A stretch of DNA of 64,000 nucleotides from Patescibacteria group bacterium (GTDB taxonomy: Bacteria; Patescibacteriota; Patescibacteriia; 2-01-FULL-39-33). The stretch covers positions 56,034 to 120,033 of the forward strand of contig JBAZRV010000003.1 of assembly GCA_041662745.1 (NCBI GenBank), in the 5' to 3' direction. This document shows positions 1 through 64,000 of this stretch, piece by piece (the first letter of the stretch is position 1; each line of letters starts with the position of its first letter). Below the pieces are notes generated by a model. The model did no database searches. It was not told where the DNA came from and saw only the letters and a list, made by a program, of their open reading frames with translations. A program made the position numbers and the translations under genes.

Positions 1-552
1 TTGGATAATTTAACTTCCGGCCAATTTTTTTTTAAGGGGCGCGATGTCAGCAATTTGGATGAAGATGAGCTGGCGCGCATCAGGAATGAAGAAGTCGGCT
101 TTGTTTTTCAAGCCTTCCATCTATTGCCCAAGACTTCGGTCTATAACAATGTCAAGTTGCCTTTGCTTTACAGCACGGCCAAAGATGCCGACCAAAAGGT
201 CAGGACGGCGATTAAGGCCGTGGGGCTGGAACATCGCACCAATAATTTTTCCAATCAACTCTCCGGTGGCGAGAAACAGAGAGTCGCCATTGCCCGCGCC
301 TTGGTCAATAATCCGTCAATTATTTTTGCCGATGAGCCGACCGGCAATTTGGACAGCAAGTCAGGCAATGCCATCATGGAAATCTTGGAAGATTTAAACG
401 ACGCCGGCCATACGATTATCCTGGTTACTCACGAAACCGACACGGCTAAGCACGCCAAACGCATCATTAAGATTGTTGACGGTTTAATTGCTGAGGATTA
501 TAATGTCGCCGATCGTCGCAGCGCTAAGAACGGCGGGCAATTAATGAAATAA
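1..552 (+). CDS. ABC transporter ATP-binding protein, MacB/LolD-like (5' partial, starts before window)
   Basis: ABC signature [15 protein letters not shown], Walker [14 protein letters not shown]-loop VTHE; directly followed by FtsX-type permease. Confidence 0.88.
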
Positions 553-553
553 C

Positions 554-1789
554 ATGCGATTTACCGAAACCGTCAAACTGTCTTTTTCTGTTTTGCGCAC
601 CAACCGAACGCGCAGTTTTTTGACTTCTTTGGGAATTATTATCGGTATTGCCGCCGTTATTGTGATTATTTCCGCCGGCGCCGGAGCACAATCGCTTATC
701 GTTAACCAATTCAACGCTATCGGCACTAATTTAATAGGTGTTCTTCCCGGCGCCAGCGATGAGAACGGTCCGCCCGCTTCCGCTTTCGGCATTATTTTGC
801 AGACGCTCAAATACGAGGATGCTCAAGCAATTGCGCAAACAATACCGCACGCCAGCGCCGTCTCTTCCTATAATACCGGGGTGGCCACGGCATCTTATCA
901 GGGCGCTAAAGTGGATACCACTTATTACGGCGTTATGCCCGATTACGTGTTGGTTGAGGATACGGGAGTGGAGACAGGGAGATTTTTCGGGGATGACGAG
1001 GACCGGGGCAGTTCAAAAGTTGCCGTATTGGGCTGGCAGGTGGCGCAGGATTTGTTTGGCGGTCAGGATGCCGTGGGTCGCAAGATAAAAATCGGCAAGG
1101 AATTTTTTGAAGTGATCGGGGTAATGCGCAAGCGCGGCGTTTCCGGCTTCCAAAACAATGATAATATTATTCTAATACCGGCGCAGACCGCGCAAAAAAT
1201 AATGCTGGGCGTGCGTCATGTAAATTTCATCCGCGTTAAGGTTGATCAGCAGGAAAATCTGCCGCAAACCGTAGAAGACATCCGTTTTTTGTTGCGCGAT
1301 CGCCATAACTTACTGGAATCAAAGGTTGATGATTTTAATATCCGCAACACAGCCGATGCTATCAAAACCTTAACCTCCATTACCGACGTGTTGAAGTTTT
1401 TCCTGGCCGCCATCGCCAGCATCTCTTTGCTGGTCGGCGGCGTGGGCGTAATGAATATCATGTTAGCTTCGGTCAATGAGCGCGTTCGTGAAATCGGTTT
1501 GCGCAAGGCCGTGGGCGCCAAGCCCGGTGATATTATGGTGCAGTTTTTGGCTGAATCGGTTACCGTCACGTTGGCCGGAGGGGTTATCGGCATTATTATC
1601 GGTTCACTGATTTCGGCGTTGGTTGCCGTAGTCGCCAAATACCTGGGCTATGATTGGGATTTGGTGGTCTCGCCGCTGTCAATATTTATGGGTTTTGGCG
1701 TGGCTTTTGTCGTGGGTTTGATTTTTGGCATTTATCCGGCCACTCGCGCGGCCAAACTTAACTCCATTGAGGCGCTAAGGTGGGAATAG
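554..1789 (+). CDS. ABC transporter permease, MacB/FtsX family (411 aa)
   Basis: N-terminal TM, large periplasmic domain, C-terminal 3 TM; typical MacB/LolE-family end ...FGIYPATRAAKLNSIEALRWE; 2 nt after ATPase gene. Confidence 0.85.
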   Translation: MRFTETVKLSFSVLRTNRTRSFLTSLGIIIGIAAVIVIISAGAGAQSLIVNQFNAIGTNLIGVLPGASDENGPPASAFGIILQTLKYEDAQAIAQTIPHASAVSSYNTGVATASYQGAKVDTTYYGVMPDYVLVEDTGVETGRFFGDDEDRGSSKVAVLGWQVAQDLFGGQDAVGRKIKIGKEFFEVIGVMRKRGVSGFQNNDNIILIPAQTAQKIMLGVRHVNFIRVKVDQQENLPQTVEDIRFLLRDRHNLLESKVDDFNIRNTADAIKTLTSITDVLKFFLAAIASISLLVGGVGVMNIMLASVNERVREIGLRKAVGAKPGDIMVQFLAESVTVTLAGGVIGIIIGSLISALVAVVAKYLGYDWDLVVSPLSIFMGFGVAFVVGLIFGIYPATRAAKLNSIEALRWE

Positions 1790-1924
1790 GGGAGTTAATG
1801 TTCAGTTGCTAACGGATCGGCTTTTAGTTAATAGATCGCTTATTTTTAGGCGATTTTTTTAATTTAATTTTGTCTAATTTTACGTATTTATTGATAATTA
1901 AATTAGAAAAAGTGGATAAAACAC

Positions 1925-1953
1925 TTGACAAAATATTTAAGGTGTGATATAAT
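1925..1953 (+). promoter_or_regulatory. consensus sigma70 promoter: -35 TTGACA (1925-1930), 17-nt spacer, extended -10 TGaTATAAT (1945-1953)
   Basis: exact TTGACA-N17-TATAAT with TG at -15/-14 read directly from sequence; predicted TSS about 1960, upstream of a GC-rich structured region. Confidence 0.6.
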
Positions 1954-1959
1954 AGTTTA

Positions 1960-2910
1960 TTCAAGATGATGGTTGTGGATAACTGAACAAAATTCAATTA
2001 TTGACAATATCATCTTGTGGCAGTTTAAAAGCTGTTTTAAAAGAGTTCTTCGGAGCTCTTTGTCAGGGCGGCATACGGCTTATGTCGTGTGTCGCCCTTG
2101 ACAAAGGTTTCTGAAAAGCGATGGCTAATTCTTGTTGATGGCTGTTTTTTTGAGTGGACATAGTCCGAACAGTATCGGCGAGAACGGTTGCAACGCAGAA
2201 ATCCAGGGTTCTTGGGTGGTATCGGCTGAAGGTGCCAATCCGACTTCGGGTCGGTCGCAGCTAATGCTTAAATAAAAAAATCGACCGAAGGCCGATGCCC
2301 CCAAGAATCCGACCTAAGAATCAGAAATGCACTTTAACGGCTGACTTAATTACGGTCAGCCCTCCACTTAAGCTCAGGATAAATCATGATCTTAACGGGA
2401 GCTTGAACATTACTAAGCATTCATCTGCGGCAGTTTGTCGCCGCATCGATATGATTAAGGCGTATGCTTGTCCGCCTGATCAAGTCCAAAGCCAAAAGCC
2501 GAGGATTTTGGGAGGAGATTGAGCTGAAGAGGGGGCATGGTTTGAAATTATATATTTACCAATCGCCTTAATTCACTTCTTCAAGTCTTGATTATATCGA
2601 TGCGGTAGCAATGTTTGGCCGTCAAGCAGGCGGGCAAACGCGCGCCGCAAGCACTTTCTTTGAAAGAAGAATTTCCCCACCGTCGGGCCATTATCCCGCC
2701 GGATCGGTAGACTTCCTCCTTTCTCTGGGGAGGCGTCATGTAACCGCATGCGCCTCCCCCACACGCCTCAGACAGTATGGTTCGAGGGCGCATAATCAAA
2801 TCCTCACAAGGGAAGCTTGGTTTTACGCTTACGGCTTAAGTACTGTTTGAGGCGTGTGTTTTAAAACGGCATTTCATTCTACGAGCAATCTCGTGAAGGA
2901 GGGTCTGTCT
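1960..2910 (+). ncRNA. unclassified GC-rich highly structured RNA (long 5' leader of zinc-ribbon operon or independent ncRNA)
   Basis: no credible ORF with RBS over ~950 nt; GC visibly above flanks; many perfect hairpins (UUCG-loop hairpins at 2042-2059 and 2244-2258; 18-bp helix 2760-2777/2841-2858; long-range helix 2207-2225/2292-2310); mutually exclusive hairpins around 2715-2757. Confidence 0.35.
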
Positions 2911-3093
2911 ATGGTAATTCAATGTTGCGTTTGCTCCAAGGTGCGTTCGGCCGGTACTTGGGAAGTCCGGAGCATCCCTCCCGGGGAGCAGGTTTCCCAC
3001 GGCTATTGCCCAGAATGCGCCGAAAAAGTGTTTCAGGGCATAGAGCGGGAGTTGGCCGCGCGACAAAAGAAGGAGGAGACCGTCAATGGCTAA
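2911..3093 (+). CDS. small zinc-ribbon protein (60 aa), CxxC ... YCPxCAE
   Basis: ATG at 2911 preceded by AGGAGGG (2897-2903); Cys pairs CCVC and CPEC; stop overlaps start of paralog (ATGGCTAA). Confidence 0.6.
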   Translation: MVIQCCVCSKVRSAGTWEVRSIPPGEQVSHGYCPECAEKVFQGIERELAARQKKEETVNG

Positions 3094-3286
3094 AGGTAAG
3101 TGTCCGGCTTGCTTCAAAGTTGAAGTAGCGCCGGGACAATGGAAGAATGTCGCCTTGCCGGTCGGCGAGGAAACATTTCCCCAATATTGTCCAAAGTGTG
3201 CCGAACACAACGCTTATGTTCGGGGGAGCATCCTGGCATCCAAGAGGTTGGCGGATGCGGCCCTGGCCTCGGCGTCGGGCAAATAG
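3086..3286 (+). CDS. small zinc-ribbon protein paralog (66 aa), CPAC ... YCPKCAE
   Basis: RBS GAAGGAGGAG upstream; same Cys spacing and shared YCPxCAE motif with preceding ORF; translationally coupled. Confidence 0.6.
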   Translation: MAKGKCPACFKVEVAPGQWKNVALPVGEETFPQYCPKCAEHNAYVRGSILASKRLADAALASASGK

Positions 3287-3293
3287 TTCAATG

Positions 3294-3322
3294 AAGGAGG
3301 AGGCTGCGCGCTTCCTCCTTTA
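3294..3322 (+). terminator. hairpin aaggaggagg-ctgcgcg-cttcctcctt with short T tract
   Basis: 10-bp stem (1 mismatch) immediately after zinc-ribbon operon stop; weak U-run. Confidence 0.4.
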
Positions 3323-3497
3323 AAATTAATTTTGATTTATCCACAGCCAGACTCTTGACACTATATTGTTTTTATAAAAATTTAAGATATAATTTTATAT
3401 TAAGGGATGACACTAAGCGTCAGGCATTTTCAATCGCACTTTCCTAAAAACATTTTTAGGATCACACTTAAGTGTGATTTCGAAAATTCTCGTCGCG

Positions 3498-3526
3498 TCT
3501 TCTCCAAGTCCCGCCCATGTGGCGGG
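3498..3526 (+). terminator. intrinsic terminator-like hairpin gtcccgcc-catg-tggcgggac + TTTTAATT
   Basis: 8-bp perfect GC-rich stem followed by T-run; lies in a hairpin-rich 200-nt intergenic stretch (perfect hairpin atcacact-taa-gtgtgat at 3459-3477). Confidence 0.45.
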
Positions 3527-3555
3527 ACTTTTAATTGGCTGATTTTTTTGATTAG

Positions 3556-3564
3556 TGTTATAAT
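3556..3564 (+). promoter_or_regulatory. extended -10 promoter TGtTATAAT upstream of membrane-protein gene
   Basis: TGTTATAAT 22 nt upstream of ATG at 3586. Confidence 0.4.
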
Positions 3565-3585
3565 TTAATCAAGCAATCAAATCCT

Positions 3586-3963
3586 ATGTCGCTTAAGCAA
3601 TTAATCATCATCGTTGCCATTGCCACATTATTATGCTGGGCCAGCTGGTTGCTGGTCATTTTTGAGGTGGATCCGACGACTGCCGGCTTTTACGGCTTGC
3701 TGATTTTTTATGCCAGCATGTTTTTTTCTTTGCTCGGCTTATTTTTTTTGATCAGTTTCGGTTTCAGGAAGATTTTCAACAAGCTGGAAATGGAATACAG
3801 GCTGGTGGGCATGTCTTTCCGCCAATCGTTTTTCTTTGCCCTGGCAGTCGTCGGTTTCTTTTTTTTGCAAAGCAAGGATTTGCTGACTTGGTGGAATAGC
3901 ATTATGTTGCTGGCGGCTCTGGTGATTTTGGAATTTTTCTTTTTGAGTTATCGGAAAAAGTAA
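3586..3963 (+). CDS. hypothetical small membrane protein (125 aa, 4 predicted TM)
   Basis: long ORF, hydrophobic segments. Confidence 0.55.
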   Translation: MSLKQLIIIVAIATLLCWASWLLVIFEVDPTTAGFYGLLIFYASMFFSLLGLFFLISFGFRKIFNKLEMEYRLVGMSFRQSFFFALAVVGFFFLQSKDLLTWWNSIMLLAALVILEFFFLSYRKK

Positions 3964-4019
3964 GGCAACAGAAGGCGTCCCTTGTCGGGACGTTTTTTTT
4001 ATTTGGCATTATAATGTTT

Positions 4020-4262
4020 CTTGTTATTTTTACTCTCTCATGTCATTCCTGGCTTGACCAGGAATCCAGGTTTTCCTGTCATCCTGAGGCGCACCTGCCT
4101 GCCGGTAGGCAGGGACGGGAATCCAGGTTATTTTTATCCGTCATTGCGAGCGAAGCCGTAATCGGCGAAGAGCGGCAATCTTTCAGTGAACATAAATGTG
4201 GCCTTCAATATTGCTTCGTTCCGCTACGCTACACTCGCAATGACGAAAAGCAATTTGACTAA
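4020..4262. repeat. cluster of 3 tandem MITE-like hairpin units, GTCATTCC...GGAATCCAGGTT family (third unit flanked by inverted repeats gtcattgcgagcg/cactcgcaatgac)
   Basis: units at about 4040-4072, 4078-4130, 4140-4250; each self-complementary; second copy of family at 55866-55945 shares cctgcct-N-ggcagg core and GGGAaTCCAGGTTATTTTT(a/g)TCATT. Confidence 0.6.
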
Positions 4263-4352
4263 GTTAAGATAAAATAGCTATAATATATTCATATTAAGCT
4301 ATTTTTCTCCCCCTTACGAAGGGGGAGATTAAGAGGGAGTTATAGAGAAACT

Positions 4353-5411
4353 ATGAAAGAAAAACTTAGCCAATTAAAGGCGCAATTCACCGAAGAATCG
4401 GCAAAGGTCAAATCAGCCAAAGAGCTGGAGGAGCTGGAGAGTAGATTTTTGAGTCGTAAAAGCGGACTGCTGACCGGTATCATGAAGGAGATCAAGGATG
4501 TGGCCAAGGAAGAGGTGGCGGAAATCGGCGCTTTGGCTAACGAAACCAAGGAATATATCGTTGAGGGACTGGCAGCGCTTAAGGGCAATTTGGCCGGCGC
4601 CGGCTCTTTTAATTTTGATTTTACCGTGCCCGGCCATAAGCCGCCGGTCGGACATTTGCATTTATCAACCATTGCCATCCGCGAAATTGAAAGCATTTTA
4701 GAGCCGTTGGGGTTCAAGCGTGTTAGGCATCCTGATATTGAATGGGATTATTATGCTTTTGAAACCCTGAATATGCCCGGAGATCATCCGGCGCGCGATG
4801 ATTGGGAAACTTTTTTTATTGATGAAGCGCCGATTAAGATGAATTTGCCGGCTAATTCCAAAAAACTGGTCAAAGAGGGGAGACGGCTGCTCACTCCGCA
4901 CACTTCCAGCATTCAGGTGCGTGAAATGGAAAAAGGCGAACTGCCGATTCGGATGATGAATATTTCCAAATGCTATCGCCGGCAGATTGATGTTTCCCAT
5001 GTGCCGATGTTCCATCAGTTTGAAGGACTGGTGATTGACAAGGGGATTAACATCACCCATTTGAAAGGCACGATTGATTATTTTGTTAAGAAATTTTTCG
5101 GCGAAGATCGGGTTATTCGTTTGCGTCCGCATCATTTCCAGTTTACCGAACCGAGTTTTGAGGTGGATATTTCCTGCGGTTTGTGCAATGGCGCGGGTTG
5201 CAAGATGTGCAAAGAGGGCTGGCTGGAACTGGCTGGCGCCGGCATGGTGCACCCCAATGTCCTAAAAGCCGGAGGAATTGATCCGGAGAAGTATTCCGGG
5301 TTTGCTTTCGGTTGGGGTGTGGAGCGATGTTTCTCAATGAAATCGGGACTTAATATTGATGATTTGCGGTTGATGTATAAGAATGATTTGAGGTTTAATG
5401 AACAGTTTTAA
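4353..5411 (+). CDS. pheS: phenylalanine--tRNA ligase alpha subunit
   Basis: class II motifs: FPFTEPS-like region FQFTEPSFEVD, GAGMVHPNVL, FAFGWGVERC; RBS AGAGGGAG. Confidence 0.93.
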   Translation: MKEKLSQLKAQFTEESAKVKSAKELEELESRFLSRKSGLLTGIMKEIKDVAKEEVAEIGALANETKEYIVEGLAALKGNLAGAGSFNFDFTVPGHKPPVGHLHLSTIAIREIESILEPLGFKRVRHPDIEWDYYAFETLNMPGDHPARDDWETFFIDEAPIKMNLPANSKKLVKEGRRLLTPHTSSIQVREMEKGELPIRMMNISKCYRRQIDVSHVPMFHQFEGLVIDKGINITHLKGTIDYFVKKFFGEDRVIRLRPHHFQFTEPSFEVDISCGLCNGAGCKMCKEGWLELAGAGMVHPNVLKAGGIDPEKYSGFAFGWGVERCFSMKSGLNIDDLRLMYKNDLRFNEQF

Positions 5412-5435
5412 GATTAATATCATAATTAGTATTAT

Positions 5436-5984
5436 ATGGGTAACCAAATTAAAAACAACAAATTAAAATATCTATTTTGGCTATCAAGTATAGCCATAAT
5501 ATTTTGGATAATTTTTGGTCTCGGCTTGCAAAGGGATTATAAGAACTGCGGTAGTGCAATCTCTAAAATTTCCTTTTTTGGAATAGTTTTGTATGAGTAC
5601 GATAATCCGTGTCCTGTTACAAATACAAAAACACCAGAATTAAGTGACTTAGATATATTTTCGATAGAAATTAATAGGCATCCAAATTTGAGAGGATTTC
5701 CATTTTCTGAAGTTGTAGATTTTTCTCGTTTTGATAAAAGTAATTTGAAAGCTATTTGGATGATTATATCATTTGTTTCATTATTGAATTTGATTTTTTA
5801 TTTTGTTTTTTTTCAAATACTATTTAAAATTTTAGATAAGGTTAGTAACAATTATAGAAAAATAGTTTTTATAATTTTGATGATTACGATTTCTCTTATA
5901 TTTTTAATTATATCATCTATAAATGCCAAATATTCTTTAAGTTATTTAACTTTCTATTCAATTTTAACAATTTTTAAATTGTAG
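5436..5984 (+). CDS. hypothetical membrane protein (182 aa), strongly AT-rich gene
   Basis: long ORF in markedly AT-rich segment inserted between pheS and pheT; N- and C-terminal TM segments. Confidence 0.5.
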   Translation: MGNQIKNNKLKYLFWLSSIAIIFWIIFGLGLQRDYKNCGSAISKISFFGIVLYEYDNPCPVTNTKTPELSDLDIFSIEINRHPNLRGFPFSEVVDFSRFDKSNLKAIWMIISFVSLLNLIFYFVFFQILFKILDKVSNNYRKIVFIILMITISLIFLIISSINAKYSLSYLTFYSILTIFKL

Positions 5985-6028
5985 GCTTTTTATAAATCTA
6001 AATATTTCAATAACCGACTGAAGTCGCT

Positions 6029-6544
6029 ATGATTAAACCCCTCAAGCAATCAACATACGAAACTTGTTTGACCTGTTGTTTATTAATGCTTGCAGGAAAA
6101 AGCAGAAAAGATGAAATTGAAATTTGGAAGCATGGCTGGAAATTCAATTATCTAATCGGCCAGATTAATTTTGTTAGCAGCAAATACAATAAAAAGGTAA
6201 CCGCTTATATTGAGAATAAGTATTATTTTAATGAACTGAAAAACCAAGGCGGTAAAAATGTCAGATTAATTAACAGCAAAATTAACTTAAAGCTGATTAA
6301 TAAGCTTTTAGAGGAGGGGAGTGTCGGGGTTTATTGTGATGCTTACTATCCTTTTGCCGCCCATTCCGGTTATGTCCATGCTCCGCACTTTATAGTATGT
6401 TTAAGCAGGGATGGGGATTTTATGGAATTAGCCGATCCCTGGGATGGCCAGATCAAAAAGTGGCCGGTCAAAGAAATCAACAAGGCGATAATCAGTTTAC
6501 GTAATCATTTAAAGTATAGCCCAGTTTTGATAACAATTAATTAA
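6029..6544 (+). CDS. putative standalone C39-like cysteine peptidase (171 aa)
   Basis: N-terminal Q-x6-C-L-T-C-C-L-L-M-L resembles C39 Q...DCGxACLxMI catalytic Cys region; C-terminal HFIVCLSRDGDFMELADPWDG matches H-F-V-V ... I-A-D-P-x-x-G His/Asp motif of C39 peptidase domains. Confidence 0.45.
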   Translation: MIKPLKQSTYETCLTCCLLMLAGKSRKDEIEIWKHGWKFNYLIGQINFVSSKYNKKVTAYIENKYYFNELKNQGGKNVRLINSKINLKLINKLLEEGSVGVYCDAYYPFAAHSGYVHAPHFIVCLSRDGDFMELADPWDGQIKKWPVKEINKAIISLRNHLKYSPVLITIN

Positions 6545-6547
6545 TAT

Positions 6548-8920
6548 ATGAATTTAAATATCTCTTACAACTGGCTAAAGTCGTATGTCAAAACCAGTTT
6601 GACACCGCAAGAATTTGCTAAACGGATCTCGCTTTCCGGACCATCGGTTGACCGCATTAATGCCATCAAACCGAATTTCAGCAAGGTAGTCGTCGGGCAA
6701 ATCAAAAAAATAGAACAGCATCCCAATGCCGACAAGCTTCATGTTTGCAAGGTTAATATTGGCAAAGAAGAATTGCAAATAGTTTGTGGCGCGCCAAATA
6801 TTAAAGAAGGTCAAAAAGTGCCGGTAGTTTTGGTTGGCGGTCAAGTCGGTGAGTTTGAAATCAAAGAAGCCAAATTAAGAGGCGTAGAAAGCTTTGGTAT
6901 GATGTGCTCTCAAAAAGAATTAGGGTTAGGCGAGGATCACACCGGAATTTATATTTTGCCGGCAGATGCCAAAGTTGGCGAGCCGTTAGAGAAAATCATG
7001 CCCATGGATGATGCGATTTTGGATATTGAAATCACTTCCAACCGCCCGGATGCCATGAGCGTTATCGGCATCGCCAGAGAAGCGTCAGCAATTTTGGACG
7101 CTAAGTTTTTATATCAAGCCCCTAAGCCTAATTTGGCTGTCAAAGGCGGTAAAAAGGATTTAAAGATTAAGGTGGCTGAAGAAAAATTTTGCCCTCGGTA
7201 TTCCGCTATTGTTATGGGGGAAGTCAAAGTTGAGGCCTCGCCCTTATGGATGCAACAGCGGCTGCTCGCTTCCGGCTTGCGTCCGATCAATAATCTGGTG
7301 GATATCACTAATTATATTTTATTGGAATACGGCCAGCCGATGCATGTGTTTGATTATGATAAATTATCAGGCGCGGAGATTAATGTCCGCAAAGCCAAAA
7401 AAGGCGAGAAGATTTTGGCGCTGGACGGCAAGGAATATGAATTGTTAACTGATCAATTGGTGATTGCGGATGCTAAGGTCCCGGTCGCTGTCGCCGGTGT
7501 CATGGGCGGAGAATTGTCGGCCGCCACAACAGAAACCAAAACCATTGTGTTTGAATGCGCTAATTTTAATCCGGTTTCAGTCAGGAAGACTTCCAGAGCC
7601 CTGAATTTGCGTTCTGAGAGCTCGGCGCTTTATGAGAAGGGAATCAGTCCGGAAAATGTTATCGCCTCAATGTTGCGCGCCATAGAGCTGGCGCAGGAAT
7701 TGTGCGGCGCCAAAATCGCCGGTAGATTAATTGATGAGAAGTCATATAAAATTAAAGATAAGGAAATTGTTTTGGATTTGGATAGTGTTAATTCCGCTTT
7801 GGGTGTTAAAATCAAACCAGCAGAAATCAAAAAGAATTTAGAAGCTTTAGGTTTTAAAGTTTCTTCCACCAAGTCCAAGCGCGATGAATTTATGGTGGTT
7901 GTGCCGTGGTGGCGGGAAAATGATATTGACGGCCAGCATGATTTAATTGAGGAAATCGCTCGCATGCACGGTTATTATAATCTGCCAACTGAGCTTATGT
8001 CTGGCGCTTTGCCAAAAGCCGCCAGCAGCATTAATTTTGGTTTAGAAGATAAAATCAAGGATGTTTTGGTTGGTTTTGGTTTAACCGAAGTTTATACTTA
8101 CTCTTTCATCTCTGAAAAACAAATAACCGCCTGCGGTTTAAAGCCGGAGGATCATATTAAAATCGCCAATCCCTTAAGTGTTGATTTTGAGTACATGCGG
8201 ATTTCACTCTTGCCGGGAGTTTTGCAAATTATTGCTGAAAACGAAGGTTTTTATCCGGCTGGAAAATTGTTTGATTTCAGCCAGGTTTATTTGCCGTTAG
8301 GCGCAAACGATTTAGCCGATGAAAAATTTAAATTATTAATCGCTTGCTATGGCGCTGAAATCAATAAAGTCGCCGGTGATGTCAGGGGATTATTGGATGG
8401 TTTAATGCAACGGCTTTATATTTCCGGTTTGGTTTTTAAAAATACTGCTGATGGCTCAGAGATTTATGTTGGTGATAATAAATTGGGCGAGATCAAAGTC
8501 ATTAATAATAAAATTTTATCCGCTTTCGGCATTAAGAAAGCAGTAACAATCGTAGAATTGGATTTTGAAGCTGTTAGTAAATCAGCCAAGTCCGCGCCGA
8601 CTTACCAGCCGATTCCTAAATTTCCGGCGATTGAACTAGACTTGTCAATGGAAATTGATAATGTCGTGACTTTTGCCGAGGTGGCTAATATCGCGACTGA
8701 CGCCGGCCTGCCTGCCGGTCAGGCAGGCGCGCCATTGGTAGAGAGAGTTGATTTTTTATCAGTATACAGAGGTAATGATTTGCCGGAAGGTAAAAAAGCT
8801 TTAGCGATTAGAATCGTTTATCGTGACTTGAACAAGACGCTGGAATTAGCTGAAGCGCAAAAAGCGCATGATAAAGTTGTAGCGGAATTAAAAAAGAGTT
8901 ATAATATAAGTGTAAGATAA
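6548..8920 (+). CDS. pheT: phenylalanine--tRNA ligase beta subunit
   Basis: 790 aa; N-terminal tRNA-binding (EMAP-like) domain, B3/4, B5, core and anticodon-binding domains; follows pheS. Confidence 0.93.
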   Translation: MNLNISYNWLKSYVKTSLTPQEFAKRISLSGPSVDRINAIKPNFSKVVVGQIKKIEQHPNADKLHVCKVNIGKEELQIVCGAPNIKEGQKVPVVLVGGQVGEFEIKEAKLRGVESFGMMCSQKELGLGEDHTGIYILPADAKVGEPLEKIMPMDDAILDIEITSNRPDAMSVIGIAREASAILDAKFLYQAPKPNLAVKGGKKDLKIKVAEEKFCPRYSAIVMGEVKVEASPLWMQQRLLASGLRPINNLVDITNYILLEYGQPMHVFDYDKLSGAEINVRKAKKGEKILALDGKEYELLTDQLVIADAKVPVAVAGVMGGELSAATTETKTIVFECANFNPVSVRKTSRALNLRSESSALYEKGISPENVIASMLRAIELAQELCGAKIAGRLIDEKSYKIKDKEIVLDLDSVNSALGVKIKPAEIKKNLEALGFKVSSTKSKRDEFMVVVPWWRENDIDGQHDLIEEIARMHGYYNLPTELMSGALPKAASSINFGLEDKIKDVLVGFGLTEVYTYSFISEKQITACGLKPEDHIKIANPLSVDFEYMRISLLPGVLQIIAENEGFYPAGKLFDFSQVYLPLGANDLADEKFKLLIACYGAEINKVAGDVRGLLDGLMQRLYISGLVFKNTADGSEIYVGDNKLGEIKVINNKILSAFGIKKAVTIVELDFEAVSKSAKSAPTYQPIPKFPAIELDLSMEIDNVVTFAEVANIATDAGLPAGQAGAPLVERVDFLSVYRGNDLPEGKKALAIRIVYRDLNKTLELAEAQKAHDKVVAELKKSYNISVR

Positions 8921-8935
8921 AATAATTATATTCCC

Positions 8936-9244
8936 ATGCTTGTCACATCAAAAGACCTATTCTGGGTCGTGTTATCGTTTGTTATTCTCTTTGGCGGTAT
9001 TTGCACCAGCTTCGCTATTTTTTACTTCGCCATGATTCTACGCGACGGCTGGTACATCACCAAGGCCATCAGGCGCAAGGTGGAAGCGGTAGAAAAAGTC
9101 ATGACCGCTTTCAAGTCTAAAGTGGAAAACACCGCCAGCTATGTGCCGCCGTTAATTGACGGCGTGTCCAAATTGGTTGAAGCCATAGCCGAAAAGAAAA
9201 GATCTTCGGCCGCCAAAACCGGCAAAAAATCAAAAAGAAAGTAA
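8936..9244 (+). CDS. hypothetical small membrane protein (102 aa) with K-rich tail
   Basis: ORF with one N-terminal TM. Confidence 0.45.
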   Translation: MLVTSKDLFWVVLSFVILFGGICTSFAIFYFAMILRDGWYITKAIRRKVEAVEKVMTAFKSKVENTASYVPPLIDGVSKLVEAIAEKKRSSAAKTGKKSKRK

Positions 9245-9255
9245 AACATTACAAT

Positions 9256-9486
9256 ATGCTGTCAACAATCGCTTTGATGCCGATTTTCGGCTATCCGGCC
9301 ATCATGTATGGCGGAATTATTACTTTCATTCTTTTCCTCCTTGTTGCTTTCATGGGTTATCGAATAAATAAAGGAAAATGCCGTTTACCTAATCCAATTA
9401 AATGGCATCAGACTATAGCGCTTCTGGCGTTAATTCTGGCCGTAATCCACGGCATCCTGGGGTTATCTATCATGGTAGGATTCTAA
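9256..9486 (+). CDS. hypothetical small membrane protein (76 aa, 2 TM)
   Basis: ORF, two hydrophobic helices; followed by terminator. Confidence 0.45.
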   Translation: MLSTIALMPIFGYPAIMYGGIITFILFLLVAFMGYRINKGKCRLPNPIKWHQTIALLALILAVIHGILGLSIMVGF

Positions 9487-9495
9487 AGATAAAAA

Positions 9496-9522
9496 TAGCC
9501 GGCCTTTGCCGGTTATTTTTTT
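9496..9522 (+). terminator. intrinsic terminator tagccggc-cttt-gccggtta + T7
   Basis: hairpin plus TTATTTTTTT directly after 9256..9486 ORF. Confidence 0.6.
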
Positions 9523-9613
9523 GTTATTGACTTTTTATTGATTTTTTAGTATCATAAGCAATCGTACCTTTAAATCGTTTATTCATTAAGACTATTATAA
9601 AGGAGAATTAATA

Positions 9614-10156
9614 ATGAAGATTATCAGATGGTATTCCGGCAATACCAGATTTGTCTTAGTGATTGGTTTTTTGGCTTTTAAGTTTGCCAAAATCAATCTG
9701 TTTATGGCTTTAAAATGCGAATTCAGGCAATTATTTACGAACAGTCATAATGTGAGACGCTTAGTGAAGAAATATGGTTATGTATGCCCGGTATCGCCAC
9801 TTTATTGGCTGCTCCGCGGAATCACAGCCAATTGGCTGGAATGGCGTTATTATCGGCGCACGCGCTTACCGATTCTTGCTCCAACCTATTTGTCGCTTGG
9901 CTTAGTAAATATCCAGGCGGCCGGCGTTTATCCGCAAGTAACCGAAAAATATTTTAGAAGCCAAATCAGCGCCATCATCGGCCATGATGAGAATAATGAT
10001 GAAGATATCCATGCCGATCCACACACTCTTCGTCAAATGGAAAACTACATCGTCTTTAACGGCAGACTGAAGATCATTGATTATGGATCACCAAAATCCT
10101 GGACGTTTTTGGAGAAATGGGGAAAAAAGATATTTGATGAATTTATCGCTCTGTAA
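9614..10156 (+). CDS. hypothetical protein (180 aa)
   Basis: ORF with GGAG RBS; followed by hairpin agccacg...cgtggct + TTTTAT (about 10166-10195). Confidence 0.5.
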   Translation: MKIIRWYSGNTRFVLVIGFLAFKFAKINLFMALKCEFRQLFTNSHNVRRLVKKYGYVCPVSPLYWLLRGITANWLEWRYYRRTRLPILAPTYLSLGLVNIQAAGVYPQVTEKYFRSQISAIIGHDENNDEDIHADPHTLRQMENYIVFNGRLKIIDYGSPKSWTFLEKWGKKIFDEFIAL

Positions 10157-10233
10157 TCCAGCCACTTAAGCCACGCTTAGTCGTGGCTTTTATATTTGCT
10201 ATTTTTTGCTGATTTTCGTATAATATAAGCATT

Positions 10234-10560
10234 ATGAAGATGGAAAACGAGCCGGTAAATTCGGTTTTAAACGAGCCGGGATTTCAGGAATTCATCAGGA
10301 ATCGCAAGATTCAAGAAGCGGACTTTCCGCTTTTGGAGGAACTGGCGGAAATTCCCAAAGATTTGCTATTTGTTGAATTGCATAATTTTTTTAATTCTAA
10401 TCGAGAAAGAAGCGCCGAGGAATTAGAGCGCCAGCTTTTGACTATGGAAGACGGTGGCAAGAAGCGTTATTTTGAGTTACTGTTGCGTTTTACCCGGGCT
10501 TATGACTGGACAGCTTGTTATAATTTAGAAAGAGTTTTAGAAAGAAGATATGAAAATTAA
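10234..10560 (+). CDS. hypothetical protein (108 aa)
   Basis: ORF overlapping lysS start by 11 nt. Confidence 0.45.
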   Translation: MKMENEPVNSVLNEPGFQEFIRNRKIQEADFPLLEELAEIPKDLLFVELHNFFNSNRERSAEELERQLLTMEDGGKKRYFELLLRFTRAYDWTACYNLERVLERRYEN

Positions 10561-12055
10561 AAATATGCCCCAACAATCAGAAGCTAATCCTTTGGATGAG
10601 AAAGTAATGCGTTTAAAACGTCTTGCTGACATTAAGTCGTCCGGTGTCAATCCGTATCCGGAAAAATTTGATAAATTACAAAGCCTGGCCGAGGCCAAAG
10701 CCGGCAAAGAGGGGACTAAGGTCAAGACAGCCGGCCGAATTATGACTATCAGAAGCATGGGCAAGATTGCTTTTTGCCATTTGTCCGATTGGAGCGGCAA
10801 ATGCCAGGCCGTATTGAACATTACCGAAATCGGAGAGGAAAAATTGCAATGGTTCAAGGACTACGTGGATAGGGGTGATTTTATCGGCGTTTCCGGCGAA
10901 ATTTTTACTACTAAGGCCGGAGAGATTTCCATTTTAGTCAAAGAATATGAATTCTTGGGTAAGGCGCTTTTGCCGTTGCCGGAAAAGTTCCATGGCCTGA
11001 AGGATACGGACACGATTTATCGCCAGAGATACTTGGATTTGATCGTCAATAATGAGGCCAAAAAACGTTTCCAATTCCGTTCGGATTTTATCCGCGCTAT
11101 TCGCGAGTTTTATTGGCAGGAAGGGTTTATGGAAGTGGAAACTCCAACTTTGTTGCATCAAGCGACCGGAGCGACGGCTACTCCCTATGATACGCACAAT
11201 AATGCCCTGGATGTGGATTTGGTTTTGCGGATTTCCCACGAATTACCGCTGAAGGAGTTGATTGTCGGCGGCATGGAAAAGATTTTTGAGTTGGGCAAAG
11301 CTTTCCGCAACGAGGGAGTTGACCCCTCGCATCTGCCCGAGCATACGCTTTTGGAACATTATGCGGCTTATTGGAATTTTGAAGATAATATCAAATATAC
11401 CGAAAAGATGTTTGATCATTTGTTTGATAAGTTAAAATTGCAGAAAGTTTTGGAGGTAGAGGATCGCGAAGGCCAAAAACAAAAAGTTGATTTTACCACG
11501 CCTTGGCAGCGGGTTGATTTTATTGAGATGATCAAAGTTGATACCGGCATTGATATTACTGAATTTGACGAGGCCGCAGAATTATTAAAAGAAATCAAAA
11601 AGAAGAAAATAGAATTTGAAGATATGGATGGGATGAGTTTGACGGGATTAGTGGATAATTTATATAAGAAAGTCAGTCGCTCAAAAATCGTCGGCCCGGT
11701 GATTCTTTATCATTACCCCAAATATATGCAGCCGTTGGCGCGCGTTAATGATAAAGACAAGAATATTGTTGATCAGTTCCAACTCATAGTCAACGGCTGG
11801 GAAATGCTCAAGGCCTATTCCGAATTGGTTGATCCCACAGATCAGAAAGAACGTTTTGAAGCGCAAAGAAAGGCCAAAATCAAAGGCGAAGGCGAAGTGA
11901 TGGAGGGTGATGATGAGTTTATTACCGCTCTGGAGCATGGCGCGCCGCCGATCTCCGGCTGGGGCATGGGCATTGACCGCACCGTGGCCATTTTGACCGG
12001 CCAAAGCAATTTGCGGGATGTAGTGCTGTTTCCGTTATTAAGACCGAAGGAATAA
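10550..12055 (+). CDS. lysS: lysine--tRNA ligase (class II)
   Basis: OB-fold N-domain, class II motifs, C-terminal GWGMGIDRTVAILTG. Confidence 0.93.
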   Translation: MKIKNMPQQSEANPLDEKVMRLKRLADIKSSGVNPYPEKFDKLQSLAEAKAGKEGTKVKTAGRIMTIRSMGKIAFCHLSDWSGKCQAVLNITEIGEEKLQWFKDYVDRGDFIGVSGEIFTTKAGEISILVKEYEFLGKALLPLPEKFHGLKDTDTIYRQRYLDLIVNNEAKKRFQFRSDFIRAIREFYWQEGFMEVETPTLLHQATGATATPYDTHNNALDVDLVLRISHELPLKELIVGGMEKIFELGKAFRNEGVDPSHLPEHTLLEHYAAYWNFEDNIKYTEKMFDHLFDKLKLQKVLEVEDREGQKQKVDFTTPWQRVDFIEMIKVDTGIDITEFDEAAELLKEIKKKKIEFEDMDGMSLTGLVDNLYKKVSRSKIVGPVILYHYPKYMQPLARVNDKDKNIVDQFQLIVNGWEMLKAYSELVDPTDQKERFEAQRKAKIKGEGEVMEGDDEFITALEHGAPPISGWGMGIDRTVAILTGQSNLRDVVLFPLLRPKE

Positions 12056-12058
12056 GAT

Positions 12059-12769
12059 ATGAAAAACAAATATTTGTTAATCGCTTTAATTATTTGCTCT
12101 GTTGCTTTAACCGGTTGCGGGATCCAGAAGGATGAAGTCAAAGAGGCCGTGCCGGCCGGGAGCGTTGCGGTTATCGGTCGGACAGTAACTGAATCGCCGG
12201 CCAGTCCGGCTGATGCCAGTTCCAGCCAAGCAACCTCATCCGCCACAATTATTAATAAAACACTTACTATGCCGGAAATTATTATTGATCAAAGCAAAAC
12301 TTATACCGCCGTTTTGCACACCGACCGGGGCGATATTACCGTCGCTTTAAACGCCAAAGCCACGCCGATCACCGTTAATAACTTTGTTTATTTGGCTAAG
12401 AATAATTTTTATGATAACACGATCTTTCATCGCGTGATTAAGGACTTCATGATCCAGGGCGGCGATCCCAAAGGTGATGGCACCGGCGGGCCGGGCTACA
12501 AGTTTGCCGATGAAAAATTTACCGGCGAATATGCCCGCGGCACGCTGGCGATGGCTAACTCCGGACCCAACACCAATGGTTCGCAATTCTTCATTATGCA
12601 CGCCGATGTGCCCTTGCAGAAAGATTATGTCATTTTCGGCCGCGTTACCAAGGGATTGGACGTGGTGGATAAAATTGCCACCGCAGCGACGACTCTGGGC
12701 GCTGATGGCGCCATGTCCAAGCCGGTTACTCCGGTTAAGGTTAATTCCATAGAAATAATTGAGAAATAA
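12059..12769 (+). CDS. peptidyl-prolyl cis-trans isomerase, cyclophilin type, lipoprotein
   Basis: lipobox LTGCG; FHRVIKDFMIQGGDP, GTLAMANSGPNTNGSQFFI cyclophilin signatures. Confidence 0.88.
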   Translation: MKNKYLLIALIICSVALTGCGIQKDEVKEAVPAGSVAVIGRTVTESPASPADASSSQATSSATIINKTLTMPEIIIDQSKTYTAVLHTDRGDITVALNAKATPITVNNFVYLAKNNFYDNTIFHRVIKDFMIQGGDPKGDGTGGPGYKFADEKFTGEYARGTLAMANSGPNTNGSQFFIMHADVPLQKDYVIFGRVTKGLDVVDKIATAATTLGADGAMSKPVTPVKVNSIEIIEK

Positions 12770-12779
12770 TTTAATAATT

Positions 12780-13250
12780 ATGAAAAAATTATTGTTAATT
12801 TTGCCGATCCTCGCTTTAATTTTAGCCGGTTGCGGCCGGGCCGACCAAGGCAAAGTTACTGTTGGCGATGTGGCCAATACTTATAATGCCGCTCAAGAGC
12901 TTAATCAGGATATGAATGATCCCAATAAGATATCCTCCGAAGATAACGTGGAAAATATTTATACGATTATGAATTATCAGGGTAATGAAGCCAAAGAAAC
13001 AGTTAAAACGGCGATCAGGGCGGGGATAGAAGACGGTAAGGCCCAAGGCGAGCTGGATAAGGAATTAATAAAAACCTCGGCCGCTAATAATAACGACTTA
13101 GGCACCGGTTATATGCTGGGCTATGTTTTTGGCTGCAAGGCCGTTACCGGCAATGAGGATAAGTGCAATGATGATATGGGTGAAAAATACCAAGCGATCA
13201 TGGTGGAGGAGATGCAGAAACAATTCCAAAACATGGGCGTGACCCAATAA
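12780..13250 (+). CDS. hypothetical lipoprotein (156 aa)
   Basis: MKKLLLILPILALILAGCG signal/lipobox; ORF track start at 12759 is a TTG, ATG at 12780 preferred. Confidence 0.5.
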   Translation: MKKLLLILPILALILAGCGRADQGKVTVGDVANTYNAAQELNQDMNDPNKISSEDNVENIYTIMNYQGNEAKETVKTAIRAGIEDGKAQGELDKELIKTSAANNNDLGTGYMLGYVFGCKAVTGNEDKCNDDMGEKYQAIMVEEMQKQFQNMGVTQ

Positions 13251-13276
13251 TATTTTAGATTTTTATAACCAATTTT

Positions 13277-14530
13277 ATGTTAGACATTAAACAGCTCCGC
13301 GAGAATACGGAGAAAATCAAGGAGGCCTTGTTAAAAAGAATGGATAAAAAGGTTTTGGAATCCGCTTTGGACAAGATTTTGAAATTGGACAATGAGCGCC
13401 GTGAAGTTCTGCAGAAGGCCGAGGATTTGAAATCCGAACGCAATAAAGCGTCAAAAACCAAACCCACTCCGGAGATTATTGAACAGATGAAATCCGTAGG
13501 GGAGGAAATTAAGGCCCTGGACACCCAATTGGCGGGGATTGAGGCTGATTTTGAATTGGCGATGGCCGAATTGCCGAATGCTCCGGCCGATGATGTTTTG
13601 CCCGGCGATAAAGAAAACAATAAAGTCATCAGAACCTCCGGCGATAAGCCGAAATTCAAATTTGAGCCCAAGGATCATGTGGAATTGGCGACTGAATTGG
13701 GATTGATTGATTATGAAAGGGGAGTGAAGATGTCCGGTTCCGGTTTTTGGATTTATAAGGGGCAAGGCGCGCTTTTGGAGTGGGCGTTATTGAATTATTT
13801 TTTGGATTTTCACACTAAGAACGGCTATACTTTTATTTTGCCGCCGTATTTATTGACCGAGAAGTCCGCCTATACCTCCGGCCATTTGCCGAAATTCCGC
13901 GACGATCTGTTCTGGACGCAGGATCAGCTTTGCCTTAATGCCACCTCCGAAATGATGCTGGGCAATTATCATCGCGATGAAATTCTGGAAGAAAAAGAAT
14001 TACCGCTTAAATATTGCGCTTATTCCGCCTGTTTCCGCCGTGAAGCCGGTTCTTATCGCAAGGAGGAGCGGGGGATGATTCGCGGGCATCAATTCAATAA
14101 GATTGAAATGTTTCAATTCACCAAGGTCGGAGAGTCCTGGCCGGCTTTTGACGAGTTGACTCGCAATGCCGAGGCGCTGGTGGAAGGTTTGGGTTTGCAT
14201 TTTCAAACAGTCCAGTTGGCGGCCGGCGATGCTTCCGCGGCCATGGCCAAGACCATTGATATTGAGGTGTGGATTCCGTCCATGGGTATCTATAAAGAAG
14301 TCTCCTCGGCTTCCAATGCCCTGGATTATCAGGCGCGCCGCGGCAATATACGCTACAAAGATACCACCACCGGCAAAAATGAGTATGTCCATACTCTTAA
14401 TGCTTCCGGATTGGCTACCAGCCGCTTATTCCCGGCCATTTTGGAACAATTCCAGCAAGCTGACGGTTCAGTGATTATTCCCGAGGTTCTGCGCCAATGG
14501 ACGGGATTTGACAAGATTAAGAAGAGATAA
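13277..14530 (+). CDS. serS: serine--tRNA ligase
   Basis: N-terminal coiled-coil arm, class II core (FRREAGS, GxGxGxDR-like GLATSRLF end). Confidence 0.92.
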   Translation: MLDIKQLRENTEKIKEALLKRMDKKVLESALDKILKLDNERREVLQKAEDLKSERNKASKTKPTPEIIEQMKSVGEEIKALDTQLAGIEADFELAMAELPNAPADDVLPGDKENNKVIRTSGDKPKFKFEPKDHVELATELGLIDYERGVKMSGSGFWIYKGQGALLEWALLNYFLDFHTKNGYTFILPPYLLTEKSAYTSGHLPKFRDDLFWTQDQLCLNATSEMMLGNYHRDEILEEKELPLKYCAYSACFRREAGSYRKEERGMIRGHQFNKIEMFQFTKVGESWPAFDELTRNAEALVEGLGLHFQTVQLAAGDASAAMAKTIDIEVWIPSMGIYKEVSSASNALDYQARRGNIRYKDTTTGKNEYVHTLNASGLATSRLFPAILEQFQQADGSVIIPEVLRQWTGFDKIKKR

Positions 14531-14545
14531 ATAATCGATGGATTT

Positions 14546-15124
14546 ATGGGAAAAATATTTATTGTCAGGCACGGGCAAGATACTGATAATGTAGCCAAGA
14601 TTTTAAACGGCCGCCGGGATACGGAGTTGACCGACTTAGGCAGGAAACAAGCCAAAGAAACGGCTAAAAAGCTTTCCACCGAATATTCCATTAAAATAAT
14701 CTATTCGTCGCCGCTTAAGAGATGCTACGAAACAGCTCGCATTATTGCTGAATTTTTGCATGTTGACGAGATTGTAGTTGACGAGCATTTAATAGAAAGA
14801 GAATTCGGAATTTTAACCGGCAAGCCATTGGCTGACATACCCAAATACAGCAATAAGATTCTGCATAGCGACGGGGTGAATTATTTTTTGGAAGCGGACG
14901 GCGCCGAGGATTTTCCTGCTGCTTATGAGAGAGGAAAAAAGATCTTGGACGAGATAAGAGAAAGGCATCCCCAAGATAATATTTTAATCGTTACTCATGG
15001 CGATACCGGCAAGATGATTCGCGCCGCCTTTCATGATTGGGGCTGGGAGAAAGGATTAATGATGCCATATTTTGATAATGCTTCAGTTTTGGAGCTTTTT
15101 AACACGCAAGATATTATCAAATAA
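14546..15124 (+). CDS. histidine phosphatase family protein (phosphoglycerate mutase-like)
   Basis: FIVRHGQ (RHG catalytic motif) and IVTHGDT second His motif. Confidence 0.75.
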   Translation: MGKIFIVRHGQDTDNVAKILNGRRDTELTDLGRKQAKETAKKLSTEYSIKIIYSSPLKRCYETARIIAEFLHVDEIVVDEHLIEREFGILTGKPLADIPKYSNKILHSDGVNYFLEADGAEDFPAAYERGKKILDEIRERHPQDNILIVTHGDTGKMIRAAFHDWGWEKGLMMPYFDNASVLELFNTQDIIK

Positions 15125-15138
15125 ATTAGGAATGCAGC

Positions 15139-15987
15139 ATGATCAAGGATTATTCTTATTCCGGCGGGAAGGCGGGAGTCAAGAAGGATTACCAAGTCAA
15201 GAATTTCAACAATCCCTATTTCCATCCGGAGAAAAAAAGCCTGACTAAGCACTTCAACACCAAGCTGTATCTGCAGATCCTCTTGGCTCTTTTTTTATTG
15301 TACGTGATTATTTATAGCGATTTGTTTAAGATTGCCGCTGTCGGTATTTCCGGCACTGATTTGATCGATCAGAATGAGATCAGATCCATGGCCGAGAAAG
15401 AACTCAGCGGTTATAAGCTGTTTCTGTTTCCTCGCCGCAATATGATTTTTTTCAACCAGAAAAAGCTGGAGCGGGAAATCAACAGCCGTTATGCCCTGAA
15501 TAAACTGGAAATCAAAAAGAGCTGGCATCGTTTGGACATTAATTTGGAAGAAAAAGTCGCTTATCTTATTGCCACCGACAACCAGAGATCTTATTTTGTT
15601 GATCTGACCGGCACAATCATTAAAGAGTTGTCGCCCCAAGAGGTGATTGACTACTCGCCGCGTTTTCCCAGCTTGATTTTGATGTCAGAAATAAAAATCG
15701 GCGATAAGCCGATCTCCGGGAGATTCGTCAATTATGTTTTGGAATTGGATAATGATTTGCAGAGCCACGGCATTAAGGTTAAGGATTATCAGGGCGGGGG
15801 AGTGGATCAGGTGTTTATGAACGCTGAGGCGGGCTGGCAAGCCAAGTTTTCCATTAATACCAATATCAAGTTCTCTCTTGAGAATCTCTACTTCTTTTTG
15901 GACAAGAAGCTCAAAGGCAAAACATTTCAATATATTGATTTGCGCATCGGGGATCATGTTTATGTTTTTCCGGAGCAGGGAATATAA
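15139..15987 (+). CDS. FtsQ/DivIB-like cell division protein (TM + POTRA-like)
   Basis: single TM then FKIAAVGISGTDLIDQNEIRS...HRLDINLEEKVAYLIA pattern typical of FtsQ POTRA region. Confidence 0.5.
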   Translation: MIKDYSYSGGKAGVKKDYQVKNFNNPYFHPEKKSLTKHFNTKLYLQILLALFLLYVIIYSDLFKIAAVGISGTDLIDQNEIRSMAEKELSGYKLFLFPRRNMIFFNQKKLEREINSRYALNKLEIKKSWHRLDINLEEKVAYLIATDNQRSYFVDLTGTIIKELSPQEVIDYSPRFPSLILMSEIKIGDKPISGRFVNYVLELDNDLQSHGIKVKDYQGGGVDQVFMNAEAGWQAKFSINTNIKFSLENLYFFLDKKLKGKTFQYIDLRIGDHVYVFPEQGI

Positions 15988-16089
15988 TTTTTATTATTTG
16001 CTTTAGTTTACGCCTTTGTTATATAATATATTTAACTTCGTATAACGCAGGATAACCGATGTAGTATTATCAAATAATGCCTAGTAACT

Positions 16090-17058
16090 ATGAAAAAGTC
16101 ATCAGAACCGTTAATTAAACACATTAATGACTTTTTGGATTACGTGGAGGTGGAAAAGGGTCTTTCCCCCGTTTCTGCCAAGAATTACCATAACTTTCTC
16201 AAAGTGTTTATTGTTTGGCTTAAGGATAACAATTTGGCTCAGATTAAGCCTCACGAGTTGGATAGCAAGCATATCTGGGACTTCCGTCTCTATTTATCCC
16301 ATAAAAAGGACCAGCGGGGTCAATATTTAAAAAAGACCACCCAGAGCTATTATTTGAGAGCTTTGAGGCAATTGTTGAATTATTTTGCTGAGAAGGATAT
16401 CAGTTCCCTGCCCGCAGAAAAAATCAAATTGCCGAAACTGACTGATAAAGACAGGCAAATAAAATTTTTGTCTTACAGCCAAGTTGAACATTTATTGTCA
16501 ATGCCGGACTTGAATGACGTTTCCGGATTGCGTGATCGGGTTATCTTGGAAGTTCTCTTTTCTACCGGCATGCGCGTGGCTGAATTAACTTCGCTTAACT
16601 TGAAACAGTTTGATTTGAGAATGATTTTAAATAATAAGATTAAGGATTTGGAATTATCAATAGCCGGCAAGGGCGGTAAGGTCAGGACGATTTATTTTTC
16701 ACCCCGAGCCATTAAATACTTGTCGTTATATTTGAAAACACGCCAGGAGGACATGCTCGCTCCCCTGTTTATCAATTATAGCCGTAATACCGGCGATAAA
16801 GGCGAACGTCGTCTGACTCCCCGAGCAATTGAAAATTTGGTTAAAAAGTATACGGTCATGGCCGGCTTGCCGATTGATGCCACGCCCCACACCCTTAGGC
16901 ACAGTTATGCTACCGATTTATTGGAACAAGGGGCTGATTTGAGATCGGTTCAGGAGTTGCTGGGCCATAGCAATGTGGCCACCACCCAGATTTATACCCA
17001 CGTTACTAATCCTCGGTTAAGGGATGTTTATAAAAAATTCCATAGTGGCAGTAAATAA
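16090..17058 (+). CDS. tyrosine recombinase XerC/XerD family
   Basis: C-terminal catalytic motifs ...HTLRHSYATDLLEQGADLRSVQELLGHSNVATTQIYTHV (R..H..R..Y). Confidence 0.88.
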   Translation: MKKSSEPLIKHINDFLDYVEVEKGLSPVSAKNYHNFLKVFIVWLKDNNLAQIKPHELDSKHIWDFRLYLSHKKDQRGQYLKKTTQSYYLRALRQLLNYFAEKDISSLPAEKIKLPKLTDKDRQIKFLSYSQVEHLLSMPDLNDVSGLRDRVILEVLFSTGMRVAELTSLNLKQFDLRMILNNKIKDLELSIAGKGGKVRTIYFSPRAIKYLSLYLKTRQEDMLAPLFINYSRNTGDKGERRLTPRAIENLVKKYTVMAGLPIDATPHTLRHSYATDLLEQGADLRSVQELLGHSNVATTQIYTHVTNPRLRDVYKKFHSGSK

Positions 17059-17066
17059 ACAGCCAA

Positions 17067-17100
17067 TAAAAAACAACCGGCCATGGCCGGTTGTTTTGTT
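17067..17100. terminator. bidirectional intrinsic terminator, perfect palindrome aacaaccggccatggccggttgtt flanked by A-run and T-run
   Basis: between convergent xerC-family gene (+) and 17117..17341 (-). Confidence 0.75.
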
Positions 17101-17116
17101 AAGACTCAATCTTAGT

Positions 17117-17341
17117 TTACTCCTCATCATCCGTGTTCTCATCTTCCTCTTCCTCTTTCTTTTCATCCCCATCTACTCCCCCAACATCTTCCTCATCATC
17201 GGCATTGGAGTCGTCGATCATGTTGCTGCAGCCGCAAGAGCAGTCCGGGCCGCAAGCGCAACAATGGAAGCAGAGCGAGGTGTCGCAACTGCATTTGCTG
17301 TCGTCACTAACGGGCATACCGCATTTGACGCATGTGTCCAT
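17117..17341 (-). CDS. small Cys-rich protein with poly-acidic C-terminal tail (74 aa; 14 Cys in first 42 residues)
   Basis: MDTCVKCGMPVSDDSKCSCDTSLCFHCCACGPDCSCGCSNM then D/E-rich tail; GAA/GAG/GAT codon usage coherent on minus strand; bidirectional terminator immediately downstream; no obvious SD. Confidence 0.5.
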   Translation of the reverse strand: MDTCVKCGMPVSDDSKCSCDTSLCFHCCACGPDCSCGCSNMIDDSNADDEEDVGGVDGDEKKEEEEDENTDDEE

Positions 17342-17463
17342 ACATTTAAAATGGTTATTTTTATTAGGGTTTTTTTACCCCTTTTAAATTATATCAAAGA
17401 TAATAAGAAAAATAAATATGGCTGTCAACCCCATTAAAAGTATTTTTGGTTTGAGCTTAGATT

Positions 17464-18693
17464 TTATGGCAGATAGTTAAGGGGGTCAACAGGAATGCCA
17501 TTGGCCCTAACCTCAAAATGAAGATGCGGCCCGGAAGAAAAGCCGGTACTGCCTGATAGGCCGATCAATTGTCCTTTGGTGACATATTCATCACTGTCTA
17601 CGTTAATGGAACTTAGATGGGCGTAAAGGGTGGAAATATTGTTGCCATGAATAATCATGATGTAATTGCCGTACCATTTGGTATTCCGACCGATTGTCGC
17701 TACATAGCCGGTGTCGGCGGCCTTGACTGGCGTGCCGGTTTTGATGCCGATATCGATGCCGGAATGTTCAAAGAGATAGCGGTAAGGGTATTCAGGATCA
17801 TGGAAAACGCAAGTTAGCCTTTGGCTGGCCGTCGGCCAATTTAGCGCCGCCGCCCCCAATTGGTTAAAGCGCTCCTTTTCTCCCTTTTTAGCTAATTGAT
17901 CGCGAAGCTTTTTTTCCAGGGTGGCAACCTGAGCGTTGGCCGCGGCTTGCTCCTTTTTTAAATCAGTAATCAGCGTCTGGAATTTTTTTTCTGATTTTTT
18001 GGTTTCCGTAACCAGGTAGTTTTTTTCCTGCTTTTTGTTGTTCAATATGGATTTTTCGTCTTCCAGTTTATTTAGGATGTCGGCTAACCGTTGTTTATTT
18101 TTATCCAATTCTTTTTTTTGATCGATTAGTTTATCGCTTAGCTCTTGCAAGCGATTAAGCGTTTTTTGCAAGTCGCTTCTGATATCCTCGGAATATTTTA
18201 TTTGATCAAAAAATTCAGAGAATGAATTATTGCCTAAAAGTATGGAAATGTAGTCTTTATCATCATACCGGGCTATTAGGCGCAAGACATTGCCTAATTT
18301 ATCCTTTTCATTTTCCATCAAACCCTCATTTTTTTTGATATTGATGTTGGTACGCTCAATTTCCAGCTGGACTTCCTTGGCCTCCTCTTCTTTAATTTGG
18401 ATATCTAAATCTGTTTTGCCGATTTGGTTGCTTAATATGTTTAATTGGTTTTGCAAGCTGACCTGTTCTAAGCGATTGTTTTTTACGTTAGTTTGATATT
18501 CGGTTATTTGTTGAGTCAGTTGGTCTATTTTGGCTTTTTGCGCTTCTATTTGTTTGTTAAGCTCAGCAGTCGCCGCCTGATCATCGGTACTCCCCTGCTC
18601 TGTTGCCGCCTGGACAACTTGAAGAATGCCAAAAACAGCCAAAATAGCCAGGCCTGCGGTTAAGATTATTTTTTTGGTTAGATTATTCGGCAT
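17464..18693 (-). CDS. M23 family metallopeptidase with long N-terminal coiled coil (EnvC/murein-hydrolase-activator-like architecture)
   Basis: signal/TM, ~250 aa Q/K/E-rich coiled coil, C-terminal LytM motif GSTGFSSGPHLHFEV. Confidence 0.85.
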   Translation of the reverse strand: MPNNLTKKIILTAGLAILAVFGILQVVQAATEQGSTDDQAATAELNKQIEAQKAKIDQLTQQITEYQTNVKNNRLEQVSLQNQLNILSNQIGKTDLDIQIKEEEAKEVQLEIERTNINIKKNEGLMENEKDKLGNVLRLIARYDDKDYISILLGNNSFSEFFDQIKYSEDIRSDLQKTLNRLQELSDKLIDQKKELDKNKQRLADILNKLEDEKSILNNKKQEKNYLVTETKKSEKKFQTLITDLKKEQAAANAQVATLEKKLRDQLAKKGEKERFNQLGAAALNWPTASQRLTCVFHDPEYPYRYLFEHSGIDIGIKTGTPVKAADTGYVATIGRNTKWYGNYIMIIHGNNISTLYAHLSSINVDSDEYVTKGQLIGLSGSTGFSSGPHLHFEVRANGIPVDPLNYLP

Positions 18694-18853
18694 TTTCTTT
18701 ATTATATTATAGCAGTCTAGTCAATATTTGACAAAGACCGGCATAAGTATTAAGATGGGCAAATCATGGCACTTTATAAATAAACTGTAAAATAAGTTAA
18801 GATTTGTTGTTGTGAACGGGCAATATAATCAATCAAGTGGAGGACCAAAGACC

Positions 18854-19081
18854 ATGGCGATTTTAGAAGCGGATGGACAAATCATTTGTGATGGCATGAG
18901 AGAGGGCAGGAAGTGCCGGCGACAATTTAATATTATTAGGCCGTCGGCTGCGGCGATTGTCAGAAGTTCATTGGATTATTGGCGTAACGTATTGCAGCAA
19001 GCGCTGGATTGCAATTGGACTTATAACAGGGTGTCAAGGAAAATTTTTTGTCCTAAATGTTCTCAAATCAGACAGCCCTGA
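18854..19081 (+). CDS. hypothetical small Cys-containing protein (75 aa; CDG...KC ... CPKC)
   Basis: ATG with GGAGG 10 nt upstream; possible zinc-ribbon-like Cys pairs. Confidence 0.4.
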   Translation: MAILEADGQIICDGMREGRKCRRQFNIIRPSAAAIVRSSLDYWRNVLQQALDCNWTYNRVSRKIFCPKCSQIRQP

Positions 19082-19108
19082 TTAAAAGACTAAAAGGAGG
19101 CGCCGATA

Positions 19109-19318
19109 ATGGTAATATTTGCCGTTTTATGCTTGTTAGCTTTGACGATTTTCTTCTTTCTTTATGCTTTCGCGGCTTCTTATAATGACGGATTTGAAGA
19201 GGGCGCAGTCTATGCCTTGTTGTTTATCGGCGTATGCTTAACGGTTTGTGATGTTGTACTTTTGGTATTTATAATTATATATTTCGTAACTCTCACGCCG
19301 CCCATTCCAGTGTTATAA
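19109..19318 (+). CDS. hypothetical small membrane protein (69 aa)
   Basis: RBS AAAGGAGG; two TM helices. Confidence 0.45.
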   Translation: MVIFAVLCLLALTIFFFLYAFAASYNDGFEEGAVYALLFIGVCLTVCDVVLLVFIIIYFVTLTPPIPVL

Positions 19319-19374
19319 TTTCCGATCTAACACAGCCGCAACCATTACAATCATTGTTCAATAGGACATTCACA

Positions 19375-19406
19375 AATACAGCGCCCTGCTGAGGCGCTGT
19401 ATTTTT
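19375..19406. terminator. bidirectional terminator atacagcgcc-tgctgag-ggcgctgtat + T-run
   Basis: between 19109..19318 (+) and gltX (-). Confidence 0.7.
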
Positions 19407-19415
19407 TATTGTTTT

Positions 19416-20903
19416 TTAAGATAATTTTTTAATCGCTTCATTGATTCTCTTTAGGGTTTTTTCTTTGCCTAAAATTTCAGCGATTTCAAATGGCGTCGGA
19501 GATTTTTCCTGGCCGGTCAGGGCGGCTCTTAGTGGCCAAAGAACCTCGCCGTTAGTCAACCCAGATTTTTTAATCCAAGCCAATAATGATTTTTCCAAGT
19601 TGTTTTTAGACCAATCAGTCAGTCGTTCTAATTCTTCGGCCGTTAAGGACAGGTTCTTTAGAGTCGTTTGTTGGTCGGATTTTTTCCAAATCAGCAGTTC
19701 GGGGCGGTATTCCAACTTATCCGTAAATAGGAATTTAATCCCCTCTCCCGCCTCAGAAAGTTTGCTTATGCGCTCCTGCTCAATCGCTAATATTTTTTCG
19801 ATTTCGAGGCCTTCGGGCAATGCCCCAATATTCTTTTCTAAGTATGGTCGAGCTAATTGAACAAATTTTGTGTTCGGAAGTTTTTTAATGTATTCGCCGT
19901 TAAGCCAGTCCAATTTTTGCTGGTCAAAGATCGCCCCGGCTTTATGCACCTTAGCCAGGGAGAATTGTTTGATTAACTCGTCTAAGCTGAATATCTCTTG
20001 CTCGGTTCCCGGATTCCACCCCAGCAGCGCTACATAATTTATTAGCGCTTCCGGCAAGTAGCCGGCTTTCATGTAGTCTTCTACGGCCACGTCGCCCTGC
20101 CGTTTGGACAGTTTGGATCTGTCTTTGTTTAGGATTAGCGGCAGATGAGCATAAGCGGGCGCCGTCCAGCCGAAGCATTCAAATAGGATAATATGTTTGG
20201 GCGTGGATGGTAGCCATTCTTCGGCGCGAATAATATGAGTTGATTCCATTAAATGATCATCAACCACGTGCGCCAAATGGTAAGTGGGAAAGCCGTCAGC
20301 CTTAAGCAAGACTTGGTCGTCTAATTCCTTAGTGTTGATTTTGACCTTGCCCCTGACCAAATCATTGAATTCCACTTCTTTATCTTCCGGCATTTTCATC
20401 CTAATAACGTGCTTTTCGCCTTGGGCCAAGCGGTCTTTAATTTCTGTCGCGGACAATTTTTTACATTGGCCGTCGTAACGGGTGGGGCGTTTGAGTTCCT
20501 CTTGCTCCCGTCTCAATTTCTCCAGCCTTTCGGGGGTGCAAAAGCAGTGGTAGGCGTAACCTTGGTCAACCAGCTCCCGGGCGTATTTCTGGTATAAATC
20601 AAGGCGTTTGGATTGCGTGTAGGGGCCAAATTTGCCCTTTTCAGCGGGTTTTCCTGCAGAATCCAGTAAAACACCTTCATCCGGCTCAATACCCGCCCAT
20701 TTTAATACTTTTAACAGGTTTTCTACCGCTCCCGAAACTTCCCGGCTTTGGTCGGTGTCTTCAATGCGCAGAAAAAAAGTCCCGCCGTTTTGTTTGGCGA
20801 ATAAGTATTCATACAGGGCGCTGCGCAAACTGCCCAAGTGCACATAGCCGGTCGGGCTGGGCGCGAAACGCGTGCGGATTTTTGACTTGAATAAATTGAA
20901 CAT
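19416..20903 (-). CDS. gltX: glutamate--tRNA ligase
   Basis: HIGH-type motif PSPTGYVHLGSLRSALY, KMSKS-type KLSKR. Confidence 0.92.
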   Translation of the reverse strand: MFNLFKSKIRTRFAPSPTGYVHLGSLRSALYEYLFAKQNGGTFFLRIEDTDQSREVSGAVENLLKVLKWAGIEPDEGVLLDSAGKPAEKGKFGPYTQSKRLDLYQKYARELVDQGYAYHCFCTPERLEKLRREQEELKRPTRYDGQCKKLSATEIKDRLAQGEKHVIRMKMPEDKEVEFNDLVRGKVKINTKELDDQVLLKADGFPTYHLAHVVDDHLMESTHIIRAEEWLPSTPKHIILFECFGWTAPAYAHLPLILNKDRSKLSKRQGDVAVEDYMKAGYLPEALINYVALLGWNPGTEQEIFSLDELIKQFSLAKVHKAGAIFDQQKLDWLNGEYIKKLPNTKFVQLARPYLEKNIGALPEGLEIEKILAIEQERISKLSEAGEGIKFLFTDKLEYRPELLIWKKSDQQTTLKNLSLTAEELERLTDWSKNNLEKSLLAWIKKSGLTNGEVLWPLRAALTGQEKSPTPFEIAEILGKEKTLKRINEAIKKLS

Positions 20904-20932
20904 ATTAAATTATTATGAAACAATATCTTTAA

Positions 20933-21661
20933 TTATTTTTTTATTTTTTCTTTCAGCGCCAGCCAGCCGAATACGGCTGTCGCTTGCCAGATTCTCTTCC
21001 GTCTCTTGGGTTCTTTGATTAGGCGGAAAAGCCATTCAAAGCCGATGGCTCTAAGCCATTCGGGCGCGCGTTTGATTTTGTCAGCCAGATAATCAAGGGT
21101 TCCGCCAACGCCTATCGCCACTTTGACGCCGGGCATTCCGGCTAGGTTTTCGGCGATCCATTGTTCTTGCTTGACCTGGCCAAAAGCGACTAATAAAATA
21201 TTAGCGCCGGAAGCGTTAATCCTCTCAATTATCGCTTCGTTGTTTTCTAATCGTTTGCCGTCAGAATTTATCTTACCGCCGTCTTCCGCGCCGACAATTC
21301 CGGTGAACACAAATTTTGTTCGCACTGCTTCAGCTATGCCGGGCGCCCCGCCCAACAGATAAATCTTAGCCATTGGCAAGGCGCCTTCTAATAATTTTCG
21401 GCTTAAGTCCGCTCCGGTAACTCGTAACAGTCTGCGGCCATAAAGCAAACGCGCCGCTAAAACCAGACCGAAACCGTCGCAAGTGTTAAGGGCGGTCCGG
21501 TTGAGCAAGTTCTTAAAAGCTTGATTTTTTTGCGCAGCCACGGCAAATTCCGGATTGATCGTAGCAATCTGATATTGTCCTTCAGTGGCCAGCCATTCCC
21601 TTATTTGCGTTAAAACTCGGCTCTGATCAAGTTCATTTATTTTTATTCCTAAGATCTGCAT
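20933..21661 (-). CDS. WecB/TagA/CpsF family glycosyltransferase
   Basis: family-typical size (242 aa) and motifs ...ATINPEF..., ...ALNTCDGFGLV... Confidence 0.75.
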   Translation of the reverse strand: MQILGIKINELDQSRVLTQIREWLATEGQYQIATINPEFAVAAQKNQAFKNLLNRTALNTCDGFGLVLAARLLYGRRLLRVTGADLSRKLLEGALPMAKIYLLGGAPGIAEAVRTKFVFTGIVGAEDGGKINSDGKRLENNEAIIERINASGANILLVAFGQVKQEQWIAENLAGMPGVKVAIGVGGTLDYLADKIKRAPEWLRAIGFEWLFRLIKEPKRRKRIWQATAVFGWLALKEKIKK

Positions 21662-21665
21662 TTAT

Positions 21666-22412
21666 TTATTGCCGGTTTAAGTAATCAACGGTCATTTTTA
21701 TCACGCTGGAGCCGTCGGTGGAAAAGCTGTCGGTTAAGGACATGGCGCCGTCAATGCCGTTTTTGAAAAAGCTCAAGTCTATTTCCGTTGATTGGATTAA
21801 TTCTTCAACCGTAAAACCCTTTGTCTCTAATTGTTTTTTATAATACTCGTATAAATCTTCTTTGGTTTTGTTGATATTGTTCCAAGACAGGGAGACGGTT
21901 TTGATTTCTTTCCTTCCATCGCCGGCAGTTGTTTTAATGTCTTTGACCGTAGGATTCTCCGAGATGTTTTCCGGTGTTTTGTTTTGGGCGATTATTTGGG
22001 TTTTTAGGTCGGGGTATAAGCGGTCGGCGATTATTTGTACGGCCCAGTCAGGCAAGGCCGCTGACAATTGCTCAATCTTTTTTTTGCTTTCCGGCGATAA
22101 AACCTTGATGCTGGCTTGGTTGAGTTGGTAAATGATTAAATCTTTGGGGAAGTCTTCGGGCAGTTCCTCCACGGTTTTAATAATCGGGCCGGAAATATAA
22201 ACGGTTAAAAAAATAGCGCAAGCCAAGACGGCTACGATCATTAAAAAGAAACAGCTGAAAAATTTCAAACAGGAATGATGTCCGGGTGGCCGGTGGCGGC
22301 TGTAATGCCGCGGTTCTTCCGGCTCCACCTCTATTCCCCTGTTTTCCGCTTCGGCTAAAACGTCTTTGGCCGCTTCAATCTCATCCAACGTGATGTTTTT
22401 GTCGCTTTCCAT
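21666..22412 (-). CDS. hypothetical membrane-anchored protein (248 aa)
   Basis: N-terminal cytoplasmic segment, one TM, extracytoplasmic domain. Confidence 0.5.
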   Translation of the reverse strand: MESDKNITLDEIEAAKDVLAEAENRGIEVEPEEPRHYSRHRPPGHHSCLKFFSCFFLMIVAVLACAIFLTVYISGPIIKTVEELPEDFPKDLIIYQLNQASIKVLSPESKKKIEQLSAALPDWAVQIIADRLYPDLKTQIIAQNKTPENISENPTVKDIKTTAGDGRKEIKTVSLSWNNINKTKEDLYEYYKKQLETKGFTVEELIQSTEIDLSFFKNGIDGAMSLTDSFSTDGSSVIKMTVDYLNRQ

Positions 22413-22521
22413 GTGTATAGGATAACAAAAATGGCTGATTTTTGCAATTAAGTTTTATTTGTTGTGCGGCTTATCGGTTTGTGGTATAATATTTATGAAA
22501 GATAAATAACCATCATTAACA

Positions 22522-23940
22522 ATGAAGTTGAAAAAACTCTTTATTTTTGCATTCTGTTTTGTCTTTACCGCTTTAATCGCCGTTAACGCTCGGGCGGCGG
22601 ATTTTACCGCCGATTATTTGATTTCCGACGTTGAAATGAATGACTATAGCGCTATGGATTTAAGCGACATTCAGCGTTTTTTGGAAAAACGCGACGGCAC
22701 TTTGGAGACTTATATTACCTTTGACAAGGAAGGCAATCCTAAGACGGCGGTTCAGACATTTTTTGAAACTTCTCGTAATTGGCAGATCAATCCTAAATAT
22801 CTGTTGGTTTTGGTGCAAAAAGAACAAAGCCTATTGGATGACCCCAATCCCTCGCAGAAACAATATGACTGGGCGACCGGTTACGGGGTTTGCGATAGTT
22901 GCTCTATGGACGATCCTAATATTCAGCGTTTCAGGGGGTTCTATCGCCAAGTCAATTCCGCTGCCGCTCAGACGCGATATTACATGGACAACATTAAGGA
23001 ATTTTCTTTTCAGCCGGGCAAAACCTATAACATTGACGGCCAGACCGTTACGATGAAAAACACAGCCACTGCCGGCTTGTTCAACTATACCCCGCATATC
23101 CATGGAAATCAGCTGTTCTGGAATTTATGGAATAAATATTTTGGCAAATCTTGGCCGGACGGCAGTTTGTTGCAAGTTGAAGATGGCGGTCAGATATACT
23201 ACATTGAAAACGGAGTTAAGCGTTTAATCGCCTCTAAGGCCGTGTTCGCTTCGCGTTTCAATAATAATAGCATCCTGACGGTTAGTCAAAGCGATTTAGA
23301 TACTTATGATGATGGCGCGCCGATTAAATATTTGAATTTTTCCATTTTGCAGAGCACGACTACCGGCGAGATGTATATGATCATTAATGATGTTAAACGT
23401 CGCATTGTCAGTGACGCTGTTTTTAAGAAATTAGGCTTTAGCGATGATGATTTGGCAAAGGTTATTGATTCTGAGTTACAATTATATAAGGCTGGCCCGG
23501 ATATTACCGAATATACTGTTTATCCGACCGGTATTTTGTTGCAGGACAGTAAAGCCAAAATCGCCGACGCCGGCATATATTATGTCATCAGCGGTGAAAA
23601 AAAACCCGTATTAACCAAAGAAATAATGGCGGCTAATTTCCCCGGCATGACCGTCAAGAAAGTTCCTAGCGTAGAATTGGACAAGTATATGCCCGGCTCT
23701 AATGTAACTTTGCCCGACGGTTTATTGGTCAAGATAAATCCTAAAGCTCTAAAAGTCAAAACCAAGGAAGCGCTCGCCGCCGCCAGTACGGTCTATGTTA
23801 TTTCTCATGGCAAGCGTTTGCCTATCATTTCTGGCGCAGTATTCAAACAAATGGGGTATAGCAGCAAGAACATCAAGATCATTTCCGAAGCCACTCTTAA
23901 TGCCCATGATTTAGGCCCCTTCATTACCGGGCAACAGTAA
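22522..23940 (+). CDS. hypothetical secreted protein (472 aa, signal peptide)
   Basis: MKLKKLFIFAFCFVFTALIAVNARA signal peptide. Confidence 0.55.
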   Translation: MKLKKLFIFAFCFVFTALIAVNARAADFTADYLISDVEMNDYSAMDLSDIQRFLEKRDGTLETYITFDKEGNPKTAVQTFFETSRNWQINPKYLLVLVQKEQSLLDDPNPSQKQYDWATGYGVCDSCSMDDPNIQRFRGFYRQVNSAAAQTRYYMDNIKEFSFQPGKTYNIDGQTVTMKNTATAGLFNYTPHIHGNQLFWNLWNKYFGKSWPDGSLLQVEDGGQIYYIENGVKRLIASKAVFASRFNNNSILTVSQSDLDTYDDGAPIKYLNFSILQSTTTGEMYMIINDVKRRIVSDAVFKKLGFSDDDLAKVIDSELQLYKAGPDITEYTVYPTGILLQDSKAKIADAGIYYVISGEKKPVLTKEIMAANFPGMTVKKVPSVELDKYMPGSNVTLPDGLLVKINPKALKVKTKEALAAASTVYVISHGKRLPIISGAVFKQMGYSSKNIKIISEATLNAHDLGPFITGQQ

Positions 23941-23950
23941 TCATAAATAT

Positions 23951-24742
23951 ATGTCACTCGTATTTGCAGCCATTACGCCACATCCGCCGATTTTAATACC
24001 GGCTATCGGCAAGGACAATATCAAACAAATTGAGAAAACAAAATCGGCCATGGAAAAGCTGGAAGAAGAGCTGTATTCGGCTAAACCTGATATTGTCATG
24101 ATTATTTCGCCTCACGGCGAGATGAGCGCCGATTCTTTTACGGTAAACTTAAGCAACGATTATGAAGTTAATTTTGAGTCATTCGGAGATTTTACCACTA
24201 AATTGCAATTCAAGGGTGAGACCGTTTTAATGACTATGGGCAAAGAAAAGATTGCCGCTAAATCGCCTTTGAATATTATTTCTGAATCAGCGCTTGATCA
24301 TGGAGCGGGCGTTCCCTTATTTTATCTGATGCGGCATCTGCCGCAGGTGCCGATTATTCCCTTATCGTTTTCTATGCTGGATAATCAGGCGCATGTGGAG
24401 TTCGGCAAGGGTCTGAAAGAGCTTATCTTAAATACCGATAAACGCGTGGCTGTTATTGCTTCTGGCGATTTATCTCATTGTTTGACTAAAAACGCTCCCG
24501 TGCCCTATAACCCGGCCGGTAATGATTTTGATCAGACGCTAATTGAGTTGGTTAAGAAATGCGATACGCAAGGCATCACTAACATTGATCATAAGTTAGT
24601 CAGTGATGCGGCGGAATGCGGTCTGCGTTCTATCTTGATATTATCCGGCATTATCAGCGATATGAAGTGTCAGCCGGAGGTTTTGAGTTATGAGGGTCCG
24701 TTCGGCGTGGGCTATCTGGTAGCCGAAGTAAAATTTGATTAG
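23951..24742 (+). CDS. LigB-family / class III extradiol dioxygenase subunit B-like protein
   Basis: N-terminal ITPHPPILIP motif, conserved His residues (SPHGEM, DLSHCL) typical of the family. Confidence 0.5.
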   Translation: MSLVFAAITPHPPILIPAIGKDNIKQIEKTKSAMEKLEEELYSAKPDIVMIISPHGEMSADSFTVNLSNDYEVNFESFGDFTTKLQFKGETVLMTMGKEKIAAKSPLNIISESALDHGAGVPLFYLMRHLPQVPIIPLSFSMLDNQAHVEFGKGLKELILNTDKRVAVIASGDLSHCLTKNAPVPYNPAGNDFDQTLIELVKKCDTQGITNIDHKLVSDAAECGLRSILILSGIISDMKCQPEVLSYEGPFGVGYLVAEVKFD

Positions 24743-24757
24743 GATTATTATAAAATT

Positions 24758-24788
24758 ACCTCGGCCGCATAGCCGAGGTGATTTTTTT
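24758..24788. terminator. bidirectional terminator acctcggc-cgcata-gccgaggt + T8
   Basis: between convergent genes. Confidence 0.7.
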
Positions 24789-25062
24789 ATTTTTTTATAC
24801 TGTTGGGATTATCTATCAGTTTGAAAAAATACCGCCATTTTGCTCCGCTGTGGCATAATTCCTTGGTTTCATTGAGCGCTCGTTCCACCAATTCTTTGGG
24901 GTTATCGCGGCAAACCTTAAAAACCGAACTTTTTTTGAAAGCCGGTACGCCTAATTCTTGAATGATTTGTAAAGCCAAGTCTTGCCACTGATAAGCAGGA
25001 GCTTTTCTAAATTGTCTTTTCTGCAACAGCAAACCGATTTTTTGGGGCTGAGTCTTGAACAT
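24787..25062 (-). CDS. hypothetical protein (91 aa)
   Basis: ORF only. Confidence 0.35.
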   Translation of the reverse strand: MFKTQPQKIGLLLQKRQFRKAPAYQWQDLALQIIQELGVPAFKKSSVFKVCRDNPKELVERALNETKELCHSGAKWRYFFKLIDNPNSIKK

Positions 25063-25147
25063 AATGTTATTTTATCAGGGATAGTTGAGTTAGTAAAGTT
25101 TGATTTTTTTCTTGAAATATGTTATAATTTTTTTATAACTTAAAATA

Positions 25148-25609
25148 ATGTTAAAAATACTGACTATACCGCATCCGCTATTAAGGAAAAAAGCCCTGGC
25201 GATTAAGAATCCTTTAGATAAAGAAATACAGAAGCTTATTCCGCAGATGGTGGAGACGATGCTGGAAAAAGACGGAGTGGGCTTGGCTGCGCCCCAGACA
25301 GGCCAAGGCATCAGATTGATAACCGTTCGCCATAAGGACGGTAATTTAGTCATGCTTAATCCCCAGATTGTTAAAAAGTCGTTGATTAAAGAATGGGATG
25401 AAGAGGGTTGTTTGTCGGTGCCTAATATTTACGGCGATGTCAGGCGTTGCAAGAAGATCACAGTTAAGTTTATTGACAGCACCGGCAAGCCCAGGAAGTT
25501 GACCGGCGAAGGATTATTGGCTCGCGTCGTTCAGCACGAAGTTGATCATTTAGACGGCGTATTATTTATTGATAAGGCTAAAAATTTAAGAAAATTGGAA
25601 ACAGCTTAA
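25148..25609 (+). CDS. def: peptide deformylase
   Basis: motifs GVGLAAPQ, EGCLSVP, QHEVDHLDG. Confidence 0.92.
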   Translation: MLKILTIPHPLLRKKALAIKNPLDKEIQKLIPQMVETMLEKDGVGLAAPQTGQGIRLITVRHKDGNLVMLNPQIVKKSLIKEWDEEGCLSVPNIYGDVRRCKKITVKFIDSTGKPRKLTGEGLLARVVQHEVDHLDGVLFIDKAKNLRKLETA

Positions 25610-25613
25610 TAAA

Positions 25614-26558
25614 ATGAAACCGCTTAAGATAATTTTTGCCGGCACGCCGGAATTCGCCGTTCCTTATTTGCGCGGCCTGTTGGCTGATGCGGATTTTGAA
25701 GTCATCGGCGTTATCACTCAGCCGGATCGGCCCAGCGGGCGCAAACAAGAGCTCACTCCCCCGCCGGTTAAGGTTTTGGCAACGGAAAATAATCTAAAGA
25801 TTTGGCAGCCGGAAAAATTAAAAGGCAACGAAGAATTATTGCAGGAGTTGAAAGCTTTGGAATTTGATTATTTGGTGGTTACCGCCTACGGTCTGATTAT
25901 CCCCGCTGAATTTTTAGCTTTGGCTAAGAATGGCAATATTAACGTTCATCCCTCGCTTTTGCCTAAATATCGCGGCGCCTCCCCGATTCAAAGCGCCATA
26001 CTTAGCGGTGAGCAAGAAACCGGAATAAGCATCATGCTAATGGATGAGAAAATGGATCACGGGCCGATTTTGGCGCAAAAGAAAGTCGCTTTGACCGGCG
26101 AGGAAACCAATGAATCCTTGCATTTTCAACTGGCTGAATTCGGCGTGCCTTTATTGGTTAAGACGATTAAGGGTTTTTTTGCCGGAGAAATAAAGCCGCA
26201 AGAACAAGACCACGGGTCGGCGACATTTTGCACTACAATTGATAAGGAGCAGGCGCGGATTGATTGGATTAGACCGGCTGAAGAAATAAAAAGAAAAATC
26301 CATGCTTTTTATTCTTGGCCGATAGCTTGGACTACTTTAGACGGTTTACGGCTCAAAATTTTACCGCCGGCGGAAGCGGTTGATTCGGATGATGCGTCTG
26401 AACCGGGGAAAATAATCATCACCCCGGACGCTGTAACAGTTAAGTGCGGCGAAGGAGGCATAAAGTTGAACCAGTTGCAATTAGAAGGGAAAAAAACTAT
26501 ATCAGCGTCGGATTTTGTCCGAGGCTATAAGGATTTGGCTGGTAGGGTGTTGAAATAA
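25614..26558 (+). CDS. fmt: methionyl-tRNA formyltransferase
   Basis: formyl transferase N-domain (HPSLLPKYRGASPIQ) and C-terminal domain; follows def. Confidence 0.9.
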   Translation: MKPLKIIFAGTPEFAVPYLRGLLADADFEVIGVITQPDRPSGRKQELTPPPVKVLATENNLKIWQPEKLKGNEELLQELKALEFDYLVVTAYGLIIPAEFLALAKNGNINVHPSLLPKYRGASPIQSAILSGEQETGISIMLMDEKMDHGPILAQKKVALTGEETNESLHFQLAEFGVPLLVKTIKGFFAGEIKPQEQDHGSATFCTTIDKEQARIDWIRPAEEIKRKIHAFYSWPIAWTTLDGLRLKILPPAEAVDSDDASEPGKIIITPDAVTVKCGEGGIKLNQLQLEGKKTISASDFVRGYKDLAGRVLK

Positions 26559-26618
26559 TTTTGACGATATTAAAATAAGATGCCGCAAACCCATCTGTTT
26601 ACGGTATCTTATTTTGTT

Positions 26619-27950
26619 TTAATTTTTGGCAATAATCGTCTCAGTGTTGATTTTAGTTAATTTGCGCCTCTTTTTTGTTATCAGATAAATACATAGCAGA
26701 GCAATCAGATCCATAAACAGCTCCTCCCGCTGGAAGTAGTTAGTATAAATAGACATGATACAGACAAAGGAAAAATAAGCGAATAACATGCTAGTCAGAG
26801 GGTTGGGCCGTCGCTGGGCAAAAGCGTAGATTGTTCCCAGCAGCGCTCCCCAACCGATGCCGGCCAGCGCAATCCCCCACCAGCCGAAGTCTAGGAAATA
26901 TACAAATAAGAAGGTGGCGGTGATCCACCAGGGCAGAAATATCGCCGACCAATCAACTGGAGCGTGGAATTGCGGCAGATGGAAAATTTTTAAAGCCGAA
27001 TTAAAAACCGCTAATTCGGCTTGGCCGAGATAATGTTGTTCCGTGTGCAATTCCACTCCTCTGTCCAGTGCTTGCAGATTGAACGCCGGTATCAGATAAA
27101 TCGGCGTTAAAAATTGCAGGTAGGGCGGCAAATTAACTTGAGAAATGGTTGTTAAATAAGAAAATGGGTTATACTCGCCTTGGTAATTGTAATCGCGATA
27201 AGTGATAAATTGCCGAAAGGCCGGTATGGCGATGGAGACGCTTAAAATGGCTGTCAGGGCTAAAAGGGTGCTAACTATCAATCTTTTTAATTTAATGGTT
27301 TGCGAGTTTATTATAAGATAACCAAAGTAGCATAATAACACGGTAATTACGATAATCAGGCGTGAAGCGTATAAAGACAGAATGATAAAACCAATAACTA
27401 TTACCAGCCAATAAAAAAATTTTTTTGCCCGGGTTAAATTTTGTTTGTCTAGAACCAATTCCAAAAAGGCCAGCGGAATGAATAAGCGCGGTAAAAGCGA
27501 TAGCCATTCAAAAATACCGAAAATCTCCTTATTGATAATAAAGCGCATTTTATCGGGAATGGAGGACAGAATGGGCAGGGTGCCGAATCGGCTGAAGATA
27601 TAAAGATTAGCCGCAATACTGGCTAAGGCCATTAGGCCGATTAAAATAGCCATCAGACGGTTGTTTATTTTGGGCCTTTTTTCTGTAACTGCCAGCTTTT
27701 TAGCGGTTAAACGTTTAACAAGATAATACGTTATGATAAAGGGCGGGAAGAATAACCCCAATATCAGCCACAAACGCCAGCTTAAAGGCCGTTCCAGCGG
27801 GCTTAGGCGCAATTGGCTGACAGCCAGAGCAGCCGACCACAGCGAGGCGAGAAGCAGGGCCGGAGAAAATTTTTCTTGGCCCAAAAAATAAAACCAGCCG
27901 AGGGCGGCTGCGGCTAGGAAAAAAATAAAAAATAAAAACCAAGTCAGCAT
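26619..27950 (-). CDS. polytopic membrane protein, O-antigen polymerase/ligase (Wzy)-like
   Basis: ~11 TM helices with one large loop; adjacent to GT2. Confidence 0.4.
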   Translation of the reverse strand: MLTWFLFFIFFLAAAALGWFYFLGQEKFSPALLLASLWSAALAVSQLRLSPLERPLSWRLWLILGLFFPPFIITYYLVKRLTAKKLAVTEKRPKINNRLMAILIGLMALASIAANLYIFSRFGTLPILSSIPDKMRFIINKEIFGIFEWLSLLPRLFIPLAFLELVLDKQNLTRAKKFFYWLVIVIGFIILSLYASRLIIVITVLLCYFGYLIINSQTIKLKRLIVSTLLALTAILSVSIAIPAFRQFITYRDYNYQGEYNPFSYLTTISQVNLPPYLQFLTPIYLIPAFNLQALDRGVELHTEQHYLGQAELAVFNSALKIFHLPQFHAPVDWSAIFLPWWITATFLFVYFLDFGWWGIALAGIGWGALLGTIYAFAQRRPNPLTSMLFAYFSFVCIMSIYTNYFQREELFMDLIALLCIYLITKKRRKLTKINTETIIAKN

Positions 27951-27961
27951 AAGAAATTAGT

Positions 27962-28831
27962 TTAAGCCTTTTTTAGGAAGTACAACAAGGCTGATTTGAA
28001 AAATCGCCATTGGTTGGTTACGACTTTTTGCTGGCCGAAACTTTTTCCGCCGTGGTGGATGATTTTTGTTTCCGGCGTATAGATTATTTTGTAGCCGGCT
28101 CGGCTGACGCGGCGGCAGAAATCAACCTCCTCAAACCAAACGAAGAATCTTTCATCCAATAATCCGACTTTATCTAAAACCGGACGCGGGATAAGCATAA
28201 AAGCGCCCATTACTTGCTCTACCTCCTGTTCTTTAGCATAATCAAGGTCCTCAGCCAGATAGCGGCTGATTGATTTTAAATGAGGCAGAAGCTTAGGCAG
28301 TTTTAGAAGCATTAAGATTACGGGCCACCGGGTCGGCAATCGCCTGACCGAGGGCTGCAGCCGGCCGTCGGGATAAATCATTTGTACGCCCAGAATGCCG
28401 CAAGCGGAGTGGCGTTTGACGGCTGCCACTGACTTGCTTAGGGTGTCCGGGAATATCTCGGTATCCGGATTGAGCAGTAGGATATATTCCCCAGTTGCTT
28501 GCTTGATGGCCAGGTTGTTGGCTTTGGCAAAGCCCAGATTCTTATCACTGGCAATTAACCGTGATTGAGGAAACTTTTTTTTAATCAGCTCGGCCGTGCC
28601 GTCACCGGAAGCGTTATCTACGACAAAAAGTTCCATCGTTAAATTGCCTTGATTCCGATAGATTGAATCAAGGCATTTTTCTAATAAATCCTTAACTTTG
28701 TAGGATACGATGATAATGGAGAGCTGCGTTTTCATAACTATTACAATTATATCATGCTCCGGCATAAGAGCAAACAAAACGCCGCCCTCTTTGCGGGAGA
28801 GCGGCGAGAAGAAAAAATTAAATTTTTTCAA
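27962..28831 (-). CDS. glycosyltransferase family 2
   Basis: SIIIVSYK...VVDNASGDGT, DxD region. Confidence 0.8.
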   Translation of the reverse strand: MKKFNFFFSPLSRKEGGVLFALMPEHDIIVIVMKTQLSIIIVSYKVKDLLEKCLDSIYRNQGNLTMELFVVDNASGDGTAELIKKKFPQSRLIASDKNLGFAKANNLAIKQATGEYILLLNPDTEIFPDTLSKSVAAVKRHSACGILGVQMIYPDGRLQPSVRRLPTRWPVILMLLKLPKLLPHLKSISRYLAEDLDYAKEQEVEQVMGAFMLIPRPVLDKVGLLDERFFVWFEEVDFCRRVSRAGYKIIYTPETKIIHHGGKSFGQQKVVTNQWRFFKSALLYFLKKA

Positions 28832-29123
28832 TCATGATTTCGGTGAAACATTGGCGATGGCCGAATTTCTTGCGGTATCTGGTTTTTCTCTTGTACTTAA
28901 TGCCGGTAACCTTGTCAGCGCGGCCTTGGCCCAGGATTTTAGCCATAACTTTAGCGGCTAAGGTCGGTTCGCCCATCTCAACTTTTTCGCCATCGGCGAC
29001 AAGCAGGGTTTCCAGTTCAATCTTGGATCCGTCGGCCTCCGCTAATTTTTCCACCTTAATTTTATCGTTTTCTTTAACCAGGTATTGTTTTCCACCGGTC
29101 TTAATAACAGCAATTTTTACCAT
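28818..29123 (-). CDS. rplU: 50S ribosomal protein L21
   Basis: MVKIAVIKTGGKQYLVKENDKIKVEKL. Confidence 0.9.
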   Translation of the reverse strand: MVKIAVIKTGGKQYLVKENDKIKVEKLAEADGSKIELETLLVADGEKVEMGEPTLAAKVMAKILGQGRADKVTGIKYKRKTRYRKKFGHRQCFTEIMIEKI

Positions 29124-29249
29124 ATTTGTTTGTTTTGATATTTACTTAACTATTTTAGCTCAATTGGCGTCTTTTGTCAAGGTGGTTGGCGGGAAGATAA
29201 AAAAAGAGCGTTTTTTGTCCGAATTGGAGCAAAAAACGCCCAAAATGTG

Positions 29250-30443
29250 CTAACGAACCATTGATAATTTAACATCCGAACGAACGGTGTGGCGGTAGCT
29301 CACGCTATATCGTTTTCGCAAATACTCATCCAAAATATTGCAACATTCTTGGTAGTGCCTCTCCCACTCCCTAATTTTTTGGGCGCTGAATTTTTCCGGA
29401 TCTTTGCCTTCTCGCAAAGCTTTGGCCTTAAGCCGGGCAAGAGTCGGGCCGTAAGGCTTTAGGGGGCCGATATGGACGCGCAAAGCGAAGTTCTCAATAT
29501 GTCTTTCAATCATCTCTAGCCATTTTTTCAAGCTGGCCGGATTCGGATTGTACATTTGCGGGAAAATATCCAGCCCTGCTTCCACTAATGTGCGCAGACA
29601 GAAAACCTGATCGGAAATAGTGGCGTTGGCTTGGACATTGTCTTGCAGATTGGCATTGTCCGTACCCTTAATGGCGGCTAAGACTTTAACCGGAAAAACT
29701 GCCAGATGACGGTAATAATCAATCGGCCACAAATGAGGCGTGGAGAGATTGGTGTCCACTTGTCCGACCATATCCTCTCCCCGTTCTTCAATTCGGCGCC
29801 AGAGTTTGATAATCCAGTCCAGCACTACGGTCGGCTCGCCGCCGGAAACGCGCAGGACTTTAATATTCAGATCAATCCCGGTTTGTTTTTTGTAAATTTC
29901 CCGCACCTTATCCCGAGCCATTAAGAAGCTGTCAATAACATCGTCAACCTCAACCAGCCATTTATTTCCGGTTTGACGCAGGCCGTCATTGAGTTTGTTA
30001 TCCACAAAACAGTAGAGACAACCGCCGTCGCAGGTTCCGGAATGGAAATTGCAGCCGGCGACCTGGAGGATAAATGGCGCATTATAATCTAAGGCGCGGG
30101 ACAATTCATAGCCTGCGATATGCTTGTACCACAAGGCAAAATCAAATTCTTGCTGCTTGAGATAGTCTTCAATTACTCCCGGAGACATCTTGCCGATGTC
30201 AATGAAGTCCTTGCCGTAAGCCTTGGCCGCCAAGGGATCAACATCTTTGGCATTGAATTTGAACCGGAAAACGCGTCGGCCGTCCCGGTTAGGCATCAGG
30301 TCTATAACCTTGCTTGTGTCTTGGCCTTGCAGCGAATCGGAAAAATCCGCTACCAGTAGCCGTCCCCCCGGCGTGATTACGGTTTGGCGCAAGGCGGTGG
30401 CGCGATCTAATGGACTTTGGACATACGACGGATTTTTAGACAT
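29250..30443 (-). CDS. radical SAM protein, uncharacterised subfamily (397 aa)
   Basis: cluster motif C-D-G-G-C-L-Y-C (Cx3Cx2C) preceded by extra Cys (CNFHSGTC); SAM-binding VSGGEPTV; ~130-aa N-terminal extension; overlaps upstream ORF by 8 nt. Confidence 0.7.
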   Translation of the reverse strand: MSKNPSYVQSPLDRATALRQTVITPGGRLLVADFSDSLQGQDTSKVIDLMPNRDGRRVFRFKFNAKDVDPLAAKAYGKDFIDIGKMSPGVIEDYLKQQEFDFALWYKHIAGYELSRALDYNAPFILQVAGCNFHSGTCDGGCLYCFVDNKLNDGLRQTGNKWLVEVDDVIDSFLMARDKVREIYKKQTGIDLNIKVLRVSGGEPTVVLDWIIKLWRRIEERGEDMVGQVDTNLSTPHLWPIDYYRHLAVFPVKVLAAIKGTDNANLQDNVQANATISDQVFCLRTLVEAGLDIFPQMYNPNPASLKKWLEMIERHIENFALRVHIGPLKPYGPTLARLKAKALREGKDPEKFSAQKIREWERHYQECCNILDEYLRKRYSVSYRHTVRSDVKLSMVR

Positions 30444-30900
30444 AATGCTTTTCTCCCTCCTTTAAGAGTTTTGCGAATTCTTCAGCTAGGACTTGCAATT
30501 TTTGTTTGTCTTCCTCTGTCAGTCCGGCCAGAATCTGTTCTCCTCGGAAATGCAATTTTTGTAACAAAATGTAGGCTGATTTAGCGGCGATGTTGATTTC
30601 AGTTATCAATTCGGCAACTTCCATGCACCACAAAGCAGTACCTACTGAATCCTCATACCAATCGCCGGTATTTCCGCAATAACGGTAAAATCGGCAATCC
30701 CGGAAGAAAACAGCAAAAGCTTTCTGCTTGCTTAATTCTTTTAGGATATTGCATATCCTGCCTATGCGATTATCAATGATAATCTGACAATCGATTAGGC
30801 GGCTGATCAGTCCGGGTCCCGAGAGATGGAAAATTACGATGAGCAAATTTAGCATGTCAAGTTTTCCAGCCGGTGTTCGGTTGCGCGCTGTTGTCGGCAT
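30436..30900 (-). CDS. hypothetical protein (154 aa) translationally coupled to radical SAM gene
   Basis: ATG at 30900 with GGGAGG 8 nt upstream; overlaps downstream gene; several Cys (DCQ, RIC, DCRFYRYC, LWC). Confidence 0.55.
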   Translation of the reverse strand: MPTTARNRTPAGKLDMLNLLIVIFHLSGPGLISRLIDCQIIIDNRIGRICNILKELSKQKAFAVFFRDCRFYRYCGNTGDWYEDSVGTALWCMEVAELITEINIAAKSAYILLQKLHFRGEQILAGLTEEDKQKLQVLAEEFAKLLKEGEKHYV

Positions 30901-30957
30901 ATCTGTTACCTCCCTCGGTTATCGCTGGCTTATTAAGTTTTAATGTTCGGTTGAGTT

Positions 30958-30986
30958 ATCTTACTATATTGGGGGAGAAATGTCAA
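30958..30986 (-). promoter_or_regulatory. sigma70-like promoter for the 154-aa/radical-SAM operon: -35 TTGACA (plus 30981-30986), 17-nt spacer, -10 TAAGAT (plus 30958-30963)
   Basis: read on minus strand; located between secF terminator and operon RBS. Confidence 0.4.
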
Positions 30987-31026
30987 ATAAAAAATATCCT
31001 CGCAAACCTGCTTTGCGAGGATATTG
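30986..31026 (-). terminator. intrinsic terminator for secF: atatcctcgcaaa-cctg-ctttgcgaggatat + T-run on minus strand
   Basis: 13-bp perfect stem; A-run on plus = U-run on minus. Confidence 0.75.
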
Positions 31027-31035
31027 CCGTATGAA

Positions 31036-31941
31036 TTATTTTTTCAATTTTTTGTCCCAGATATTCCAGTCTAACAGCAAACAAGAAGCGATAAAAATCG
31101 AGGAGTAAGTGCCGATAAAAATACCTACCAGAAGCGCCAGAGTAAAGTTTTTAGTGCTGGCCCCGCCAAATAAGTAGAGGCAAAATAGAACCAGTAACAC
31201 CGTTAAAGAAGTGTTGATGGAGCGCGTTACGGTTTGGTTGACTGAATCGTTAACCACCTCATCAAATTTTCCGGTATAGAATCTGCCTAAATTTTCTCTG
31301 GTGCGGTCAAATACTACGATAGTGTCATGGACGGAAAAACCCATAATGGTTAGCAGCGCGGTAATGAATAAACCGTCAACTTCCACGCCGGCAAAGCGTC
31401 CCAGAACGGCAAATAAGCCGACGACAATAGTAACGTCGTGGATTAGGGCTAAAATAGCCGAAACGCCGTATTTCCAGGAAGCGACCGGTTTGGAGACTTT
31501 GCGAAAAGCAAAAGCAATGTAGATAATAATGCACAGGGAGGCTACCAGAATAGCCAGCCAGGCCTTTTTCTGCAGTTCTTGGCCGATTACCGGACCGATT
31601 GATTCAAATCTTAATTCTTGGCTTTGGCCGGGGAATTTATCATTGATAGACTGCAGAATTTGCTGATGCTGGTCTTCATTGACGTTTTGAAATTTTAAGA
31701 TGACATTTCTGTCCCCTGACGGCTGGATAATCACCTCACCCAAATCAAGCGATTTAGTTGCTTCTTGGATTTCCGTATTTTGCGGTCGGTTGTCGGTAAA
31801 AGATAATTCCAAGAGCGATCCGCCGGTAAAATCCAGGCCGGGTTTTAGTCCCCAGGCAATAATAGCCAAAACGGAAGCAACAAACAGGAAGCCGGACACC
31901 AGGTAGTAATATTTGCGATTCTTGATGATTTGTAGTTTCAT
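31036..31941 (-). CDS. secF: protein translocase subunit SecF
   Basis: 301 aa, 6 TM, typical SecF N-terminus ...GLDFTGGSLLEL. Confidence 0.9.
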   Translation of the reverse strand: MKLQIIKNRKYYYLVSGFLFVASVLAIIAWGLKPGLDFTGGSLLELSFTDNRPQNTEIQEATKSLDLGEVIIQPSGDRNVILKFQNVNEDQHQQILQSINDKFPGQSQELRFESIGPVIGQELQKKAWLAILVASLCIIIYIAFAFRKVSKPVASWKYGVSAILALIHDVTIVVGLFAVLGRFAGVEVDGLFITALLTIMGFSVHDTIVVFDRTRENLGRFYTGKFDEVVNDSVNQTVTRSINTSLTVLLVLFCLYLFGGASTKNFTLALLVGIFIGTYSSIFIASCLLLDWNIWDKKLKK

Positions 31942-31968
31942 ATTTTCTTTATAAATGAGAATCGTTGA

Positions 31969-33840
31969 TTAAATTTTTTTCTTGATGCCGTACAGCCATT
32001 TGTTTTGCGTCCATTTCCATTTAGCGGTTAATAGCAAGAATTGCCGGCTGATGATAATAGCCGAGAACATGGAAACGGCAATGCCCAAGGCCAGAGTAAA
32101 AGCAAAACCGCGGATAATGCTGGAACCGAACCAGAATAAAATGGCGCAAGTGATTAAAGAGGAAAAGTTGGAGTCGCGGATTGAAGTCCAGGCGCGACCA
32201 AAGCCCTCATCAATGGCTTTCATTATGTCTTTGCCGGCGCGTAGTTCTTCTTTCAGGCGTTCAAAAATCAGGATATTGGCGTCTACGGCCATGCCGATGG
32301 ATAGAATGAAACCGGTAATGCCGGCCAAGGTCATGGTTACATGGATGATTTTAAACAAAGCCAGGGAGATGGCGGTATAAATTATCAAAGCGATAACTGA
32401 CAGTAAACCCGGTAAGCGGTAAAAGCCGATCATGAATAAGGCCACGGCCAATAAGCCGATAAAGCCGGCAAATAAGCTTTTCTGCACTGCTTCTTGGCCC
32501 AAGGTGGCTCCGACGGTGGTTTGGGAAACTAATTTGATCGGTACGGGCAAGGCGCCGGCATTTAAGCGCTGGGCCAATTTTTTGGCTTCATCCTGGGTAA
32601 AATTACCTTGAATTACGGCTTGGCCGCCCAAGATCGGTTCATTGACTTTGGGAATGGAAATAGCGGTGCCATCTAGGAATATGGCGACCGGTTTACCTAC
32701 GTTTCTGGTGGTGATATCGGCAAATAGTTGAGCGCCCTCATTGTCAAATTCCAAGGATACTTGCGGTACTAAGGCAGTCTGATCGTACTCTACTGAGGCC
32801 TTTTTTAAATTTTTTCCGGAAAGTTTAGTATTAATCCACTCCGGCTCTTGAGCGATACCCAAATCAACCGAAGTCTTGGTTTTTAGTAGGATATGGCGGA
32901 CACTAACCGTACGGCCATCGCCCGTCCCCTGATCTCCTTCCAGTTTAATGATGTGATAGCCGAAAGCAGTTTTGACCAGATCATTATAAACTTCGCCGAC
33001 TTTTAGTTTATTAAACGCAACATCGTCAAATTCGGTGACGAATTGGCCTTTTTTTACGCCCTCATATAATCCCCCGTTGTCTTTACTGCCGGGATCCTCG
33101 CTATATTGCTTGGCCAAAGCGGAAAAATCGGCTCCATTCTTAATCTGTTGCAAAATGTTCACAGCTTGCTTGCGCACCGTCAAATTCATATCATCCAATT
33201 GTTTCTGTTGTTCCGGGGTTAGTTGTTGCGCTTGCGGATTTTCTTCTTTGAATTCCAGAAGCGGTGTTTCGCCGATCATTTTGATGGCGGAATTAATGTC
33301 ATAAACGCCGGCCAATTCCACGCTAATACGCGGTTTATCGCCGGACATTGACGTTTGGACAATCGGCTCGGAAACGCCTAAGGCATTAACGCGCCGCTCA
33401 ATAACGTCTTTAGCTCCGGCTAAAGCGTCATTCCTGCCGGCCAGAGGAATTTGTGATAAGTCAGCGTCATAAGTCAACTGGGCTCCGCCAAGCAAATCAA
33501 GGCCAAGACGAAACGGCAGGCCGTAAGATGATAATTCAATTTGTTTAATATTGCGCCAAACCAGCCGACTACTGTTGTCGGAAACGTTTTTTTCCATTTT
33601 AGGGAAAATGTTCAAGTTAGAAATGACGGGAACGGCGGATAACCCGGCGTCCATAGCGTCAGCCGCTTTATTTTTGAAGCCGATGATGTCAATATAGGCG
33701 GCAATCAAAAACAAAATGGCAATACCGAAAAGCACCCAGCGGAGTCGGCCTCTTTGACCGGGTTTTAGCAGTTTTTCAAAGAAATTTTGCTGCATGTGTT
33801 TCTGTGGATAATAGTTAAAATGATGGATAAATCTTAACAA
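31969..33840 (-). CDS. secD: protein translocase subunit SecD with embedded PpiC/parvulin-type PPIase-like domain
   Basis: SecD motifs LGLDLLGGAQ, C-terminal 5-6 TM bundle; periplasmic insert ...GADFSALAKQYSEDPGSKDNGGLYEGVKKGQFVTEFDDVAFNKLKVGEVYNDLVKTAFGYHIIK... matches parvulin signature. Confidence 0.85.
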   Translation of the reverse strand: MLRFIHHFNYYPQKHMQQNFFEKLLKPGQRGRLRWVLFGIAILFLIAAYIDIIGFKNKAADAMDAGLSAVPVISNLNIFPKMEKNVSDNSSRLVWRNIKQIELSSYGLPFRLGLDLLGGAQLTYDADLSQIPLAGRNDALAGAKDVIERRVNALGVSEPIVQTSMSGDKPRISVELAGVYDINSAIKMIGETPLLEFKEENPQAQQLTPEQQKQLDDMNLTVRKQAVNILQQIKNGADFSALAKQYSEDPGSKDNGGLYEGVKKGQFVTEFDDVAFNKLKVGEVYNDLVKTAFGYHIIKLEGDQGTGDGRTVSVRHILLKTKTSVDLGIAQEPEWINTKLSGKNLKKASVEYDQTALVPQVSLEFDNEGAQLFADITTRNVGKPVAIFLDGTAISIPKVNEPILGGQAVIQGNFTQDEAKKLAQRLNAGALPVPIKLVSQTTVGATLGQEAVQKSLFAGFIGLLAVALFMIGFYRLPGLLSVIALIIYTAISLALFKIIHVTMTLAGITGFILSIGMAVDANILIFERLKEELRAGKDIMKAIDEGFGRAWTSIRDSNFSSLITCAILFWFGSSIIRGFAFTLALGIAVSMFSAIIISRQFLLLTAKWKWTQNKWLYGIKKKI

Positions 33841-33913
33841 AATTGAGAAAAAAAGGCAAGAACGGCTAAGAACTCACCTTTTAAATCGCGGCATTAATCG
33901 GTTTATCGGTCGG

Positions 33914-34912
33914 TTATATGGCTATCGCCATTTCCACTAAACGGTTGGAATAACCCCATTCATTGTCATACCAAGCCAGAACTTTGACCAGATTGCCGTC
34001 AACTACGCGAGTGTATTTTAAATCCACAATAGCTGATTCGGTGGTGCCGATAATGTCGGAAGAAACCAGTTCGTCATCGCCATCAGCAATGCCTAAGATA
34101 TTTTTGTATAACGGATGTGAAGCCATTTTGCGGAAAGCATCGTTAACTTCCTCCGCAGTAACGTTTTTTTTGAGAACGGCGGTGATATCTGATAATGAAC
34201 CGCAGATAACCGGCACGCGAATGGAGATGCCGTCAAATTTGTCTTTAAGCGTCGGGATAACAAGAATGGTGGCTTTGGCGGCGCCGGTGGATGATGGCGC
34301 CATGTTGGCGGCGCCGGCTCGGCCTCGCCTTAGGTCTTTGGCATCGGGACCGTCAACCAGGCGTTGGCTGGCGGTGTAAGCATGGATCGTAGTCATAATC
34401 GATTTGACAACGCCGAATTTTGATTCCAAGATCTGCATAACCGGAGCGATGCAATTGGTGGTGCAGGAGGCGTTGGAGATTATGTTGTCGTGGCCGATTA
34501 ATTTCTTGGTTAATTCCGTGCCGAATACCAAAGTTGTCACTTCATCCTTGGCCGGCGCAGACAAGACGACTTTTTTAGCTCCGGCCAGGGCATGCTTTTT
34601 TAAATCCTCAGCCTTCTCAAAAACGCCGGTGCATTCTAAAACAACATCAACTTTGTATTTTTTCCAGGGCAGTTTAGCCGGATCTTTTTCGGCAAAGACC
34701 GGTATTTTTTTTCCGTCAACAATAATATTCTGTTTGTCATAAGTCACCTTTTTGCCATAACGGCCATAAACCGTATCGTACTTGAGCATATAAGCCAAGG
34801 TGCGGGTATCGGTCAGATCATTGATGGCAACAATCTGCGCCCCTCTTTTTTCCAGGGCGATTTTAAACGCACAGCGACCGATGCGGCCAAAGCCGTTAAT
34901 GGCTATTCTCAT
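33914..34912 (-). CDS. gap: glyceraldehyde-3-phosphate dehydrogenase
   Basis: NGFGRIGR NAD-binding, active site SCTTNC. Confidence 0.93.
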   Translation of the reverse strand: MRIAINGFGRIGRCAFKIALEKRGAQIVAINDLTDTRTLAYMLKYDTVYGRYGKKVTYDKQNIIVDGKKIPVFAEKDPAKLPWKKYKVDVVLECTGVFEKAEDLKKHALAGAKKVVLSAPAKDEVTTLVFGTELTKKLIGHDNIISNASCTTNCIAPVMQILESKFGVVKSIMTTIHAYTASQRLVDGPDAKDLRRGRAGAANMAPSSTGAAKATILVIPTLKDKFDGISIRVPVICGSLSDITAVLKKNVTAEEVNDAFRKMASHPLYKNILGIADGDDELVSSDIIGTTESAIVDLKYTRVVDGNLVKVLAWYDNEWGYSNRLVEMAIAI

Positions 34913-34942
34913 AGATTTGTGTTAGTTAGCTTGATTCGTTGG

Positions 34943-34951
34943 TATTATAGC
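34943..34951 (-). promoter_or_regulatory. extended -10 element TGcTATAAT on minus strand upstream of gap
   Basis: plus-strand attatagca (34943-34951) = minus TGCTATAAT, 31 nt upstream of gap ATG. Confidence 0.35.
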
Positions 34952-35060
34952 ACAAAAATAAAAAATTAAGAAAATAATTGACCGAGGCGGTGATGGCGGA
35001 AAAAAATTAAAACCGCCAAGTGCATGGAGCGCGAGGCGGTGACAAGGTGCGTGTATTCAG

Positions 35061-35273
35061 TTATTTATCGGACGGTTTTATTTCTGATTCTAATTTTTGC
35101 AGTTCTTGGCGTAATTGTCGTGTTATTCGCCGATCCTTGGCGATTAAATCCTTTAGACGCTGGCGAAAACTCGCAGTAATCGGTTCATTCAGCAGTTCTT
35201 CCCATTGACGATTGGCCAAAGCCAGCTGTGCCAAGGTCTTTTTTATCTGTTTGATGCGGCGTTTGGCGCACAT
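35061..35273 (-). CDS. hypothetical small coiled-coil protein (70 aa)
   Basis: ORF; R/K/Q-rich helical; hairpin accgcc...ggcggt + U-run on minus downstream (about 34995-35040). Confidence 0.4.
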   Translation of the reverse strand: MCAKRRIKQIKKTLAQLALANRQWEELLNEPITASFRQRLKDLIAKDRRITRQLRQELQKLESEIKPSDK

Positions 35274-35361
35274 TTTGTCCTCCGTTTGGATTTTAAAATC
35301 ATTCGCTTTGTCCAGGTTGGCAATATAACAATACGGAAACCGATTAAAATAGCATCTGGCG

Positions 35362-36165
35362 TTAGTCTTTGATTATCGGAATTTCTACGATTACCGCTTT
35401 ATCCTGATCGCGTTCTTTGTCTAATTCCACATCAACGCTGCAACGCAAAACATGCCAACCGACGACTACGCCGCGGCCATGTTTAGTCTTGACTTTGGTG
35501 CCTAAAGCCGGCAATTTGGCTATTAAATCCTGATAGTAGGATTCTTCGTAGGCCAGGCAGCATTTGAGGCGGCCGCAGATGCCGGATAAACGCTCGGCTC
35601 CGCGATGCACGATTTGCTGGTCTTCGGCAAAATCGGAAGACACATTGCCGAGTTTTTTCAGATGTCCGCGGCAGCATTGCCCCAGTCCGCAAGAACCGAC
35701 ATCGCCTACCAGCTTAGCTTCATCCCTAACGCCGATTTGTTGCAAGCGTATCACGCGATTGAATGTCCGGCTCAGTTCCTTGACTAATTCGCGGAAATCA
35801 ATGCGGCCGTCGGCAATAAAAGCAAAAGACAGGCGTTGACCGTCCAAGGAAAAATGCGCGTCAACAATCTTCATTTCCAAGCCGTAGCGTTTGACTGCTT
35901 CCCGGCAGTCACGGATTACGCCTTCTTTATCTTGCCGGTTTTTTTCCAGCGCTTCCCAGTCGTCGGCCTTGGCCAGACGTTCAATATTATTGGCGATGGC
36001 TTTGGCTTCTTCTTCGTTCGCCTCTCTAAGCTCTGTGATTTTCCCCGCTTCTTCGCCGTATTCGGTGTTAATAATGGCAAAATCGCCGATAGACAAAGTC
36101 AGGCCGCCAGGATTGGCGGCGCTGATTTTTTCCCATTGGTTGATTTCAACTGTGGCGATAATCAT
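35362..36165 (-). CDS. PSP1 domain protein (YaaT/RicT-like)
   Basis: PSP1 signature Cys pairs ...GSCGLGQCCRGHL... and ...GRLKCCLAYE... Confidence 0.85.
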   Translation of the reverse strand: MIIATVEINQWEKISAANPGGLTLSIGDFAIINTEYGEEAGKITELREANEEEAKAIANNIERLAKADDWEALEKNRQDKEGVIRDCREAVKRYGLEMKIVDAHFSLDGQRLSFAFIADGRIDFRELVKELSRTFNRVIRLQQIGVRDEAKLVGDVGSCGLGQCCRGHLKKLGNVSSDFAEDQQIVHRGAERLSGICGRLKCCLAYEESYYQDLIAKLPALGTKVKTKHGRGVVVGWHVLRCSVDVELDKERDQDKAVIVEIPIIKD

Positions 36166-36183
36166 ATTTACCGATAACTGGCA

Positions 36184-36972
36184 TTAACAGCTGGGCGCGC
36201 TTTCCAAAGCGTACTTGGCCCAGTCGGAGATCTTGGCTTCACCTAAGAGATCTTTAATTTTTTTGCTATCATCCTTAATGAAAATTTGATTAAGCAGGCA
36301 ATTTTCTTCGTAAAATTTATTCAGTTTGCCTTCAATAATTTTGTTCCAGATTTGTTCCGGTTTGCCTTCGCCTTTCAGCTGTTCGCGATAAATTTCTTTT
36401 TCTTTTTCTATTACGGCGGCATCAACGGCAGACGGCTCTAACCAGCGCGGGCTCATAGCCGCAATCTGCATGGCGATATCATTAGCCAGAGTCTCGTTGC
36501 CGCCGGTTAAAACGCAGATGCCGGCGACTTTGCGATTGGCATGGATATAGCGTCCCACGATTTCGCCTTCATAAACGCCAAAGCCGGACAATTGCATATT
36601 CTCCCCTACTTTCATCACCAGCTCTTTAAGTCGGCCTTCCGCCCAAGCTCTGAATTCTTCCGGCTGGGAAACCAAAAGCTTTTCCGCAAAAGTTTGAACG
36701 GTATTGCGGAAATCTTCGGTGCGGGAGACAAAATCTGTTTCGCAAGCCAAAGCCACGATAGCGGCCTTTTTACTGTCGCCGGAAACGGCGATAACGCCTT
36801 CTTTGACGGCGCGGTCGGCTTTTTTAGCGGCTTTAATCTCGCCTTTTTTGCGCATGATTTCTACCGCTTGTTCCAGATTGCCGCCCGCTTCTTCCAAGGC
36901 GGTTTTGCAATCATTCAAGCCGGCGCCGGTTCTTTCGCGAAGTTGGGAAATGAGCTTAACGTCGATGGACAT
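36184..36972 (-). CDS. tsf: elongation factor Ts
   Basis: N-terminal UBA-like LRERTGAGLNDCKTALEEAGGNLEQA; downstream of rpsB. Confidence 0.92.
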   Translation of the reverse strand: MSIDVKLISQLRERTGAGLNDCKTALEEAGGNLEQAVEIMRKKGEIKAAKKADRAVKEGVIAVSGDSKKAAIVALACETDFVSRTEDFRNTVQTFAEKLLVSQPEEFRAWAEGRLKELVMKVGENMQLSGFGVYEGEIVGRYIHANRKVAGICVLTGGNETLANDIAMQIAAMSPRWLEPSAVDAAVIEKEKEIYREQLKGEGKPEQIWNKIIEGKLNKFYEENCLLNQIFIKDDSKKIKDLLGEAKISDWAKYALESAPSC

Positions 36973-37060
36973 ATGGTAAAGAGTTAAAAGGTTTATAAAG
37001 TCAAAGCCATGAAATTAATAACGATTTTGTTTATAATTTTTATGGACTTTAAATTTTCGG

Positions 37061-37762
37061 TTAGGCCGTTTCTTTTTTTTGTTTTACCTTGCCGAAATTA
37101 ATAGCTTCGGCGATAACGCGGGTGATTAAATCAACCGAGTTGATGGCGTCGTCATTGGCCGGAATCGGATAAGTGAATAAATCAGGATTGATATTGGTAT
37201 CGCACGGTCCGATAATCGGAATTTTTCTTTTTTTGGCTTCCAAAACCGCGGTTTTTTCGCGTTTGGCATCAAGGATGAAAACGGCATCAGGCAAACGGCT
37301 CAGGTTTTCCAATCCGCCGACCATCTTGTCTAAGCGTTCAATTTCTTTGCTGATCATCACCTGTTCTTTCTTGGTGTATTTTGCCAGGGCGCCGGAATCG
37401 CGTTGTTCCTTCAGCGAACGGTATTTTTTTATCAGTTTGCCGACATTGACAAAATTAGTGAATAATCCGCCAACCCAGCGTTCCTTAATATAGGGCATGC
37501 CGGCTTGCTTGGCATATTTTTCAATTAACGGCTTGGCTTGGCTTTTGGTGCCGACAAAAAGAATGTTACCGCCGTTTTCGCCGATTTTTTCGGCAAACTC
37601 GGCCGCCTCTTTCAGTTTGGCTAATGTTTGTTCCAGATCAATAATGTGGACCCCGTTGCGTTCGGCAAAAATGAACGGTTTCATTTTGGGGTGCCAGCGG
37701 CCTTTTTGATGGCCGAAGTGGACTCCTGCCTGGAGGAGCTCCATTAATGTTGGTAAATTCAT
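37061..37762 (-). CDS. rpsB: 30S ribosomal protein S2
   Basis: MELLQAGVHFGHQKGRWHPKM. Confidence 0.93.
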   Translation of the reverse strand: MNLPTLMELLQAGVHFGHQKGRWHPKMKPFIFAERNGVHIIDLEQTLAKLKEAAEFAEKIGENGGNILFVGTKSQAKPLIEKYAKQAGMPYIKERWVGGLFTNFVNVGKLIKKYRSLKEQRDSGALAKYTKKEQVMISKEIERLDKMVGGLENLSRLPDAVFILDAKREKTAVLEAKKRKIPIIGPCDTNINPDLFTYPIPANDDAINSVDLITRVIAEAINFGKVKQKKETA

Positions 37763-37985
37763 AATTTTCCTTTCTTTCTTGGCAGTCCCTAATCCGCGGA
37801 TTAACCGCAGATTGGCCCGATTTTAGTTAATTAAAGCTACGGGCAAGGATTAATTCAGGGCTGCTGTTTATTAATAAAATGTATTAAAAGATTATCATAA
37901 ATCAACGGATAAGTCAAATCCCTAATTAAAATATAAAAGCCACTCCTGGGGAGAAGTGGCGATAAATGAGCGATTTTGGCCTTGG

Positions 37986-39359
37986 TCAGCTGTTGGGCCA
38001 GTACTTGCCGACTGGCCATTCGGCGATAGAAACATTGTCAATCATGACGCCGGCTTCGCTTAAACGCAATTGCGTGTTTGCGGAGATGACGTCAATAATG
38101 TGTTTCTTATGTTGCGCCAGTTCTTCCGACATGCCGGCCAGGATGCTGCCAGCGCTTGCTATTCCCGGATTGGCGAAAATAGAACAGGTTGTTTCCGTCG
38201 GCAAGCATTCGGTTAGCGCCACTATCGTCTCTCTTCTGACAACATCAGTGAGATATTCCTCAAGCCCTTCCTGTTGATGAAAGGTTTGAAGGTTTTTCAG
38301 ATAGCTTTCATTGCTGAGCAGAGTGTAGCCAACAGCCAATCTCAACTCATTCCCGTCAAGTGACGCTTCAACCGCTAAACCGTCTTTGGCGGCGGCGATG
38401 CCCCGAGTGTACTTTTTGGCGAATAAATTTACAAAGCGATGATCATAGGCCAGCAGCGTATCCTTATCATCAATGGCAAAACGTTTGTAAAATTCTCCGT
38501 CGGATCGGTTAATAAGGATAATTGAACTGTTTTTGCTTAATAAATATGACGGAGTTTTAAAAGTAAACAAAGTTGACACGACAAGGGCTGTGATAAAGAA
38601 TGCCATGATTACTGGTTTATCGTGTTTGTAAGTTGAGGTATCATGCACTATCGTAGCCGCTATTATCGCCGGTACCATAACGCAGGTAAATATGAACATT
38701 ACCGCAATAACCGCGTTCGGCAAGAAAATTACCGACAAGTAATACAGATAGACTGTCATGGCGACGGCGGCAATGATTATGCTGCAAGGTATCATAAATA
38801 CCGTAACGATATCTGTCAGATCATCGCCGTGTTCGCAGAACCAATTTTTTGTCCCCTTGGCTATTCGGACAAAACCGCAGAACAACCAGCCCAGGATTAG
38901 ACTGACCGGACTGATGATCTTCTTTAATGTTTGTATCTTTTTGTTGGGCGGTTTTAGCAGGATCCTGGCCTGCGACAAACTGACGATCCTGTTGGATATC
39001 AGTGAGATGATCAGTTTTTTATATTGCGAGTTTAAGGTCGGCAGGAATTCCGGTTGCCAGTCCATTCCCGTGGCTAAGCGGAATAATGTGAGACCCAGCT
39101 GATGGAAGGCTTCGCGTACGTCCTTGACCGGAGTTGTCGAGCCGTAATCGACTTTATTATTATCATCAATAAAAATATTTCCCGCTTCATACTTCACCAA
39201 TTCCCCTTTTTCTTTCAGACGCGCTTCCAGATCCTCCAGCAGTTCCGAGGCGATGGCATATAACAGACCATCTCCTAATTTGATTTCGTAGCGTTTTTTC
39301 ATGGTCACGTTCTCCTTTATGGTTGCGGTAACTGTTGTTTTGGTTAATTTTAAGGCCAA
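37986..39359 (-). CDS. membrane protein with N-terminal degenerate Ser/Thr-kinase C-lobe-like domain (457 aa); paralog of next gene
   Basis: N-terminal ...LVKYEAGNIFIDDNNKVDYGST...HQLGLTLFRLATG... resembles kinase subdomains VIb-IX (HRDLKPENILI..VKLADFG / DxWSLGxxLYExxTG) without N-lobe; then ~6 TM; shared architecture with 39480..41027. Confidence 0.5.
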   Translation of the reverse strand: MALKLTKTTVTATIKENVTMKKRYEIKLGDGLLYAIASELLEDLEARLKEKGELVKYEAGNIFIDDNNKVDYGSTTPVKDVREAFHQLGLTLFRLATGMDWQPEFLPTLNSQYKKLIISLISNRIVSLSQARILLKPPNKKIQTLKKIISPVSLILGWLFCGFVRIAKGTKNWFCEHGDDLTDIVTVFMIPCSIIIAAVAMTVYLYYLSVIFLPNAVIAVMFIFTCVMVPAIIAATIVHDTSTYKHDKPVIMAFFITALVVSTLFTFKTPSYLLSKNSSIILINRSDGEFYKRFAIDDKDTLLAYDHRFVNLFAKKYTRGIAAAKDGLAVEASLDGNELRLAVGYTLLSNESYLKNLQTFHQQEGLEEYLTDVVRRETIVALTECLPTETTCSIFANPGIASAGSILAGMSEELAQHKKHIIDVISANTQLRLSEAGVMIDNVSIAEWPVGKYWPNS

Positions 39360-39479
39360 AATTGTAAGGTGCTTGTTATCTGCATAACAATATGGCAGAT
39401 TAGCATTATGTTATGAAAATGTCAAATAATCAATAAATGAAAAGCCACCTCCTCATGGGAAGTGGCAAAAATGAACTAG

Positions 39480-41027
39480 TTATTCAGTTTCCTGTTCGGC
39501 CGTTACTTTGGCCGGCGGATTGGCCGGCTGGGATGGCGTTTGCTTTTCAGCCGTTTCTCCCGGCTTTTTCGGCTCTTTGACTTCAATGTAGTTATACTGA
39601 TTCTTGAATTGTTGGCGCAATTGGCCTTGAATATTGTCCATGATTTGCCGGCGTTGTTTATCAATGACGGCCTGCTGACGCGACAACAGTTCGTTTCTGA
39701 CTAGGCGGACGGTAAGCTCGCGCAGGACCTGATAATCATTTTTTGACAGCGTGCCGTCCGCGCCCTTAGCTTCAACGGTTATTTCTTTAAGCTCCTGCTC
39801 AATTGCCAGGCGGGACTTAATGGGGACAACGCTTTCAGCTAGAGCTTTTTGAACCGCGACTTGACCGGCGTTAATCAGCTCTTGTTCTAGATCGGCTTGC
39901 GTTTGCTTATTCTCCGTCATCCGTTTCCAGTCGCTTTCAAATGTCGCCTGGTCGGTGATGGCATACTTGATCCAGAAGCAGAACTTTTCTCCGTTTTTAT
40001 CCTTATCCAGCGGCGCTTCCACCGGGATGCCTTCATGCTGAATGAGTATGCCCGGCGCATAGCTTTTGGTGAATAAATTGACATACGCAGCTTCGTAATG
40101 CGGGATGTAATGTTTATCTTCGCCGTCGGCGATTCGGCCGATCAGGTTTCCGCTGGAGCGATCAATTACTACTAAGGGAGGACAAAAGCCAGTCGTTGGA
40201 GTCTCAAAGATTTCATAAATTGAAAGCGAGGCAATCAGGATTAAAAAGGCAATCCAGCCCCTGAAGATGCAATCATCCTCCCGCAGATCGGTGAGCATGG
40301 CTGATATCACAGTTATTATGACCCCTAAAAAGAAGGAGAAAAATACAATTAGAAAACCGCAAATTACAGCCATAGCGATACTAAAATAAATAGCATTAAC
40401 AGAAGCCAGGCAAATGAACGAAGCGCCGGCGATGATAATCAGCATTACGTGGGCGATAAGCGAAAATTTACGTTTTATAAACCTCAGCAGTTTCAACAGT
40501 TTGGCCGCTGTTTTTTTTGTTTGCGGATAAATATTGCCAGCTTGAGCTCCCAGCCGTTTAAAAGCTGAGACCGCTCCCTGGCCGATCAGCGTAATCAGCC
40601 AGCAGAGCGGGTTTAACAGCAATTTGGTTTTACGTGCCAGCTTTTTGATTCGGCTGGGTCGGATCAGGAGTTCTTCCACTTGCTTGAAGTTGACCGCTTG
40701 GCCGGATAGCAATAATTCCACTAACGGCCAGAGGTCAGAGTCAAACGGTTCATAGCCGGCATCGGCGGCGCGCAGGGCTGAATCGTTTATTTCCGATTTG
40801 CCCGTGGCCACATGATACAAGGTAACGCCTAAATAATAGAGCGCTTCGCGAATATTTTTGATCTGCGAAGTCGGCAGGGTGTCGCAGACAACCTTTCGGC
40901 TGTCATTGATGAATACCGTATCCGGGTCAAAACGCAATACGACGTCGTTGTTTGCCGCTTCGCGCAACCTGTTAGTCAGGGTTTGGGCGATAAGAAAAAG
41001 ATCTTCTTCCCGTTGCCAGGTTCTCAT
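39480..41027 (-). CDS. membrane protein with N-terminal degenerate Ser/Thr-kinase C-lobe-like domain (515 aa); paralog
   Basis: ...VVLRFDPDTVFINDSRKVVCDT...ALYYLGVTLYHVATGKSE...PLVELLLSG... aligns to kinase catalytic-loop/subdomain IX-XI; TM block; C-terminal coiled coil and Q/P-rich tail. Confidence 0.5.
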   Translation of the reverse strand: MRTWQREEDLFLIAQTLTNRLREAANNDVVLRFDPDTVFINDSRKVVCDTLPTSQIKNIREALYYLGVTLYHVATGKSEINDSALRAADAGYEPFDSDLWPLVELLLSGQAVNFKQVEELLIRPSRIKKLARKTKLLLNPLCWLITLIGQGAVSAFKRLGAQAGNIYPQTKKTAAKLLKLLRFIKRKFSLIAHVMLIIIAGASFICLASVNAIYFSIAMAVICGFLIVFFSFFLGVIITVISAMLTDLREDDCIFRGWIAFLILIASLSIYEIFETPTTGFCPPLVVIDRSSGNLIGRIADGEDKHYIPHYEAAYVNLFTKSYAPGILIQHEGIPVEAPLDKDKNGEKFCFWIKYAITDQATFESDWKRMTENKQTQADLEQELINAGQVAVQKALAESVVPIKSRLAIEQELKEITVEAKGADGTLSKNDYQVLRELTVRLVRNELLSRQQAVIDKQRRQIMDNIQGQLRQQFKNQYNYIEVKEPKKPGETAEKQTPSQPANPPAKVTAEQETE

Positions 41028-41215
41028 GGTTTCTCCTTTGGCTTTTTGGCCGGTTGGCTGTCTGTAAACTTAATGTTTTTTAAATTTTAATGTGCTTGTC
41101 CGGTTATTCCAGAATATGAAATCTTAGCATATTTTAGATAAAATGTCAATATGTTGACATTTTGGCTAAAATCGGATATAATTAGGCATATTATCAATTA
41201 ACGTATTAAGCGTTT

Positions 41216-41518
41216 ATGAAAAAAGAAGTCCATCCTCAGTATTTTCCCCAAGCCAAGGTGATCTGCGCCTGCGGCAATGTTTTTAATGTCGGATCAACCC
41301 GAGAGGAAATCCAAGTTGAAATCTGTTCCGCTTGCCATCCGTTTTATACCGGCAAACAAAAATTACTGGATACGGCCCGTCGCGTTGATAAATTCGTTAA
41401 ACGTTCCGAGGCTAAATCCGTTAAGATTGGCGGTAAAAAAGTCAAAAAAGAAAAACAGAAAGCTATCAAGGCCGCCAAGAAAGCCGAGCAAGAGGGAGTG
41501 AAAATCGTCAAAAAATAA
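41216..41518 (+). CDS. rpmE: 50S ribosomal protein L31 with lysine-rich C-terminal extension
   Basis: MKKEVHPQY...CxC...[10 protein letters not shown]; 100 aa vs ~70 typical. Confidence 0.88.
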
Positions 41519-41594
41519 CTGCGATATAAAAAAGAATCCGGACATCTTAAGCGGTGGCGGATTCTTTTTATTTAAGGTATAATGGAAGAAAGTT

Positions 41595-42665
41595 ATGCAG
41601 GATAAATTGCAACAATTGCAAATCAGGTTTGAAGAGTTAGAGCGTCTGCTACAGCAAGACGCCGTGATTAATGATCCCGCAAAAATCAAGGAGGTATCGC
41701 AGGAATATGATGACCTGAAAGAAATCATCGCCGCTAAGAAGCGGCTGGATAAGGTTAGTACGGAGTTGGTTGAAGTAGAGAAAATGCTTTCGGACAATAA
41801 AGACGATCAAGAGTTATATAAGATATCCTTGGAAGAAAAAACCGCTTTGATGCGTCAGAAAGAAGAAACGGAAAAATTAATCAAGTCATTGTTGATCCCT
41901 AAGGATCCGGCTGATAAGAAGAATGTTATCGTGGAAATTCGCGCCGGCGCCGGCGGCGATGAAGCGGCATTGTTTGCGGCTGAGTTGTTCCGCTTGTACA
42001 ATCGTTATGCGGAGAAGCATAATTGGAAAATTAAATTGATTTCCGACAGTCGCATCGGCATCGGCGGGTTCAAAGAAGCTATTTTTGAAGTTGTCGGCAA
42101 TGGCGTTTACGGCCGGTTGAAATTTGAGAGCGGCGTGCACCGTGTCCAGCGCGTACCGGAAACCGAGAAAAAGGGCCGTGTTCATACCTCCACCGTTACC
42201 GTCGTTGTTTTGCCGGAAGTGGAAGAAGTGGATATGAGGATTGAACCGAAAGACATTCGCATTGATACTTTTTGCGCCGGCGGCCATGGCGGACAGTCGG
42301 TTAATACCACTTATTCGGCCGTGCGCATCACCCACTTGCCTACTGGTTTGGCTGTTTCCTGCCAGGATGAGCGCAGTCAATTGCAGAATCGCGAAAAGGC
42401 CATGTTGGTATTGCGTTCCCGCTTATATGACCTGAAACGCCAAGAAGAAGAAACCAAGCTCTCTGCCACCCGCAAGTCGCAAATCGGCACGGGCGATCGG
42501 AGTGAGAAAATTCGCACTTATAATTTCCCCCAGGACCGTATCACCGACCATCGCATTAATGAGAACTTTTCCAATATTCCCGGAGTTATGGGCGGCGATT
42601 TGGACAGAATCTTGGATCAATTGAAGGAATTTTATGACGCTCAGGCCATCAGCGGCCAAGAGTAA
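41595..42665 (+). CDS. prfA: peptide chain release factor 1
   Basis: GGQ motif [11 protein letters not shown] (RF1-type NTT), [10 protein letters not shown]. Confidence 0.9.
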
Positions 42666-42717
42666 TCGCCGATAGAAAAAAGCGTTCCCGTTTGGGAGCG
42701 CTTTGTTAGTAAGGTGC

Positions 42718-43317
42718 TTAATAGCGGTCGCCGGGACCGTCAGGCAGCTTTTTATGCGGTCGGAGCTGGACGGCGTCTTCCAGCTTGAAGCGTTTACGGG
42801 TGGCTTGGTAGTAAGCCAGCAAGAGCAGGGCCTGTTTGGTTTCTAATTGCCTGCCCCAACGCAATTTACAGAGCCCGATAAGGTATTCGGCGTGGCCGTC
42901 CTGAAACGCCGGTGACTCGTGGATGGCGCGAATCGGTTGCCAGTTTTCATTAGTCAAGATTAGAACCATGTTTTTGTAAGGCGAAACGCGGAAAAGACGA
43001 ATAAGATAATTGATTTTGCCGGTATAGTGCATAAGCGAGAATAACCACATCCAGTATAGACTGGATTCGTTATCCTGAATGGGCTCGCCGCTCAGGCGAC
43101 AGGTCATGGCCACAGATGGCGGCAACTTGAATTCTTTAATGAGAACTGAACGCGGAATTTTGGCATAATCCATGCTGGTAAAGCATAGAGCCGCTCTGAC
43201 AGCCTTGTCCGGCAGTTGGCCGGTTGCCTTGGCTTCCCAAAATTCAACTATGGCCCTCAGATAAGCATCAATGATTTGCCTGTATTCTTCCAGAGCGTCG
43301 CTACAGCCGCAGGACAT
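42718..43317 (-). CDS. hypothetical protein (199 aa)
   Basis: ORF between prfA and prmC on opposite strand. Confidence 0.45.
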   Translation of the reverse strand: MSCGCSDALEEYRQIIDAYLRAIVEFWEAKATGQLPDKAVRAALCFTSMDYAKIPRSVLIKEFKLPPSVAMTCRLSGEPIQDNESSLYWMWLFSLMHYTGKINYLIRLFRVSPYKNMVLILTNENWQPIRAIHESPAFQDGHAEYLIGLCKLRWGRQLETKQALLLLAYYQATRKRFKLEDAVQLRPHKKLPDGPGDRY

Positions 43318-43403
43318 GGTTGATTCCTCCTTATCGTTGTCCTATCGTCGTTTTTGTCAAAGTTCTATTTTGTAAATAATATGTTATCATTTTTACTTAT
43401 CTT

Positions 43404-44258
43404 ATGTCAATAGCTCAAATATTGCAGCTGGCCGTCAAAAGATTAAAAAATCGGAATATTGTCTCGACCGAGTTGGATGCGGAATTGCTTCTGGCTTCCG
43501 TTTTGGCTTGTCCGCGCGAATATGTTTTAGCGCATCCGGAATTTAAGCTGAGCGCCAGACAGTTAAGCAAGTTTAAAAACCTGTTGAAACGCCGGATTAA
43601 CTACGAGCCGATTGCGTATATTTTGGGCAAGAAAGATTTTTTTGGTTTGGAACTCAAGGTCAATAAAAACGTGCTTATCCCCCGCCCCGAGACCGAGACG
43701 GTTGTAGAGACGGCCTTGGATTTTATCCGCTCCAATCGCCTTAATAAAATCATTGATGTTGGTACGGGGTCAGGCGCCATTGCCTTGGCCTTGAAGAAAG
43801 TCCGGCCTCGAGCTGATGTTCTGGCCGTAGATGATTCGGCGTCGGCTTTAATTATTGCCAAACAAAACGCCCGGCGCTATGAATTGAAAATAAAGTTTAT
43901 AAAAAGCGATTTACTCAGCCGGGTTAGCGATGCGGAGTTGCAGGATTCGGTAATTGTCGCTAATTTGCCTTATTTAAGTCCGGCAACGATTAAGCGGTAT
44001 AGCCCCGTTTTAAAAAGACAATTGGCTTATGAACCGCAAGCGGCGCTTTATGCCGGTCGTTATGGCATCGATGCCTATGAGAATTTGTTTCAGCAATTGG
44101 CTAAGCGTTTGGCTAAACCGCGCGCCGTGTTTTGCGAAATCGGCCCTTGCCATTGGCGAAAGTATTATCAGACGGCGAAAAAGTATTTTGTCAGGCAAAA
44201 AGTGGAAGTTAAAAGCGATTTGGCGGGCAAGAAAAGGTGTTTGATTATTTATTATTAA
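43404..44258 (+). CDS. prmC: release factor glutamine N5-methyltransferase (HemK/PrmC)
   Basis: SAM MTase motif IDVGTGSGAIA; IVANLPYL (NPPY-type) motif. Confidence 0.85.
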   Translation: MSIAQILQLAVKRLKNRNIVSTELDAELLLASVLACPREYVLAHPEFKLSARQLSKFKNLLKRRINYEPIAYILGKKDFFGLELKVNKNVLIPRPETETVVETALDFIRSNRLNKIIDVGTGSGAIALALKKVRPRADVLAVDDSASALIIAKQNARRYELKIKFIKSDLLSRVSDAELQDSVIVANLPYLSPATIKRYSPVLKRQLAYEPQAALYAGRYGIDAYENLFQQLAKRLAKPRAVFCEIGPCHWRKYYQTAKKYFVRQKVEVKSDLAGKKRCLIIYY

Positions 44259-44332
44259 TATCGCCTCGGTTTGCTAAATAAGCATCACAAAAAAACAACC
44301 CGCTAATGCGAGCTGTTTTTTGTATTTGAAGA

Positions 44333-45007
44333 TTATTTTTTATCTTTGCTTTCCTCGGTTGCCGCAGTTTCGCCTTCAGCGGGAGCGGCCTCGCCTTCAG
44401 CGGGAGCGGCCTCGCCTTCAGCGGTAACGGCTGGGACTTCTTCCGTCTCAACTTTCGGTCGGGCCACATTGGCTACTGCATCTTCAAGATGATGATGCAG
44501 GATTTCCAGGGTTGCGGGAATCTTGAGATCGGCCAAAGTGATAACATCATCAAAAGTGTTTAAGGGGGTGATATCCACTACAACTTCATGGATCAAGTCA
44601 GTTGGCAGACAACGCACTTCCAATTCGGAAATGTTATGCACTAACACGCCGGCGTCTTCCTTAACGGCGCGGGATTCGCCGATAAATACCAGCGGAATAG
44701 TGGCATGCATCTTCTCTTTCATATTGATCCGATGCAGATCGGCATGGGTAACGCGCCCCTTAACCGGTTCAAATTGAACTTCAGAGATGATTGCCTTAAT
44801 CGGCGCAGCGTCGTCAACACTCAAGTCAATGATGGTGCTTTCGCCAGCCTCTTTTAACACTTTCTCAAATTCAACGTAATTGAATTCCAGGTTTTGATTG
44901 GTTTGGCCGTGGCCATAGATTACCGCCGGGACAGAGCCTTGAGATCTTAGGGCTTGGACTTTTTTGCCCAATTCTTTACGGGTTTTAGCTTTTAGATTCA
45001 ATGTCAT
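44333..45007 (-). CDS. rplY: 50S ribosomal protein L25/general stress protein Ctc, with C-terminal AAPAEGE x3 repeat
   Basis: N-terminal ...VPAVIYGHGQTNQNLE...; 3 x 21-nt DNA tandem repeat at 44350-44412. Confidence 0.88.
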   Translation of the reverse strand: MTLNLKAKTRKELGKKVQALRSQGSVPAVIYGHGQTNQNLEFNYVEFEKVLKEAGESTIIDLSVDDAAPIKAIISEVQFEPVKGRVTHADLHRINMKEKMHATIPLVFIGESRAVKEDAGVLVHNISELEVRCLPTDLIHEVVVDITPLNTFDDVITLADLKIPATLEILHHHLEDAVANVARPKVETEEVPAVTAEGEAAPAEGEAAPAEGETAATEESKDKK

Positions 45008-45111
45008 ATATGGATGTTAATTCGTAATAACCAGGTTACTTTAGCATTAAATTATTTTTTTGTCAAATTGGCATTACCTGATTGCCATAGGGCGAATAGA
45101 CTGTTTCCGGA

Positions 45112-45140
45112 TAAGAAAAAAGCTCCCACTAATTGGAGCT
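45112..45140 (-). terminator. intrinsic terminator agctcccact-aattggagct with U-run on minus strand
   Basis: downstream of 45167..45709 (-). Confidence 0.65.
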
Positions 45141-45166
45141 TTATTTGGTTTGGCCAAAGGTGCTGG

Positions 45167-45709
45167 TTAATCGGCGGGAGCGGAAAGTTCGGCGTTGGCA
45201 TCTGTAGCCGGGAAGGCTCCATATCTAACTAAAGCTGTCCCCGGGCTTTCAGGGAAACCTCCATAAAGAGTCATCATGTTTGAATCGTCCGGAGAGTCCG
45301 GAAAAGAGGGTAATCCATCATTTCTATTGCGGTTTAGTTGATCAATTAGCGCTCGTTCCGCCGTTTTAAAGACCACCTCTTGTTTTTCGGGATCATAATC
45401 GGCGAACAAGCGATTAAAAGCAAAAATAATTTGCAGATCTTCATTAAGCAGGACGCCGTAGTCGCAAACAGTTTCTTCAGTACCAAAAATTCTATTGGCT
45501 AAATTAACCATCCCGGTTTCTTCGGAGTAAACGGCCATAAACTCCTCGGCTGGCTTGGTCTGGCCCCGCATAATGATCAAATAATAATTCTGCGCCGCTT
45601 CATCCGGGGAAGCCTGTTCTTGGGGGTTTGACAATTTTACTTTGACTTGATGCCTTTGCAAATCACGACGTAAAAAAGAAAGAACATTGCCATGCATCGG
45701 ATTGCTCAT
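45167..45709 (-). CDS. hypothetical protein (180 aa), downstream partner of SPASM radical SAM gene
   Basis: ORF; 37-nt gap to radical SAM gene, same strand. Confidence 0.5.
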   Translation of the reverse strand: MSNPMHGNVLSFLRRDLQRHQVKVKLSNPQEQASPDEAAQNYYLIIMRGQTKPAEEFMAVYSEETGMVNLANRIFGTEETVCDYGVLLNEDLQIIFAFNRLFADYDPEKQEVVFKTAERALIDQLNRNRNDGLPSFPDSPDDSNMMTLYGGFPESPGTALVRYGAFPATDANAELSAPAD

Positions 45710-45746
45710 TTTTTCTCTCCTTATCGGTTGCCGATTGATTTTTAGG

Positions 45747-46763
45747 TTAGTTAATCAAACTGTGCAGACAACAGAATGGCGCCTGTCCGAATCTATCAAA
45801 ATGAGCTAAGGCCATGGATTTGCATCCGCCTTGGCACCAGGAATATTTTTTGCAGTTTTGGCAGATCCCCCCCGGTTGGCAATCGTCTCTAAATAACCTG
45901 ATAATCTTGTTGTCTTGTTGCCAAATTTCTTTTAATGTTTTTTGCCGTACATTACCCAAGATAAAGCGTTCATCCATTAACGATAAGCAGGGCAAAACAT
46001 TGCCGCAAGCATCAATTCCGACGGTCTGTTTGCCGGCGGTACAACCCGGCCAGCCTCGACCGCGCAAGAGAGTATAGTCATAACCGAAACAATCAGCCGC
46101 CCTGATATCCAAGCAGGATTGGTAAATGTTACGCAGTTTTATCAGGGCAAAGCAAGTTTCTCGGAATATTTCTTCGTTGATTGCCAACTCGCTATTATCT
46201 TTGGCCCGCCCGATAGGCGAAATCAGCTGAACTTGCCAGCCGGAAGCTCCGACTTTACGCAGGAGCTCGGCTAATTCAGGCAGTATTGCGTAATTCAGGC
46301 GACTGACGGTGGTAATGGCAATAGCTCGCAAGCCGATAGCCTTGGCTGTAGCGATAGCGTTTAAGGCCGTTAGCCAGGAACGGCTATGGCCACGGATATG
46401 ATTATGTATGGCTGAGTCGCCGTCAACGGAAACGCCGATAGTATGGGCGCCGGCGTCTTTAAGCCGCTGCGCCAGGCTGTCAGTCATGGTTAAGCCGTTA
46501 GTGATCAGGGCGAAGCTGATCTGCTCCTTTTGCAAACCGTCAAGCAGTTGCGGAAAATCATGTTTAATAGTCGTTTCGCCGCCGGATAATGCCAGTTGAT
46601 TCAAGCCCAGTTCTTGCAGTTGGCCAAAAACCCTTAGCCATTCCTCGGCTGTTAACTCGTCATCCTTAGGTTTTTTTACGCAATCGGAGCCGCAGTGCCG
46701 GCAATTGAGGTTGCAACTCGCGGTGGTTTCTATCACTGCGTTAGTGATTTTTTCATACAACAC
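45747..46763 (-). CDS. radical SAM/SPASM domain protein (338 aa)
   Basis: N-terminal CNLNCRHC (Cx3Cx2C) at residues 17-24, GGE motif LSGGETT; C-terminal SPASM Cys cluster ...CGNVLPC...C...GGICQNCKKYSWCQGGC. Confidence 0.8.
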   Translation of the reverse strand: MLYEKITNAVIETTASCNLNCRHCGSDCVKKPKDDELTAEEWLRVFGQLQELGLNQLALSGGETTIKHDFPQLLDGLQKEQISFALITNGLTMTDSLAQRLKDAGAHTIGVSVDGDSAIHNHIRGHSRSWLTALNAIATAKAIGLRAIAITTVSRLNYAILPELAELLRKVGASGWQVQLISPIGRAKDNSELAINEEIFRETCFALIKLRNIYQSCLDIRAADCFGYDYTLLRGRGWPGCTAGKQTVGIDACGNVLPCLSLMDERFILGNVRQKTLKEIWQQDNKIIRLFRDDCQPGGICQNCKKYSWCQGGCKSMALAHFDRFGQAPFCCLHSLIN

Positions 46764-46847
46764 CCCGCCCTCCTTTGTTTGCTTGTAAAATCATTTAATT
46801 TTTAAGGAACTCTTGATGTTTTATCTTATTTTAAAAAATTAAGATTG

Positions 46848-47957
46848 TCAAGTGGCGCGTCGGCCGTATCTGGCAATGGATAGATTGATGCCGATAAGTA
46901 TCATCATAGTCAATAAAAAGCTTCCGCCGTAAGAAACCAAAGGTAAGGAAATTCCGGTTACCGGCAATAGGCCGACGCACATGCCGATATTAATGAAGAC
47001 ATGGGAAAATACCAGGGCGGCGGTCAGTAGCGCAATAAACATACCCAAATCATCGGGCGCGCGCGTGGCAATGCGGTATAAGCGGAAGAAGAACAGACCG
47101 AATAATCCTAAAACCAGGCAGACGCCGACAAAACCGATTTCTTCGGCTATGACGGAGAAAATAAAATCAGTCTGGCTTTCCGGAATGAATTTCAATTGGC
47201 TTTGGCTGCCGAAACCCAATCCCCGACCCATCAATTTGCCGGCGCCGACGGCGATAATTGATTGGCGCACGTTATATCCCCTGCCCTGCGGATCCAGGGA
47301 GGGATTAATGAAGGTGAAGATGCGGGCTTGTTGATAATCTTGGAAAATAAAAAACCAAGCGAAAAGCAATGAGGTTATAATTAAGCCGAAAATTAAAAAA
47401 ACTTGCCAGCGTTTTTGGACGATTAATAAGAAAGCCGCCAGCCAAATGAAAAACAATACCATGGCCGATCCGAAGTCCGGTTGCAGGGCGACCAAGCATA
47501 ACGGCATAGCCACGATTGCCCCTAAGAATATCAAATGCCAGAATTTGTATAAAGTGCGGCTGTAACGGCTGCAGATATCGGCCAGGACGATAATCAAGAA
47601 TATCTTGGTTAGTTCTACCGGCTGAAAACTCATAAAGCCGAAGTCAAACCAGCCGCGAGCGCCATTGACCACCCGGCCCAGAGGGGTCAGTACTAAAATT
47701 AATAACACGATGGACACGGCATAGCCGATCCAACCGATGTAACGGAAAACGCGGTAGTCCAAAAAAGAGATTCCGCCGGCCGCGCCTAAGGAAATGAATA
47801 ACCAGAGGATTTGCTTGCGGAAATTATCAAATTCGCCCAAACCGCGGCCTAAGGCAACGCTGTAAATAGCGGCTAAGCCGAAAAACATTAAAAAAATCGA
47901 GCTGGCCAAGAGCCACCAATCGATTTTTTTGAATAAATTTGTGATTAACGTTTGCAT
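46848..47957 (-). CDS. SEDS-family peptidoglycan glycosyltransferase FtsW/RodA
   Basis: 10 TM, conserved SEDS motifs (FQPVELTKI..., ...GLLPVTGISLPLVSYGGSF...). Confidence 0.88.
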   Translation of the reverse strand: MQTLITNLFKKIDWWLLASSIFLMFFGLAAIYSVALGRGLGEFDNFRKQILWLFISLGAAGGISFLDYRVFRYIGWIGYAVSIVLLILVLTPLGRVVNGARGWFDFGFMSFQPVELTKIFLIIVLADICSRYSRTLYKFWHLIFLGAIVAMPLCLVALQPDFGSAMVLFFIWLAAFLLIVQKRWQVFLIFGLIITSLLFAWFFIFQDYQQARIFTFINPSLDPQGRGYNVRQSIIAVGAGKLMGRGLGFGSQSQLKFIPESQTDFIFSVIAEEIGFVGVCLVLGLFGLFFFRLYRIATRAPDDLGMFIALLTAALVFSHVFINIGMCVGLLPVTGISLPLVSYGGSFLLTMMILIGINLSIARYGRRAT

Positions 47958-47958
47958 T

Positions 47959-49197
47959 TTACTCGTGTCTTAGGGCCGCAATAGGGTTCATATTGGCCGC
48001 ATGGCGTGCCGGGTAATAGCCAAAAATCAGGCCGACGGCGCCACAGAAGCCGAAAGCGATGACAATTGATTGGGGCGGCAGAATGAATTGCCAGCTATAG
48101 CCCAAAAGGCCGGCGGCAAAACTGATAAAATAGGCAAAACCGATGCCGGCAATTATGCCCAAAGCGCCGCCCAGCAGAGTGATTATAATCGCTTCATAAA
48201 GAAATTGCCAGAGGATTTGGGCTTTTTTAGCGCCGACAGCCTTGCGCAGACCGATTTCAAAAGTGCGTTCTGAAACAGACACATACATAATATTCATGAT
48301 TCCGACGCCGCCGACGATTAGCGAGATTCCGGCAATGGCGATTAGAAGCAAAGTAATGCCGTTAAAAATAGTGTTAATCATGTCTCGGGCTTCTGTCATG
48401 GTGGTTACGGCAAAGTCATCATACTGGGGATCATCAATTTCGTGGCGGGTGCGTAATAAATAAACAATATCGTCAGCCGTTTGATCTTCTTTAGCGGTGT
48501 CAATAATATTTGCGGTAACAGTCTGAATGTAATCAATGCCCATGACTATTTTTTGCAAAGTCTTGACTGGCACGTAGGCTAACTGATCAAAATCAAAACC
48601 GAAAGTGGCTCCGGCTTCATCCATCACGCCAACAACGCGGAATTTATTCTTGCCGATTTTTATTTCTTGTCCCAGCGGATCCTGATTGCCGAATAATTTT
48701 GCTGACAGTTTGCTGCCCAGAACCACCACGCGAGCCAGCTCGTTGTTTTCATCGTCCGTAAAGAATCGTCCAATTTTGGTTTTGGTTTTGCCCATCTCCA
48801 CATAAGCCGGCATGGTGCCAATCAGGTTGACTGATTTTTGCTGATCAAGATAGGAAACCACCTCTTGATCCATAATCATAACATAATAATTTTCAATGTT
48901 GGGCAGTTTGCCTATGGCCTCAGCGTCTTCCAGGGTGAAGGTGGTGACGGCCACTCCTTGCGCCATGGTGCTGGCGTTTTGAGTGGAATTCTTTCCCGTG
49001 GTCGGCACCTTAATTTCAATCTGGATTATTTTGGAGCCAAACGCCTCCAGTTGCCCTAAGATTTCTCCTTTAAGACCTTCCCCCGCCGACATTACGATAA
49101 TGACTGCGGCAATGCCGATAATAATGCCGATCACCGTCAAGACGGTGCGGAGTTTGTTATTTTGCAGTGATTTTAAAGCAATGTTAAGCGATTGCAT
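47959..49197 (-). CDS. ABC transporter permease, MacB/FtsX family (412 aa), no adjacent ATPase
   Basis: same architecture and ~40% similarity by eye to 554..1789 product; ends ...GYYPARHAANMNPIAALRHE. Confidence 0.8.
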   Translation of the reverse strand: MQSLNIALKSLQNNKLRTVLTVIGIIIGIAAVIIVMSAGEGLKGEILGQLEAFGSKIIQIEIKVPTTGKNSTQNASTMAQGVAVTTFTLEDAEAIGKLPNIENYYVMIMDQEVVSYLDQQKSVNLIGTMPAYVEMGKTKTKIGRFFTDDENNELARVVVLGSKLSAKLFGNQDPLGQEIKIGKNKFRVVGVMDEAGATFGFDFDQLAYVPVKTLQKIVMGIDYIQTVTANIIDTAKEDQTADDIVYLLRTRHEIDDPQYDDFAVTTMTEARDMINTIFNGITLLLIAIAGISLIVGGVGIMNIMYVSVSERTFEIGLRKAVGAKKAQILWQFLYEAIIITLLGGALGIIAGIGFAYFISFAAGLLGYSWQFILPPQSIVIAFGFCGAVGLIFGYYPARHAANMNPIAALRHE

Positions 49198-49270
49198 ATA
49201 ATGGCTGGTTTATGGCGTATAGCTTGCAGTTTATACTAATTATAATTAAATATCCGGTAATAAGCCATGC

Positions 49271-52200
49271 TTAAGCGCGGAAATCACAGATGCCGTTGTA
49301 ATCGCACCACTTGCAGGTGTTCTCTGACGGTTGAGGCGGGAATTTGCCGCGTTTTATTTTGGTTACGGTATCAATTATTTTTTCTTTCATTTTTTCCAGT
49401 TCTTTGGGCGTGCCCAGGAAGGAGAGTTCCGAATCGTTGTCAAAATAATAGTATGCCAGTTCTTTGACCGGTTGCCGCAATATTTGTTCGGCGGCCAGCT
49501 GATAAATCAATAATTGGTCCTTATCGTCAGCCTCCAGTTTTTTCTTCGGACTGCCTGTTTTATAGTCAATCAGCCGCAAGCCGCCGTTAACTTCATCAAT
49601 GCGATCAATGGCGCCGCGCACCGACACCTCCGGCGCCAGTTTGACGGTGAAGCCTTTTTCCAATTCCAGGGCCACAGCCGGCGCTTGTCGCCAGCGATCA
49701 AAAAACTTCTTCAGGCAATCCAATCCGTGGTCGCGGTATTTGCGCTTGGTTAGCGCATCCGGATACCATTCGTCCACAAATGACATTTCGTAAAGCTCCT
49801 TGACTTCCTCCCAGGATATTTCCAACGAATCACCCGTTTCACCGAAGAGGTTTTTTTGTTTGGCCTCGGCTTTGGCGCGCGCCAGAATAAAGAATTTTTG
49901 CATGGTTGAATGCATGGTTTTGCCGAAAGAAAATACGGGCTTGCCTTTTATGGGCAAACGCAGAATATGGGCGAAACGATACTGGTAGGGGCAGGATTGA
50001 AAAGACTTCAGCTGGGTGAAAGAAATGGTGGGTAATAGCGGTTTACTGCCGGTTGGCAGGGTTTCGTCAGTATTTTTGGCTTTGGTCGCGGTTAGCAAAT
50101 CAGAGTCGGGTATGGCTAACGCCGTCGCAGCCAAAGCAAAACCGTCCTCACTAAGTTCTGACAGGAAGCGAGAAAGTTTTTTGGCTCTGGCGCCCCCGTA
50201 GTCTTCGGCCGAAGATAAATATAAGCCCTGCTTGGCTCGCGTCATAGCGACATAAAATAATCGCCGTTCTTCCTGCAGATGCGCATCGCCTTCGGGCAAG
50301 ATTTCTTTCGTCAGCGCCGTCGGCAATTCCAGCCGGTCACTCTTGTTGCCCGAGGGGAATTTTCTGTCCACCAGATTGGCGATAAAAACGTATTTAAATT
50401 CTAAGCCCTTGGCTGAATGGACAGTCATAATTCTGACTGAATCGGGGCTTAAGTCTTCCAGATTCGGCGCCAAAGCGCCTTCCTCCCCCGCTTCCGCTTC
50501 CAATTCCATCAGAGCGCGAAAATTATTCAAACTGTGATCCAGATTATCTTTTTCAAACATCTGCATCTTGCGATAAAACTGATTTAGGTAATTGAGTTCC
50601 TGGCGGTTTTCCAAATTGTCTTTGGCGGTCAGGCGCTTGAGATAGCCGGTGGCCTCCAGAAAATCCTGGCAGAGTTCCGTGGGCCGGGCGCCGGCTTGGG
50701 CGCGCGCGGTTTGTGTTTCAATCAGTCCGGCGATTTTAAGCATTTTTTTTCTGCCCTCGGCGGACAATCCCGGCAACAAGGAGTTTTGCTTAGCGGCCTC
50801 AAATAACGACCAGGCTCGTTTGCCCGCCTGGTAATTAAGCGTGCCGAAATCAGTCAGGCCGATTTGCCAGGCCGGCAAGCTTAGAATGCGGAACATGGCG
50901 ATGTTTTCCCTATAATCATCCAACACTTTGAACCAATTCATGATATCCAGAATGATTTTTTTGCCGTAAAGGCCGCGCGAAGCCATGAACATGTAAGGAA
51001 TATCGGCTGATTCCAAAACATAGCAGAAATCGTCCGCGGAAGCGTTGGCGCGCACCAGAATGGCGAAATCCGACCAGTTGGTTTCTTTATCGGCATTATA
51101 TAATTCAATAATTTTATCCGTTACCGCTTTGACTTCATCGGCGATAGTCTGGCCATGCAGGTGGCTGATCTCTCCGGCGCAATTCAAGTGAGCGGCGAGT
51201 TTTTTGGATAATTTTTTTTGTCCTTGGGATAATTTCGCTTCCAAGCGATCAGGATTGTTGCGTTGGATAAAATTATAGGATAAATCTAAAATATTCTGGC
51301 AAGAACGGTAATTGTCGGTCAACAGTATTTCTTTGGCGCCGGGAAAATCATCTTTGAACTGCAAAATATTGGACACCGACGCGCCGCGGAATTTGTAGAT
51401 GGACTGGTCGTCGTCGCCGACCACGGTCAGATTGTTTTTCGGCTCGGCTAAAAGTTTGACTAATTCGTATTGCGCCCAATTGGTGTCTTGAAATTCATCC
51501 ACTAAAATATATTTGAATTGCGAGCGGTATTTGTACAACACCGCTTTCCTGGTTTTAAATAATTTGAGAGTGTAATTGATCAGGTCGCCGAAATCCAAAG
51601 CATTGTTTTCTAACAGTAATTGCTGATAGGTATGGTAAGCGTCGGCGATTTCCAGTTGTTTGGCGATCTCTTCCGTTTTCAGCTCGGCGATTTCCGTCGG
51701 CGACAGGTTTTCTTGATCCTCTTCCTTGATGATTGATTTGAGAAAATCAGCCGAGTCGGAATTTAATTTTAAATTTTCCGCATATTCCAAATAAGCGTCG
51801 GCGGAGATTTCTTCGTCTTTGGCGCGAGAAAACAGCTTTAACAAATCGTGAATGAATTTGGTGGGGTTGCCCAAGGGGCGATAATGCTTAAGATTGAAGC
51901 GATCAAGATTCTGGCGCACTAAAAGCCATTGTTCGGTTTGGGTGAGCAAACGAAAATCAGCCGGCAAGCCGATTTCTAACCCGTATTCCTTAAGGATGCG
52001 TTCGCAAAAAGCATGAAAAGTGGAAATCCATAAGTCATTGTAGCCCAAGGGCAAAAGCTGATCTACGCGTTCTTCCATTTCAGCGGCGGCTTTTTCGGTA
52101 AAAGTCAGGGCTAAAATCTGTTCGGGGAGAATCCCTTGCTCAGTCACCAGCCAGGCGATTTTAGAAGTGATGACCGTGGTTTTGCCCGTGCCGGCGCCGG

Positions 52201-52285
52201 CGATAATCAACAGCGGGCCGTCCCGGTGGGTAACGGCTTGCTTTTGGGCTTCATTCAGGTTTTTTAGCAGTTCAGAATTCGGCAT
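49271..52285 (-). CDS. UvrD/PcrA-family helicase fused to C-terminal PD-(D/E)xK Cas4/RecB-like nuclease with Cys cluster (AddA-like)
   Basis: Walker A IIAGAGTGKTT near N-terminus (start placed at ATG 52285; track start 52336 is TTG); helicase motifs; C-terminal ...CKWCDYNGICDF Fe-S-type Cys. Confidence 0.8.
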   Translation of the reverse strand: MPNSELLKNLNEAQKQAVTHRDGPLLIIAGAGTGKTTVITSKIAWLVTEQGILPEQILALTFTEKAAAEMEERVDQLLPLGYNDLWISTFHAFCERILKEYGLEIGLPADFRLLTQTEQWLLVRQNLDRFNLKHYRPLGNPTKFIHDLLKLFSRAKDEEISADAYLEYAENLKLNSDSADFLKSIIKEEDQENLSPTEIAELKTEEIAKQLEIADAYHTYQQLLLENNALDFGDLINYTLKLFKTRKAVLYKYRSQFKYILVDEFQDTNWAQYELVKLLAEPKNNLTVVGDDDQSIYKFRGASVSNILQFKDDFPGAKEILLTDNYRSCQNILDLSYNFIQRNNPDRLEAKLSQGQKKLSKKLAAHLNCAGEISHLHGQTIADEVKAVTDKIIELYNADKETNWSDFAILVRANASADDFCYVLESADIPYMFMASRGLYGKKIILDIMNWFKVLDDYRENIAMFRILSLPAWQIGLTDFGTLNYQAGKRAWSLFEAAKQNSLLPGLSAEGRKKMLKIAGLIETQTARAQAGARPTELCQDFLEATGYLKRLTAKDNLENRQELNYLNQFYRKMQMFEKDNLDHSLNNFRALMELEAEAGEEGALAPNLEDLSPDSVRIMTVHSAKGLEFKYVFIANLVDRKFPSGNKSDRLELPTALTKEILPEGDAHLQEERRLFYVAMTRAKQGLYLSSAEDYGGARAKKLSRFLSELSEDGFALAATALAIPDSDLLTATKAKNTDETLPTGSKPLLPTISFTQLKSFQSCPYQYRFAHILRLPIKGKPVFSFGKTMHSTMQKFFILARAKAEAKQKNLFGETGDSLEISWEEVKELYEMSFVDEWYPDALTKRKYRDHGLDCLKKFFDRWRQAPAVALELEKGFTVKLAPEVSVRGAIDRIDEVNGGLRLIDYKTGSPKKKLEADDKDQLLIYQLAAEQILRQPVKELAYYYFDNDSELSFLGTPKELEKMKEKIIDTVTKIKRGKFPPQPSENTCKWCDYNGICDFRA

Positions 52286-52376
52286 AATTAAGTCTATATT
52301 TAAGTTAATTTTACCAGAAAACCGGGGATATTTCAAAGCCTGTGATTTTTCGTTAAAATTTTATTTGAAAATAAAA

Positions 52377-52398
52377 AACCGCCGTTATTCGGGCGGTT
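52377..52398 (-). terminator. intrinsic terminator aaccgcc-gttattcg-ggcggtt with U-run on minus
   Basis: downstream of 52451..52969 (-). Confidence 0.65.
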
Positions 52399-52450
52399 TT
52401 GGGCGTTTTGGTTGCAAAGAGCCGATGCGAAGGGCCGGTTGGCGCTGGCA

Positions 52451-52969
52451 TTAAAGCTGAAACCCGAGGCGCTTGGCCTGTTTTTGCAGTTCCTGAAGGC
52501 GTGTTTGGCACTCCTGTTCTTCCAGCTTTTTATCCAACTTCCGTTCCTTGGCTTTCCTGTAATCGGCAATCACTTGATCCGGTTTGTCAACCAGCAAATC
52601 AAGCGGTGTTCGCCAAGCGCCGGTGTCTATGAAAACCTCAACCTTGGGATCGTCATCATGTTGCCAATAGACATCAAAAACCTTTATGGATTCCCCCGGC
52701 AGGCAAAACCAAATTTCAATATTGTTGCCTCCGAAACAGGTCATGCCGAAAATGCCGCGAAATTCAAAATTATCAAAGCCTTTGAACTTCCAGGTTGTTT
52801 TGATATGATCGCTCGAAGTATCCCGCGACACCAATTCCCCTATTCCCGTGAGTATTTTTGCGGCGAATCTTAAATATTTTAGTACCAGTTCTTTCCTGTC
52901 TTTAATCTGTTTTTCCAACGCCGCGATTTCTTGCTCAATCGTTTTTTCTGCGACGGCTGCTTTTGCCAT
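52451..52969 (-). CDS. hypothetical protein (172 aa), coiled-coil ends
   Basis: ORF. Confidence 0.45.
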   Translation of the reverse strand: MAKAAVAEKTIEQEIAALEKQIKDRKELVLKYLRFAAKILTGIGELVSRDTSSDHIKTTWKFKGFDNFEFRGIFGMTCFGGNNIEIWFCLPGESIKVFDVYWQHDDDPKVEVFIDTGAWRTPLDLLVDKPDQVIADYRKAKERKLDKKLEEQECQTRLQELQKQAKRLGFQL

Positions 52970-53176
52970 TAGTCAGTCCTCCCTCGGTTTTTTGGTTGCA
53001 AGGATTTAATGTAATGAACACTAAAGTATTATAACGGATTGGGATAAAAAGTCAAGGTGTTATAAAACCTCGACATTTTCCAATTTTGCTCATATCTCGC
53101 TTCTGACTTGTTCCCGCCCCTTAATATTGTTATGACTTTTGTCAGAAAAAAAGCAAAACAAAAATCACGTCCATAG

Positions 53177-53247
53177 CTCGGGGACAGGGGCTCGAACCCC
53201 GATTAACGGCTTCAAAGGCCGCTGTCCTACCATTAGACGATCCCCGA
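53177..53247 (-). tRNA. tRNA-Gln (anticodon UUG)
   Basis: cloverleaf folded by hand: acceptor TCGGGGA/TCCCCGA, D-arm GTCT-AATGGTA-GGAC, anticodon stem GCGGC/GCCGT with loop CTTTGAA, T-arm CGGGG-TTCGAGC-CCCTG, discriminator G; CCA not encoded. Confidence 0.85.
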
Positions 53248-53559
53248 GTTATAGACGCGATTTTTCGTTAACTAACGTCTTACTTGATTTGAATTATTTA
53301 TATTTTTACTTATTATAAGGCCGGCCGGTCACCTTGGCCTCAAACTTCTTTTTTCTGGCGCTTTTCTTGTCTTCCTGTTTGACTAAGCGAGGCACCTTGA
53401 TCTTCGGATCCCTTTTTCTTTTTGCCATATGTTTATTATTGCTGGGGCAAAACCGAACTAATCTCAAATTAGAAAGTCGTCGGTTTTGCTGTTCTTTTAA
53501 TTAATCTATGTTTTATTCTAACAAATTTATCGCTGTTTGGCAAGATTTTGCCAAAAAAA

Positions 53560-54350
53560 AGAGCCCCCGTAACTTTGGTCGCACACCCATGAAACATTAC
53601 TATTTATTGGTGTGTGGCTAGTTGACGGGGGTCAAAATTAAAGGTGCTTTCGAATGGCGGGGATCGGAGCGTTTTTAGACGCTCTTTTCGGCCGGGTCCG
53701 GAAGAGGCTCCATCACAAAATTCCTGAGCCGCTAATGCGAGAGCTCCGCTAAACAACGCCGCGCTAACGCCCATTTCCATTACACTTTGGCAGCGCGAAC
53801 GATCAATGACCGATGGCGGACCTCATGGCAACAAACAAATCCGGATATTCGGGCCGCATCCTGCGCCCCGATCCCCAAATTCAGCCGGTTGGTGTTTATT
53901 CCTGAGGGGCCCGGCTTGCCCCTAAATACATCGTTGTGTATTTGGCATGTTTGGTTTCCTTTGGCGGCCGGGATTAACGCACCCCTTTCATTAACTGGTC
54001 GGTGCGCCTAACCACCTGGCAACAGGGCCGGGGCGCTGTCCAATATAGCGATCCCCTGCTATGCTTTTATCTACAAGTTGCCAGTTCGTTAACCCTCGTA
54101 ATTACACAAACCCCACGGGATAACGACTCATTAGGAGCCCTCCAGTTTTGTTTGGCCGATAGTTGGCCATGCCCGTTTTAACTATCCAGATGTTCGCCAA
54201 CGGGCGAGACTCTGGAAAAAACGATACTACTGCTGACTGTCAATGAGCTTGGTGAGCGCGAGACGGAAGCGGCCCTTAAGCCTAGGAATGGAACGAATAT
54301 GTTGGTTCCCCCACTTTCCGTCTCGCCTCACCTTTGAGCTTCAATCATAT
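53560..54350. ncRNA. unclassified GC-rich structured noncoding region next to tRNA-Gln (candidate large ncRNA or decayed element)
   Basis: ~1.3 kb without credible ORF; GC clearly above flanks; long-range helix 54253-54269/54317-54334 and many local GC hairpins (53903-53918 gaggggc-ccggctt-gcccc; 53622-53635). Confidence 0.3.
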
Positions 54351-54552
54351 CACATCGTTAATATTTTGTCAATAGCTTTATCCACAGGCAAATTATTAAT
54401 AATAAAAAATTAGTGTAAATTTAGCTAAAATAAATTAATTTATTTTATGATTAAAATGGCGATAATCCGCCATAGGCGGTTTTGCCGGAAAACAAACTTA
54501 AATAAAACTATAGACTTGCCCCAAGAGCGTCTATCAGTTAGAATGAAGTTGT

Positions 54553-55149
54553 ATGTCAGAATCAAATATCAAAAACCTTGTTGATAAATTTGCCAGATTT
54601 CCCTCAATTGGCCCAAAAACCGCCGAACGAATGGTGTATTACCTGCTCAGACAATCGCCGGAAAAAATGGACGAATTATCTTCGGCAATTCATCAACTAA
54701 AAAATAGCATTACCGCTTGCAATATTTGCTTTAATTTTAGCGAATCTAATCCTTGTCCAATCTGTTCCGATCTCCGGCGCGATCGTCGGATTATTTGTAT
54801 TGTGGCCAAACCGCAGGATATTTCAGCCATTGAGAAAACCGGCTCATATAACGGCGTTTATCATGTCTTAGGCGGCAATATCAATCCGCTGGAAAATATT
54901 ATGCCGGAGAATTTGCGGCTTAAAGAACTCTTGGCGCGCATCAAGGATAATGAAGCTTGCGAACTTATCCTGGCTTTGAATCAGGATATGATCGGTGAAA
55001 CCACCGCTTTGTATCTGTCTAAATTATTAAAGCAATTTTCTCAAGTGACGGTAACGCGTTTGGCGCGCGGCTTGCCCATGGGCGCTGATCTGGAATACGC
55101 CGATGAAGTGACTTTGGAAAGCGCTATTTCCGGACGCAGGGAATTATAA
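54553..55149 (+). CDS. recR: recombination protein RecR
   Basis: HhH N-terminus, C4 zinc finger CNICFNFSESNPCPIC, Toprim domain. Confidence 0.92.
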   Translation: MSESNIKNLVDKFARFPSIGPKTAERMVYYLLRQSPEKMDELSSAIHQLKNSITACNICFNFSESNPCPICSDLRRDRRIICIVAKPQDISAIEKTGSYNGVYHVLGGNINPLENIMPENLRLKELLARIKDNEACELILALNQDMIGETTALYLSKLLKQFSQVTVTRLARGLPMGADLEYADEVTLESAISGRREL

Positions 55150-55196
55150 AATAAAACAGCCGGCTCGGCCGACTGTTTTTTAATCACAATAAGAAA

Positions 55197-55871
55197 TCAC
55201 ACTTCTTCGGGAGTTATTTTTTTACACTCCCCCTCTTTTAGGTCTGCCAACTTTAGCTTGCCTATCCTGATGCGTTTTAAATCTTCAACTTTGTAATCTA
55301 ACTGTTCGGCCATGCGGCGGATTTGGCGGTTGACGCCCTCTTTAAGAATCAGGGTCAGCCGGTTGCCTCGCTGTTTAATAATCCTGACCGGTTGGAGTTT
55401 TTTGCCGTCCAAGATCAATCCCCGCTCTATTTTTTGCGCGTCGGTTTTGGCCAGGGCGCGATCCAGTTCCACTTCATATTCCTTTTCGTGGCCGAATTTG
55501 GCCTGGGTCAGGCGATAGGCAAAATCGCCGTCATTGGTTAATATCAGCAAGCCCCGTGAATCTTTATCCAGCCTTCCCACCGGATAAATTCGCTGTTTAA
55601 TTTTAATCAAATCCAAAACCGATTTGCCTTGCGAACCGCTTGAGGAAGTGATATAGCCCCTGGGCTTGTTAAGCGCCAGATAGATTTTTTGCGTTTCTGT
55701 TTCCAGTTTCTTGCCGGCTATTTCTACGGCAGCGTTATTTTCATCAATTACCAGTCCCAAATCTTGGGCGGCCAAGCCGTTTACCTTCACTTTACCGGCT
55801 TTAATTAGCTCATCGGCTTTGCGTCTGGAACAGACTCCGGCTTGAGCAATGTATTTATTCAAACGAATCAT
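55197..55871 (-). CDS. rRNA pseudouridine synthase, RsuA/RluB family
   Basis: S4 domain (RLNKYIAQAGVCSRRKADELI), catalytic GRLDKDSRGLLILTNDG. Confidence 0.88.
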   Translation of the reverse strand: MIRLNKYIAQAGVCSRRKADELIKAGKVKVNGLAAQDLGLVIDENNAAVEIAGKKLETETQKIYLALNKPRGYITSSSGSQGKSVLDLIKIKQRIYPVGRLDKDSRGLLILTNDGDFAYRLTQAKFGHEKEYEVELDRALAKTDAQKIERGLILDGKKLQPVRIIKQRGNRLTLILKEGVNRQIRRMAEQLDYKVEDLKRIRIGKLKLADLKEGECKKITPEEV

Positions 55872-55945
55872 ATTTTGTCATTCCCGCGTACCTTGCCTAC
55901 TGGCAGGTAGAGGCGGGAGTCCAGGTTATTTTTGTCATTCTGAGG
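55866..55945. repeat. second copy of GTCATTCC...GGGAGTCCAGGTTATTTTTGTCATT MITE-like hairpin element
   Basis: shares core with 4078-4150 unit (cctgcct-N-ggcagg inner hairpin; cccgc/gcggg outer stem). Confidence 0.55.
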
Positions 55946-55992
55946 CAACGTCGAAAAATCTCAAATATAATTTTTTTTAATATTAAATTAAA

Positions 55993-56676
55993 CTAAATAC
56001 TATGTTTTTCTTGAACAATTTTTTTCCATTTCTCGTACTTGTCTTTGGTTTTAAGTTTCAGCCAAGGCAGTTTATAGGCAAACGAGGGCAGCCATTGACT
56101 CATAGTCCCGCCGGTTGAGACCTTGAACAATACTTCGGGAATGAACACTCCCCGATCGCCGCATTCGGCCATAGTTAAAAACAGGTCCCAATCTTGGAAT
56201 TTTTTCAGTGTTTCATCAAAACCGGGAAATTTTTCCCGCCTAATCAGCGAGCAGGTATGGATGTATGGTTGTTGTTTTAATTTTTCCGCAGCAAACGGCC
56301 AGAGTTTGAATTTTTTCCAACCCCAGCGGAATTGGCTGTAGGCAAAACTAGCTTCGGACACGGTCTTAAGCGCTAAATGCATCTTTTCCAAGGCTTGAGG
56401 CCTTAAGATTACATCGGCGTCAACGAAGATAACTTCCGATCCGGAAGATTGGCTGAAGCCGTAGTTGCGCGCCGCCGGAGCCCCCTTATTTTCCTGGTTT
56501 AAAATAGTCAGACGATGGCTGCAAGTGGTTAGGGCCAAAAGCAAATCATCGGTAGAGCCGTCGTTGACTACGATGATCTCGTAATCCTTGAGAGTTTGAT
56601 TAAAAATACTGTTCAGACAGCGGCTGATGGTTTTGGCAGCATTATAAGCGGGAATGATGACGGATATTTGCGGCAT
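55993..56676 (-). CDS. glycosyltransferase family 2
   Basis: ISVIIPAYNAAKTISRCLNSIFNQTLKDYEIIVVNDGSTDD. Confidence 0.85.
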   Translation of the reverse strand: MPQISVIIPAYNAAKTISRCLNSIFNQTLKDYEIIVVNDGSTDDLLLALTTCSHRLTILNQENKGAPAARNYGFSQSSGSEVIFVDADVILRPQALEKMHLALKTVSEASFAYSQFRWGWKKFKLWPFAAEKLKQQPYIHTCSLIRREKFPGFDETLKKFQDWDLFLTMAECGDRGVFIPEVLFKVSTGGTMSQWLPSFAYKLPWLKLKTKDKYEKWKKIVQEKHSI

Positions 56677-57792
56677 TTAATTGTTGATTATGTTTTTAAT
56701 TTTTTCTGCTTGTTTGCTCCAATCAAATTCTAACGCTCGTTTTTGGCCGGCTTCAGCCAAGCGCCGCCATAATTCGCGATCCGTGGCGATTTTTATGATT
56801 GCCGATTTTATTTCCTCGTTGATTCGCGGATCAACCAGAATGCCGGTTACCCCGCCCAGCACCGCCTCCTTGGAACCGCCGAATTTAGAGGCGATAACCG
56901 CGGTCCTGGTCGCCGAGGCCTCCAGATAACCGATGCCAAAACCCTCGGGCTTTAATGATACTGTGATATAGATATGCGCCAATTGCAAATAAAACGCCTT
57001 GGCTTCCGGAATATTAGCCACCTCCCCGGCAAAAATAACATTATATTTTAATCCTGATTGTTGAGCTAAATTTTTTAATTTTTCTTCCTGCGAGCCGCCG
57101 CCGACAATGATATATTTAAGCTCCGGCACGAGGGACAATAATTCCGGCAGCATTTTAATGACCGTTTCAATATTTTTTTCCGGTTCCAGACGGCACATGG
57201 ACAGCATGACAACATCGTTGTCAGCTAATCCCAATAGCTTCTTTTTGCCGGCAAAATCTTCGTCCGGCTTGTTAAGCGCTTCATAATCAATGCCCGGGTA
57301 TATTATTTCAATTTTGGTTTTGTCTTTGGTCAGCTTGAATATTTCTTCGGCTAAGTAATCGCTATTGGCAATAAATTTGCGGCATAAGGGATTGCCATAA
57401 ACTTGCTTTAGCAGCCGTTTTTGCCACCAGCTGTCTTTGGCTTGGGTAATATCTGTACCGTGGGCAAAAACATAAAACGGCAGTTTTATTTTTCCGGCCA
57501 GGGAATTATAAGGATGAAAATGGCCGAAGGCCAATCGTTCCACTCCCTCCGTTTTGACGATGTCGTTAATTTCTTTAATTAAAGGACGCCAACGGGGCGG
57601 GATTTTTCCGCTGAAAAAATCCGTGCGGTAAATATGATAAGGTTGGGTTTGATCAAATTCTTTTTCTCCCGCCTGAGTTTGCGCTAAGACGCAAATCTCG
57701 GCCGGCTCCAAACGCGACAGCAGGTTAAGGTAATAATTTTGTATTCCCCCGGCTTGCGGCGGGAAAAAATTGGTAATCAGTAGTTTTTTCAT
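56677..57792 (-). CDS. glycosyltransferase family 4 (GT-B)
   Basis: C-terminal EGFGIGYLEASATRTAVIAS (E-x7-E region). Confidence 0.8.
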   Translation of the reverse strand: MKKLLITNFFPPQAGGIQNYYLNLLSRLEPAEICVLAQTQAGEKEFDQTQPYHIYRTDFFSGKIPPRWRPLIKEINDIVKTEGVERLAFGHFHPYNSLAGKIKLPFYVFAHGTDITQAKDSWWQKRLLKQVYGNPLCRKFIANSDYLAEEIFKLTKDKTKIEIIYPGIDYEALNKPDEDFAGKKKLLGLADNDVVMLSMCRLEPEKNIETVIKMLPELLSLVPELKYIIVGGGSQEEKLKNLAQQSGLKYNVIFAGEVANIPEAKAFYLQLAHIYITVSLKPEGFGIGYLEASATRTAVIASKFGGSKEAVLGGVTGILVDPRINEEIKSAIIKIATDRELWRRLAEAGQKRALEFDWSKQAEKIKNIINN

Positions 57793-59249
57793 AATTGGCT
57801 TTCTTCCTTATTAATCCCCCCCTTAAAATCTTTCATTAACTCTTTAAACGATCTTAGGCGGAACAAGCCCAGGATGTAAGCCAGGATAAGATAAGTCACT
57901 ATTCCGCCGGCAATCGCCACAATAAAATGGACTCGTTCCTTGAGCAACCGGACCGCTAAATACATTATCAGACAGGCCAAGAGCATTTTTGCGGCCGACC
58001 AAATCAAAAACTTCCAGTCGTATTTGATTATTTGGCCGACGACAGTAATGCCCAAAACAAACAGCAAGGCGTAACTGGCGATATTGGCAATGGCTGAACC
58101 GTTATAACTCCAAATCGGGATCAGGATAAGGTTGGCAACAAAAGAAAACCCGGCCACAACGCCCAAATGAATCGTGTTTCTGGCCTGTCGATCGCAAGCG
58201 TTAAGCATGGCGCCAATAGGGAAACAAAGGAAGACAAAAACCAATGACAGCATTAGGATATCCAGGGGTAAAACGGAAGCCGCATAATGATTGCCGAAAA
58301 CCGGACCGATTATCTTATCGGCAATAGAGATTACGCCAATAGATATCGGCAGGGAAAAAAACATCAGCCAATACATGGATTTGACGAAAAGCTTGGATAA
58401 TTTTTCTTGGCTGTGAGCGAAGTAATTGGCAAACGCCGGATAGATGGAGGCGGAGAAAGCCAAGGCGATGAATTGCAAGGCAAAGGCCACCTTAAAGGCC
58501 ACGGAGTAAATGCCTACGGCATAGTCATTGGCGAGTTTTGACAATAAAACAATATCAATAGCCGAAAAAATACGATTGAAGATTCCGGCCAAGGCAAAAG
58601 GGATGGAGATAAGCACTAATTGCCTGATTGTCAGCCAGTCAAAGGAAAAAGCTATCGGTATTTGATATTTGCGGCGCAGATTAACCGCAGACCAGATAAA
58701 GTTTGTCAGACTGCCCAAAATATAAACAGCCATTACCCAGGTCAGTGGCGCGCCAAAAAATAACAATCCCCCGCCGGCAATTAAAACTATTGATTGATTG
58801 ATGATAACGCCCAGGCTTTCATACGCCAGATTTTGATGGCCGCGCAAAGCGCCGTAAACGCTTAGGGAGAACGAGTCTAACAGCATGACAAAGCCGGAAA
58901 TGTATACTAGCGATTTAGTTAGTTGCGGGTAGCCCAGAATATTAACTAAAACTATGATGATTAAATAAACTAAGGCCGAAGCGGCCAGTTTATAACCGAG
59001 GATATTGGCGAGGTATTTGGCGGAATGTTCGCGGTCCTTGGCTACTTCGCGAATCAATACTTGAGTCAGGCCCAAATCTAAAAACATGGCAAAGATGGAG
59101 GTAAAACTGAGGGCGAAAGTAAATCGTCCTTGATCGGCCACGCCGACGGAACGCGCCAGGATGATGAAGTATAAAAACGACAGCGCTTTTTGGGCGGCTA
59201 ACGAAGCGCTGTAAAAAAAAGTGTTTTTAGCCAAGTTTCTGTTGGACAT
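57789..59249 (-). CDS. oligosaccharide flippase (Wzx / polysaccharide biosynthesis protein family)
   Basis: 486 aa, ~14 TM, in GT cluster. Confidence 0.7.
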   Translation of the reverse strand: MSNRNLAKNTFFYSASLAAQKALSFLYFIILARSVGVADQGRFTFALSFTSIFAMFLDLGLTQVLIREVAKDREHSAKYLANILGYKLAASALVYLIIIVLVNILGYPQLTKSLVYISGFVMLLDSFSLSVYGALRGHQNLAYESLGVIINQSIVLIAGGGLLFFGAPLTWVMAVYILGSLTNFIWSAVNLRRKYQIPIAFSFDWLTIRQLVLISIPFALAGIFNRIFSAIDIVLLSKLANDYAVGIYSVAFKVAFALQFIALAFSASIYPAFANYFAHSQEKLSKLFVKSMYWLMFFSLPISIGVISIADKIIGPVFGNHYAASVLPLDILMLSLVFVFLCFPIGAMLNACDRQARNTIHLGVVAGFSFVANLILIPIWSYNGSAIANIASYALLFVLGITVVGQIIKYDWKFLIWSAAKMLLACLIMYLAVRLLKERVHFIVAIAGGIVTYLILAYILGLFRLRSFKELMKDFKGGINKEESQL

Positions 59250-59331
59250 AATGCCTATATTATACTATAAAATACGAGTAAAATAAAGCCCGCTAAAAAT
59301 AGTGATAGCGGGCAAAAAAGTGCAGAAGCGA

Positions 59332-59664
59332 TTACGATTTTATTGGTGTGCCAATCGTGGCCTTATATAATCGCCAGTCAATAGCAGACAATAAAATAGA
59401 AGTGGAAGAGTTGCCGCAAATTAAGGCGAAAACCGGAAAGAGCCGCGGCAATTCTTCGGGGCAATGCTTGAGGCAACCGCAGTAAAGTTCCGATATAATC
59501 TTTTGCAAGCAACCGACACAGATTCGGTTGTCTTTATCCACTAACTGGGCGCGTTTAGCCATTAAGGAGGACAATAATTCCTGCAGGATTATTTGCCGTT
59601 CATGCGGTCTGGCGGATTGTTCCGCCGCCCTGGCCAGCAAGGCGCAGATTTTTTGTTCTTCCAC
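59332..59664 (-). CDS. hypothetical protein (110 aa) with CVGC ... CGCLKHC
   Basis: ORF. Confidence 0.4.
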   Translation of the reverse strand: MEEQKICALLARAAEQSARPHERQIILQELLSSLMAKRAQLVDKDNRICVGCLQKIISELYCGCLKHCPEELPRLFPVFALICGNSSTSILLSAIDWRLYKATIGTPIKS

Positions 59665-59826
59665 GATGATACCTCCTAAGGTTAATGACCTAATTTAACC
59701 TTAGCAGATTAAAATCTTGGTGGCAATTAAGTTATCCCCAAAAGAAAAATTTGTAAGTTTTTAGACTTTTTGTGAAATAAAAAACCGCATAACGTTGAGT
59801 TAGCGGTTTTTTAAAAAAATATAATA

Positions 59827-60288
59827 TTAGCGTTTAGACCATTGCGGGGCGCGACGGGCGCGTTTCAAGCCCGGCTTCTTTCTTTCCTTGACTCTGGGAT
59901 CGCGAGTCATCAGCCCCTCGGCCTTCATGGCCGGTCGCAATTCAGGATTTAGCTGTTCCAGGGCTCGGGCAATGCCATGACGGCAAGCCGCGGCTTGGCC
60001 GTTTTTGCCGCCGCCAACCACATGAATGGAGACGGTGGTATTCTTATCGTGATCAGTCAGAACTAACGGCTTTAAGACAATATCTTGCAGATCTTTAGTG
60101 GGAAAATAAACCTTATAATCAAGATCATTGACTATGATTTCTCCTTTGCCCTTCAGGTATAAGCGGACATTGGCAGATGAGGTTTTTCGGCCGCCTCGGC
60201 CATAAAAAAACTTGCCTTCCGGTTTGACAATCTCGACTTCTTTGATTTCTTTCTTTTTGGTAACCATAATATATTCTTGCGAAAACAA
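59827..60288 (-). CDS. rpsI: 30S ribosomal protein S9 (N-terminal extension; may start at internal Met)
   Basis: ...GGGKNGQAAACRHGIARAL...KKPGLKRARRAPQWSKR. Confidence 0.9.
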   Translation of the reverse strand: MFSQEYIMVTKKKEIKEVEIVKPEGKFFYGRGGRKTSSANVRLYLKGKGEIIVNDLDYKVYFPTKDLQDIVLKPLVLTDHDKNTTVSIHVVGGGKNGQAAACRHGIARALEQLNPELRPAMKAEGLMTRDPRVKERKKPGLKRARRAPQWSKR

Positions 60289-60648
60289 TTAGTTAGTGGT
60301 TTTCAACCGCTTAATCATCTGATCGCGCAGTTTATTTTTAGGCAACATGCCCCAAACGGCTCGTCTGAGGACCTCGCCGGCATTGTCTTTCATGACCACG
60401 CTGGTTTTTTTGATTTTTAATCCGCCCGGATGGGTAGTGTGCCATTTGTATTCTTTTTGTTCCAGTTTCTTGCCGGTTAGTTTGAGCTTGGAACAGTTAG
60501 CGACCTCTACAAAATCTCCGGCATCAATATTGGGCGTAAAAGTGGCTTTATTTTTGCCACGTAAAATAATGGCGATACGCGTGGCTAAACGTCCGACCGG
60601 TTGGCCAGTAGCATCAAGCTGATGGGTTTTTCTTTCTATTTCTTTCAT
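60289..60648 (-). CDS. rplM: 50S ribosomal protein L13
   Basis: ATRIAIILRGK...; immediately upstream of rpsI. Confidence 0.9.
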   Translation of the reverse strand: MKEIERKTHQLDATGQPVGRLATRIAIILRGKNKATFTPNIDAGDFVEVANCSKLKLTGKKLEQKEYKWHTTHPGGLKIKKTSVVMKDNAGEVLRRAVWGMLPKNKLRDQMIKRLKTTN

Positions 60649-60661
60649 AAAATAAATTTAA

Positions 60662-61012
60662 TTAAATAAACTCAATGATAGCCACTTCCGCTCCGTCATT
60701 GACGCGTGGAGCTAATTTGACGATTCTGGTGTAGCCGCCTTTGCGATCTTTGTATTTCGGACCCAAAACTTCAAACAGTTTTTTGACCGCGCCTTGGGTG
60801 TAAAGCACCTTCAGGGCTTCACGGCGATTATGCAAAGTGTCGTTCTTGGCCAAGGTGATCAATTTTTCCACTTTGGGACGGGTTACCTGAGCTTTGGCCT
60901 TGGTGGTTTTGATTTTTTCGTAGACCACAAGAGAAGTAACCAAGCTGCGCAATAACGCTTCCCTTGGCGCCTTTTCACGACCCAATACTTTTCCTTTTCT
61001 GTTATGTCTCAT
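60662..61012 (-). CDS. rplQ: 50S ribosomal protein L17
   Basis: MRHNRKGKVLGREKAPREALLRSL. Confidence 0.92.
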   Translation of the reverse strand: MRHNRKGKVLGREKAPREALLRSLVTSLVVYEKIKTTKAKAQVTRPKVEKLITLAKNDTLHNRREALKVLYTQGAVKKLFEVLGPKYKDRKGGYTRIVKLAPRVNDGAEVAIIEFI

Positions 61013-61106
61013 AATATGTTAGTCATAAAGTCTAAAGCCGAAGGTCTGGAAAGTTTAAAGAAAATCATTTAAACTCCGGGCTTGCGGTTTTTTGACTCAG
61101 TTCTGT

Positions 61107-61973
61107 TTATTCTTCAATCTTTTTGGGGCGGCCGCGCTTTTTGGGCTTAGGCTCTTCCGTTGATTCTTCCCCAGCCCCTTCGGCGACTTCCGCGTTCTCT
61201 TCCAAAACTTCCTCAACCTTTTCTTCAGCGGCGACTTCCGGCAGGATTATCGGCGCCTCAATATCAATTTCTTCTATTTCCCTGGTGCCGCCTTCCATAA
61301 TCCAGCTAAACTGGTTGGTCAGGATTTCCGCCGCTTTTTTAACGGCATCTTCCGGGGAGATGGTGCCATCGGTTTCAACAGTTAAGATTAATTTATCATA
61401 ATCGGTGCGTTGACCGACGCGAGTCGCCTCTACCTCTAAGCCGACATTGATAACCGGCGTAAAAATAGAATCAGTCAAAATCGTGCCGATCTCGCCCTTG
61501 CCTTTATTCTGATCTTCCACCGGAACATAACCGATGCCTTTGGCTACGGTCAATTCCATTTCTATTTCGGCGTTTTCTGCGCTCAAGGAAGTGATGACGG
61601 CGTCTTTATTGACTACCTCGGCATCAACTGACTGCTGGATATCGGCGCCGGTAACTTTCTTTTTGCCTTCAGCTTTAAGTTGCAAGGTAACCGGTTCGTC
61701 GGAGTAAACCTTAAATCTTAAGGTTTTCAAATTAAGGATGATTTCCAAGACGTCTTCCGGCACATTCTCCATGGCTGAACATTCGTGCTTGACGCCTTTG
61801 ATTTTAACGGCAGTAACAGCGCCACCCGGCAGAGACGACAGTATGATGCGTCTTAGGGCGTTTCCTAATGTCAGGCCATAACCGGGAAAGCAGGGCTCAA
61901 TTACAATTTGAGCTGATTTGCCCGGAACCGATTCTTCAACAATGAATTTTTTAGGCAAAGGAATGTGTTTCAT
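61107..61973 (-). CDS. rpoA: DNA-directed RNA polymerase alpha subunit, NTD only, acidic linker ending in AT-hook (KKRGRPKK); alpha-CTD absent
   Basis: alpha-NTD fully recognisable (~228 aa); last 60 aa E-rich then PKPKKRGRPKKIEE; no helix-hairpin-helix CTD; 288 aa vs ~330. Confidence 0.88.
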   Translation of the reverse strand: MKHIPLPKKFIVEESVPGKSAQIVIEPCFPGYGLTLGNALRRIILSSLPGGAVTAVKIKGVKHECSAMENVPEDVLEIILNLKTLRFKVYSDEPVTLQLKAEGKKKVTGADIQQSVDAEVVNKDAVITSLSAENAEIEMELTVAKGIGYVPVEDQNKGKGEIGTILTDSIFTPVINVGLEVEATRVGQRTDYDKLILTVETDGTISPEDAVKKAAEILTNQFSWIMEGGTREIEEIDIEAPIILPEVAAEEKVEEVLEENAEVAEGAGEESTEEPKPKKRGRPKKIEE

Positions 61974-62043
61974 AATATTTCCTCCTTGGCTGCCGGAACT
62001 TTAGCGCCGACAGCCTGTTAACTTAAAATAATTAAATTATTTA

Positions 62044-62682
62044 TTATTTGCTGTAGTACTCAACAATAGTTCGCCAATCAATATTAACGGCGATATCTCC
62101 TAATTTGGGCTGGCTGGTCACTTTTCCTTCAATCTTATCCGAGTCAATCGTCAGCCAGGCAGGAATGTTTGTCAGTTTGCTCAGTTTTTGTTTGATTTCT
62201 TTATAGCCGGAGCTTTTTAATATCTTGTCGGACAAAGCGATGACATCGCCGGTTTTGACTTGGTAAGAAGGAATGTTGACTTTTTCGCCGTTAACCCTGA
62301 CATTGCCATGGCCGACCAACTGGCGGGCGGCGCGGCGGGAAGCGGCAAAACCCAAACGATAAACCGTATTATCCAAGCGTCCTTCCAAAAATCTAAACAG
62401 CCATTCGCCGGTATTGCCGACTTTGCTCAAAGACTTTTTAAAGTAAATTAAGAATTGCGCTTCATAAATGCCATACATGCGCTTGGCTTTTTGTTTTTCT
62501 GCCAATTGCTTGCCGAAATTGGTTTTTTTACCAACACGTTGCAACGGGCCGTGCATGCCGGGAGGAAAATTGCGTTTAACCATCGGGCATTTGGCAGAGT
62601 TGCATTTTTCGCCTTTCAAAAATAATTTTTCACCGGCGCGGCGGCAAGATTTGCATTGAAGATTTCTAGTAAAGTTAGACAT
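62044..62682 (-). CDS. rpsD: 30S ribosomal protein S4
   Basis: Zn-binding CKSCRRAGEKLFLKGEKCNSAKCP; S4 domain. Confidence 0.92.
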   Translation of the reverse strand: MSNFTRNLQCKSCRRAGEKLFLKGEKCNSAKCPMVKRNFPPGMHGPLQRVGKKTNFGKQLAEKQKAKRMYGIYEAQFLIYFKKSLSKVGNTGEWLFRFLEGRLDNTVYRLGFAASRRAARQLVGHGNVRVNGEKVNIPSYQVKTGDVIALSDKILKSSGYKEIKQKLSKLTNIPAWLTIDSDKIEGKVTSQPKLGDIAVNIDWRTIVEYYSK

Positions 62683-62709
62683 AAGGGATTAAGAATAGAA
62701 AAATAAAAA

Positions 62710-63186
62710 TTAAACGCGGCGCGGTCTGGGAGCGCGGCAGCCATTGTGAGGAATCGGGGTAATGTCTTTGATGCTGGAAACGATAAAACCATTGGCATTA
62801 ATGGCGCGGACAGCTGATTCGCGGCCGCCGCCGATGCCACGGACAAATACCGAGACTTCCTTTAAACCGTATTTTTTGACTTTTTCCGCAGCCGTTCTGA
62901 CAATAATCGTCGCGGCATAAGGAGTGGCCTTTTTGGGCCCCTTGAAACCGCATTGGCCGGCTGAACACCAGGACAACACATTGCCGTTTTGATCAGTGAA
63001 AGTGACAATGGTGTTGTTGTAGGTGGACTTAACGTAAGCCCGGCCGCTGGCTACCTGGCGGGCAGCGACGGTTTTTTTGACTTTCTTTTTCGACTTGTCG
63101 GCCGGTTTGGCGGCTTCGGCTTCAGCGTTAGCTTCTGCCGGAGCGGTCATAATGGTCGGTTCGTTTGTCAACAATTCTTCAGACAT
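62710..63186 (-). CDS. rpsK: 30S ribosomal protein S11 (A/E/K-rich N-terminal extension)
   Basis: ...[26 protein letters not shown]... Confidence 0.92.
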
Positions 63187-63216
63187 AATTATATTGGTAT
63201 TTGACTATTATATTGA

Positions 63217-63612
63217 TTAAGTTTTTTGGCTGGTGTCTTTTCTGCCCGAACCCATGGTTTTTCTAACATTGCCTCGCACGGTGCGGTTATTGGTTTTGGT
63301 GCGTTGGCCGCGAGCCGGCAAACCTTTCATGTGGCGGATTCCGCGATAAGACTTGATTTCTTTCAGGCGTTTGATATTGCTCATGACTTCTCGGCGCAAA
63401 TCGCCTTCAATGTTAAAACCGCCTTTTTCCACGGCCGTTCTTAAGGCGATCACCTGTTCTTCGGTCAAATCATTGACTCTGGTATCGGGATTGATTTTAA
63501 CGCCGGCCAAAATTTTATTGGCGCGCGGCTTACCGACGCCAAAAATATAAGTTAAAGCGATTTCTACTCTTTTATTGTTGGGGATAACGACTCCCGCGAT
63601 TCTAACTGCCAT
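63217..63612 (-). CDS. rpsM: 30S ribosomal protein S13
   Basis: [27 protein letters not shown]. Confidence 0.92.
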
Positions 63613-63632
63613 AATTATGTATAGTTTATAAA

Positions 63633-63749
63633 TTATTACCCTTGGCGTTGTTTATGCTTGGGATTTTTGCAAATAACAACCAGACGCTTTTTGCGCCTGA
63701 TGACTTGGCAATCCTTGCAAATTTTTTTAACTGAAGCTCTAACTTTCAT
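63633..63749 (-). CDS. rpmJ: 50S ribosomal protein L36
   Basis: hand translation [37 protein letters not shown] (38 aa, not in ORF track because <60 aa). Confidence 0.8.
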
Positions 63750-63845
63750 AAAGATAAAAATTGAGAAATAAGAAATTAAGGTAGGCAAAACTCACTCTTG
63801 GCTTTTAGCCATTAGCTGTATGCTATGTGCCATAAGCTACTGTGT

Positions 63846-64000
63846 TAATAACGATAAGTGATGCGTCCGCGAGTCAGGTCATAGGGCGTCATTTGGACTT
63901 TGACTTTGTCTCCGGGCAACAGGCGGATGTTAAACATTCGCATCTTGCCGGATAAATGAGCCAAAATCTCATGGCCATTCATTAACCGGACGCGGAAGTT
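63846..64000 (-). CDS. infA: translation initiation factor IF-1 (3' portion; 5' end beyond window)
   Basis: hand translation ...[32 protein letters not shown]. Confidence 0.8.

What the first reader, a model, noticed from the sequence alone, without database searches (positions are those of the whole stretch)
5412..6547. AT-rich two-gene island inserted between pheS and pheT encoding a membrane protein and a standalone C39-like cysteine peptidase
pheS and pheT are normally adjacent and overlapping. Here 1.1 kb of markedly lower-GC DNA carries a 182-aa multi-TM protein and a 171-aa protein. The 171-aa protein has an N-terminal Q-x6-CLTCCLLML motif and a C-terminal HFIVCLSRDGDFMELADPWDG motif that match the Cys and His/Asp(P) signatures of bacteriocin-processing C39 peptidase domains. 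Composition, position inside an essential operon and the peptidase/membrane-partner pairing suggest a horizontally acquired module (peptide processing/export or immunity-like). It has been co-opted into the pheST transcript, so expression would track a housekeeping operon.
Basis: partly seen in the sequence, partly recalled or inferred. Interest (0 to 1): 0.55.

Follow-up and report, generated by a model that had tools for sequence, protein, structure and literature searches.

The report
Gene-cassette hotspot between pheS and pheT
The AT-rich DNA between two essential tRNA-synthetase genes is real, laterally acquired cargo sitting in a spot that holds different genes in each related genome. 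One cargo gene is an intact but uncharacterised small cysteine enzyme; there is no evidence that it is part of a bacteriocin-export system.

Summary
pheS (4353-5411) and pheT (6548-8920) are separated by 1.1 kb of low-GC DNA with two ORFs.

ORF-B (6029-6544, 171 aa) is a standalone papain-fold, C39-like thiol enzyme.
- Gln7, Cys13 and His120 are invariant in 112 relatives, and Asp136 is nearly so.
- The family is small (about 240 clusters), always single-domain, seen mostly in Patescibacteria MAGs, and never next to an ABC exporter.

ORF-A (5436-5984) is a multi-TM ORFan found only in this organism. It is not a conserved partner of ORF-B.

The pheS-pheT junction is a hypervariable hotspot. The two closest relatives (flanks about 90-95% identical) carry other AT-rich cargo there: an Mrr nuclease, a transglutaminase-like protein, membrane ORFans and TIR-flanked GIY-YIG elements. 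Another relative has an empty 22-nt site.

Cassettes are preceded by decayed copies of the first 37 nt of pheT. Elsewhere ORF-B usually follows secA, often with a duplicated secA tail behind it.

Lateral acquisition and the C39-like fold are supported. The peptide-processing/export module reading is not.

The parts
4255..4284 (+). Best sigma-70-like promoter match (TTGACT-18-TATAAT, 11/12), upstream of pheS. Putative start of the transcription unit.
   Evidence: a consensus match only. A strong terminator-like hairpin at 3970-3998 closes the preceding unit.
4353..5411 (+). pheS (PheRS alpha subunit, 352 aa), left border of the hotspot.
   Evidence: Pfam tRNA-synt_2d 3.8e-78 and Phe_tRNA-synt_N. 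93% and 91% identical in L050 and L051.
5436..5984 (+). ORF-A: 182-aa AT-rich (24% GC) multi-TM ORFan, species-specific cargo.
   Evidence: Only itself in 5.8 billion clusters. No Pfam, NCBIfam, PHROG, PADLOC or phage hit. 0/5000 shuffles give such an ORF, and three hydrophobic segments are present. The single-sequence AF2 model has helices 2-30, 101-135, 139-165 and 168-181 at pLDDT 62.
5461..5489 (+). H': decayed copy of the pheT 5' head, lying inside ORF-A codons 9-18.
   Evidence: Local alignment score 28, shuffle p = 0.004, 0/53 real-sequence null windows. Also flagged as repeat D2.
5992..6026 (+). H'': decayed copy of the pheT 5' head, ending 2 nt before the ORF-B start codon.
   Evidence: Score 34, 0/3000 shuffles, 0/68 null windows. 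Copies sit in the same position upstream of ORF-B in L009 and L026.
6029..6544 (+). ORF-B: 171-aa standalone C39-like (clan CA) cysteine hydrolase/transferase. Codons: Gln7 6047-6049, Cys13 6065-6067, His120 6386-6388, Asp136 6434-6436.
6548..6584 (+). H: the functional pheT head (first 37 nt of the CDS). This is the sequence that is repeated in front of cassettes in this clade.
6548..8920 (+). pheT (PheRS beta subunit, 790 aa), right border of the hotspot. It starts 3 nt after the ORF-B stop.
   Evidence: Pfam B3_4, tRNA_synthFbeta, tRNA_bind, B5 and FDX-ACB. Its identity to relatives is mosaic.
8936..9520 (+). Two conserved small ORFs (102 aa and 76 aa) and a strong terminator-like hairpin (9491-9520). 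Putative end of the unit.
   Evidence: The same two ORFs follow pheT in L050-L052.

Best explanation
The 1.1-kb AT-rich segment is the current content of a hypervariable cassette hotspot at the pheS-pheT junction of one Patescibacteria (CPR) clade.

Shown:
- Related genomes with identical flanking synteny have this junction empty, or filled with different, non-homologous AT-rich genes.
- In all five GIY-YIG copies seen in relatives, insertion is at one fixed point about 37 nt into pheT.
- Each such event leaves the old pheT head upstream and an intact head in front of pheT. Copies of that head also precede ORF-B, and more weakly ORF-A. The result is an array of the form head-cassette-head-cassette-pheT.

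Inferred:
- The cassettes ride on pheST transcription.
- TIR-flanked GIY-YIG nuclease elements found at exactly this point in relatives, and/or homology-anchored recombination in pheT, drive the turnover.

ORF-B is one such cargo gene. It is a cytoplasmic, single-domain papain-fold thiol enzyme. Cys13 would be the nucleophile, His120 and Asp136 the base pair, and Gln7 the oxyanion hole; it would act through an acyl-enzyme intermediate on a peptide, isopeptide or thioester substrate that is still unknown.

ORF-B is an accessory gene that moves among these genomes. It characteristically lodges against the end of an essential gene, most often the 3' end of secA, where the secA tail is duplicated behind it.

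ORF-A is an unrelated, species-specific membrane ORFan. Its first codons overlie a decayed pheT head.
For: Hotspot:
- The synteny macB-orf125-pheS-[X]-pheT-orf102-orf76 is conserved, and X differs in each genome.
  - Window: ORF-A + ORF-B.
  - L050 (flanks 93-95% identical): orf100, a 170-aa Transglut_core protein, a 4-TM orf141 and a GIY-YIG gene.
  - L051 (about 90%): Mrr restriction endonuclease, GIY-YIG and orf133.
  - L052: empty, 22 nt.
  - L009: ORF-B only.
  - L026: GIY-YIG + ORF-B. L045: ORF-B + two GIY-YIG cassettes + orf145.
  - Sources.
- All cargo has GC 0.24-0.39 (0.43 for the ORF-B 3' fragment in L045), against 0.42-0.50 in the flanks.

pheT-head copies:
- Three near-identical copies in L045.
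- Two, plus one partial, in L026.
- One extra copy each in L050, L051 and L009.
- Two decayed copies in the window (p = 0.004 and p < 0.0003).
- Every GIY-YIG element starts 6-17 nt (mostly about 8) after a head copy and has TIRs of about 46 nt.
- pheT identity to relatives is mosaic compared with the flanks.

ORF-B enzyme: with the CtaG triad Cys11/His128/Asp144 taken from PMC12865890.

ORF-B as a mobile accessory gene:
- Only 242 clusters at 50% identity among 1.84 billion representatives.
- Absent from the two closest relatives.
- Found directly after secA in about 15 lineages, between grpE and dnaK in 3, after lysS in 2, and between pheS and pheT in 3.
- The secA SEC-C tail, including its stop codon, is duplicated right behind ORF-B. 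This reaches 0/1000 against the null in 5 loci, with p about 0.01 in 2 more.
- ORF-B and SecA pairwise identities are uncorrelated (r = 0.13). For example, L013 versus L029 is 79% for ORF-B and 57% for SecA.
- ORF-B is poorer in GC than its host at all codon positions in most loci.
Against: - No endonuclease or recombinase lies in the window's own island, so the driver of insertion is inferred from relatives.
- The H' copy in ORF-A is weak (29 nt, p = 0.004) in low-complexity AT-rich DNA.
- No target duplication is detectable at the dnaK, lysS or other ORF-B contexts, nor in 4-5 of the 12 secA loci tested.
- The lack of correlation with SecA could partly reflect rate variation. Only one host marker per locus was available.
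- Co-transcription rests on consensus scans only.
- The substrate and physiological role of ORF-B are unknown, and nothing distinguishes hydrolase from transacylase.
- ORF-B is not in PADLOC or in phage collections, so a conflict or defence role is only a guess from its neighbours.
Confidence: 0.6

Rival explanations
1. ORF-A and ORF-B form a functional module for processing, export or immunity of a double-glycine (bacteriocin-type) peptide: a C39 leader peptidase working with a membrane partner.
For: C39-like fold and catalytic residues. A multi-TM protein lies directly upstream. At the same hotspot L050 carries an analogous pair, a transglutaminase-like thiol enzyme overlapping a 4-TM ORFan. 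A MacB-type ABC system lies 2.5 kb upstream.
Against: ORF-A has no homologue anywhere. ORF-B occurs without any membrane partner in all other loci. ORF-B is never fused or adjacent to an ABC/PCAT transporter. No double-glycine leader ORF was found in 64 kb. The MacB system is conserved in relatives that lack ORF-B and lies in a separate unit behind a terminator-like site. PF03412 is below threshold.
Confidence: 0.08
2. ORF-B is a vertically inherited housekeeping factor tied to its neighbours, for example a cytoplasmic peptidase acting on Sec preproteins or in protein quality control. Its position next to secA, dnaK, lysS or pheST would then reflect function rather than mobility.
For: It lies directly downstream of secA, with a gap of about 10 nt, in about 15 lineages. 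In several of these the order is hpf-secA-ORF-B-secDF. All its neighbours are translation, secretion or chaperone genes. The catalytic residues are under strong purifying selection.
Against: The distribution is sporadic: 242 clusters at 50% identity, and 9 hits in a pattern-limited scan of 185,579 species genomes. It is absent from the two closest relatives of this genome. Duplicated target ends flank it. Its divergence is decoupled from SecA. It has a persistent GC deficit.
Confidence: 0.12
3. ORF-B is not a peptidase but a papain-like ligase or transacylase of the CtaG/BtrH/AsbE type, moving an acyl group from a thioester donor to an amine.
For: The only significant sequence match among solved structures is CtaG (E = 6e-7), with His120/Asp136 aligned to His128/Asp144. 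CtaG is a Cys-His-Asp ping-pong ligase.
Confidence: 0.15
4. ORF-A is not a functional gene. It would be an open frame maintained by chance, or by recent arrival in foreign AT-rich DNA, and the 'island' would be essentially ORF-B plus junk.
For: No homologue, extreme composition, low-confidence fold, and an N-terminus built on a decayed pheT head.
Against: A 182-codon ORF in 24% GC DNA never arose in 5000 shuffles. It has a coherent pattern of TM helices. Similar AT-rich membrane ORFans occupy the hotspot in relatives.
Confidence: 0.2

Closest known systems
Peptidase C39 domains of PCAT/ComA-type ABC exporters (PF03412; PDB 5xe8, 8vp3, 6mpz)
   Different: Standalone and cytoplasmic, with no transporter fusion or adjacency. 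Pfam score below the gathering cutoff (14.7 versus 22 bits). No double-glycine substrates found. About 30-40 residues larger.
DUF3335 (PF11814, 'Peptidase_C39 like family') and C39_2/YvpB-like standalone enzymes (PDB 3erv)
   Different: The window protein is below the PF11814 cutoff (21.8 versus 25 bits). Only the C-terminal two thirds match. According to PMC10318531, DUF3335 proteins are often fused to GNAT-type domains; this family never is.
CtaG/BtrH_N papain-like ligases (PDB 9quz and related entries; PMC12865890)
   Same: Closest solved sequence relative (E = 6e-7). The His and Asp of the catalytic Cys-His-Asp triad align residue for residue, and the Cys sits near the N-terminus in both (Cys13 vs Cys11).
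   Different: Half the size, with no C-terminal helical domain, no carrier proteins and no biosynthetic cluster.
Free-standing homing-endonuclease genes and chromosomal integration hotspots between conserved core genes
   Same: Insertion at a fixed site between or at the ends of conserved genes. GIY-YIG nuclease genes are present at that site in relatives. Flanking sequence is mosaic. Cargo varies between close relatives and includes a restriction enzyme.
   Different: Each insertion duplicates about 37 nt of the 5' coding end of an essential gene, giving a head-cassette array. The GIY-YIG genes are flanked by TIRs of about 46 nt. The hotspot lies inside an essential two-gene operon. To my knowledge (not searched exhaustively) this layout has not been described.

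Membership tests
Peptidase C39 (PF03412, bacteriocin-processing) | Papain-like fold superposable on C39 domains | tested here: met
Peptidase C39 (PF03412, bacteriocin-processing) | Conserved Gln (oxyanion), Cys, His and Asp | tested here: met
   Q7, C13 and H120 are invariant and D136 is present in over 90% of 112 sequences. His and Asp align to a proven triad in CtaG. Spatial proximity in the model was not measured.
Peptidase C39 (PF03412, bacteriocin-processing) | Reaches Pfam's gathering score | tested here: not met
   14.7 bits versus a cutoff of 22. 20/31 relatives match at E <= 0.01, best 1.8e-6.
Peptidase C39 (PF03412, bacteriocin-processing) | N-terminal domain of, or encoded beside, an ABC exporter (PCAT) | tested here: not met
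   Single-domain proteins, nearly all of 165-195 aa, in every family member listed. No ABC gene is adjacent at any locus examined.
Peptidase C39 (PF03412, bacteriocin-processing) | Double-glycine leader peptide substrates encoded nearby | tested here: inconclusive
   A regex scan of all small ORFs in the 64 kb found no credible candidate. The rest of the genome is not available.
DUF3335 (PF11814) | Reaches Pfam's gathering score | tested here: inconclusive
   The window protein scores 21.8 bits against a cutoff of 25. 27/31 relatives match at E <= 0.01, best 3.6e-9. This is a borderline outlying subfamily.
CtaG/BtrH_N papain-like ligases | Cys-His-Asp triad | tested here: met
   Profile alignment places H120 and D136 on CtaG H128 and D144. 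The triad definition comes from PMC12865890.
CtaG/BtrH_N papain-like ligases | Bipartite architecture with a C-terminal helical domain; carrier-protein partners | tested here: not met
   171 aa versus 315 aa, and only CtaG residues 78-177 align. No PCP/ACP genes are in any neighbourhood.
Homing-endonuclease-type mobile cassette (for the island) | Encodes its own site-specific endonuclease | tested here: not met
   No GIY-YIG or other nuclease lies in window 5412-6547. GIY-YIG genes occupy the same site in L026, L045, L050 and L051.
Homing-endonuclease-type mobile cassette (for the island) | Recurrent insertion at one defined target position, with empty sites in relatives | tested here: met
   Five GIY-YIG copies start 6-17 nt (mostly about 8) after pheT nt 31-38. 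L052 has the empty site.
Known anti-phage defence systems (PADLOC) | Match to a defence-system protein model | tested here: not met
   No PADLOC hit for ORF-A or ORF-B at E <= 0.1.

The most novel reading that the evidence does not exclude
ORF-B and the other cargo are moved by a previously undescribed cassette-insertion process in Patescibacteria. This process targets the extreme ends of essential genes (the pheT 5' head and the secA 3' tail) and duplicates 37-60 nt of the target, so that the essential gene is regenerated. Over time it would build integron-like arrays inside housekeeping operons. TIR-flanked GIY-YIG elements may be the engine.
Probability: 0.3. Interest if true: 0.72.

Novelty: new variant of a known kind. 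Interest (0 to 1): 0.55.

Why it matters
Patescibacteria have tiny, streamlined genomes, and how they gain new genes is an open question. This locus shows one concrete route. A fixed insertion point inside an essential operon accumulates and exchanges small AT-rich genes, which would be expressed if they ride on the pheST transcript. These include a restriction enzyme, thiol enzymes and membrane ORFans.

The duplicated gene-end scars give a searchable signature for finding such hotspots elsewhere. The scars are the pheT head here and the secA tail at other ORF-B loci.

The work also defines a compact, catalytically intact C39-like enzyme family of 165-185 aa that has no transporter and no known substrate. 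That makes it a tractable target for activity-based profiling.

Tried and rejected
- ORF-A homologues: none found in 5.8 billion clusters, Pfam, NCBIfam, PHROGs, PADLOC or phage genomes. A single-sequence AF2 model was uninformative beyond TM helices.
- IS-like ends around the island: only chance AT-rich repeats were found.
- Riboswitch or T-box upstream of pheS: no Rfam hit in 1-12000.
- Phage or viral origin of ORF-B: no match in INPHARED or IMG/VR. The only signal was a weak N-terminal PHROG hit.
- 'N-terminally truncated, Cys-less' family members of 147-154 aa: the one checked (L023) is a gene-calling artefact, because the upstream in-frame sequence encodes MKIIKQSTYETC.
- Programmed frameshift fusing ORF-B to the SEC-C remnant: rejected, because the frame offset differs between L001 and L013 (read directly from the sequences).
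- Target duplications at the dnaK, lysS and other ORF-B sites: none detected.
- Homology between ORF-B and the 170-aa transglutaminase-like protein at the same hotspot in L050: hhalign probability 0.1%.
- My early conclusion that ORF-B is an old resident, based on L009 synteny, was revised once closer relatives lacking it were found.
- afdb50 fold search: the library was unavailable.

Full report
**1.

The window carries pheS (4353-5411), a 182-aa ORF (ORF-A, 5436-5984), a 171-aa ORF (ORF-B, 6029-6544) and pheT (6548-8920). All are co-directional, with gaps of 24, 44 and 3 nt.

GC drops to 0.18-0.29 over ORF-A and 0.31-0.39 over ORF-B. Per gene the values are 0.240 and 0.357. The window's larger ORFs average 0.451 +/- 0.041. 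The identical DNA occurs in three independent assemblies.

A consensus scan puts the best promoter-like site at 4255-4284. Strong terminator-like hairpins lie at 3970-3998 and 9491-9520, with none inside the island. Read-through from pheS is therefore plausible but not shown. No Rfam element is present.

**2. ORF-B is a catalytically intact, standalone C39-like thiol enzyme**

*Family matches.* The window protein alone gives only sub-threshold Pfam matches: DUF3335/PF11814 at 21.8 bits against a cutoff of 25, and Peptidase_C39 at 14.7 against 22. Of 31 relatives, 27 match PF11814 and 20 match PF03412 at E <= 0.01.

*Family size and shape.*
- A word-indexed search found 89 clusters, mostly of 165-175 aa. 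The few that carry a name are Patescibacteria-group MAG proteins, though some MAG records are labelled Gammaproteobacteria.
- An exhaustive profile search of 1.84 billion representatives found 242 at E <= 0.001 and 184 at E <= 1e-10. Apart from short fragments and a few slightly longer calls, they are single-domain proteins of about 165-195 aa.
- Shorter 'Cys-less' calls are probably start-codon artefacts; the one checked (L023) is.

*Catalytic residues.* In an alignment of 112 diverse members the only invariant residues are Gln7, Cys13 and His120. Asp136, Pro137 and His117 are conserved in over 90%.

*Structure.*
- An AlphaFold2 model built with 31 sequences has mean pLDDT 94.6.
- Next come papain-like toxins, PeiR, CtaG and a primitive phytochelatin synthase. 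Foldseek agrees.

*Closest solved sequence relative.* A profile search of PDB sequences gives one significant family, CtaG (E = 6e-7). The H128A and D144N variant chains show that ORF-B His120 and Asp136 align with CtaG His128 and Asp144. CtaG is a papain-like ligase with a Cys11/His128/Asp144 triad (PMC12865890).

*Inference.* ORF-B has no signal peptide or TM segment, because the nucleophile sits at residue 13. It should therefore be a cytoplasmic Cys-His-Asp acyl-enzyme catalyst. The data cannot tell whether it hydrolyses or transfers.

**3. ORF-A is an ORFan and not a partner**

- ORF-A matches only itself among 5.8 billion clusters. It hits no family library and no phage record.
- It is nevertheless very unlikely to be a chance ORF: 0 of 5000 shuffles reproduced it.
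- It has three to four TM helices.
- In all other ORF-B loci there is no ORF-A and no membrane partner. L009 has pheS-ORF-B-pheT directly.
- The 'two-gene module' reading is therefore not supported.

**4. The junction is a hypervariable hotspot**

PheS was used to find the nearest relatives. Their flanking genes (ABC ATPase, MacB permease, orf125, PheS, orf102, orf76) compare with the window as follows:

| Locus | Flank identity | Content between pheS and pheT |
|---|---|---|
| L050 | 87-95% | 2038 nt: orf100, a 170-aa Transglut_core protein, a 4-TM orf141, a GIY-YIG gene |
| L051 | 83-92% | 1972 nt: a 315-aa Mrr restriction endonuclease, a GIY-YIG gene, orf133 |
| L052 | 53-85% | empty, 22 nt |

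Neither L050 nor L051 has ORF-A or ORF-B.

- L009 (56-84%) has ORF-B only.
- L026 has GIY-YIG + ORF-B.
- L045, which is 96% identical over the ORF-B 3' end and 100% identical over part of pheT, has two GIY-YIG cassettes and a 145-aa secreted or membrane ORFan between ORF-B and pheT.
- Nearly all cargo is AT-rich: 0.24-0.39, with 0.43 for the partial ORF-B fragment in L045, against 0.42-0.50 for the flanks.
- pheT identity is mosaic relative to the flanks. The N-terminal third is 57% in L051 but 88% in L009. L045 has a divergent patch of about 350 nt between stretches of 98-100% identity.

This is direct comparative evidence for lateral gain and turnover.

**5. Cassettes are bounded by copies of the pheT head**

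The first 37 nt of pheT (ATGAATTTAAATATCTCTTACAACTGGCTAAAGTCGT, 6548-6584) recur upstream of cassettes.

- L045 has three near-identical copies.
- L026 has two copies plus a partial one.
- L050, L051 and L009 each have one extra copy.
- In the window, a decayed copy ends 2 nt before the ORF-B ATG (5992-6026; 0/3000 shuffles).
- A weaker copy lies inside ORF-A codons 9-18 (5461-5489; p = 0.004).
- Every GIY-YIG gene (PF01541) is flanked by bipartite TIRs of about 46 nt (TTGTCATTCCGACCGA...AGTGGAGGAATC). Each begins 6-17 nt (mostly about 8) after a head copy.

Insertions therefore recur at one point in the pheT 5' coding end and regenerate the head. The mechanism is inferred. Candidates are nuclease-triggered repair, homology-anchored recombination with an illegitimate second junction, or a true long target-site duplication.

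**6. ORF-B behaves the same way elsewhere**

- Across about 30 distinct loci ORF-B is always co-directional with a large housekeeping gene and close behind it. The tally is secA (about 15 lineages), grpE.../dnaK (3), lysS (2), pheS/pheT (3) and others.
- In 7 of 12 secA loci the last 30-60 nt of secA are duplicated at or after the ORF-B stop. This stretch is the SEC-C motif plus the stop codon.
- The duplicated copy keeps lineage-specific features, such as FKQCHG in L013 and matching TAA, TAG or TGA stops. Five loci reach 0/1000 against the null, and two more have p about 0.01.
- No such scars are detectable at the dnaK, lysS or other sites.
- ORF-B and SecA pairwise identities are uncorrelated (r = 0.13). 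ORF-B is often more conserved than SecA, for example 79% against 57%.
- ORF-B is GC-poorer than its host at all three codon positions in most loci, while its GC3 still tracks the host.

Together with its sporadic occurrence, this marks ORF-B as a mobile accessory gene rather than a core partner of SecA or PheRS.

**7. Comparison with known systems and verdict**

- ORF-B works like a C39/papain-clan thiol enzyme. It fails two defining features of bacteriocin-processing C39 domains: transporter linkage and the Pfam threshold. No double-glycine peptides were found.
- It also fails the bipartite architecture of CtaG/BtrH ligases.
- It is best described as an outlying, uncharacterised standalone subfamily near DUF3335.
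- Integration hotspots, free-standing homing nucleases and defence-type cargo are all known. A head-duplicating cassette array inside an essential operon, and the parallel secA-tail scars, were not found in the literature searched. That search was limited.
- I rate the finding a new variant of known kinds, of moderate interest.

Noticed in passing
window 4130-4254: MITE-like pair of inverted repeats (CCGTCATTGCGAGCGAAGC / GCT.CACTCGCAATGACG, 27 nt, 78% complementary), about 100 nt upstream of pheS. It resembles the TIRs of the GIY-YIG elements seen in relatives. The spurious ORF at 4014-4262 translates across it.
   Followed up: partly
window 2854-3093 and 3086-3286: Two adjacent, overlapping small ORFs (79 and 66 aa) that look paralogous. 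Both have C-x2-C ... C-P-x-C-A-E zinc-ribbon-like motifs, lie in a locally GC-rich stretch (0.53-0.55) and have no Pfam hit. A 66-aa ORF sits at the equivalent place in L051.
   Followed up: no
window 2435-2483 vs L009 2358-2406: A 49-nt stretch is 94% identical between genomes whose flanking genes are only about 71-76% identical at the DNA level. It could be a small RNA or a conserved peptide. There is no tRNA or Rfam hit here.
   Followed up: no
window 6648-6997 vs L045 1805-2155: A patch of about 350 nt inside pheT (the tRNA-binding domain) is only 42-80% identical between two otherwise 98-100% identical strains. This is a recombination mosaic in an essential gene, next to the hotspot.
   Followed up: partly
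L050 6550-7484: At the same hotspot a 170-aa transglutaminase-like (also papain-clan) protein overlaps by 4 nt a 141-aa four-TM ORFan. This is a non-homologous 'thiol enzyme + membrane protein' pair that mirrors ORF-B and ORF-A in the window.
   Followed up: partly
L051 6183-7130: An Mrr-type restriction endonuclease (Mrr_N + Mrr_cat) is carried as cargo between pheS and pheT, so this hotspot can hold defence genes.
   Followed up: no
L026 604-654: The pheT-head copy upstream of ORF-B is still an intact 11-codon mini-ORF (MNLNISYNWLN*) that ends 6 nt before the ORF-B ATG. This may be a termination-reinitiation coupling device.
   Followed up: no
L023 4905-4935: A GC-rich hairpin (GTCCCCGCGAAAGCGGGGAC) lies between lysS and ORF-B. 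It belongs to the same class of repeat as those that give 'SPRKRGP'-type spurious translations.
   Followed up: no
L051 7558-7636: The right TIR of the GIY-YIG element (GCCTCGGTCGGGATGACAA) is tandemly triplicated at 30-nt spacing.
   Followed up: no
window 8936-9486: Two small hydrophobic ORFs (102 and 76 aa) always follow pheT in this clade and lie before the terminator-like site. They are conserved (83-95%) in L050 and L051 and have no family assignment.
   Followed up: no

What the first reader, a model, noticed from the sequence alone, without database searches (positions are those of the whole stretch)
29250..30986. Self-contained operon: 154-aa Cys-containing protein translationally coupled to an atypical 397-aa radical SAM enzyme
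The operon has its own TTGACA-17-TAAGAT promoter and a GGGAGG RBS. The 154-aa ORF overlaps the radical SAM gene by 8 nt (ATG inside the stop region). The radical SAM protein has the canonical CDGGCLYC cluster motif preceded by an extra Cys (CNFHSGTC), a GGE SAM motif, a ~130-aa N-terminal domain and a ~200-aa C-terminal domain. I cannot place it in the common CPR radical SAM families (RlmN, MiaB/RimO, QueE, NrdG). The small partner (DCRFYRYCGNTGDWYED ... LWC) could be a substrate or carrier, or a cluster or nucleotide-binding subunit. It sits between the secDF terminator and rplU, not in a metabolic context. This tight two-gene module is my best candidate for an undescribed modification system (RNA, protein or small-molecule).
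Basis: partly seen in the sequence, partly recalled or inferred. Interest (0 to 1): 0.62.

Follow-up and report, generated by a model that had tools for sequence, protein, structure and literature searches.

The report
Archaeal-type radical SAM enzyme, orphan partner
A Patescibacteria bacterium carries a real but unstudied radical SAM enzyme, of a family otherwise found almost only in DPANN archaea, inserted beside a fast-evolving small gene. The two genes are co-transcribed but are not a conserved pair, so this is an uncharacterised enzyme family rather than a new two-gene modification system.

Summary
The described sequence features are real. There are two overlapping minus-strand genes (154 aa and 397 aa, 8-nt overlap). 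They have their own conserved promoter-like element and Shine-Dalgarno sites, and a terminator on each side.

The family-wide cluster ligands are C131, C142 and C145 (CX10CX2C).

The two-gene module is not conserved. The rSAM stands alone, with variable neighbours, in all archaeal loci and in a second Patescibacteria lineage. The small protein is an orphan. A divergent homolog of it sits in the same secF–rplU slot of a related contig that has no rSAM. About nine related lineages have secF–rplU with no rSAM. No Gly and only one Cys of the small protein is conserved.

The substrate is unknown. A remote bacterial sister family lies in a conserved mobile cassette. Interest is moderate to low.

The parts
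30993..31025 (-). Intrinsic terminator of the upstream secD-secF unit, which bounds the pair on its 5' side
   Evidence: 14-bp stem followed by a T-run. The stem keeps its pairing through sequence changes in L008 and L001.
30958..30986 (-). Promoter-like element TTGACA-17-TAAGAT for the two-gene unit
   Evidence: 10 of 12 consensus positions match. The element is identical in the window, L008 and L001, although dS in the flanking genes is about 0.9.
30901..30957 (-). 5' leader including the SD GAGGGAGG (30909..30916). It is unusually conserved but unstructured.
   Evidence: Conservation shown in the alignment. No Rfam match. Folding z-score -0.29.
30436..30900 (-). 154-aa clade-restricted orphan protein, basic (pI about 8.8) and predicted all-helical
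   Evidence: Four close homologs only. An exhaustive HMMER search of 1.84e9 representatives found only its own cluster. dN/dS is 0.22-0.25. The AF2 model is poor, pLDDT 48.7. A divergent homolog lies in L049 without an rSAM.
30453..30462 (-). Internal SD (AAGGAGGGAG) for the rSAM gene, inside the 3' end of the small ORF. The stop/start overlap is at 30436..30443.
   Evidence: Read directly. The same 8-nt overlap occurs in L001, L008, L009 and L010.
29250..30443 (-). 397-aa radical SAM enzyme of an unnamed DPANN-type family with a PFL-activase-like core
30084..30443 (-). Family-specific N-terminal domain (residues 1-120) with invariant R60, K62, N64, K66, D69, F100, D101, W105 and K107
   Evidence: Alignment A2. 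No Pfam, PDB or Rfam-type match. Modelled confidently.
30009..30053 (-). Cluster-binding loop C131-X10-C142-X2-C145 (GCNFHSGTCDGGCLYC), carrying a conserved 7-residue insertion and the clade-specific C138
   Evidence: Residue counts over 67 sequences. hhalign to the sister family's CAWRCWYC leaves a 7-residue gap.
29835..29843 (-). GGE motif (G201-G202-E203), the SAM amino-group contact
   Evidence: Present in 66 of 67 sequences. It lies in the SGGEP block of A2.
29206..29241 (-). Terminator hairpin plus U-run after the rSAM stop codon. The rplU promoter-like site follows at 29180..29152.
   Evidence: dG -19.3 kcal/mol, z = -4.3, no shuffle of 200 folds as well. rplU promoter-like site.

Best explanation
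The 397-aa gene encodes a stand-alone radical SAM enzyme of an uncharacterised family that is typical of DPANN archaea (Woesearchaeota/Nanoarchaeota). A small Patescibacteria lineage acquired it by horizontal transfer, and it was inserted into the conserved secF-rplU intergenic slot.

What is shown. The core is a PFL-activase-like partial barrel with a family-specific N-terminal domain and a C-terminal helical extension. The family-wide Cys triad is C131/C142/C145 (CX10CX2C), a conserved 7-residue insertion variant of the CX3CX2C found in its sister family. The protein has GGE and D-x-N-L-S-T SAM-site motifs and no auxiliary-cluster cysteines. No partner gene is conserved.

What is inferred. 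The enzyme binds one [4Fe-4S] cluster, cleaves SAM to a 5'-deoxyadenosyl radical and abstracts a hydrogen from a substrate encoded elsewhere. Because the core is activase-like, that substrate is most plausibly a protein or another macromolecule, docked by the extra N- and C-terminal parts.

The 154-aa gene is a real, fast-evolving, lineage-restricted gene that was (or became) resident at this slot and is now translationally coupled to the enzyme. It is most likely a non-essential, lineage-specific accessory (adaptor, stabiliser or regulator), not the enzyme's universal cognate substrate.
For: Family and taxonomy: 152 homologs at about 45-55% identity, almost all archaeal or unnamed. Of 34 genome loci, 31 are archaeal and 3 are bacterial-labelled. 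The Patescibacteria copies form one branch among the archaeal ones.

Insertion: about nine related lineages have secD-secF-rplU-GT2 without the rSAM. The pair occurs only where SecF is at least 87% identical to the window's.

Cys triad. hhalign to the sister family gives probability 98.6% and places a 7-residue gap at the insertion.

No conserved partner: neighbour clustering. In the Pfam census the most common family is found in 4 of 141 neighbours. Only the window clade has an overlapping upstream ORF. L024 lacks the orphan.

Orphan status of the small gene. It is under purifying selection. A homolog occurs without the rSAM in L049: hhalign probability 90.4%, E 1.4e-6, and BLASTP E 1e-5 to 3e-4.
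Against: The substrate and reaction are entirely inferred, and no context or family match constrains them. The translational coupling and the very conserved promoter and leader show that the two genes are expressed together in this clade, so a functional interaction cannot be excluded. The tree is NJ without support values, so the direction of transfer rests mainly on the taxon counts. The L049 evidence comes from one 2.4-kb metagenome contig at 25-33% identity. Loss of the rSAM in that lineage, rather than later insertion, is equally possible. The family looks sporadic within DPANN, which fits an accessory role better than a housekeeping one.
Confidence: 0.6

Rival explanations
1. One reading: a dedicated two-gene modification system in which the 154-aa protein is the substrate, carrier or subunit of the radical SAM enzyme.
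For: An 8-nt stop/start overlap with an internal SD is conserved in all four genomes that carry the pair. They share a conserved promoter. The small gene is under purifying selection. The enzyme's closest structural relative acts on proteins.
Against: The rSAM is alone in all archaeal loci and in L024. A homolog of the small gene exists without the rSAM. No Gly and only one Cys (C69) is invariant across the five small-protein homologs. The enzyme is highly conserved between carriers and non-carriers of the orphan, which implies a shared substrate that is not the orphan.
Confidence: 0.12
2. A non-canonical glycyl-radical-enzyme activase (an NrdG or PflA analogue) that activates a glycyl radical enzyme encoded elsewhere in the genome.
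For: The fold is clearly closest to PFL-AE. The best, though insignificant, NCBIfam hits are activases: YjjW and NrdG2. JGI annotators called some members activases. The organisms are anaerobes with reduced genomes (background knowledge).
Against: No glycyl radical enzyme gene lies next to it in about 37 loci or anywhere in the 64-kb window. The activase DGxGxR motif is replaced by D-[YF]-N-x-P-F. All activase models score far below their cutoffs. The extra 120-aa N-terminal domain and the CX10CX2C loop are unknown in activases. The sister family sits in cassettes without a glycyl radical enzyme.
Confidence: 0.12
3. A nucleotide- or nucleic-acid-modifying enzyme with a conflict or defence role, following viperin-like logic, that spreads as a single gene by horizontal transfer.
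For: The distribution is sporadic and cross-domain, with variable neighbourhoods. Some neighbours are defence-type: a full-length LmuB-like ATPase (E 6e-36) plus NUDIX directly downstream in one sub-clade, MNT/HepT in L024, and one restriction-modification pair. The remote sister family lies in a conserved mobile cassette with an XRE/M78 regulator, ASCH and an AAA_18 kinase-like gene, next to restriction-modification, VapBC and integrase genes.
Against: Only about 10 of 141 neighbours hit PADLOC models, and four of these come from one sub-clade. The viperin models hit only at noise level. No homolog was found on viral contigs or in phage records. In the window the gene sits among housekeeping genes. 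The family is unusually well conserved for a defence gene. The sister family is only about 25% identical, so its function may differ.
Confidence: 0.15
4. The small protein is an unrelated resident gene, for example a small DNA-binding or regulatory protein. It merely shares a transcript with the inserted enzyme and has no physical or functional link to it.
For: The secF-rplU slot carries different small ORFs in different lineages. A homolog occurs without the rSAM. The protein is basic and predicted helical.
Against: The precise 8-nt coupling and internal SD are conserved. No HTH or other family is detectable. The structure model is too poor to assign a fold.
Confidence: 0.2

Closest known systems
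Pyruvate formate-lyase activating enzyme and other glycyl-radical-enzyme activases (PDB 3c8f, 3cb8)
   Different: Identity is only 16%. The family-wide motif is CX10CX2C rather than CX3CX2C. There is no DGxGxR motif. The protein has an extra 120-aa N-terminal domain and a C-terminal helical extension. No glycyl radical enzyme lies nearby. All activase HMMs score far below cutoff.
7-carboxy-7-deazaguanine synthase QueE, including the Burkholderia multivorans CX14CX2C form (PDB 5tgs, 4njg)
   Different: No QueE model is hit. There is no preQ0-pathway context. The insertion differs in length and sequence. The N-terminal domain is absent from QueE.
Unnamed ~343-aa radical SAM family of Rhizobiales and other bacteria (e.g. 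WP_216761042.1), found in the DUF6932 - XRE/M78 - DUF4186 - rSAM - 444 aa - ASCH - AAA_18 - DUF763 cassette
   Same: It is the closest sequence relative outside the family: hhalign probability 98.6%, E 5e-16, over the core and C-terminal region. It shares the CWYCFV, SGGxP, DxNLST and FKG motifs. A small gene also overlaps its start upstream.
   Different: It has a canonical CX3CX2C motif and a shorter N-terminus whose similarity is not significant. It is embedded in a conserved multi-gene mobile cassette, whereas the target is stand-alone. Its upstream partner DUF4186 is unrelated to the 154-aa orphan (probability 0.3%). It is itself uncharacterised.
Prokaryotic viperins (pVip)
   Same: Both are single-cluster radical SAM enzymes that spread sporadically across bacteria and archaea as single genes. 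Noise-level HMM hits were seen.

Membership tests
Radical SAM superfamily | Three-Cys site for a [4Fe-4S] cluster at the start of a (beta/alpha) partial barrel | tested here: met
Radical SAM superfamily | SAM-binding motifs (GGE and the ribose motif) | tested here: met
   G201-G202-E203 are present in 66 of 67 sequences, D230 in 67 of 67 and N232 in 66 of 67. PF04055 matches residues 134-293 at 28.6 bits, just under the 29.5-bit gathering score.
Radical SAM superfamily | Reductive cleavage of SAM to a 5'-deoxyadenosyl radical | not testable with these tools
   Needs anaerobic reconstitution and a 5'-deoxyadenosine assay.
Glycyl-radical-enzyme activases (PflA, NrdG, YjjW etc.) | Score above the curated cutoff of an activase model | tested here: not met
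   YjjW scores 15.9 bits against a 250-bit cutoff, and NrdG2 12.2 bits against 131.
Glycyl-radical-enzyme activases (PflA, NrdG, YjjW etc.) | N-terminal CX3CX2C preceded by the DGxGxR substrate-loop motif | tested here: not met
   The family-wide motif is CX10CX2C. The equivalent upstream position carries D-[YF]-N-x-P-F. The activase motif itself is recalled from background knowledge.
Glycyl-radical-enzyme activases (PflA, NrdG, YjjW etc.) | A cognate glycyl radical enzyme, usually adjacent | tested here: not met
   None is found among 141 neighbours in about 37 loci or among the window's large ORFs. Whole-genome presence could not be tested.
Glycyl-radical-enzyme activases (PflA, NrdG, YjjW etc.) | Activase-type compact barrel fold | tested here: met
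QueE | Match to a QueE model and a preQ0-pathway context | tested here: not met
   No QueE model is hit at E<=1. The QueC-domain hits in 3 neighbours are ThiI/PP-loop proteins, not QueC.
Prokaryotic viperin | Match to the viperin models NF038283 or PADLOC pVip | tested here: not met
   14.4 bits against a 180-bit cutoff. PADLOC pVip E 0.0078.
AmmeMemoRadiSam radical SAM (TIGR04337) | Match to the family model and linkage to AMMECR1/Memo genes | tested here: not met
   No hit at E<=1. A LigB/Memo-like gene lies 4.5 kb away in the window, but no such linkage is seen in the archaeal loci.
SPASM/twitch RiPP maturases | Auxiliary Cys-rich C-terminal domain and a short precursor peptide | tested here: not met
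   There are no further conserved cysteines; the median is 5 Cys per protein and only 3 are conserved. There is no SPASM hit. The partner is 154 aa with one conserved Cys.
Conserved two-gene system (small protein + rSAM) | Co-occurrence of both genes across carriers | tested here: not met
   The rSAM occurs without the small gene in archaea and in L024. The small gene occurs without the rSAM in L049.

The most novel reading that the evidence does not exclude
The DPANN-type family, probably together with its bacterial sister cassette, is a new functional class of activase-like radical SAM enzymes that does not activate glycyl radical enzymes. Its conserved His-containing insertion in the cluster loop and its novel N-terminal domain would give it a new substrate class, either a protein side chain or a nucleotide/nucleic acid. 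In the window's Patescibacteria clade the co-translated orphan would have been recruited as a dedicated adaptor or substrate after cross-domain transfer.
Probability: 0.12. Interest if true: 0.7.

Novelty: new variant of a known kind. Interest (0 to 1): 0.35.

Why it matters
If the family's chemistry were worked out, it would add a functionally new branch next to the glycyl-radical activases. It would also give a second natural example, after one QueE form, of a long insertion inside the radical SAM cluster motif, here with a conserved His. Evolutionarily it is a clean case of a DPANN-type gene fixed in a Patescibacteria lineage at a defined insertion site, and of a young orphan gene becoming translationally coupled to an acquired enzyme. 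Uncharacterised radical SAM families are very numerous, however, and nothing here yet points to a specific new reaction. The two-gene system that motivated the finding does not hold up.

Tried and rejected
- Curated libraries (Pfam, NCBIfam, PADLOC, PHROGs) and PDB sequence or profile searches gave no family for either protein.
- The afdb50 fold library was unavailable.
- A fold search of the small protein was not attempted because its model is unreliable (pLDDT 48.7).
- tRNA adjacency, suggested by L004, is sporadic: 7 of 37 loci scanned hold any tRNA gene.
- Conserved-neighbour search: none found by clustering, by Pfam or by PADLOC census.
- Viral origin: no relatives on viral contigs, in phage records or in BFVD beyond generic radical SAM hits.
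- The orphan as a divergent DUF4186, the upstream partner in the sister cassette: rejected, hhalign probability 0.3%.
- The orphan against the 153-aa ORF upstream of the L027 rSAM: unrelated.
- N-terminal domain homology between the target and sister families: not significant, E 0.038.
- The AmmeMemoRadiSam idea: the nearby gene is LigB-like (131 bits) rather than Memo, and no linkage is seen in archaea.
- Base composition gives no transfer signal.
- pI is uninformative about substrate class.
- The sister cassette's partners have no solved relatives.
- Literature searches for the family, the motif and the cassette DUFs found nothing relevant.
- Rfam and folding of the conserved leader found nothing.
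- Source names for the closest homologs gave no organisms.
Full report
**Observation.** The region holds two minus-strand ORFs. One of 154 aa lies at 30436..30900 and one of 397 aa at 29250..30443. They overlap by 8 nt (ATGTCTAA). Upstream are the secF terminator hairpin (31025..30993) and a TTGACA-17-TAAGAT element (30986..30958). GAGGGAGG precedes the first ATG by 8 nt, and AAGGAGGGAG precedes the second ATG from inside the small ORF. After the rSAM stop codon there is a strong hairpin at 29206..29241 (-19.3 kcal/mol, z = -4.3) followed by a U-run, and then the rplU promoter-like site. Consensus promoter matches are no more frequent here than in shuffles. However, this element and the whole leader are nearly identical in the three genomes that carry the pair, even though synonymous divergence in the adjacent genes is about 0.9. 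Both ORFs are under purifying selection: dN/dS is 0.22-0.25 for the small ORF and 0.07-0.11 for the rSAM, against 0.03-0.06 for rplU and secF. The self-contained, translationally coupled operon is therefore real.

**The enzyme.** No curated model claims the 397-aa protein. PF04055 scores 28.6 bits, just below its 29.5-bit cutoff. The best NCBIfam hit is the YjjW activase at 15.9 bits against a cutoff of 250. PADLOC pVip gives E 0.0078. PHROGs and PDB sequence or profile searches give nothing. A homology search found 152 proteins of about 400 aa. Apart from three or four near-identical Patescibacteria sequences, they are 45-55% identical to the query and are named, where named at all, as Woesearchaeota, Nanoarchaeota or "archaeon". 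Among GTDB species genomes, 34 loci were recovered: 31 archaeal, two Patescibacteria, and one distant copy on a 1.8-kb contig labelled Saccharibacteria. The alignment shows strong conservation along the whole length, including a 120-aa N-terminal domain.

**Cluster motif.** The invariant cysteines are C131, C142 and C145, giving a CX10CX2C spacing. Over 67 sequences they are present in 67, 66 and 67, whereas C138 is present in only 6, four of which are the window's own clade. The inserted loop is itself conserved: N132, F133, H134, G136, G140 and G141. A remote bacterial sister family has CAWRCWYC at this position and aligns with a 7-residue gap. This independently identifies C131 as the first ligand. 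In this clade both spacings are present, and only mutagenesis can say which is used. GGE (201-203) and D230-x-N232 are conserved. No further cysteines are conserved, so there is no auxiliary cluster and no SPASM domain.

**The partner.** The 154-aa protein has only three relatives, all in the same syntenic Patescibacteria clade. An exhaustive HMMER search of 1.84 billion representatives found nothing beyond its own cluster. It matches no family and no solved structure. Its AF2 model is unreliable (pLDDT 48.7, all-helical).

**Co-conservation.** In the window's clade the order secD-secF-small-rSAM-rplU-GT2 is fixed. Elsewhere the rSAM stands alone.

- tblastn with the orphan finds only the syntenic loci.
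- Clustering of flanking ORFs finds no recurrent neighbour.
- The commonest Pfam family occurs in 4 of 141 neighbours.
- Only the window clade has an overlapping upstream ORF.
- The second Patescibacteria carrier, L024 (52% identical), has the gene between gyrB and an MNT/HepT pair followed by aspS, with no orphan.

Conversely, loci anchored on SecF show that about nine related lineages (SecF 66-74% identical) have secD-secF-rplU-GT2 with no rSAM. Five of them have only 70-118 nt between secF and rplU. Four have a gap of 560-772 nt holding small ORFs.

The 139-aa ORF in the L049 gap is a divergent homolog of the orphan. hhalign gives probability 90.4%, E 1.4e-6 and 33% identity over 83 columns. 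BLASTP against each of the four orphans gives E 1e-5 to 3e-4. It has the same MPT start, the same position and the same strand. It is followed after 97 nt by rplU, so there is no room for an rSAM gene. With L049 included, the small protein keeps one Cys (C69), no Gly, and a D80-W81 and KLH signature. There is no conserved glycyl-radical-type or multi-Cys site.

**Origin.** In an NJ tree the window clade and L024 form a single branch set against the broad archaeal radiation (no support values). Together with the taxon counts and the defined insertion site, this suggests an archaea-to-Patescibacteria transfer. Base composition shows no recent-transfer signal. No relatives were found on viral contigs or in phage records.

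**Functional leads.** Nothing decisive was found. There is no glycyl radical enzyme next to the gene in any locus or in the window, whose large ORFs are mainly aminoacyl-tRNA synthetases, a UvrD/PD-(D/E)XK helicase-nuclease and polysaccharide-biosynthesis genes. Defence-type neighbours are a minority, about 10 of 141. They include a full-length LmuB-like ATPase plus NUDIX directly downstream in one sub-clade, MNT/HepT, and one restriction-modification pair.

The most informative relative is an unnamed family of about 343 aa with at least 2,675 members, many from Rhizobiales. It is homologous over the core and C-terminal region (hhalign probability 98.6%, E 5e-16). It sits in a conserved co-directional cassette: DUF6932 - XRE/M78 - DUF4186 - rSAM - 444 aa - 167 aa/ASCH - AAA_18 - (DUF763). 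The cassette's surroundings vary and look mobile or defence-like (VapBC, integrase, restriction-modification, ParB-like genes). That cassette is itself uncharacterised. Its upstream partner DUF4186 is unrelated to the orphan. The N-terminal similarity between the two families is not significant.

**Conclusion.** The best-supported reading has three parts.

- The enzyme is a stand-alone, single-cluster radical SAM enzyme with an activase-like core and a CX10CX2C loop. It belongs to an undescribed DPANN-type family and was horizontally acquired.
- It is now coupled to a resident, fast-evolving orphan gene.
- It presumably generates a 5'-deoxyadenosyl radical and abstracts a hydrogen from a substrate encoded elsewhere.

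The last part is inference, and the substrate is unknown. The rivals are an orphan-as-substrate system, a non-canonical glycyl-radical activase and a viperin-like conflict enzyme; each keeps roughly 0.1-0.15. The finding is a new variant within a well-known superfamily. It is of moderate interest for its unusual cluster motif and its cross-domain history, but it is not the new two-gene modification system proposed.

Noticed in passing
window 30901..30957 (minus strand): The ~57-nt 5' leader of the pair is almost identical in three genomes whose coding regions have dS of about 0.9. It has no Rfam match and no stable fold (z = -0.29). The reason for this conservation is unexplained.
   Followed up: partly
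window 23951..24742 (+) and 22522..23940 (+): A 263-aa LigB-type protein (PF02900, 131 bits) also passes the low cutoff of TIGR04336, AmmeMemoRadiSam system protein B (37.6 bits against 26). It follows, after 10 nt, a 472-aa ORF with no Pfam or NCBIfam hit. It lies about 4.5 kb from the rSAM and is syntenic in L001 and L008. No such linkage is seen in the archaeal loci.
   Followed up: partly
L044 3230..10325; L045, L046, L047 4505..10339: A conserved, apparently mobile cassette in Rhizobiales and other bacteria: DUF6932 (PADLOC PDC-M63A) - XRE/Peptidase_M78 - DUF4186 (Cys/His-rich) - radical SAM (CX3CX2C, at least 2,675 homologs) - 444 aa - 167 aa/ASCH - AAA_18 - DUF763. It lies next to restriction-modification, VapBC, integrase or ParB-like genes. 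I found no description of it in the held literature. It is a candidate modification or defence system.
   Followed up: partly
L002 6260..8741; also L013, L014, L021: In one archaeal sub-clade the rSAM is followed on the same strand, after 2-65 nt, by a 688-707-aa SMC-like ATPase that matches Lamassu LmuB over its full length (E 6e-36 to 2e-39). In L002 a NUDIX protein (PADLOC PDC-S07) comes next. No LmuA-type effector is evident.
   Followed up: partly
L042 5145..5534 and 6949..9036: The divergent Woesearchaeota rSAM copy (35% identical) is followed after 1 nt by a DUF1284 protein (E 7e-8). About 1.8 kb downstream is an ATP-cone ribonucleotide reductase large subunit (PF02867).
   Followed up: no
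L049 1473..1892; L057 1674..2075; L051 4419..4787; L054 4624..4929: The secF-rplU intergenic slot in this Patescibacteria group holds different small ORFs of 101-139 aa in different lineages, and is only 70-118 nt long in others. The L051 and L054 ORFs are related to each other (E 2e-15) but not demonstrably to the orphan. The slot looks like a hot spot for young genes.
   Followed up: partly
L001 1094..2464 (minus strand): The Buchananbacteria relative has a 456-aa radical SAM/SPASM gene directly upstream of secD. This gene is absent from that position in the window and in L008, where GAPDH precedes secD.
   Followed up: no
window 37986..39359 (-) and 39480..41027 (-): Two adjacent large ORFs (457 aa and 515 aa) have no Pfam or NCBIfam hit.
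   Followed up: no
L004 4838..4914; L019 3817..3893: A tRNA-Lys(CTT) gene lies on the opposite strand within about 90 nt upstream of the archaeal rSAM gene in two related loci. tRNA adjacency is not general: only 7 of 37 loci scanned hold any tRNA gene.
   Followed up: yes
window protein residues 236-247 (window ~29700..29740, minus strand): The Patescibacteria copies (the window clade and L024) and a few archaeal ones lack a segment of about 9 residues after the DTNLST motif that most archaeal members have. The window clade also gained C138.
   Followed up: no

What the first reader, a model, noticed from the sequence alone, without database searches (positions are those of the whole stretch)
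31969..33840. SecD carrying an embedded parvulin (PpiC-type) PPIase-like domain in its periplasmic head
Within the P1 periplasmic domain of an otherwise canonical SecD (LGLDLLGGAQ, C-terminal TM bundle, followed by secF) lies a ~90-aa insert: ...GADFSALAKQYSEDPGSKDNGGLYEGVKKGQFVTEFDDVAFNKLKVGEVYNDLVKTAFGYHIIKLEG...VRHILLK. This reproduces the PrsA/SurA parvulin signature (S.D..S...GG.LG....F...F.l..G.vs.pv.T.fGyHiI). The HIL strand follows rather than precedes, suggesting a permuted or inserted domain. This is a fusion of the post-translocation motor with a foldase, and it makes the protein 623 aa. I am not aware of this fusion being described.
Basis: partly seen in the sequence, partly recalled or inferred. 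Interest (0 to 1): 0.6.

Follow-up and report, generated by a model that had tools for sequence, protein, structure and literature searches.

The report
SecD with built-in permuted parvulin foldase
The protein-export motor subunit SecD of this candidate-phyla-radiation bacterium has a rearranged but apparently intact prolyl-isomerase (parvulin) folding domain built into its outward-facing moving part, a fusion shared by many related species and not found described in the papers searched.

The parts
31969..33840 (-). secD open reading frame as listed (TTG start, 623 aa). The probable true CDS is 31969..33795 (ATG at Met16, 608 aa). Residue numbers in the other parts count from this ATG.
33679..33747 (-). 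TM1 (RLRWVLFGIAILFLIAAYIDIIG). Basic residues precede it (positive-inside rule), which places everything up to TM2 outside the cytoplasm.
   Evidence: Sequence; helix 14-37 in the model; SecD topology from PMC5974789
33484..33507 (-). SecD 'GG' motif LGLDLLGG (residues 97-104)
   Evidence: Invariant G98/L99/D100/G103/G104. The window's own Sec_GG hit is below Pfam's cutoff (14.6 bits against 20.3).
33238..33414 (-). N-terminal part of the P1 base (Pfam SecD_1st), ending in the invariant strand PLLEFK
   Evidence: aligns to T. thermophilus SecDF residues 33-127
32839..33237 (-). Whole insert (residues 187-319). It replaces the roughly 31-residue base-to-head connector of T. thermophilus SecDF (residues 128-158) and the roughly 25-residue linker of the insert-less relative P0089.
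32929..33216 (-). Long entry helix plus parvulin helix 1 through strand 4 (residues 194-289). Contains Ser232-x-Asp234, Gly241-Gly242, Thr276 and Phe-Gly-Tyr-His281.
32911..32928 (-). Hairpin loop GTGDGR (residues 290-295) that joins what are the C- and N-termini of an ordinary parvulin
32878..32910 (-). Permuted first strand TVSVRHILLKT (residues 296-306), carrying His301, the equivalent of Pin1 His59 and the first-strand His of E. coli Par10
   Evidence: re-permutation; strand at pLDDT 94-95; His 56/60, Ile 59/60, Leu 59/60
32506..32838 (-). P1 head subdomain plus the returning base strand (residues 320-430), beginning at the invariant Trp320
31996..32505 (-). TM2-TM6 bundle (SecD_SecF_C). 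Asp505 (window 32281..32283) aligns with the essential T. thermophilus Asp340 of TM4.
31036..31941 (-). secF, 27 nt downstream on the same strand. Asp206 and Arg240 align with the essential T. thermophilus Asp637 and Arg671.
   Evidence: secF lies downstream on the same strand in 68 of 80 related loci

Best explanation
This is the SecD subunit of a working, proton-driven SecDF export motor. A PrsA-like parvulin peptidyl-prolyl isomerase domain has been built into its extracytoplasmic P1 domain, at the junction between the fixed base and the swinging head. To fit there, the parvulin is circularly permuted. The chain enters through a long helix directly into parvulin helix 1 and runs to the last strand (GYHIIK, second catalytic His). 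It then turns back through a short Gly-rich loop to supply the missing first strand (VRHILLK, first catalytic His) and leaves for the P1 head. The four-stranded sheet and the His/Asp/Thr/His active site are thereby rebuilt from a different chain order. Inferred mechanism: as an unfolded secretory protein leaves SecYEG and is caught and pulled by the P1 head, the tethered parvulin binds it. There it catalyses prolyl isomerisation and/or holds the chain against backsliding and aggregation. This would do in one polypeptide what the PrsA lipoprotein does in Firmicutes, and what separate parvulin-containing proteins contacting SecDF are reported or proposed to do in E. coli (PpiD, SurA) and Mycoplasma pneumoniae (Mdp proteins). 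Shown here: domain identity, insertion site, permutation (by sequence and model), conservation, spread, and an intact proton pathway. Inferred only: catalytic activity, substrate hand-over, and replacement of a free PrsA.
For: - **Permutation, sequence test:** Moving the downstream strand to the front extends the Pfam Rotamase match from profile positions 13-96 to 1-96 (+3.7 bits) and Rotamase_3 from 34-112 to 15-112 (+4.8 bits). A scrambled strand gives no gain. Five diverse homologues gain 4.5-12.7 bits on Rotamase_3 with the same extension.
- **Permutation, structural support:** The models show a hairpin of strands 279-289 and 296-305, at pLDDT 88-91 in the full model and 94-98 in the fragment model. 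Isolated parvulins align to the model over only about 80 of their roughly 92 residues, as expected if their first strand cannot be matched in sequence order.
- **Selection:** In 60 single-unit sequences, position 234 is Asp 58 / Cys 2, position 276 is Thr 35 / Ser 25, Gly279 is 60/60, His281 is 59/60 and His301 is 56/60. Mean pairwise identity is 0.54 for the parvulin core and 0.56 for the permuted strand, against 0.32-0.42 for linkers and 0.67-0.68 for the SecD core.
- **Motor intact:** TIGR01129 scores above its cutoff. SecD Asp505, SecF Asp206 and SecF Arg240 align with T. thermophilus D340, D637 and R671, which are essential (PMC5974789).
- **Not an artefact:** 119 of the 120 best database homologues and 80 of the 80 best loci in GTDB species genomes have the same architecture.
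- **Functional precedent:** PpiD contacts the periplasmic domain of SecD (PMC9643414). SurA binds the holo-translocon, with SecDF periplasmic domains proposed to recruit it (PMC9987972). PrsA-like Mdp proteins form a dome on the Sec translocon, which includes SecDF, in M. pneumoniae, and Mpn444 cross-links to SecD and has PPIase activity in vitro.
Against: - No activity data exist for any member.
- The dual-His motif of parvulins can be conserved for structural reasons.
- PpiD's parvulin domain and SurA's first parvulin domain are regarded as non-catalytic (my recollection; notes only that the functional importance of PpiD's parvulin domain has been questioned).
- In the window's own subclade the usual GG-D-L-G[FW] segment reads GG-L-Y-E-G, so the Leu that lines the proline pocket in Pin1 (Leu122) is Tyr here. 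It is Leu in 47 of 60 sequences and Tyr in 7.
- In the two-unit variants one unit has always lost its strand-4 His, so a non-catalytic parvulin is tolerated at this site.
- P0089 shows the insert can be lost.
The His281-His301 juxtaposition and the position of the parvulin relative to the head cavity are therefore inferred from secondary structure, not measured.
Confidence: 0.72

Rival explanations
1. The embedded parvulin is a non-catalytic substrate-binding (holdase or ratchet) module. It enlarges the polypeptide-capturing surface of the P1 head, in the way ascribed to the inactive parvulin domains of PpiD and SurA P1. Prolyl isomerisation would play no role.
For: In every two-unit variant, unit A has lost its strand-4 His (0 of 20), yet the unit is retained. 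The window's subclade alters the GG-DLG pocket segment. The functional importance of PpiD's parvulin domain has been questioned (PMC9643414). SecDF's own proposed mechanism is capture and release of unfolded chains (PMC5974789).
Against: All four active-site equivalents are kept in 56-60 of 60 single-unit sequences spanning 38-92% identity to the window protein. The one substitution seen at position 234, Asp to Cys, is itself a known functional variant. In the two-unit proteins at least one unit retains His plus His (19-20 of 20). The closest relatives are PrsA parvulins; that these are catalytically active is taken from the literature (for example PMC6288519, title only) and not tested here.
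Confidence: 0.2
2. The downstream 'HIL' strand is not part of the parvulin. On this view the domain is an N-terminally truncated, probably decayed parvulin remnant, and VRHILLK is simply the first strand of the SecD P1 head or a linker.
For: Pfam on the native sequence matches only profile positions 29-112 of Rotamase_3. The score gain from re-permutation is modest (about 4-13 bits). No atomic coordinates were available to measure contacts.
Against: The gain is reproducible in 6 of 6 sequences and absent with a scrambled strand. The H-I-L motif is conserved in 56-59 of 60 sequences, while the flanking linkers are only 36-42% identical. AlphaFold2 places the strand in a sheet at pLDDT 94-95, even in a fragment that lacks most of the head. 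The insert-less relative P0089 lacks this strand along with the rest of the insert, so the strand does not belong to SecD proper.
Confidence: 0.04
3. The fusion is an assembly, binning or gene-calling artefact: a chimeric contig or a read-through of two genes.
For: The window and all relatives come from metagenome-assembled genomes. Some record titles carry implausible taxon labels.
Against: The insert is in frame inside one ORF, with SecD sequence on both sides. The same architecture recurs in 119 of the 120 best database homologues and in 80 of 80 independent species genomes from many studies and assemblers. The junction residues (LEFK before, Trp320 after) are invariant.
Confidence: 0.01

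Closest known systems
SecD/SecDF of Thermus thermophilus and Deinococcus radiodurans (PDB 3AQP, 5YHF, 5XAN): the proton-driven post-translocation motor
   Same: One TM helix, the P1 base, the P1 head and a five-TM bundle. 29-32% identity by Foldseek and E 5e-81 by sequence. The essential Asp of TM4 is conserved, as are the SecF Asp and Arg. secF is adjacent.
   Different: About 129 residues (195-323) replace the 31-residue base-to-head connector of the Thermus protein (residues 128-158), and they fold as a parvulin domain. SecD and SecF are separate genes here. There is an extra segment of about 50 residues between TM1 and the GG motif.
PrsA foldase lipoprotein of Firmicutes (PDB 6VJ6, 4WO7, 1ZK6)
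   Different: No lipobox and no N/C chaperone (SurA-like) domain. NCBIfam PrsA models score far below their cutoffs. The strand order is permuted. The anchor is SecD itself rather than a lipid.
PpiD-YfgM and SurA at the E. coli Sec holo-translocon
   Same: Parvulin-containing chaperones located at the periplasmic exit of SecYEG. [quoted passage not shown]
   Different: These associations are non-covalent and dynamic, and the partners are multi-domain chaperones. PpiD's parvulin domain is regarded as inactive (my recollection). In the window protein a single parvulin with active-site residues intact is part of the SecD chain.
Mycoplasma pneumoniae 'dome' complex: PrsA-like lipoproteins Mdp436/444/489 on SecYEG-SecDF
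   Same: In a genome-reduced bacterium with a single membrane, a parvulin foldase is coupled in a nearly obligate way to the Sec translocon that includes SecDF. Mpn444 cross-links to SecD and has PPIase activity in vitro (bioRxiv 10.1101/2025.04.25.650208 and 10.1101/2024.09.05.611430).
   Different: These are separate, very large lipoproteins that form a cage, with no fusion and an unpermuted parvulin. The lineage (Mycoplasmatota) is different.

Membership tests
SecD (TIGR01129 / Pfam SecD_1st + SecDF_P1_head + SecD_SecF_C) | Whole-protein match to the curated SecD equivalog model above its cutoff | tested here: met
   TIGR01129 scores 380.6 bits against a cutoff of 244.4, covering model positions 1-396 of 397. 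The Pfam SecD domains all exceed their cutoffs.
SecD (TIGR01129 / Pfam SecD_1st + SecDF_P1_head + SecD_SecF_C) | Essential proton-pathway residues: T. thermophilus D340 in TM4, plus D637 and R671 in the SecF half | tested here: met
   SecD Asp505 aligns with D340. SecF Asp206 and Arg240 align with D637 and R671. Their essentiality is stated in PMC5974789.
SecD (TIGR01129 / Pfam SecD_1st + SecDF_P1_head + SecD_SecF_C) | Partner SecF encoded adjacently or fused | tested here: met
   secF lies at 31036..31941 (TIGR00966, 294.8 bits). It is downstream on the same strand in 68 of 80 related loci.
SecD (TIGR01129 / Pfam SecD_1st + SecDF_P1_head + SecD_SecF_C) | PMF-dependent stimulation of protein export | not testable with these tools
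   Needs genetics or biochemistry.
Parvulin PPIase domain (Pfam PF00639 / PF13616) | Profile match above the gathering score | tested here: met
   PF13616 scores 82.3 bits (cutoff 22.5) and PF00639 scores 72.2 bits (cutoff 21.7).
Parvulin PPIase domain (Pfam PF00639 / PF13616) | Parvulin fold: a four-stranded antiparallel sheet packed against helices | tested here: met
Parvulin PPIase domain (Pfam PF00639 / PF13616) | Active-site residues equivalent to Pin1 His59, Cys113 (Asp in most bacterial parvulins), Thr152 and His157 | tested here: met
   His301, Asp234, Thr276 and His281 are present and are conserved in 56-60 of 60 sequences. The mapping onto Pin1 and Par10 is by my own alignment with recalled sequences, plus the Pin1 S111/C113/H157 equivalences quoted.
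Parvulin PPIase domain (Pfam PF00639 / PF13616) | Canonical order of secondary-structure elements, with strand 1 at the N-terminus | tested here: not met
   Strand 1 follows strand 4. This makes it a circularly permuted variant, not a standard member.
Parvulin PPIase domain (Pfam PF00639 / PF13616) | cis/trans prolyl isomerase activity | not testable with these tools
   Needs an enzyme assay.
PrsA foldase (NCBIfam PRK03095 and related models) | Full-length match that includes the N/C chaperone domain, plus a lipoprotein signal | tested here: not met
   PrsA models score 53-75 bits against cutoffs of 343-361 and match only residues about 223-356. There is no lipobox, because the N-terminus is SecD TM1. 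The protein is therefore not a PrsA; only its parvulin domain is PrsA-like.
PpiD / SurA-type periplasmic chaperones | SurA-like N-terminal chaperone domain (Pfam SurA_N family) | tested here: not met
   No SurA_N hit appears in the Pfam scan at E up to 0.1.

The most novel reading that the evidence does not exclude
The embedded, permuted parvulin is a catalytically active foldase that rides on the swinging P1 head or hinge of SecD. On this reading, proton-driven head movement is mechanically coupled to prolyl isomerisation and release of the emerging chain. The result would be a single-polypeptide 'pull-and-fold' machine that has replaced free PrsA across a large part of the Patescibacteria. 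It would also be the first natural circularly permuted parvulin, and a Rosetta-stone fusion indicating that SecDF-parvulin coupling is a general principle of bacterial secretion.
Probability: 0.3. Interest if true: 0.75.

Novelty: new variant of a known kind. Interest (0 to 1): 0.6.

Why it matters
How proteins leaving SecYEG are handed to folding factors is still unclear. In E. coli and Mycoplasma the contacts between SecDF and parvulin chaperones (PpiD, SurA, PrsA-like Mdps) are transient or were only recently seen, and their purpose is debated.

A covalent SecD-parvulin fusion that is conserved and under purifying selection across many Patescibacteria lineages is independent evolutionary evidence that the two activities belong together. 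It offers a compact, stoichiometrically defined system for studying that coupling by structure, single-molecule work, or complementation in B. subtilis or E. coli.

It also gives a natural example of fitting a domain into a host loop by circular permutation. It adds a concrete feature to the little-known cell-envelope biology of these ultra-small, largely uncultured bacteria. Current annotation pipelines label these proteins only as 'SecD', so the feature is invisible to anyone reading annotations.

Tried and rejected
- **Assembly or gene-calling artefact:** rejected, because the architecture recurs in 119 of 120 database homologues and 80 of 80 species loci.
- **Donor of the insert:** the closest free-standing parvulin proteins in the 1.8-billion-protein representative search are SurA/PpiD-like multi-parvulin proteins. 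Those with names come from Ignavibacteriota and Acidobacteriota, not from CPR, so no donor was identified. The idea that the permutation arose by duplication and truncation of a tandem-parvulin protein rests on two hints: SurA and 8hm3/8hm4 align through the permuted strand, and two-unit variants exist. It remains untested.
- **P0089 as ancestral state:** I asked whether the insert-less P0089 represents an ancestral insert-less clade. It does not. 118 of its 119 closest relatives carry the insert, so it is best read as a secondary loss.
- **His281-His301 distance:** I tried to obtain model coordinates to measure it, but none are exposed.
- **Free PrsA or parvulin gene nearby:** none was found in the 64-kb window or within 4 kb of secD in the 80 loci. 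Whole genomes could not be scanned.
- **Literature:** searches for SecD with parvulin, rotamase or PPIase domain, with CPR or Patescibacteria, and for 'parvulin' with 'circular permutation', found no description. Subscription-only papers are not covered.
- **Rfam:** the scan of the window found only one tRNA.
Full report
**1. What is at the coordinates.**
The minus strand carries an uninterrupted ORF at 31969..33840 (623 aa from a TTG start). Close homologues are 606-612 aa and align from the ORF's Met16. The probable start is therefore the ATG at 33795, giving 608 aa. Neither start has an obvious Shine-Dalgarno sequence. Residue numbers below count from that ATG.

Pfam places these domains on the 623-aa ORF:

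| Domain | Residues (623-aa numbering) | Note |
|---|---|---|
| SecD_1st | 143-201 | |
| Rotamase_3 | 215-300 | E 5.2e-23, 82 bits, cutoff 22.5 |
| Rotamase | 218-301 | E 7.4e-20 |
| SecDF_P1_head | 339-433 | |
| SecD_SecF_C | 436-605 | |

The curated SecD equivalog model TIGR01129 scores 380.6 bits against a cutoff of 244.4. secF follows 27 nt downstream at 31036..31941 (TIGR00966, 294.8 bits). The surrounding genes are housekeeping: EF-Ts, a PSP1-domain protein, GAPDH, secD, secF, an unannotated 154-aa ORF, a radical-SAM protein and ribosomal protein L21.

**2. The SecD part is a complete motor subunit.**
Against T. thermophilus SecDF (3AQP), residues 95-194 align with Thermus 33-127 (P1 base). 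Residues 324-588 align with Thermus 159-423 (head, returning base strand, TM2-6). The Asp in 'AVDAN' (Asp505) aligns with Thermus Asp340. SecF Asp206 and Arg240 align with Asp637 and Arg671. These three residues are the essential proton-pathway residues of SecDF (PMC5974789). An N-terminal hydrophobic helix preceded by basic residues gives the usual topology, so the whole P1 domain, insert included, lies outside the cytoplasmic membrane. Foldseek on the full-length model returns the SecDF crystal structures first (E 1e-24 to 1e-12).

**3. The insert is a parvulin, and it is circularly permuted.**
About 129 residues (195-323) occupy the place of the 31-residue base-to-head connector of the Thermus protein. 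The closest solved sequences are PrsA parvulin domains (6VJ6, E 2e-18).

On the native sequence, Pfam matches only profile positions 29-112 of 116, so the first strand of the domain is missing at the N-terminus. Directly after the last strand (FGYHIIKLEG) comes a Gly-rich loop (GTGDGR) and then TVSVRHILLKT. This resembles the opening strand of parvulins, which carries the first catalytic His.

I tested the permutation in four ways.
- **(a) Re-permutation in silico.**
  - Window protein: moving the 22 residues around VRHILLK to the front extended the Rotamase match from profile 13-96 to 1-96 (76.4 to 80.1 bits). It extended Rotamase_3 from 34-112 to 15-112 (87.6 to 92.4 bits). A scrambled version of the strand gave no gain (75.7 and 86.7 bits).
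  - Five diverse family members (38-51% identical to the window's junction region): Rotamase_3 rose by 4.5-12.7 bits, again with extension to the N-terminal part of the profile.
- **(b) AlphaFold2.** The full-length model predicts strands at 279-289 and 296-305 joined by the loop. The insert is the most confident part of the protein (pLDDT 88-91). A model of the junction fragment alone has pLDDT 94-98 across the unit, including the displaced strand.
- **(d) Conservation.** H-I-L in the displaced strand is kept in 56, 59 and 59 of 60 sequences. P0089, a close relative that lacks the insert, lacks this strand too, so the strand belongs to the parvulin and not to SecD.

The side-by-side placement of His281 and His301 is therefore inferred, not measured.

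**4. Is the active site kept?**
I aligned the insert by eye with E. coli Par10 and human Pin1, using sequences recalled from memory. The Pin1 S111, C113 and H157 equivalences are quoted. The active-site equivalents are Ser232-x-Asp234, Thr276, His281 and His301, with Phe252 and Phe256 in the hydrophobic pocket.

In 60 single-unit family members the counts are as follows:

| Position | Residues observed |
|---|---|
| 234 | Asp 58, Cys 2 |
| 276 | Thr 35, Ser 25 |
| 279 | Gly 60 |
| 281 | His 59 |
| 301 | His 56 |

Mean pairwise identity is 0.54 for the parvulin core and 0.56 for the displaced strand. Linkers show 0.32-0.42 and the SecD core 0.67-0.68. The insert is thus under purifying selection.

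One caveat applies. In the window's own subclade the common GG-D-L-G[FW] segment reads GG-L-Y-E-G, so the pocket Leu is Tyr here.

**5. Distribution.**
Of the 120 best hits in a 5.8-billion-protein database, 119 carry both SecD and Rotamase Pfam domains. Where named, they are called only 'protein translocase subunit SecD', from Patescibacteria, Buchananbacteria, Falkowbacteria, Uhrbacteria or Parcubacteria.

All 80 retained loci have the order SecD-N, parvulin, head by my own sub-domain HMMs. Of these, 59 are complete single-unit proteins and 16 are complete two-unit proteins.

Record titles add Komeili-, Kuenen-, Magasanik- and Kerfeldbacteria, Moraniibacteriota and one 'Saccharibacteria' label. 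Several loci carry 'uncultured Gammaproteobacteria', 'Lysobacteraceae' or 'Bathyarchaeia' labels. I did not verify these and suspect they are default or mis-binned names. The nearest genome (L004, 92% identical in the junction) is a Candidatus Buchananbacteria MAG.

One 905-aa protein is a fused SecDF with the same insert. P0089 (500 aa) has a roughly 25-residue linker instead. Because 118 of its 119 nearest relatives carry the insert, it is best read as a secondary loss. I could not determine what fraction of all Patescibacteria carry the fusion, nor whether genomes with it lack a free PrsA.

**6. How it most likely works.**
SecDF is thought to catch the emerging chain in the P1-head cavity and pull it by proton-driven swinging of the head between the membrane-facing and upright forms (PMC5974789). 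The parvulin is spliced into one of the two chain segments that connect base and head. It is entered through a 26-residue helix (194-219). This should put it next to the head at the translocon exit.

I propose that it acts on the same emerging chain as a prolyl isomerase and/or holdase, doing the job of PrsA. Three precedents exist for non-covalent partnerships:
- PpiD contacts the periplasmic domain of SecD (PMC9643414).
- SurA binds the holo-translocon, and SecDF periplasmic domains are proposed to recruit it (PMC9987972).
- In M. pneumoniae, PrsA-like lipoproteins form a dome on the Sec translocon that includes SecDF. Mpn444 cross-links to SecD and has PPIase activity in vitro.

The fusion is a covalent counterpart of these contacts. 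The main rival is a purely non-catalytic binding role. It is favoured by the degenerate unit in the two-unit variants and disfavoured by the near-invariant active site in single-unit proteins.

**7. Comparison and membership.**
The protein is a member of the SecD family, with all testable defining features met. Its insert is a parvulin by profile, fold and active site. It fails the canonical element order, so I file it as a circularly permuted variant. It is not a PrsA, PpiD or SurA, because the chaperone domains, the lipobox and the full-length model scores are all absent.

**8. Novelty.**
Both domains and both functions are known, and so is the idea that parvulin chaperones work at the Sec exit. 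Three things appear to be undescribed: the covalent insertion into SecD, its breadth in Patescibacteria, and the circular permutation of a parvulin. Six full-text searches found nothing on any of them. The searchable library omits most subscription journals. The domain combination is also visible in automatic Pfam annotation, so it may have been noticed informally. I rate it a new variant of a known kind, of solid interest to secretion and CPR specialists (0.6).

Noticed in passing
Related proteins P0087, P0101, P0114, P0116 and loci L053, L058-L061, L065, L068, L069, L071-L075, L077-L079 (same insertion site as window 32839..33237): About a fifth of family members carry two tandem parvulin units at the same site in SecD. 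Unit A has always lost its strand-4 His (0 of 20). The strand between the units (KASHILICY.G...C, with two conserved Cys) keeps its His in 19 of 20. Unit B (S-T-E-P-G, so Asp is replaced by Glu) keeps its strand-4 His in 20 of 20. The terminal strand keeps His in only 8 of 20 and is Arg in 12. This pattern fits an intact canonical parvulin nested in the hairpin of a degenerate permuted one, but the strand pairing was not resolved.
   Followed up: partly
P0089 (500 aa) and P0281 (777 aa), relatives of window 31969..33795: These are two SecD relatives without the rotamase domain. 118 of P0089's 119 closest relatives carry the insert. P0089 has a roughly 25-residue linker exactly where the insert sits, which suggests clean secondary loss.
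   Followed up: partly
P0143 (905 aa; Logan assembly): A single-chain SecDF fusion that also contains the embedded rotamase domain: SecD_1st, Rotamase, P1_head and two SecD_SecF_C matches.
   Followed up: no
window 33508..33678 (residues about 40-96 of SecD): An extra segment of about 55 residues lies between TM1 and the LGLDLLGG motif. The model predicts two short strands in it. The N-terminal region that includes this segment (residues 1-89) is poorly conserved (mean identity 0.32). The Thermus SecDF alignment begins only at residue 95, so no counterpart was seen there.
   Followed up: no
window 30436..30900 (-) and 35061..35273 (-): Two ORFs, of 154 aa and 70 aa, have no Pfam match. The 154-aa ORF sits between secF and a weak radical-SAM match (29250..30443, 28.6 bits, just below the cutoff of 29.5).
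   Followed up: no
Loci L002, L003, L011, L012, L021 and others: Many GTDB-representative MAG records that carry this clearly CPR-type SecD are titled 'uncultured Gammaproteobacteria bacterium', 'Lysobacteraceae bacterium' or 'Candidatus Bathyarchaeia archaeon'. These are probably default or mis-binned labels in the source records.
   Followed up: no
P0129, P0135, P0139, P0157, P0171, P0227 (one search hits): These free-standing proteins carry several tandem rotamase repeats each (multiple matched stretches per protein in the Pfam scan). The two with source names, P0135 and P0139, are called SurA-like, and P0139's cluster includes Ignavibacteriota and Melioribacteraceae members. They are the best non-SecD matches to the insert, which shows that tandem parvulin arrays (possible raw material for a permutation by duplication) are common.
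   Followed up: partly
window 53177..53247 (-): This is the only Rfam gathering-threshold hit in the 64-kb window, a single tRNA.
   Followed up: no
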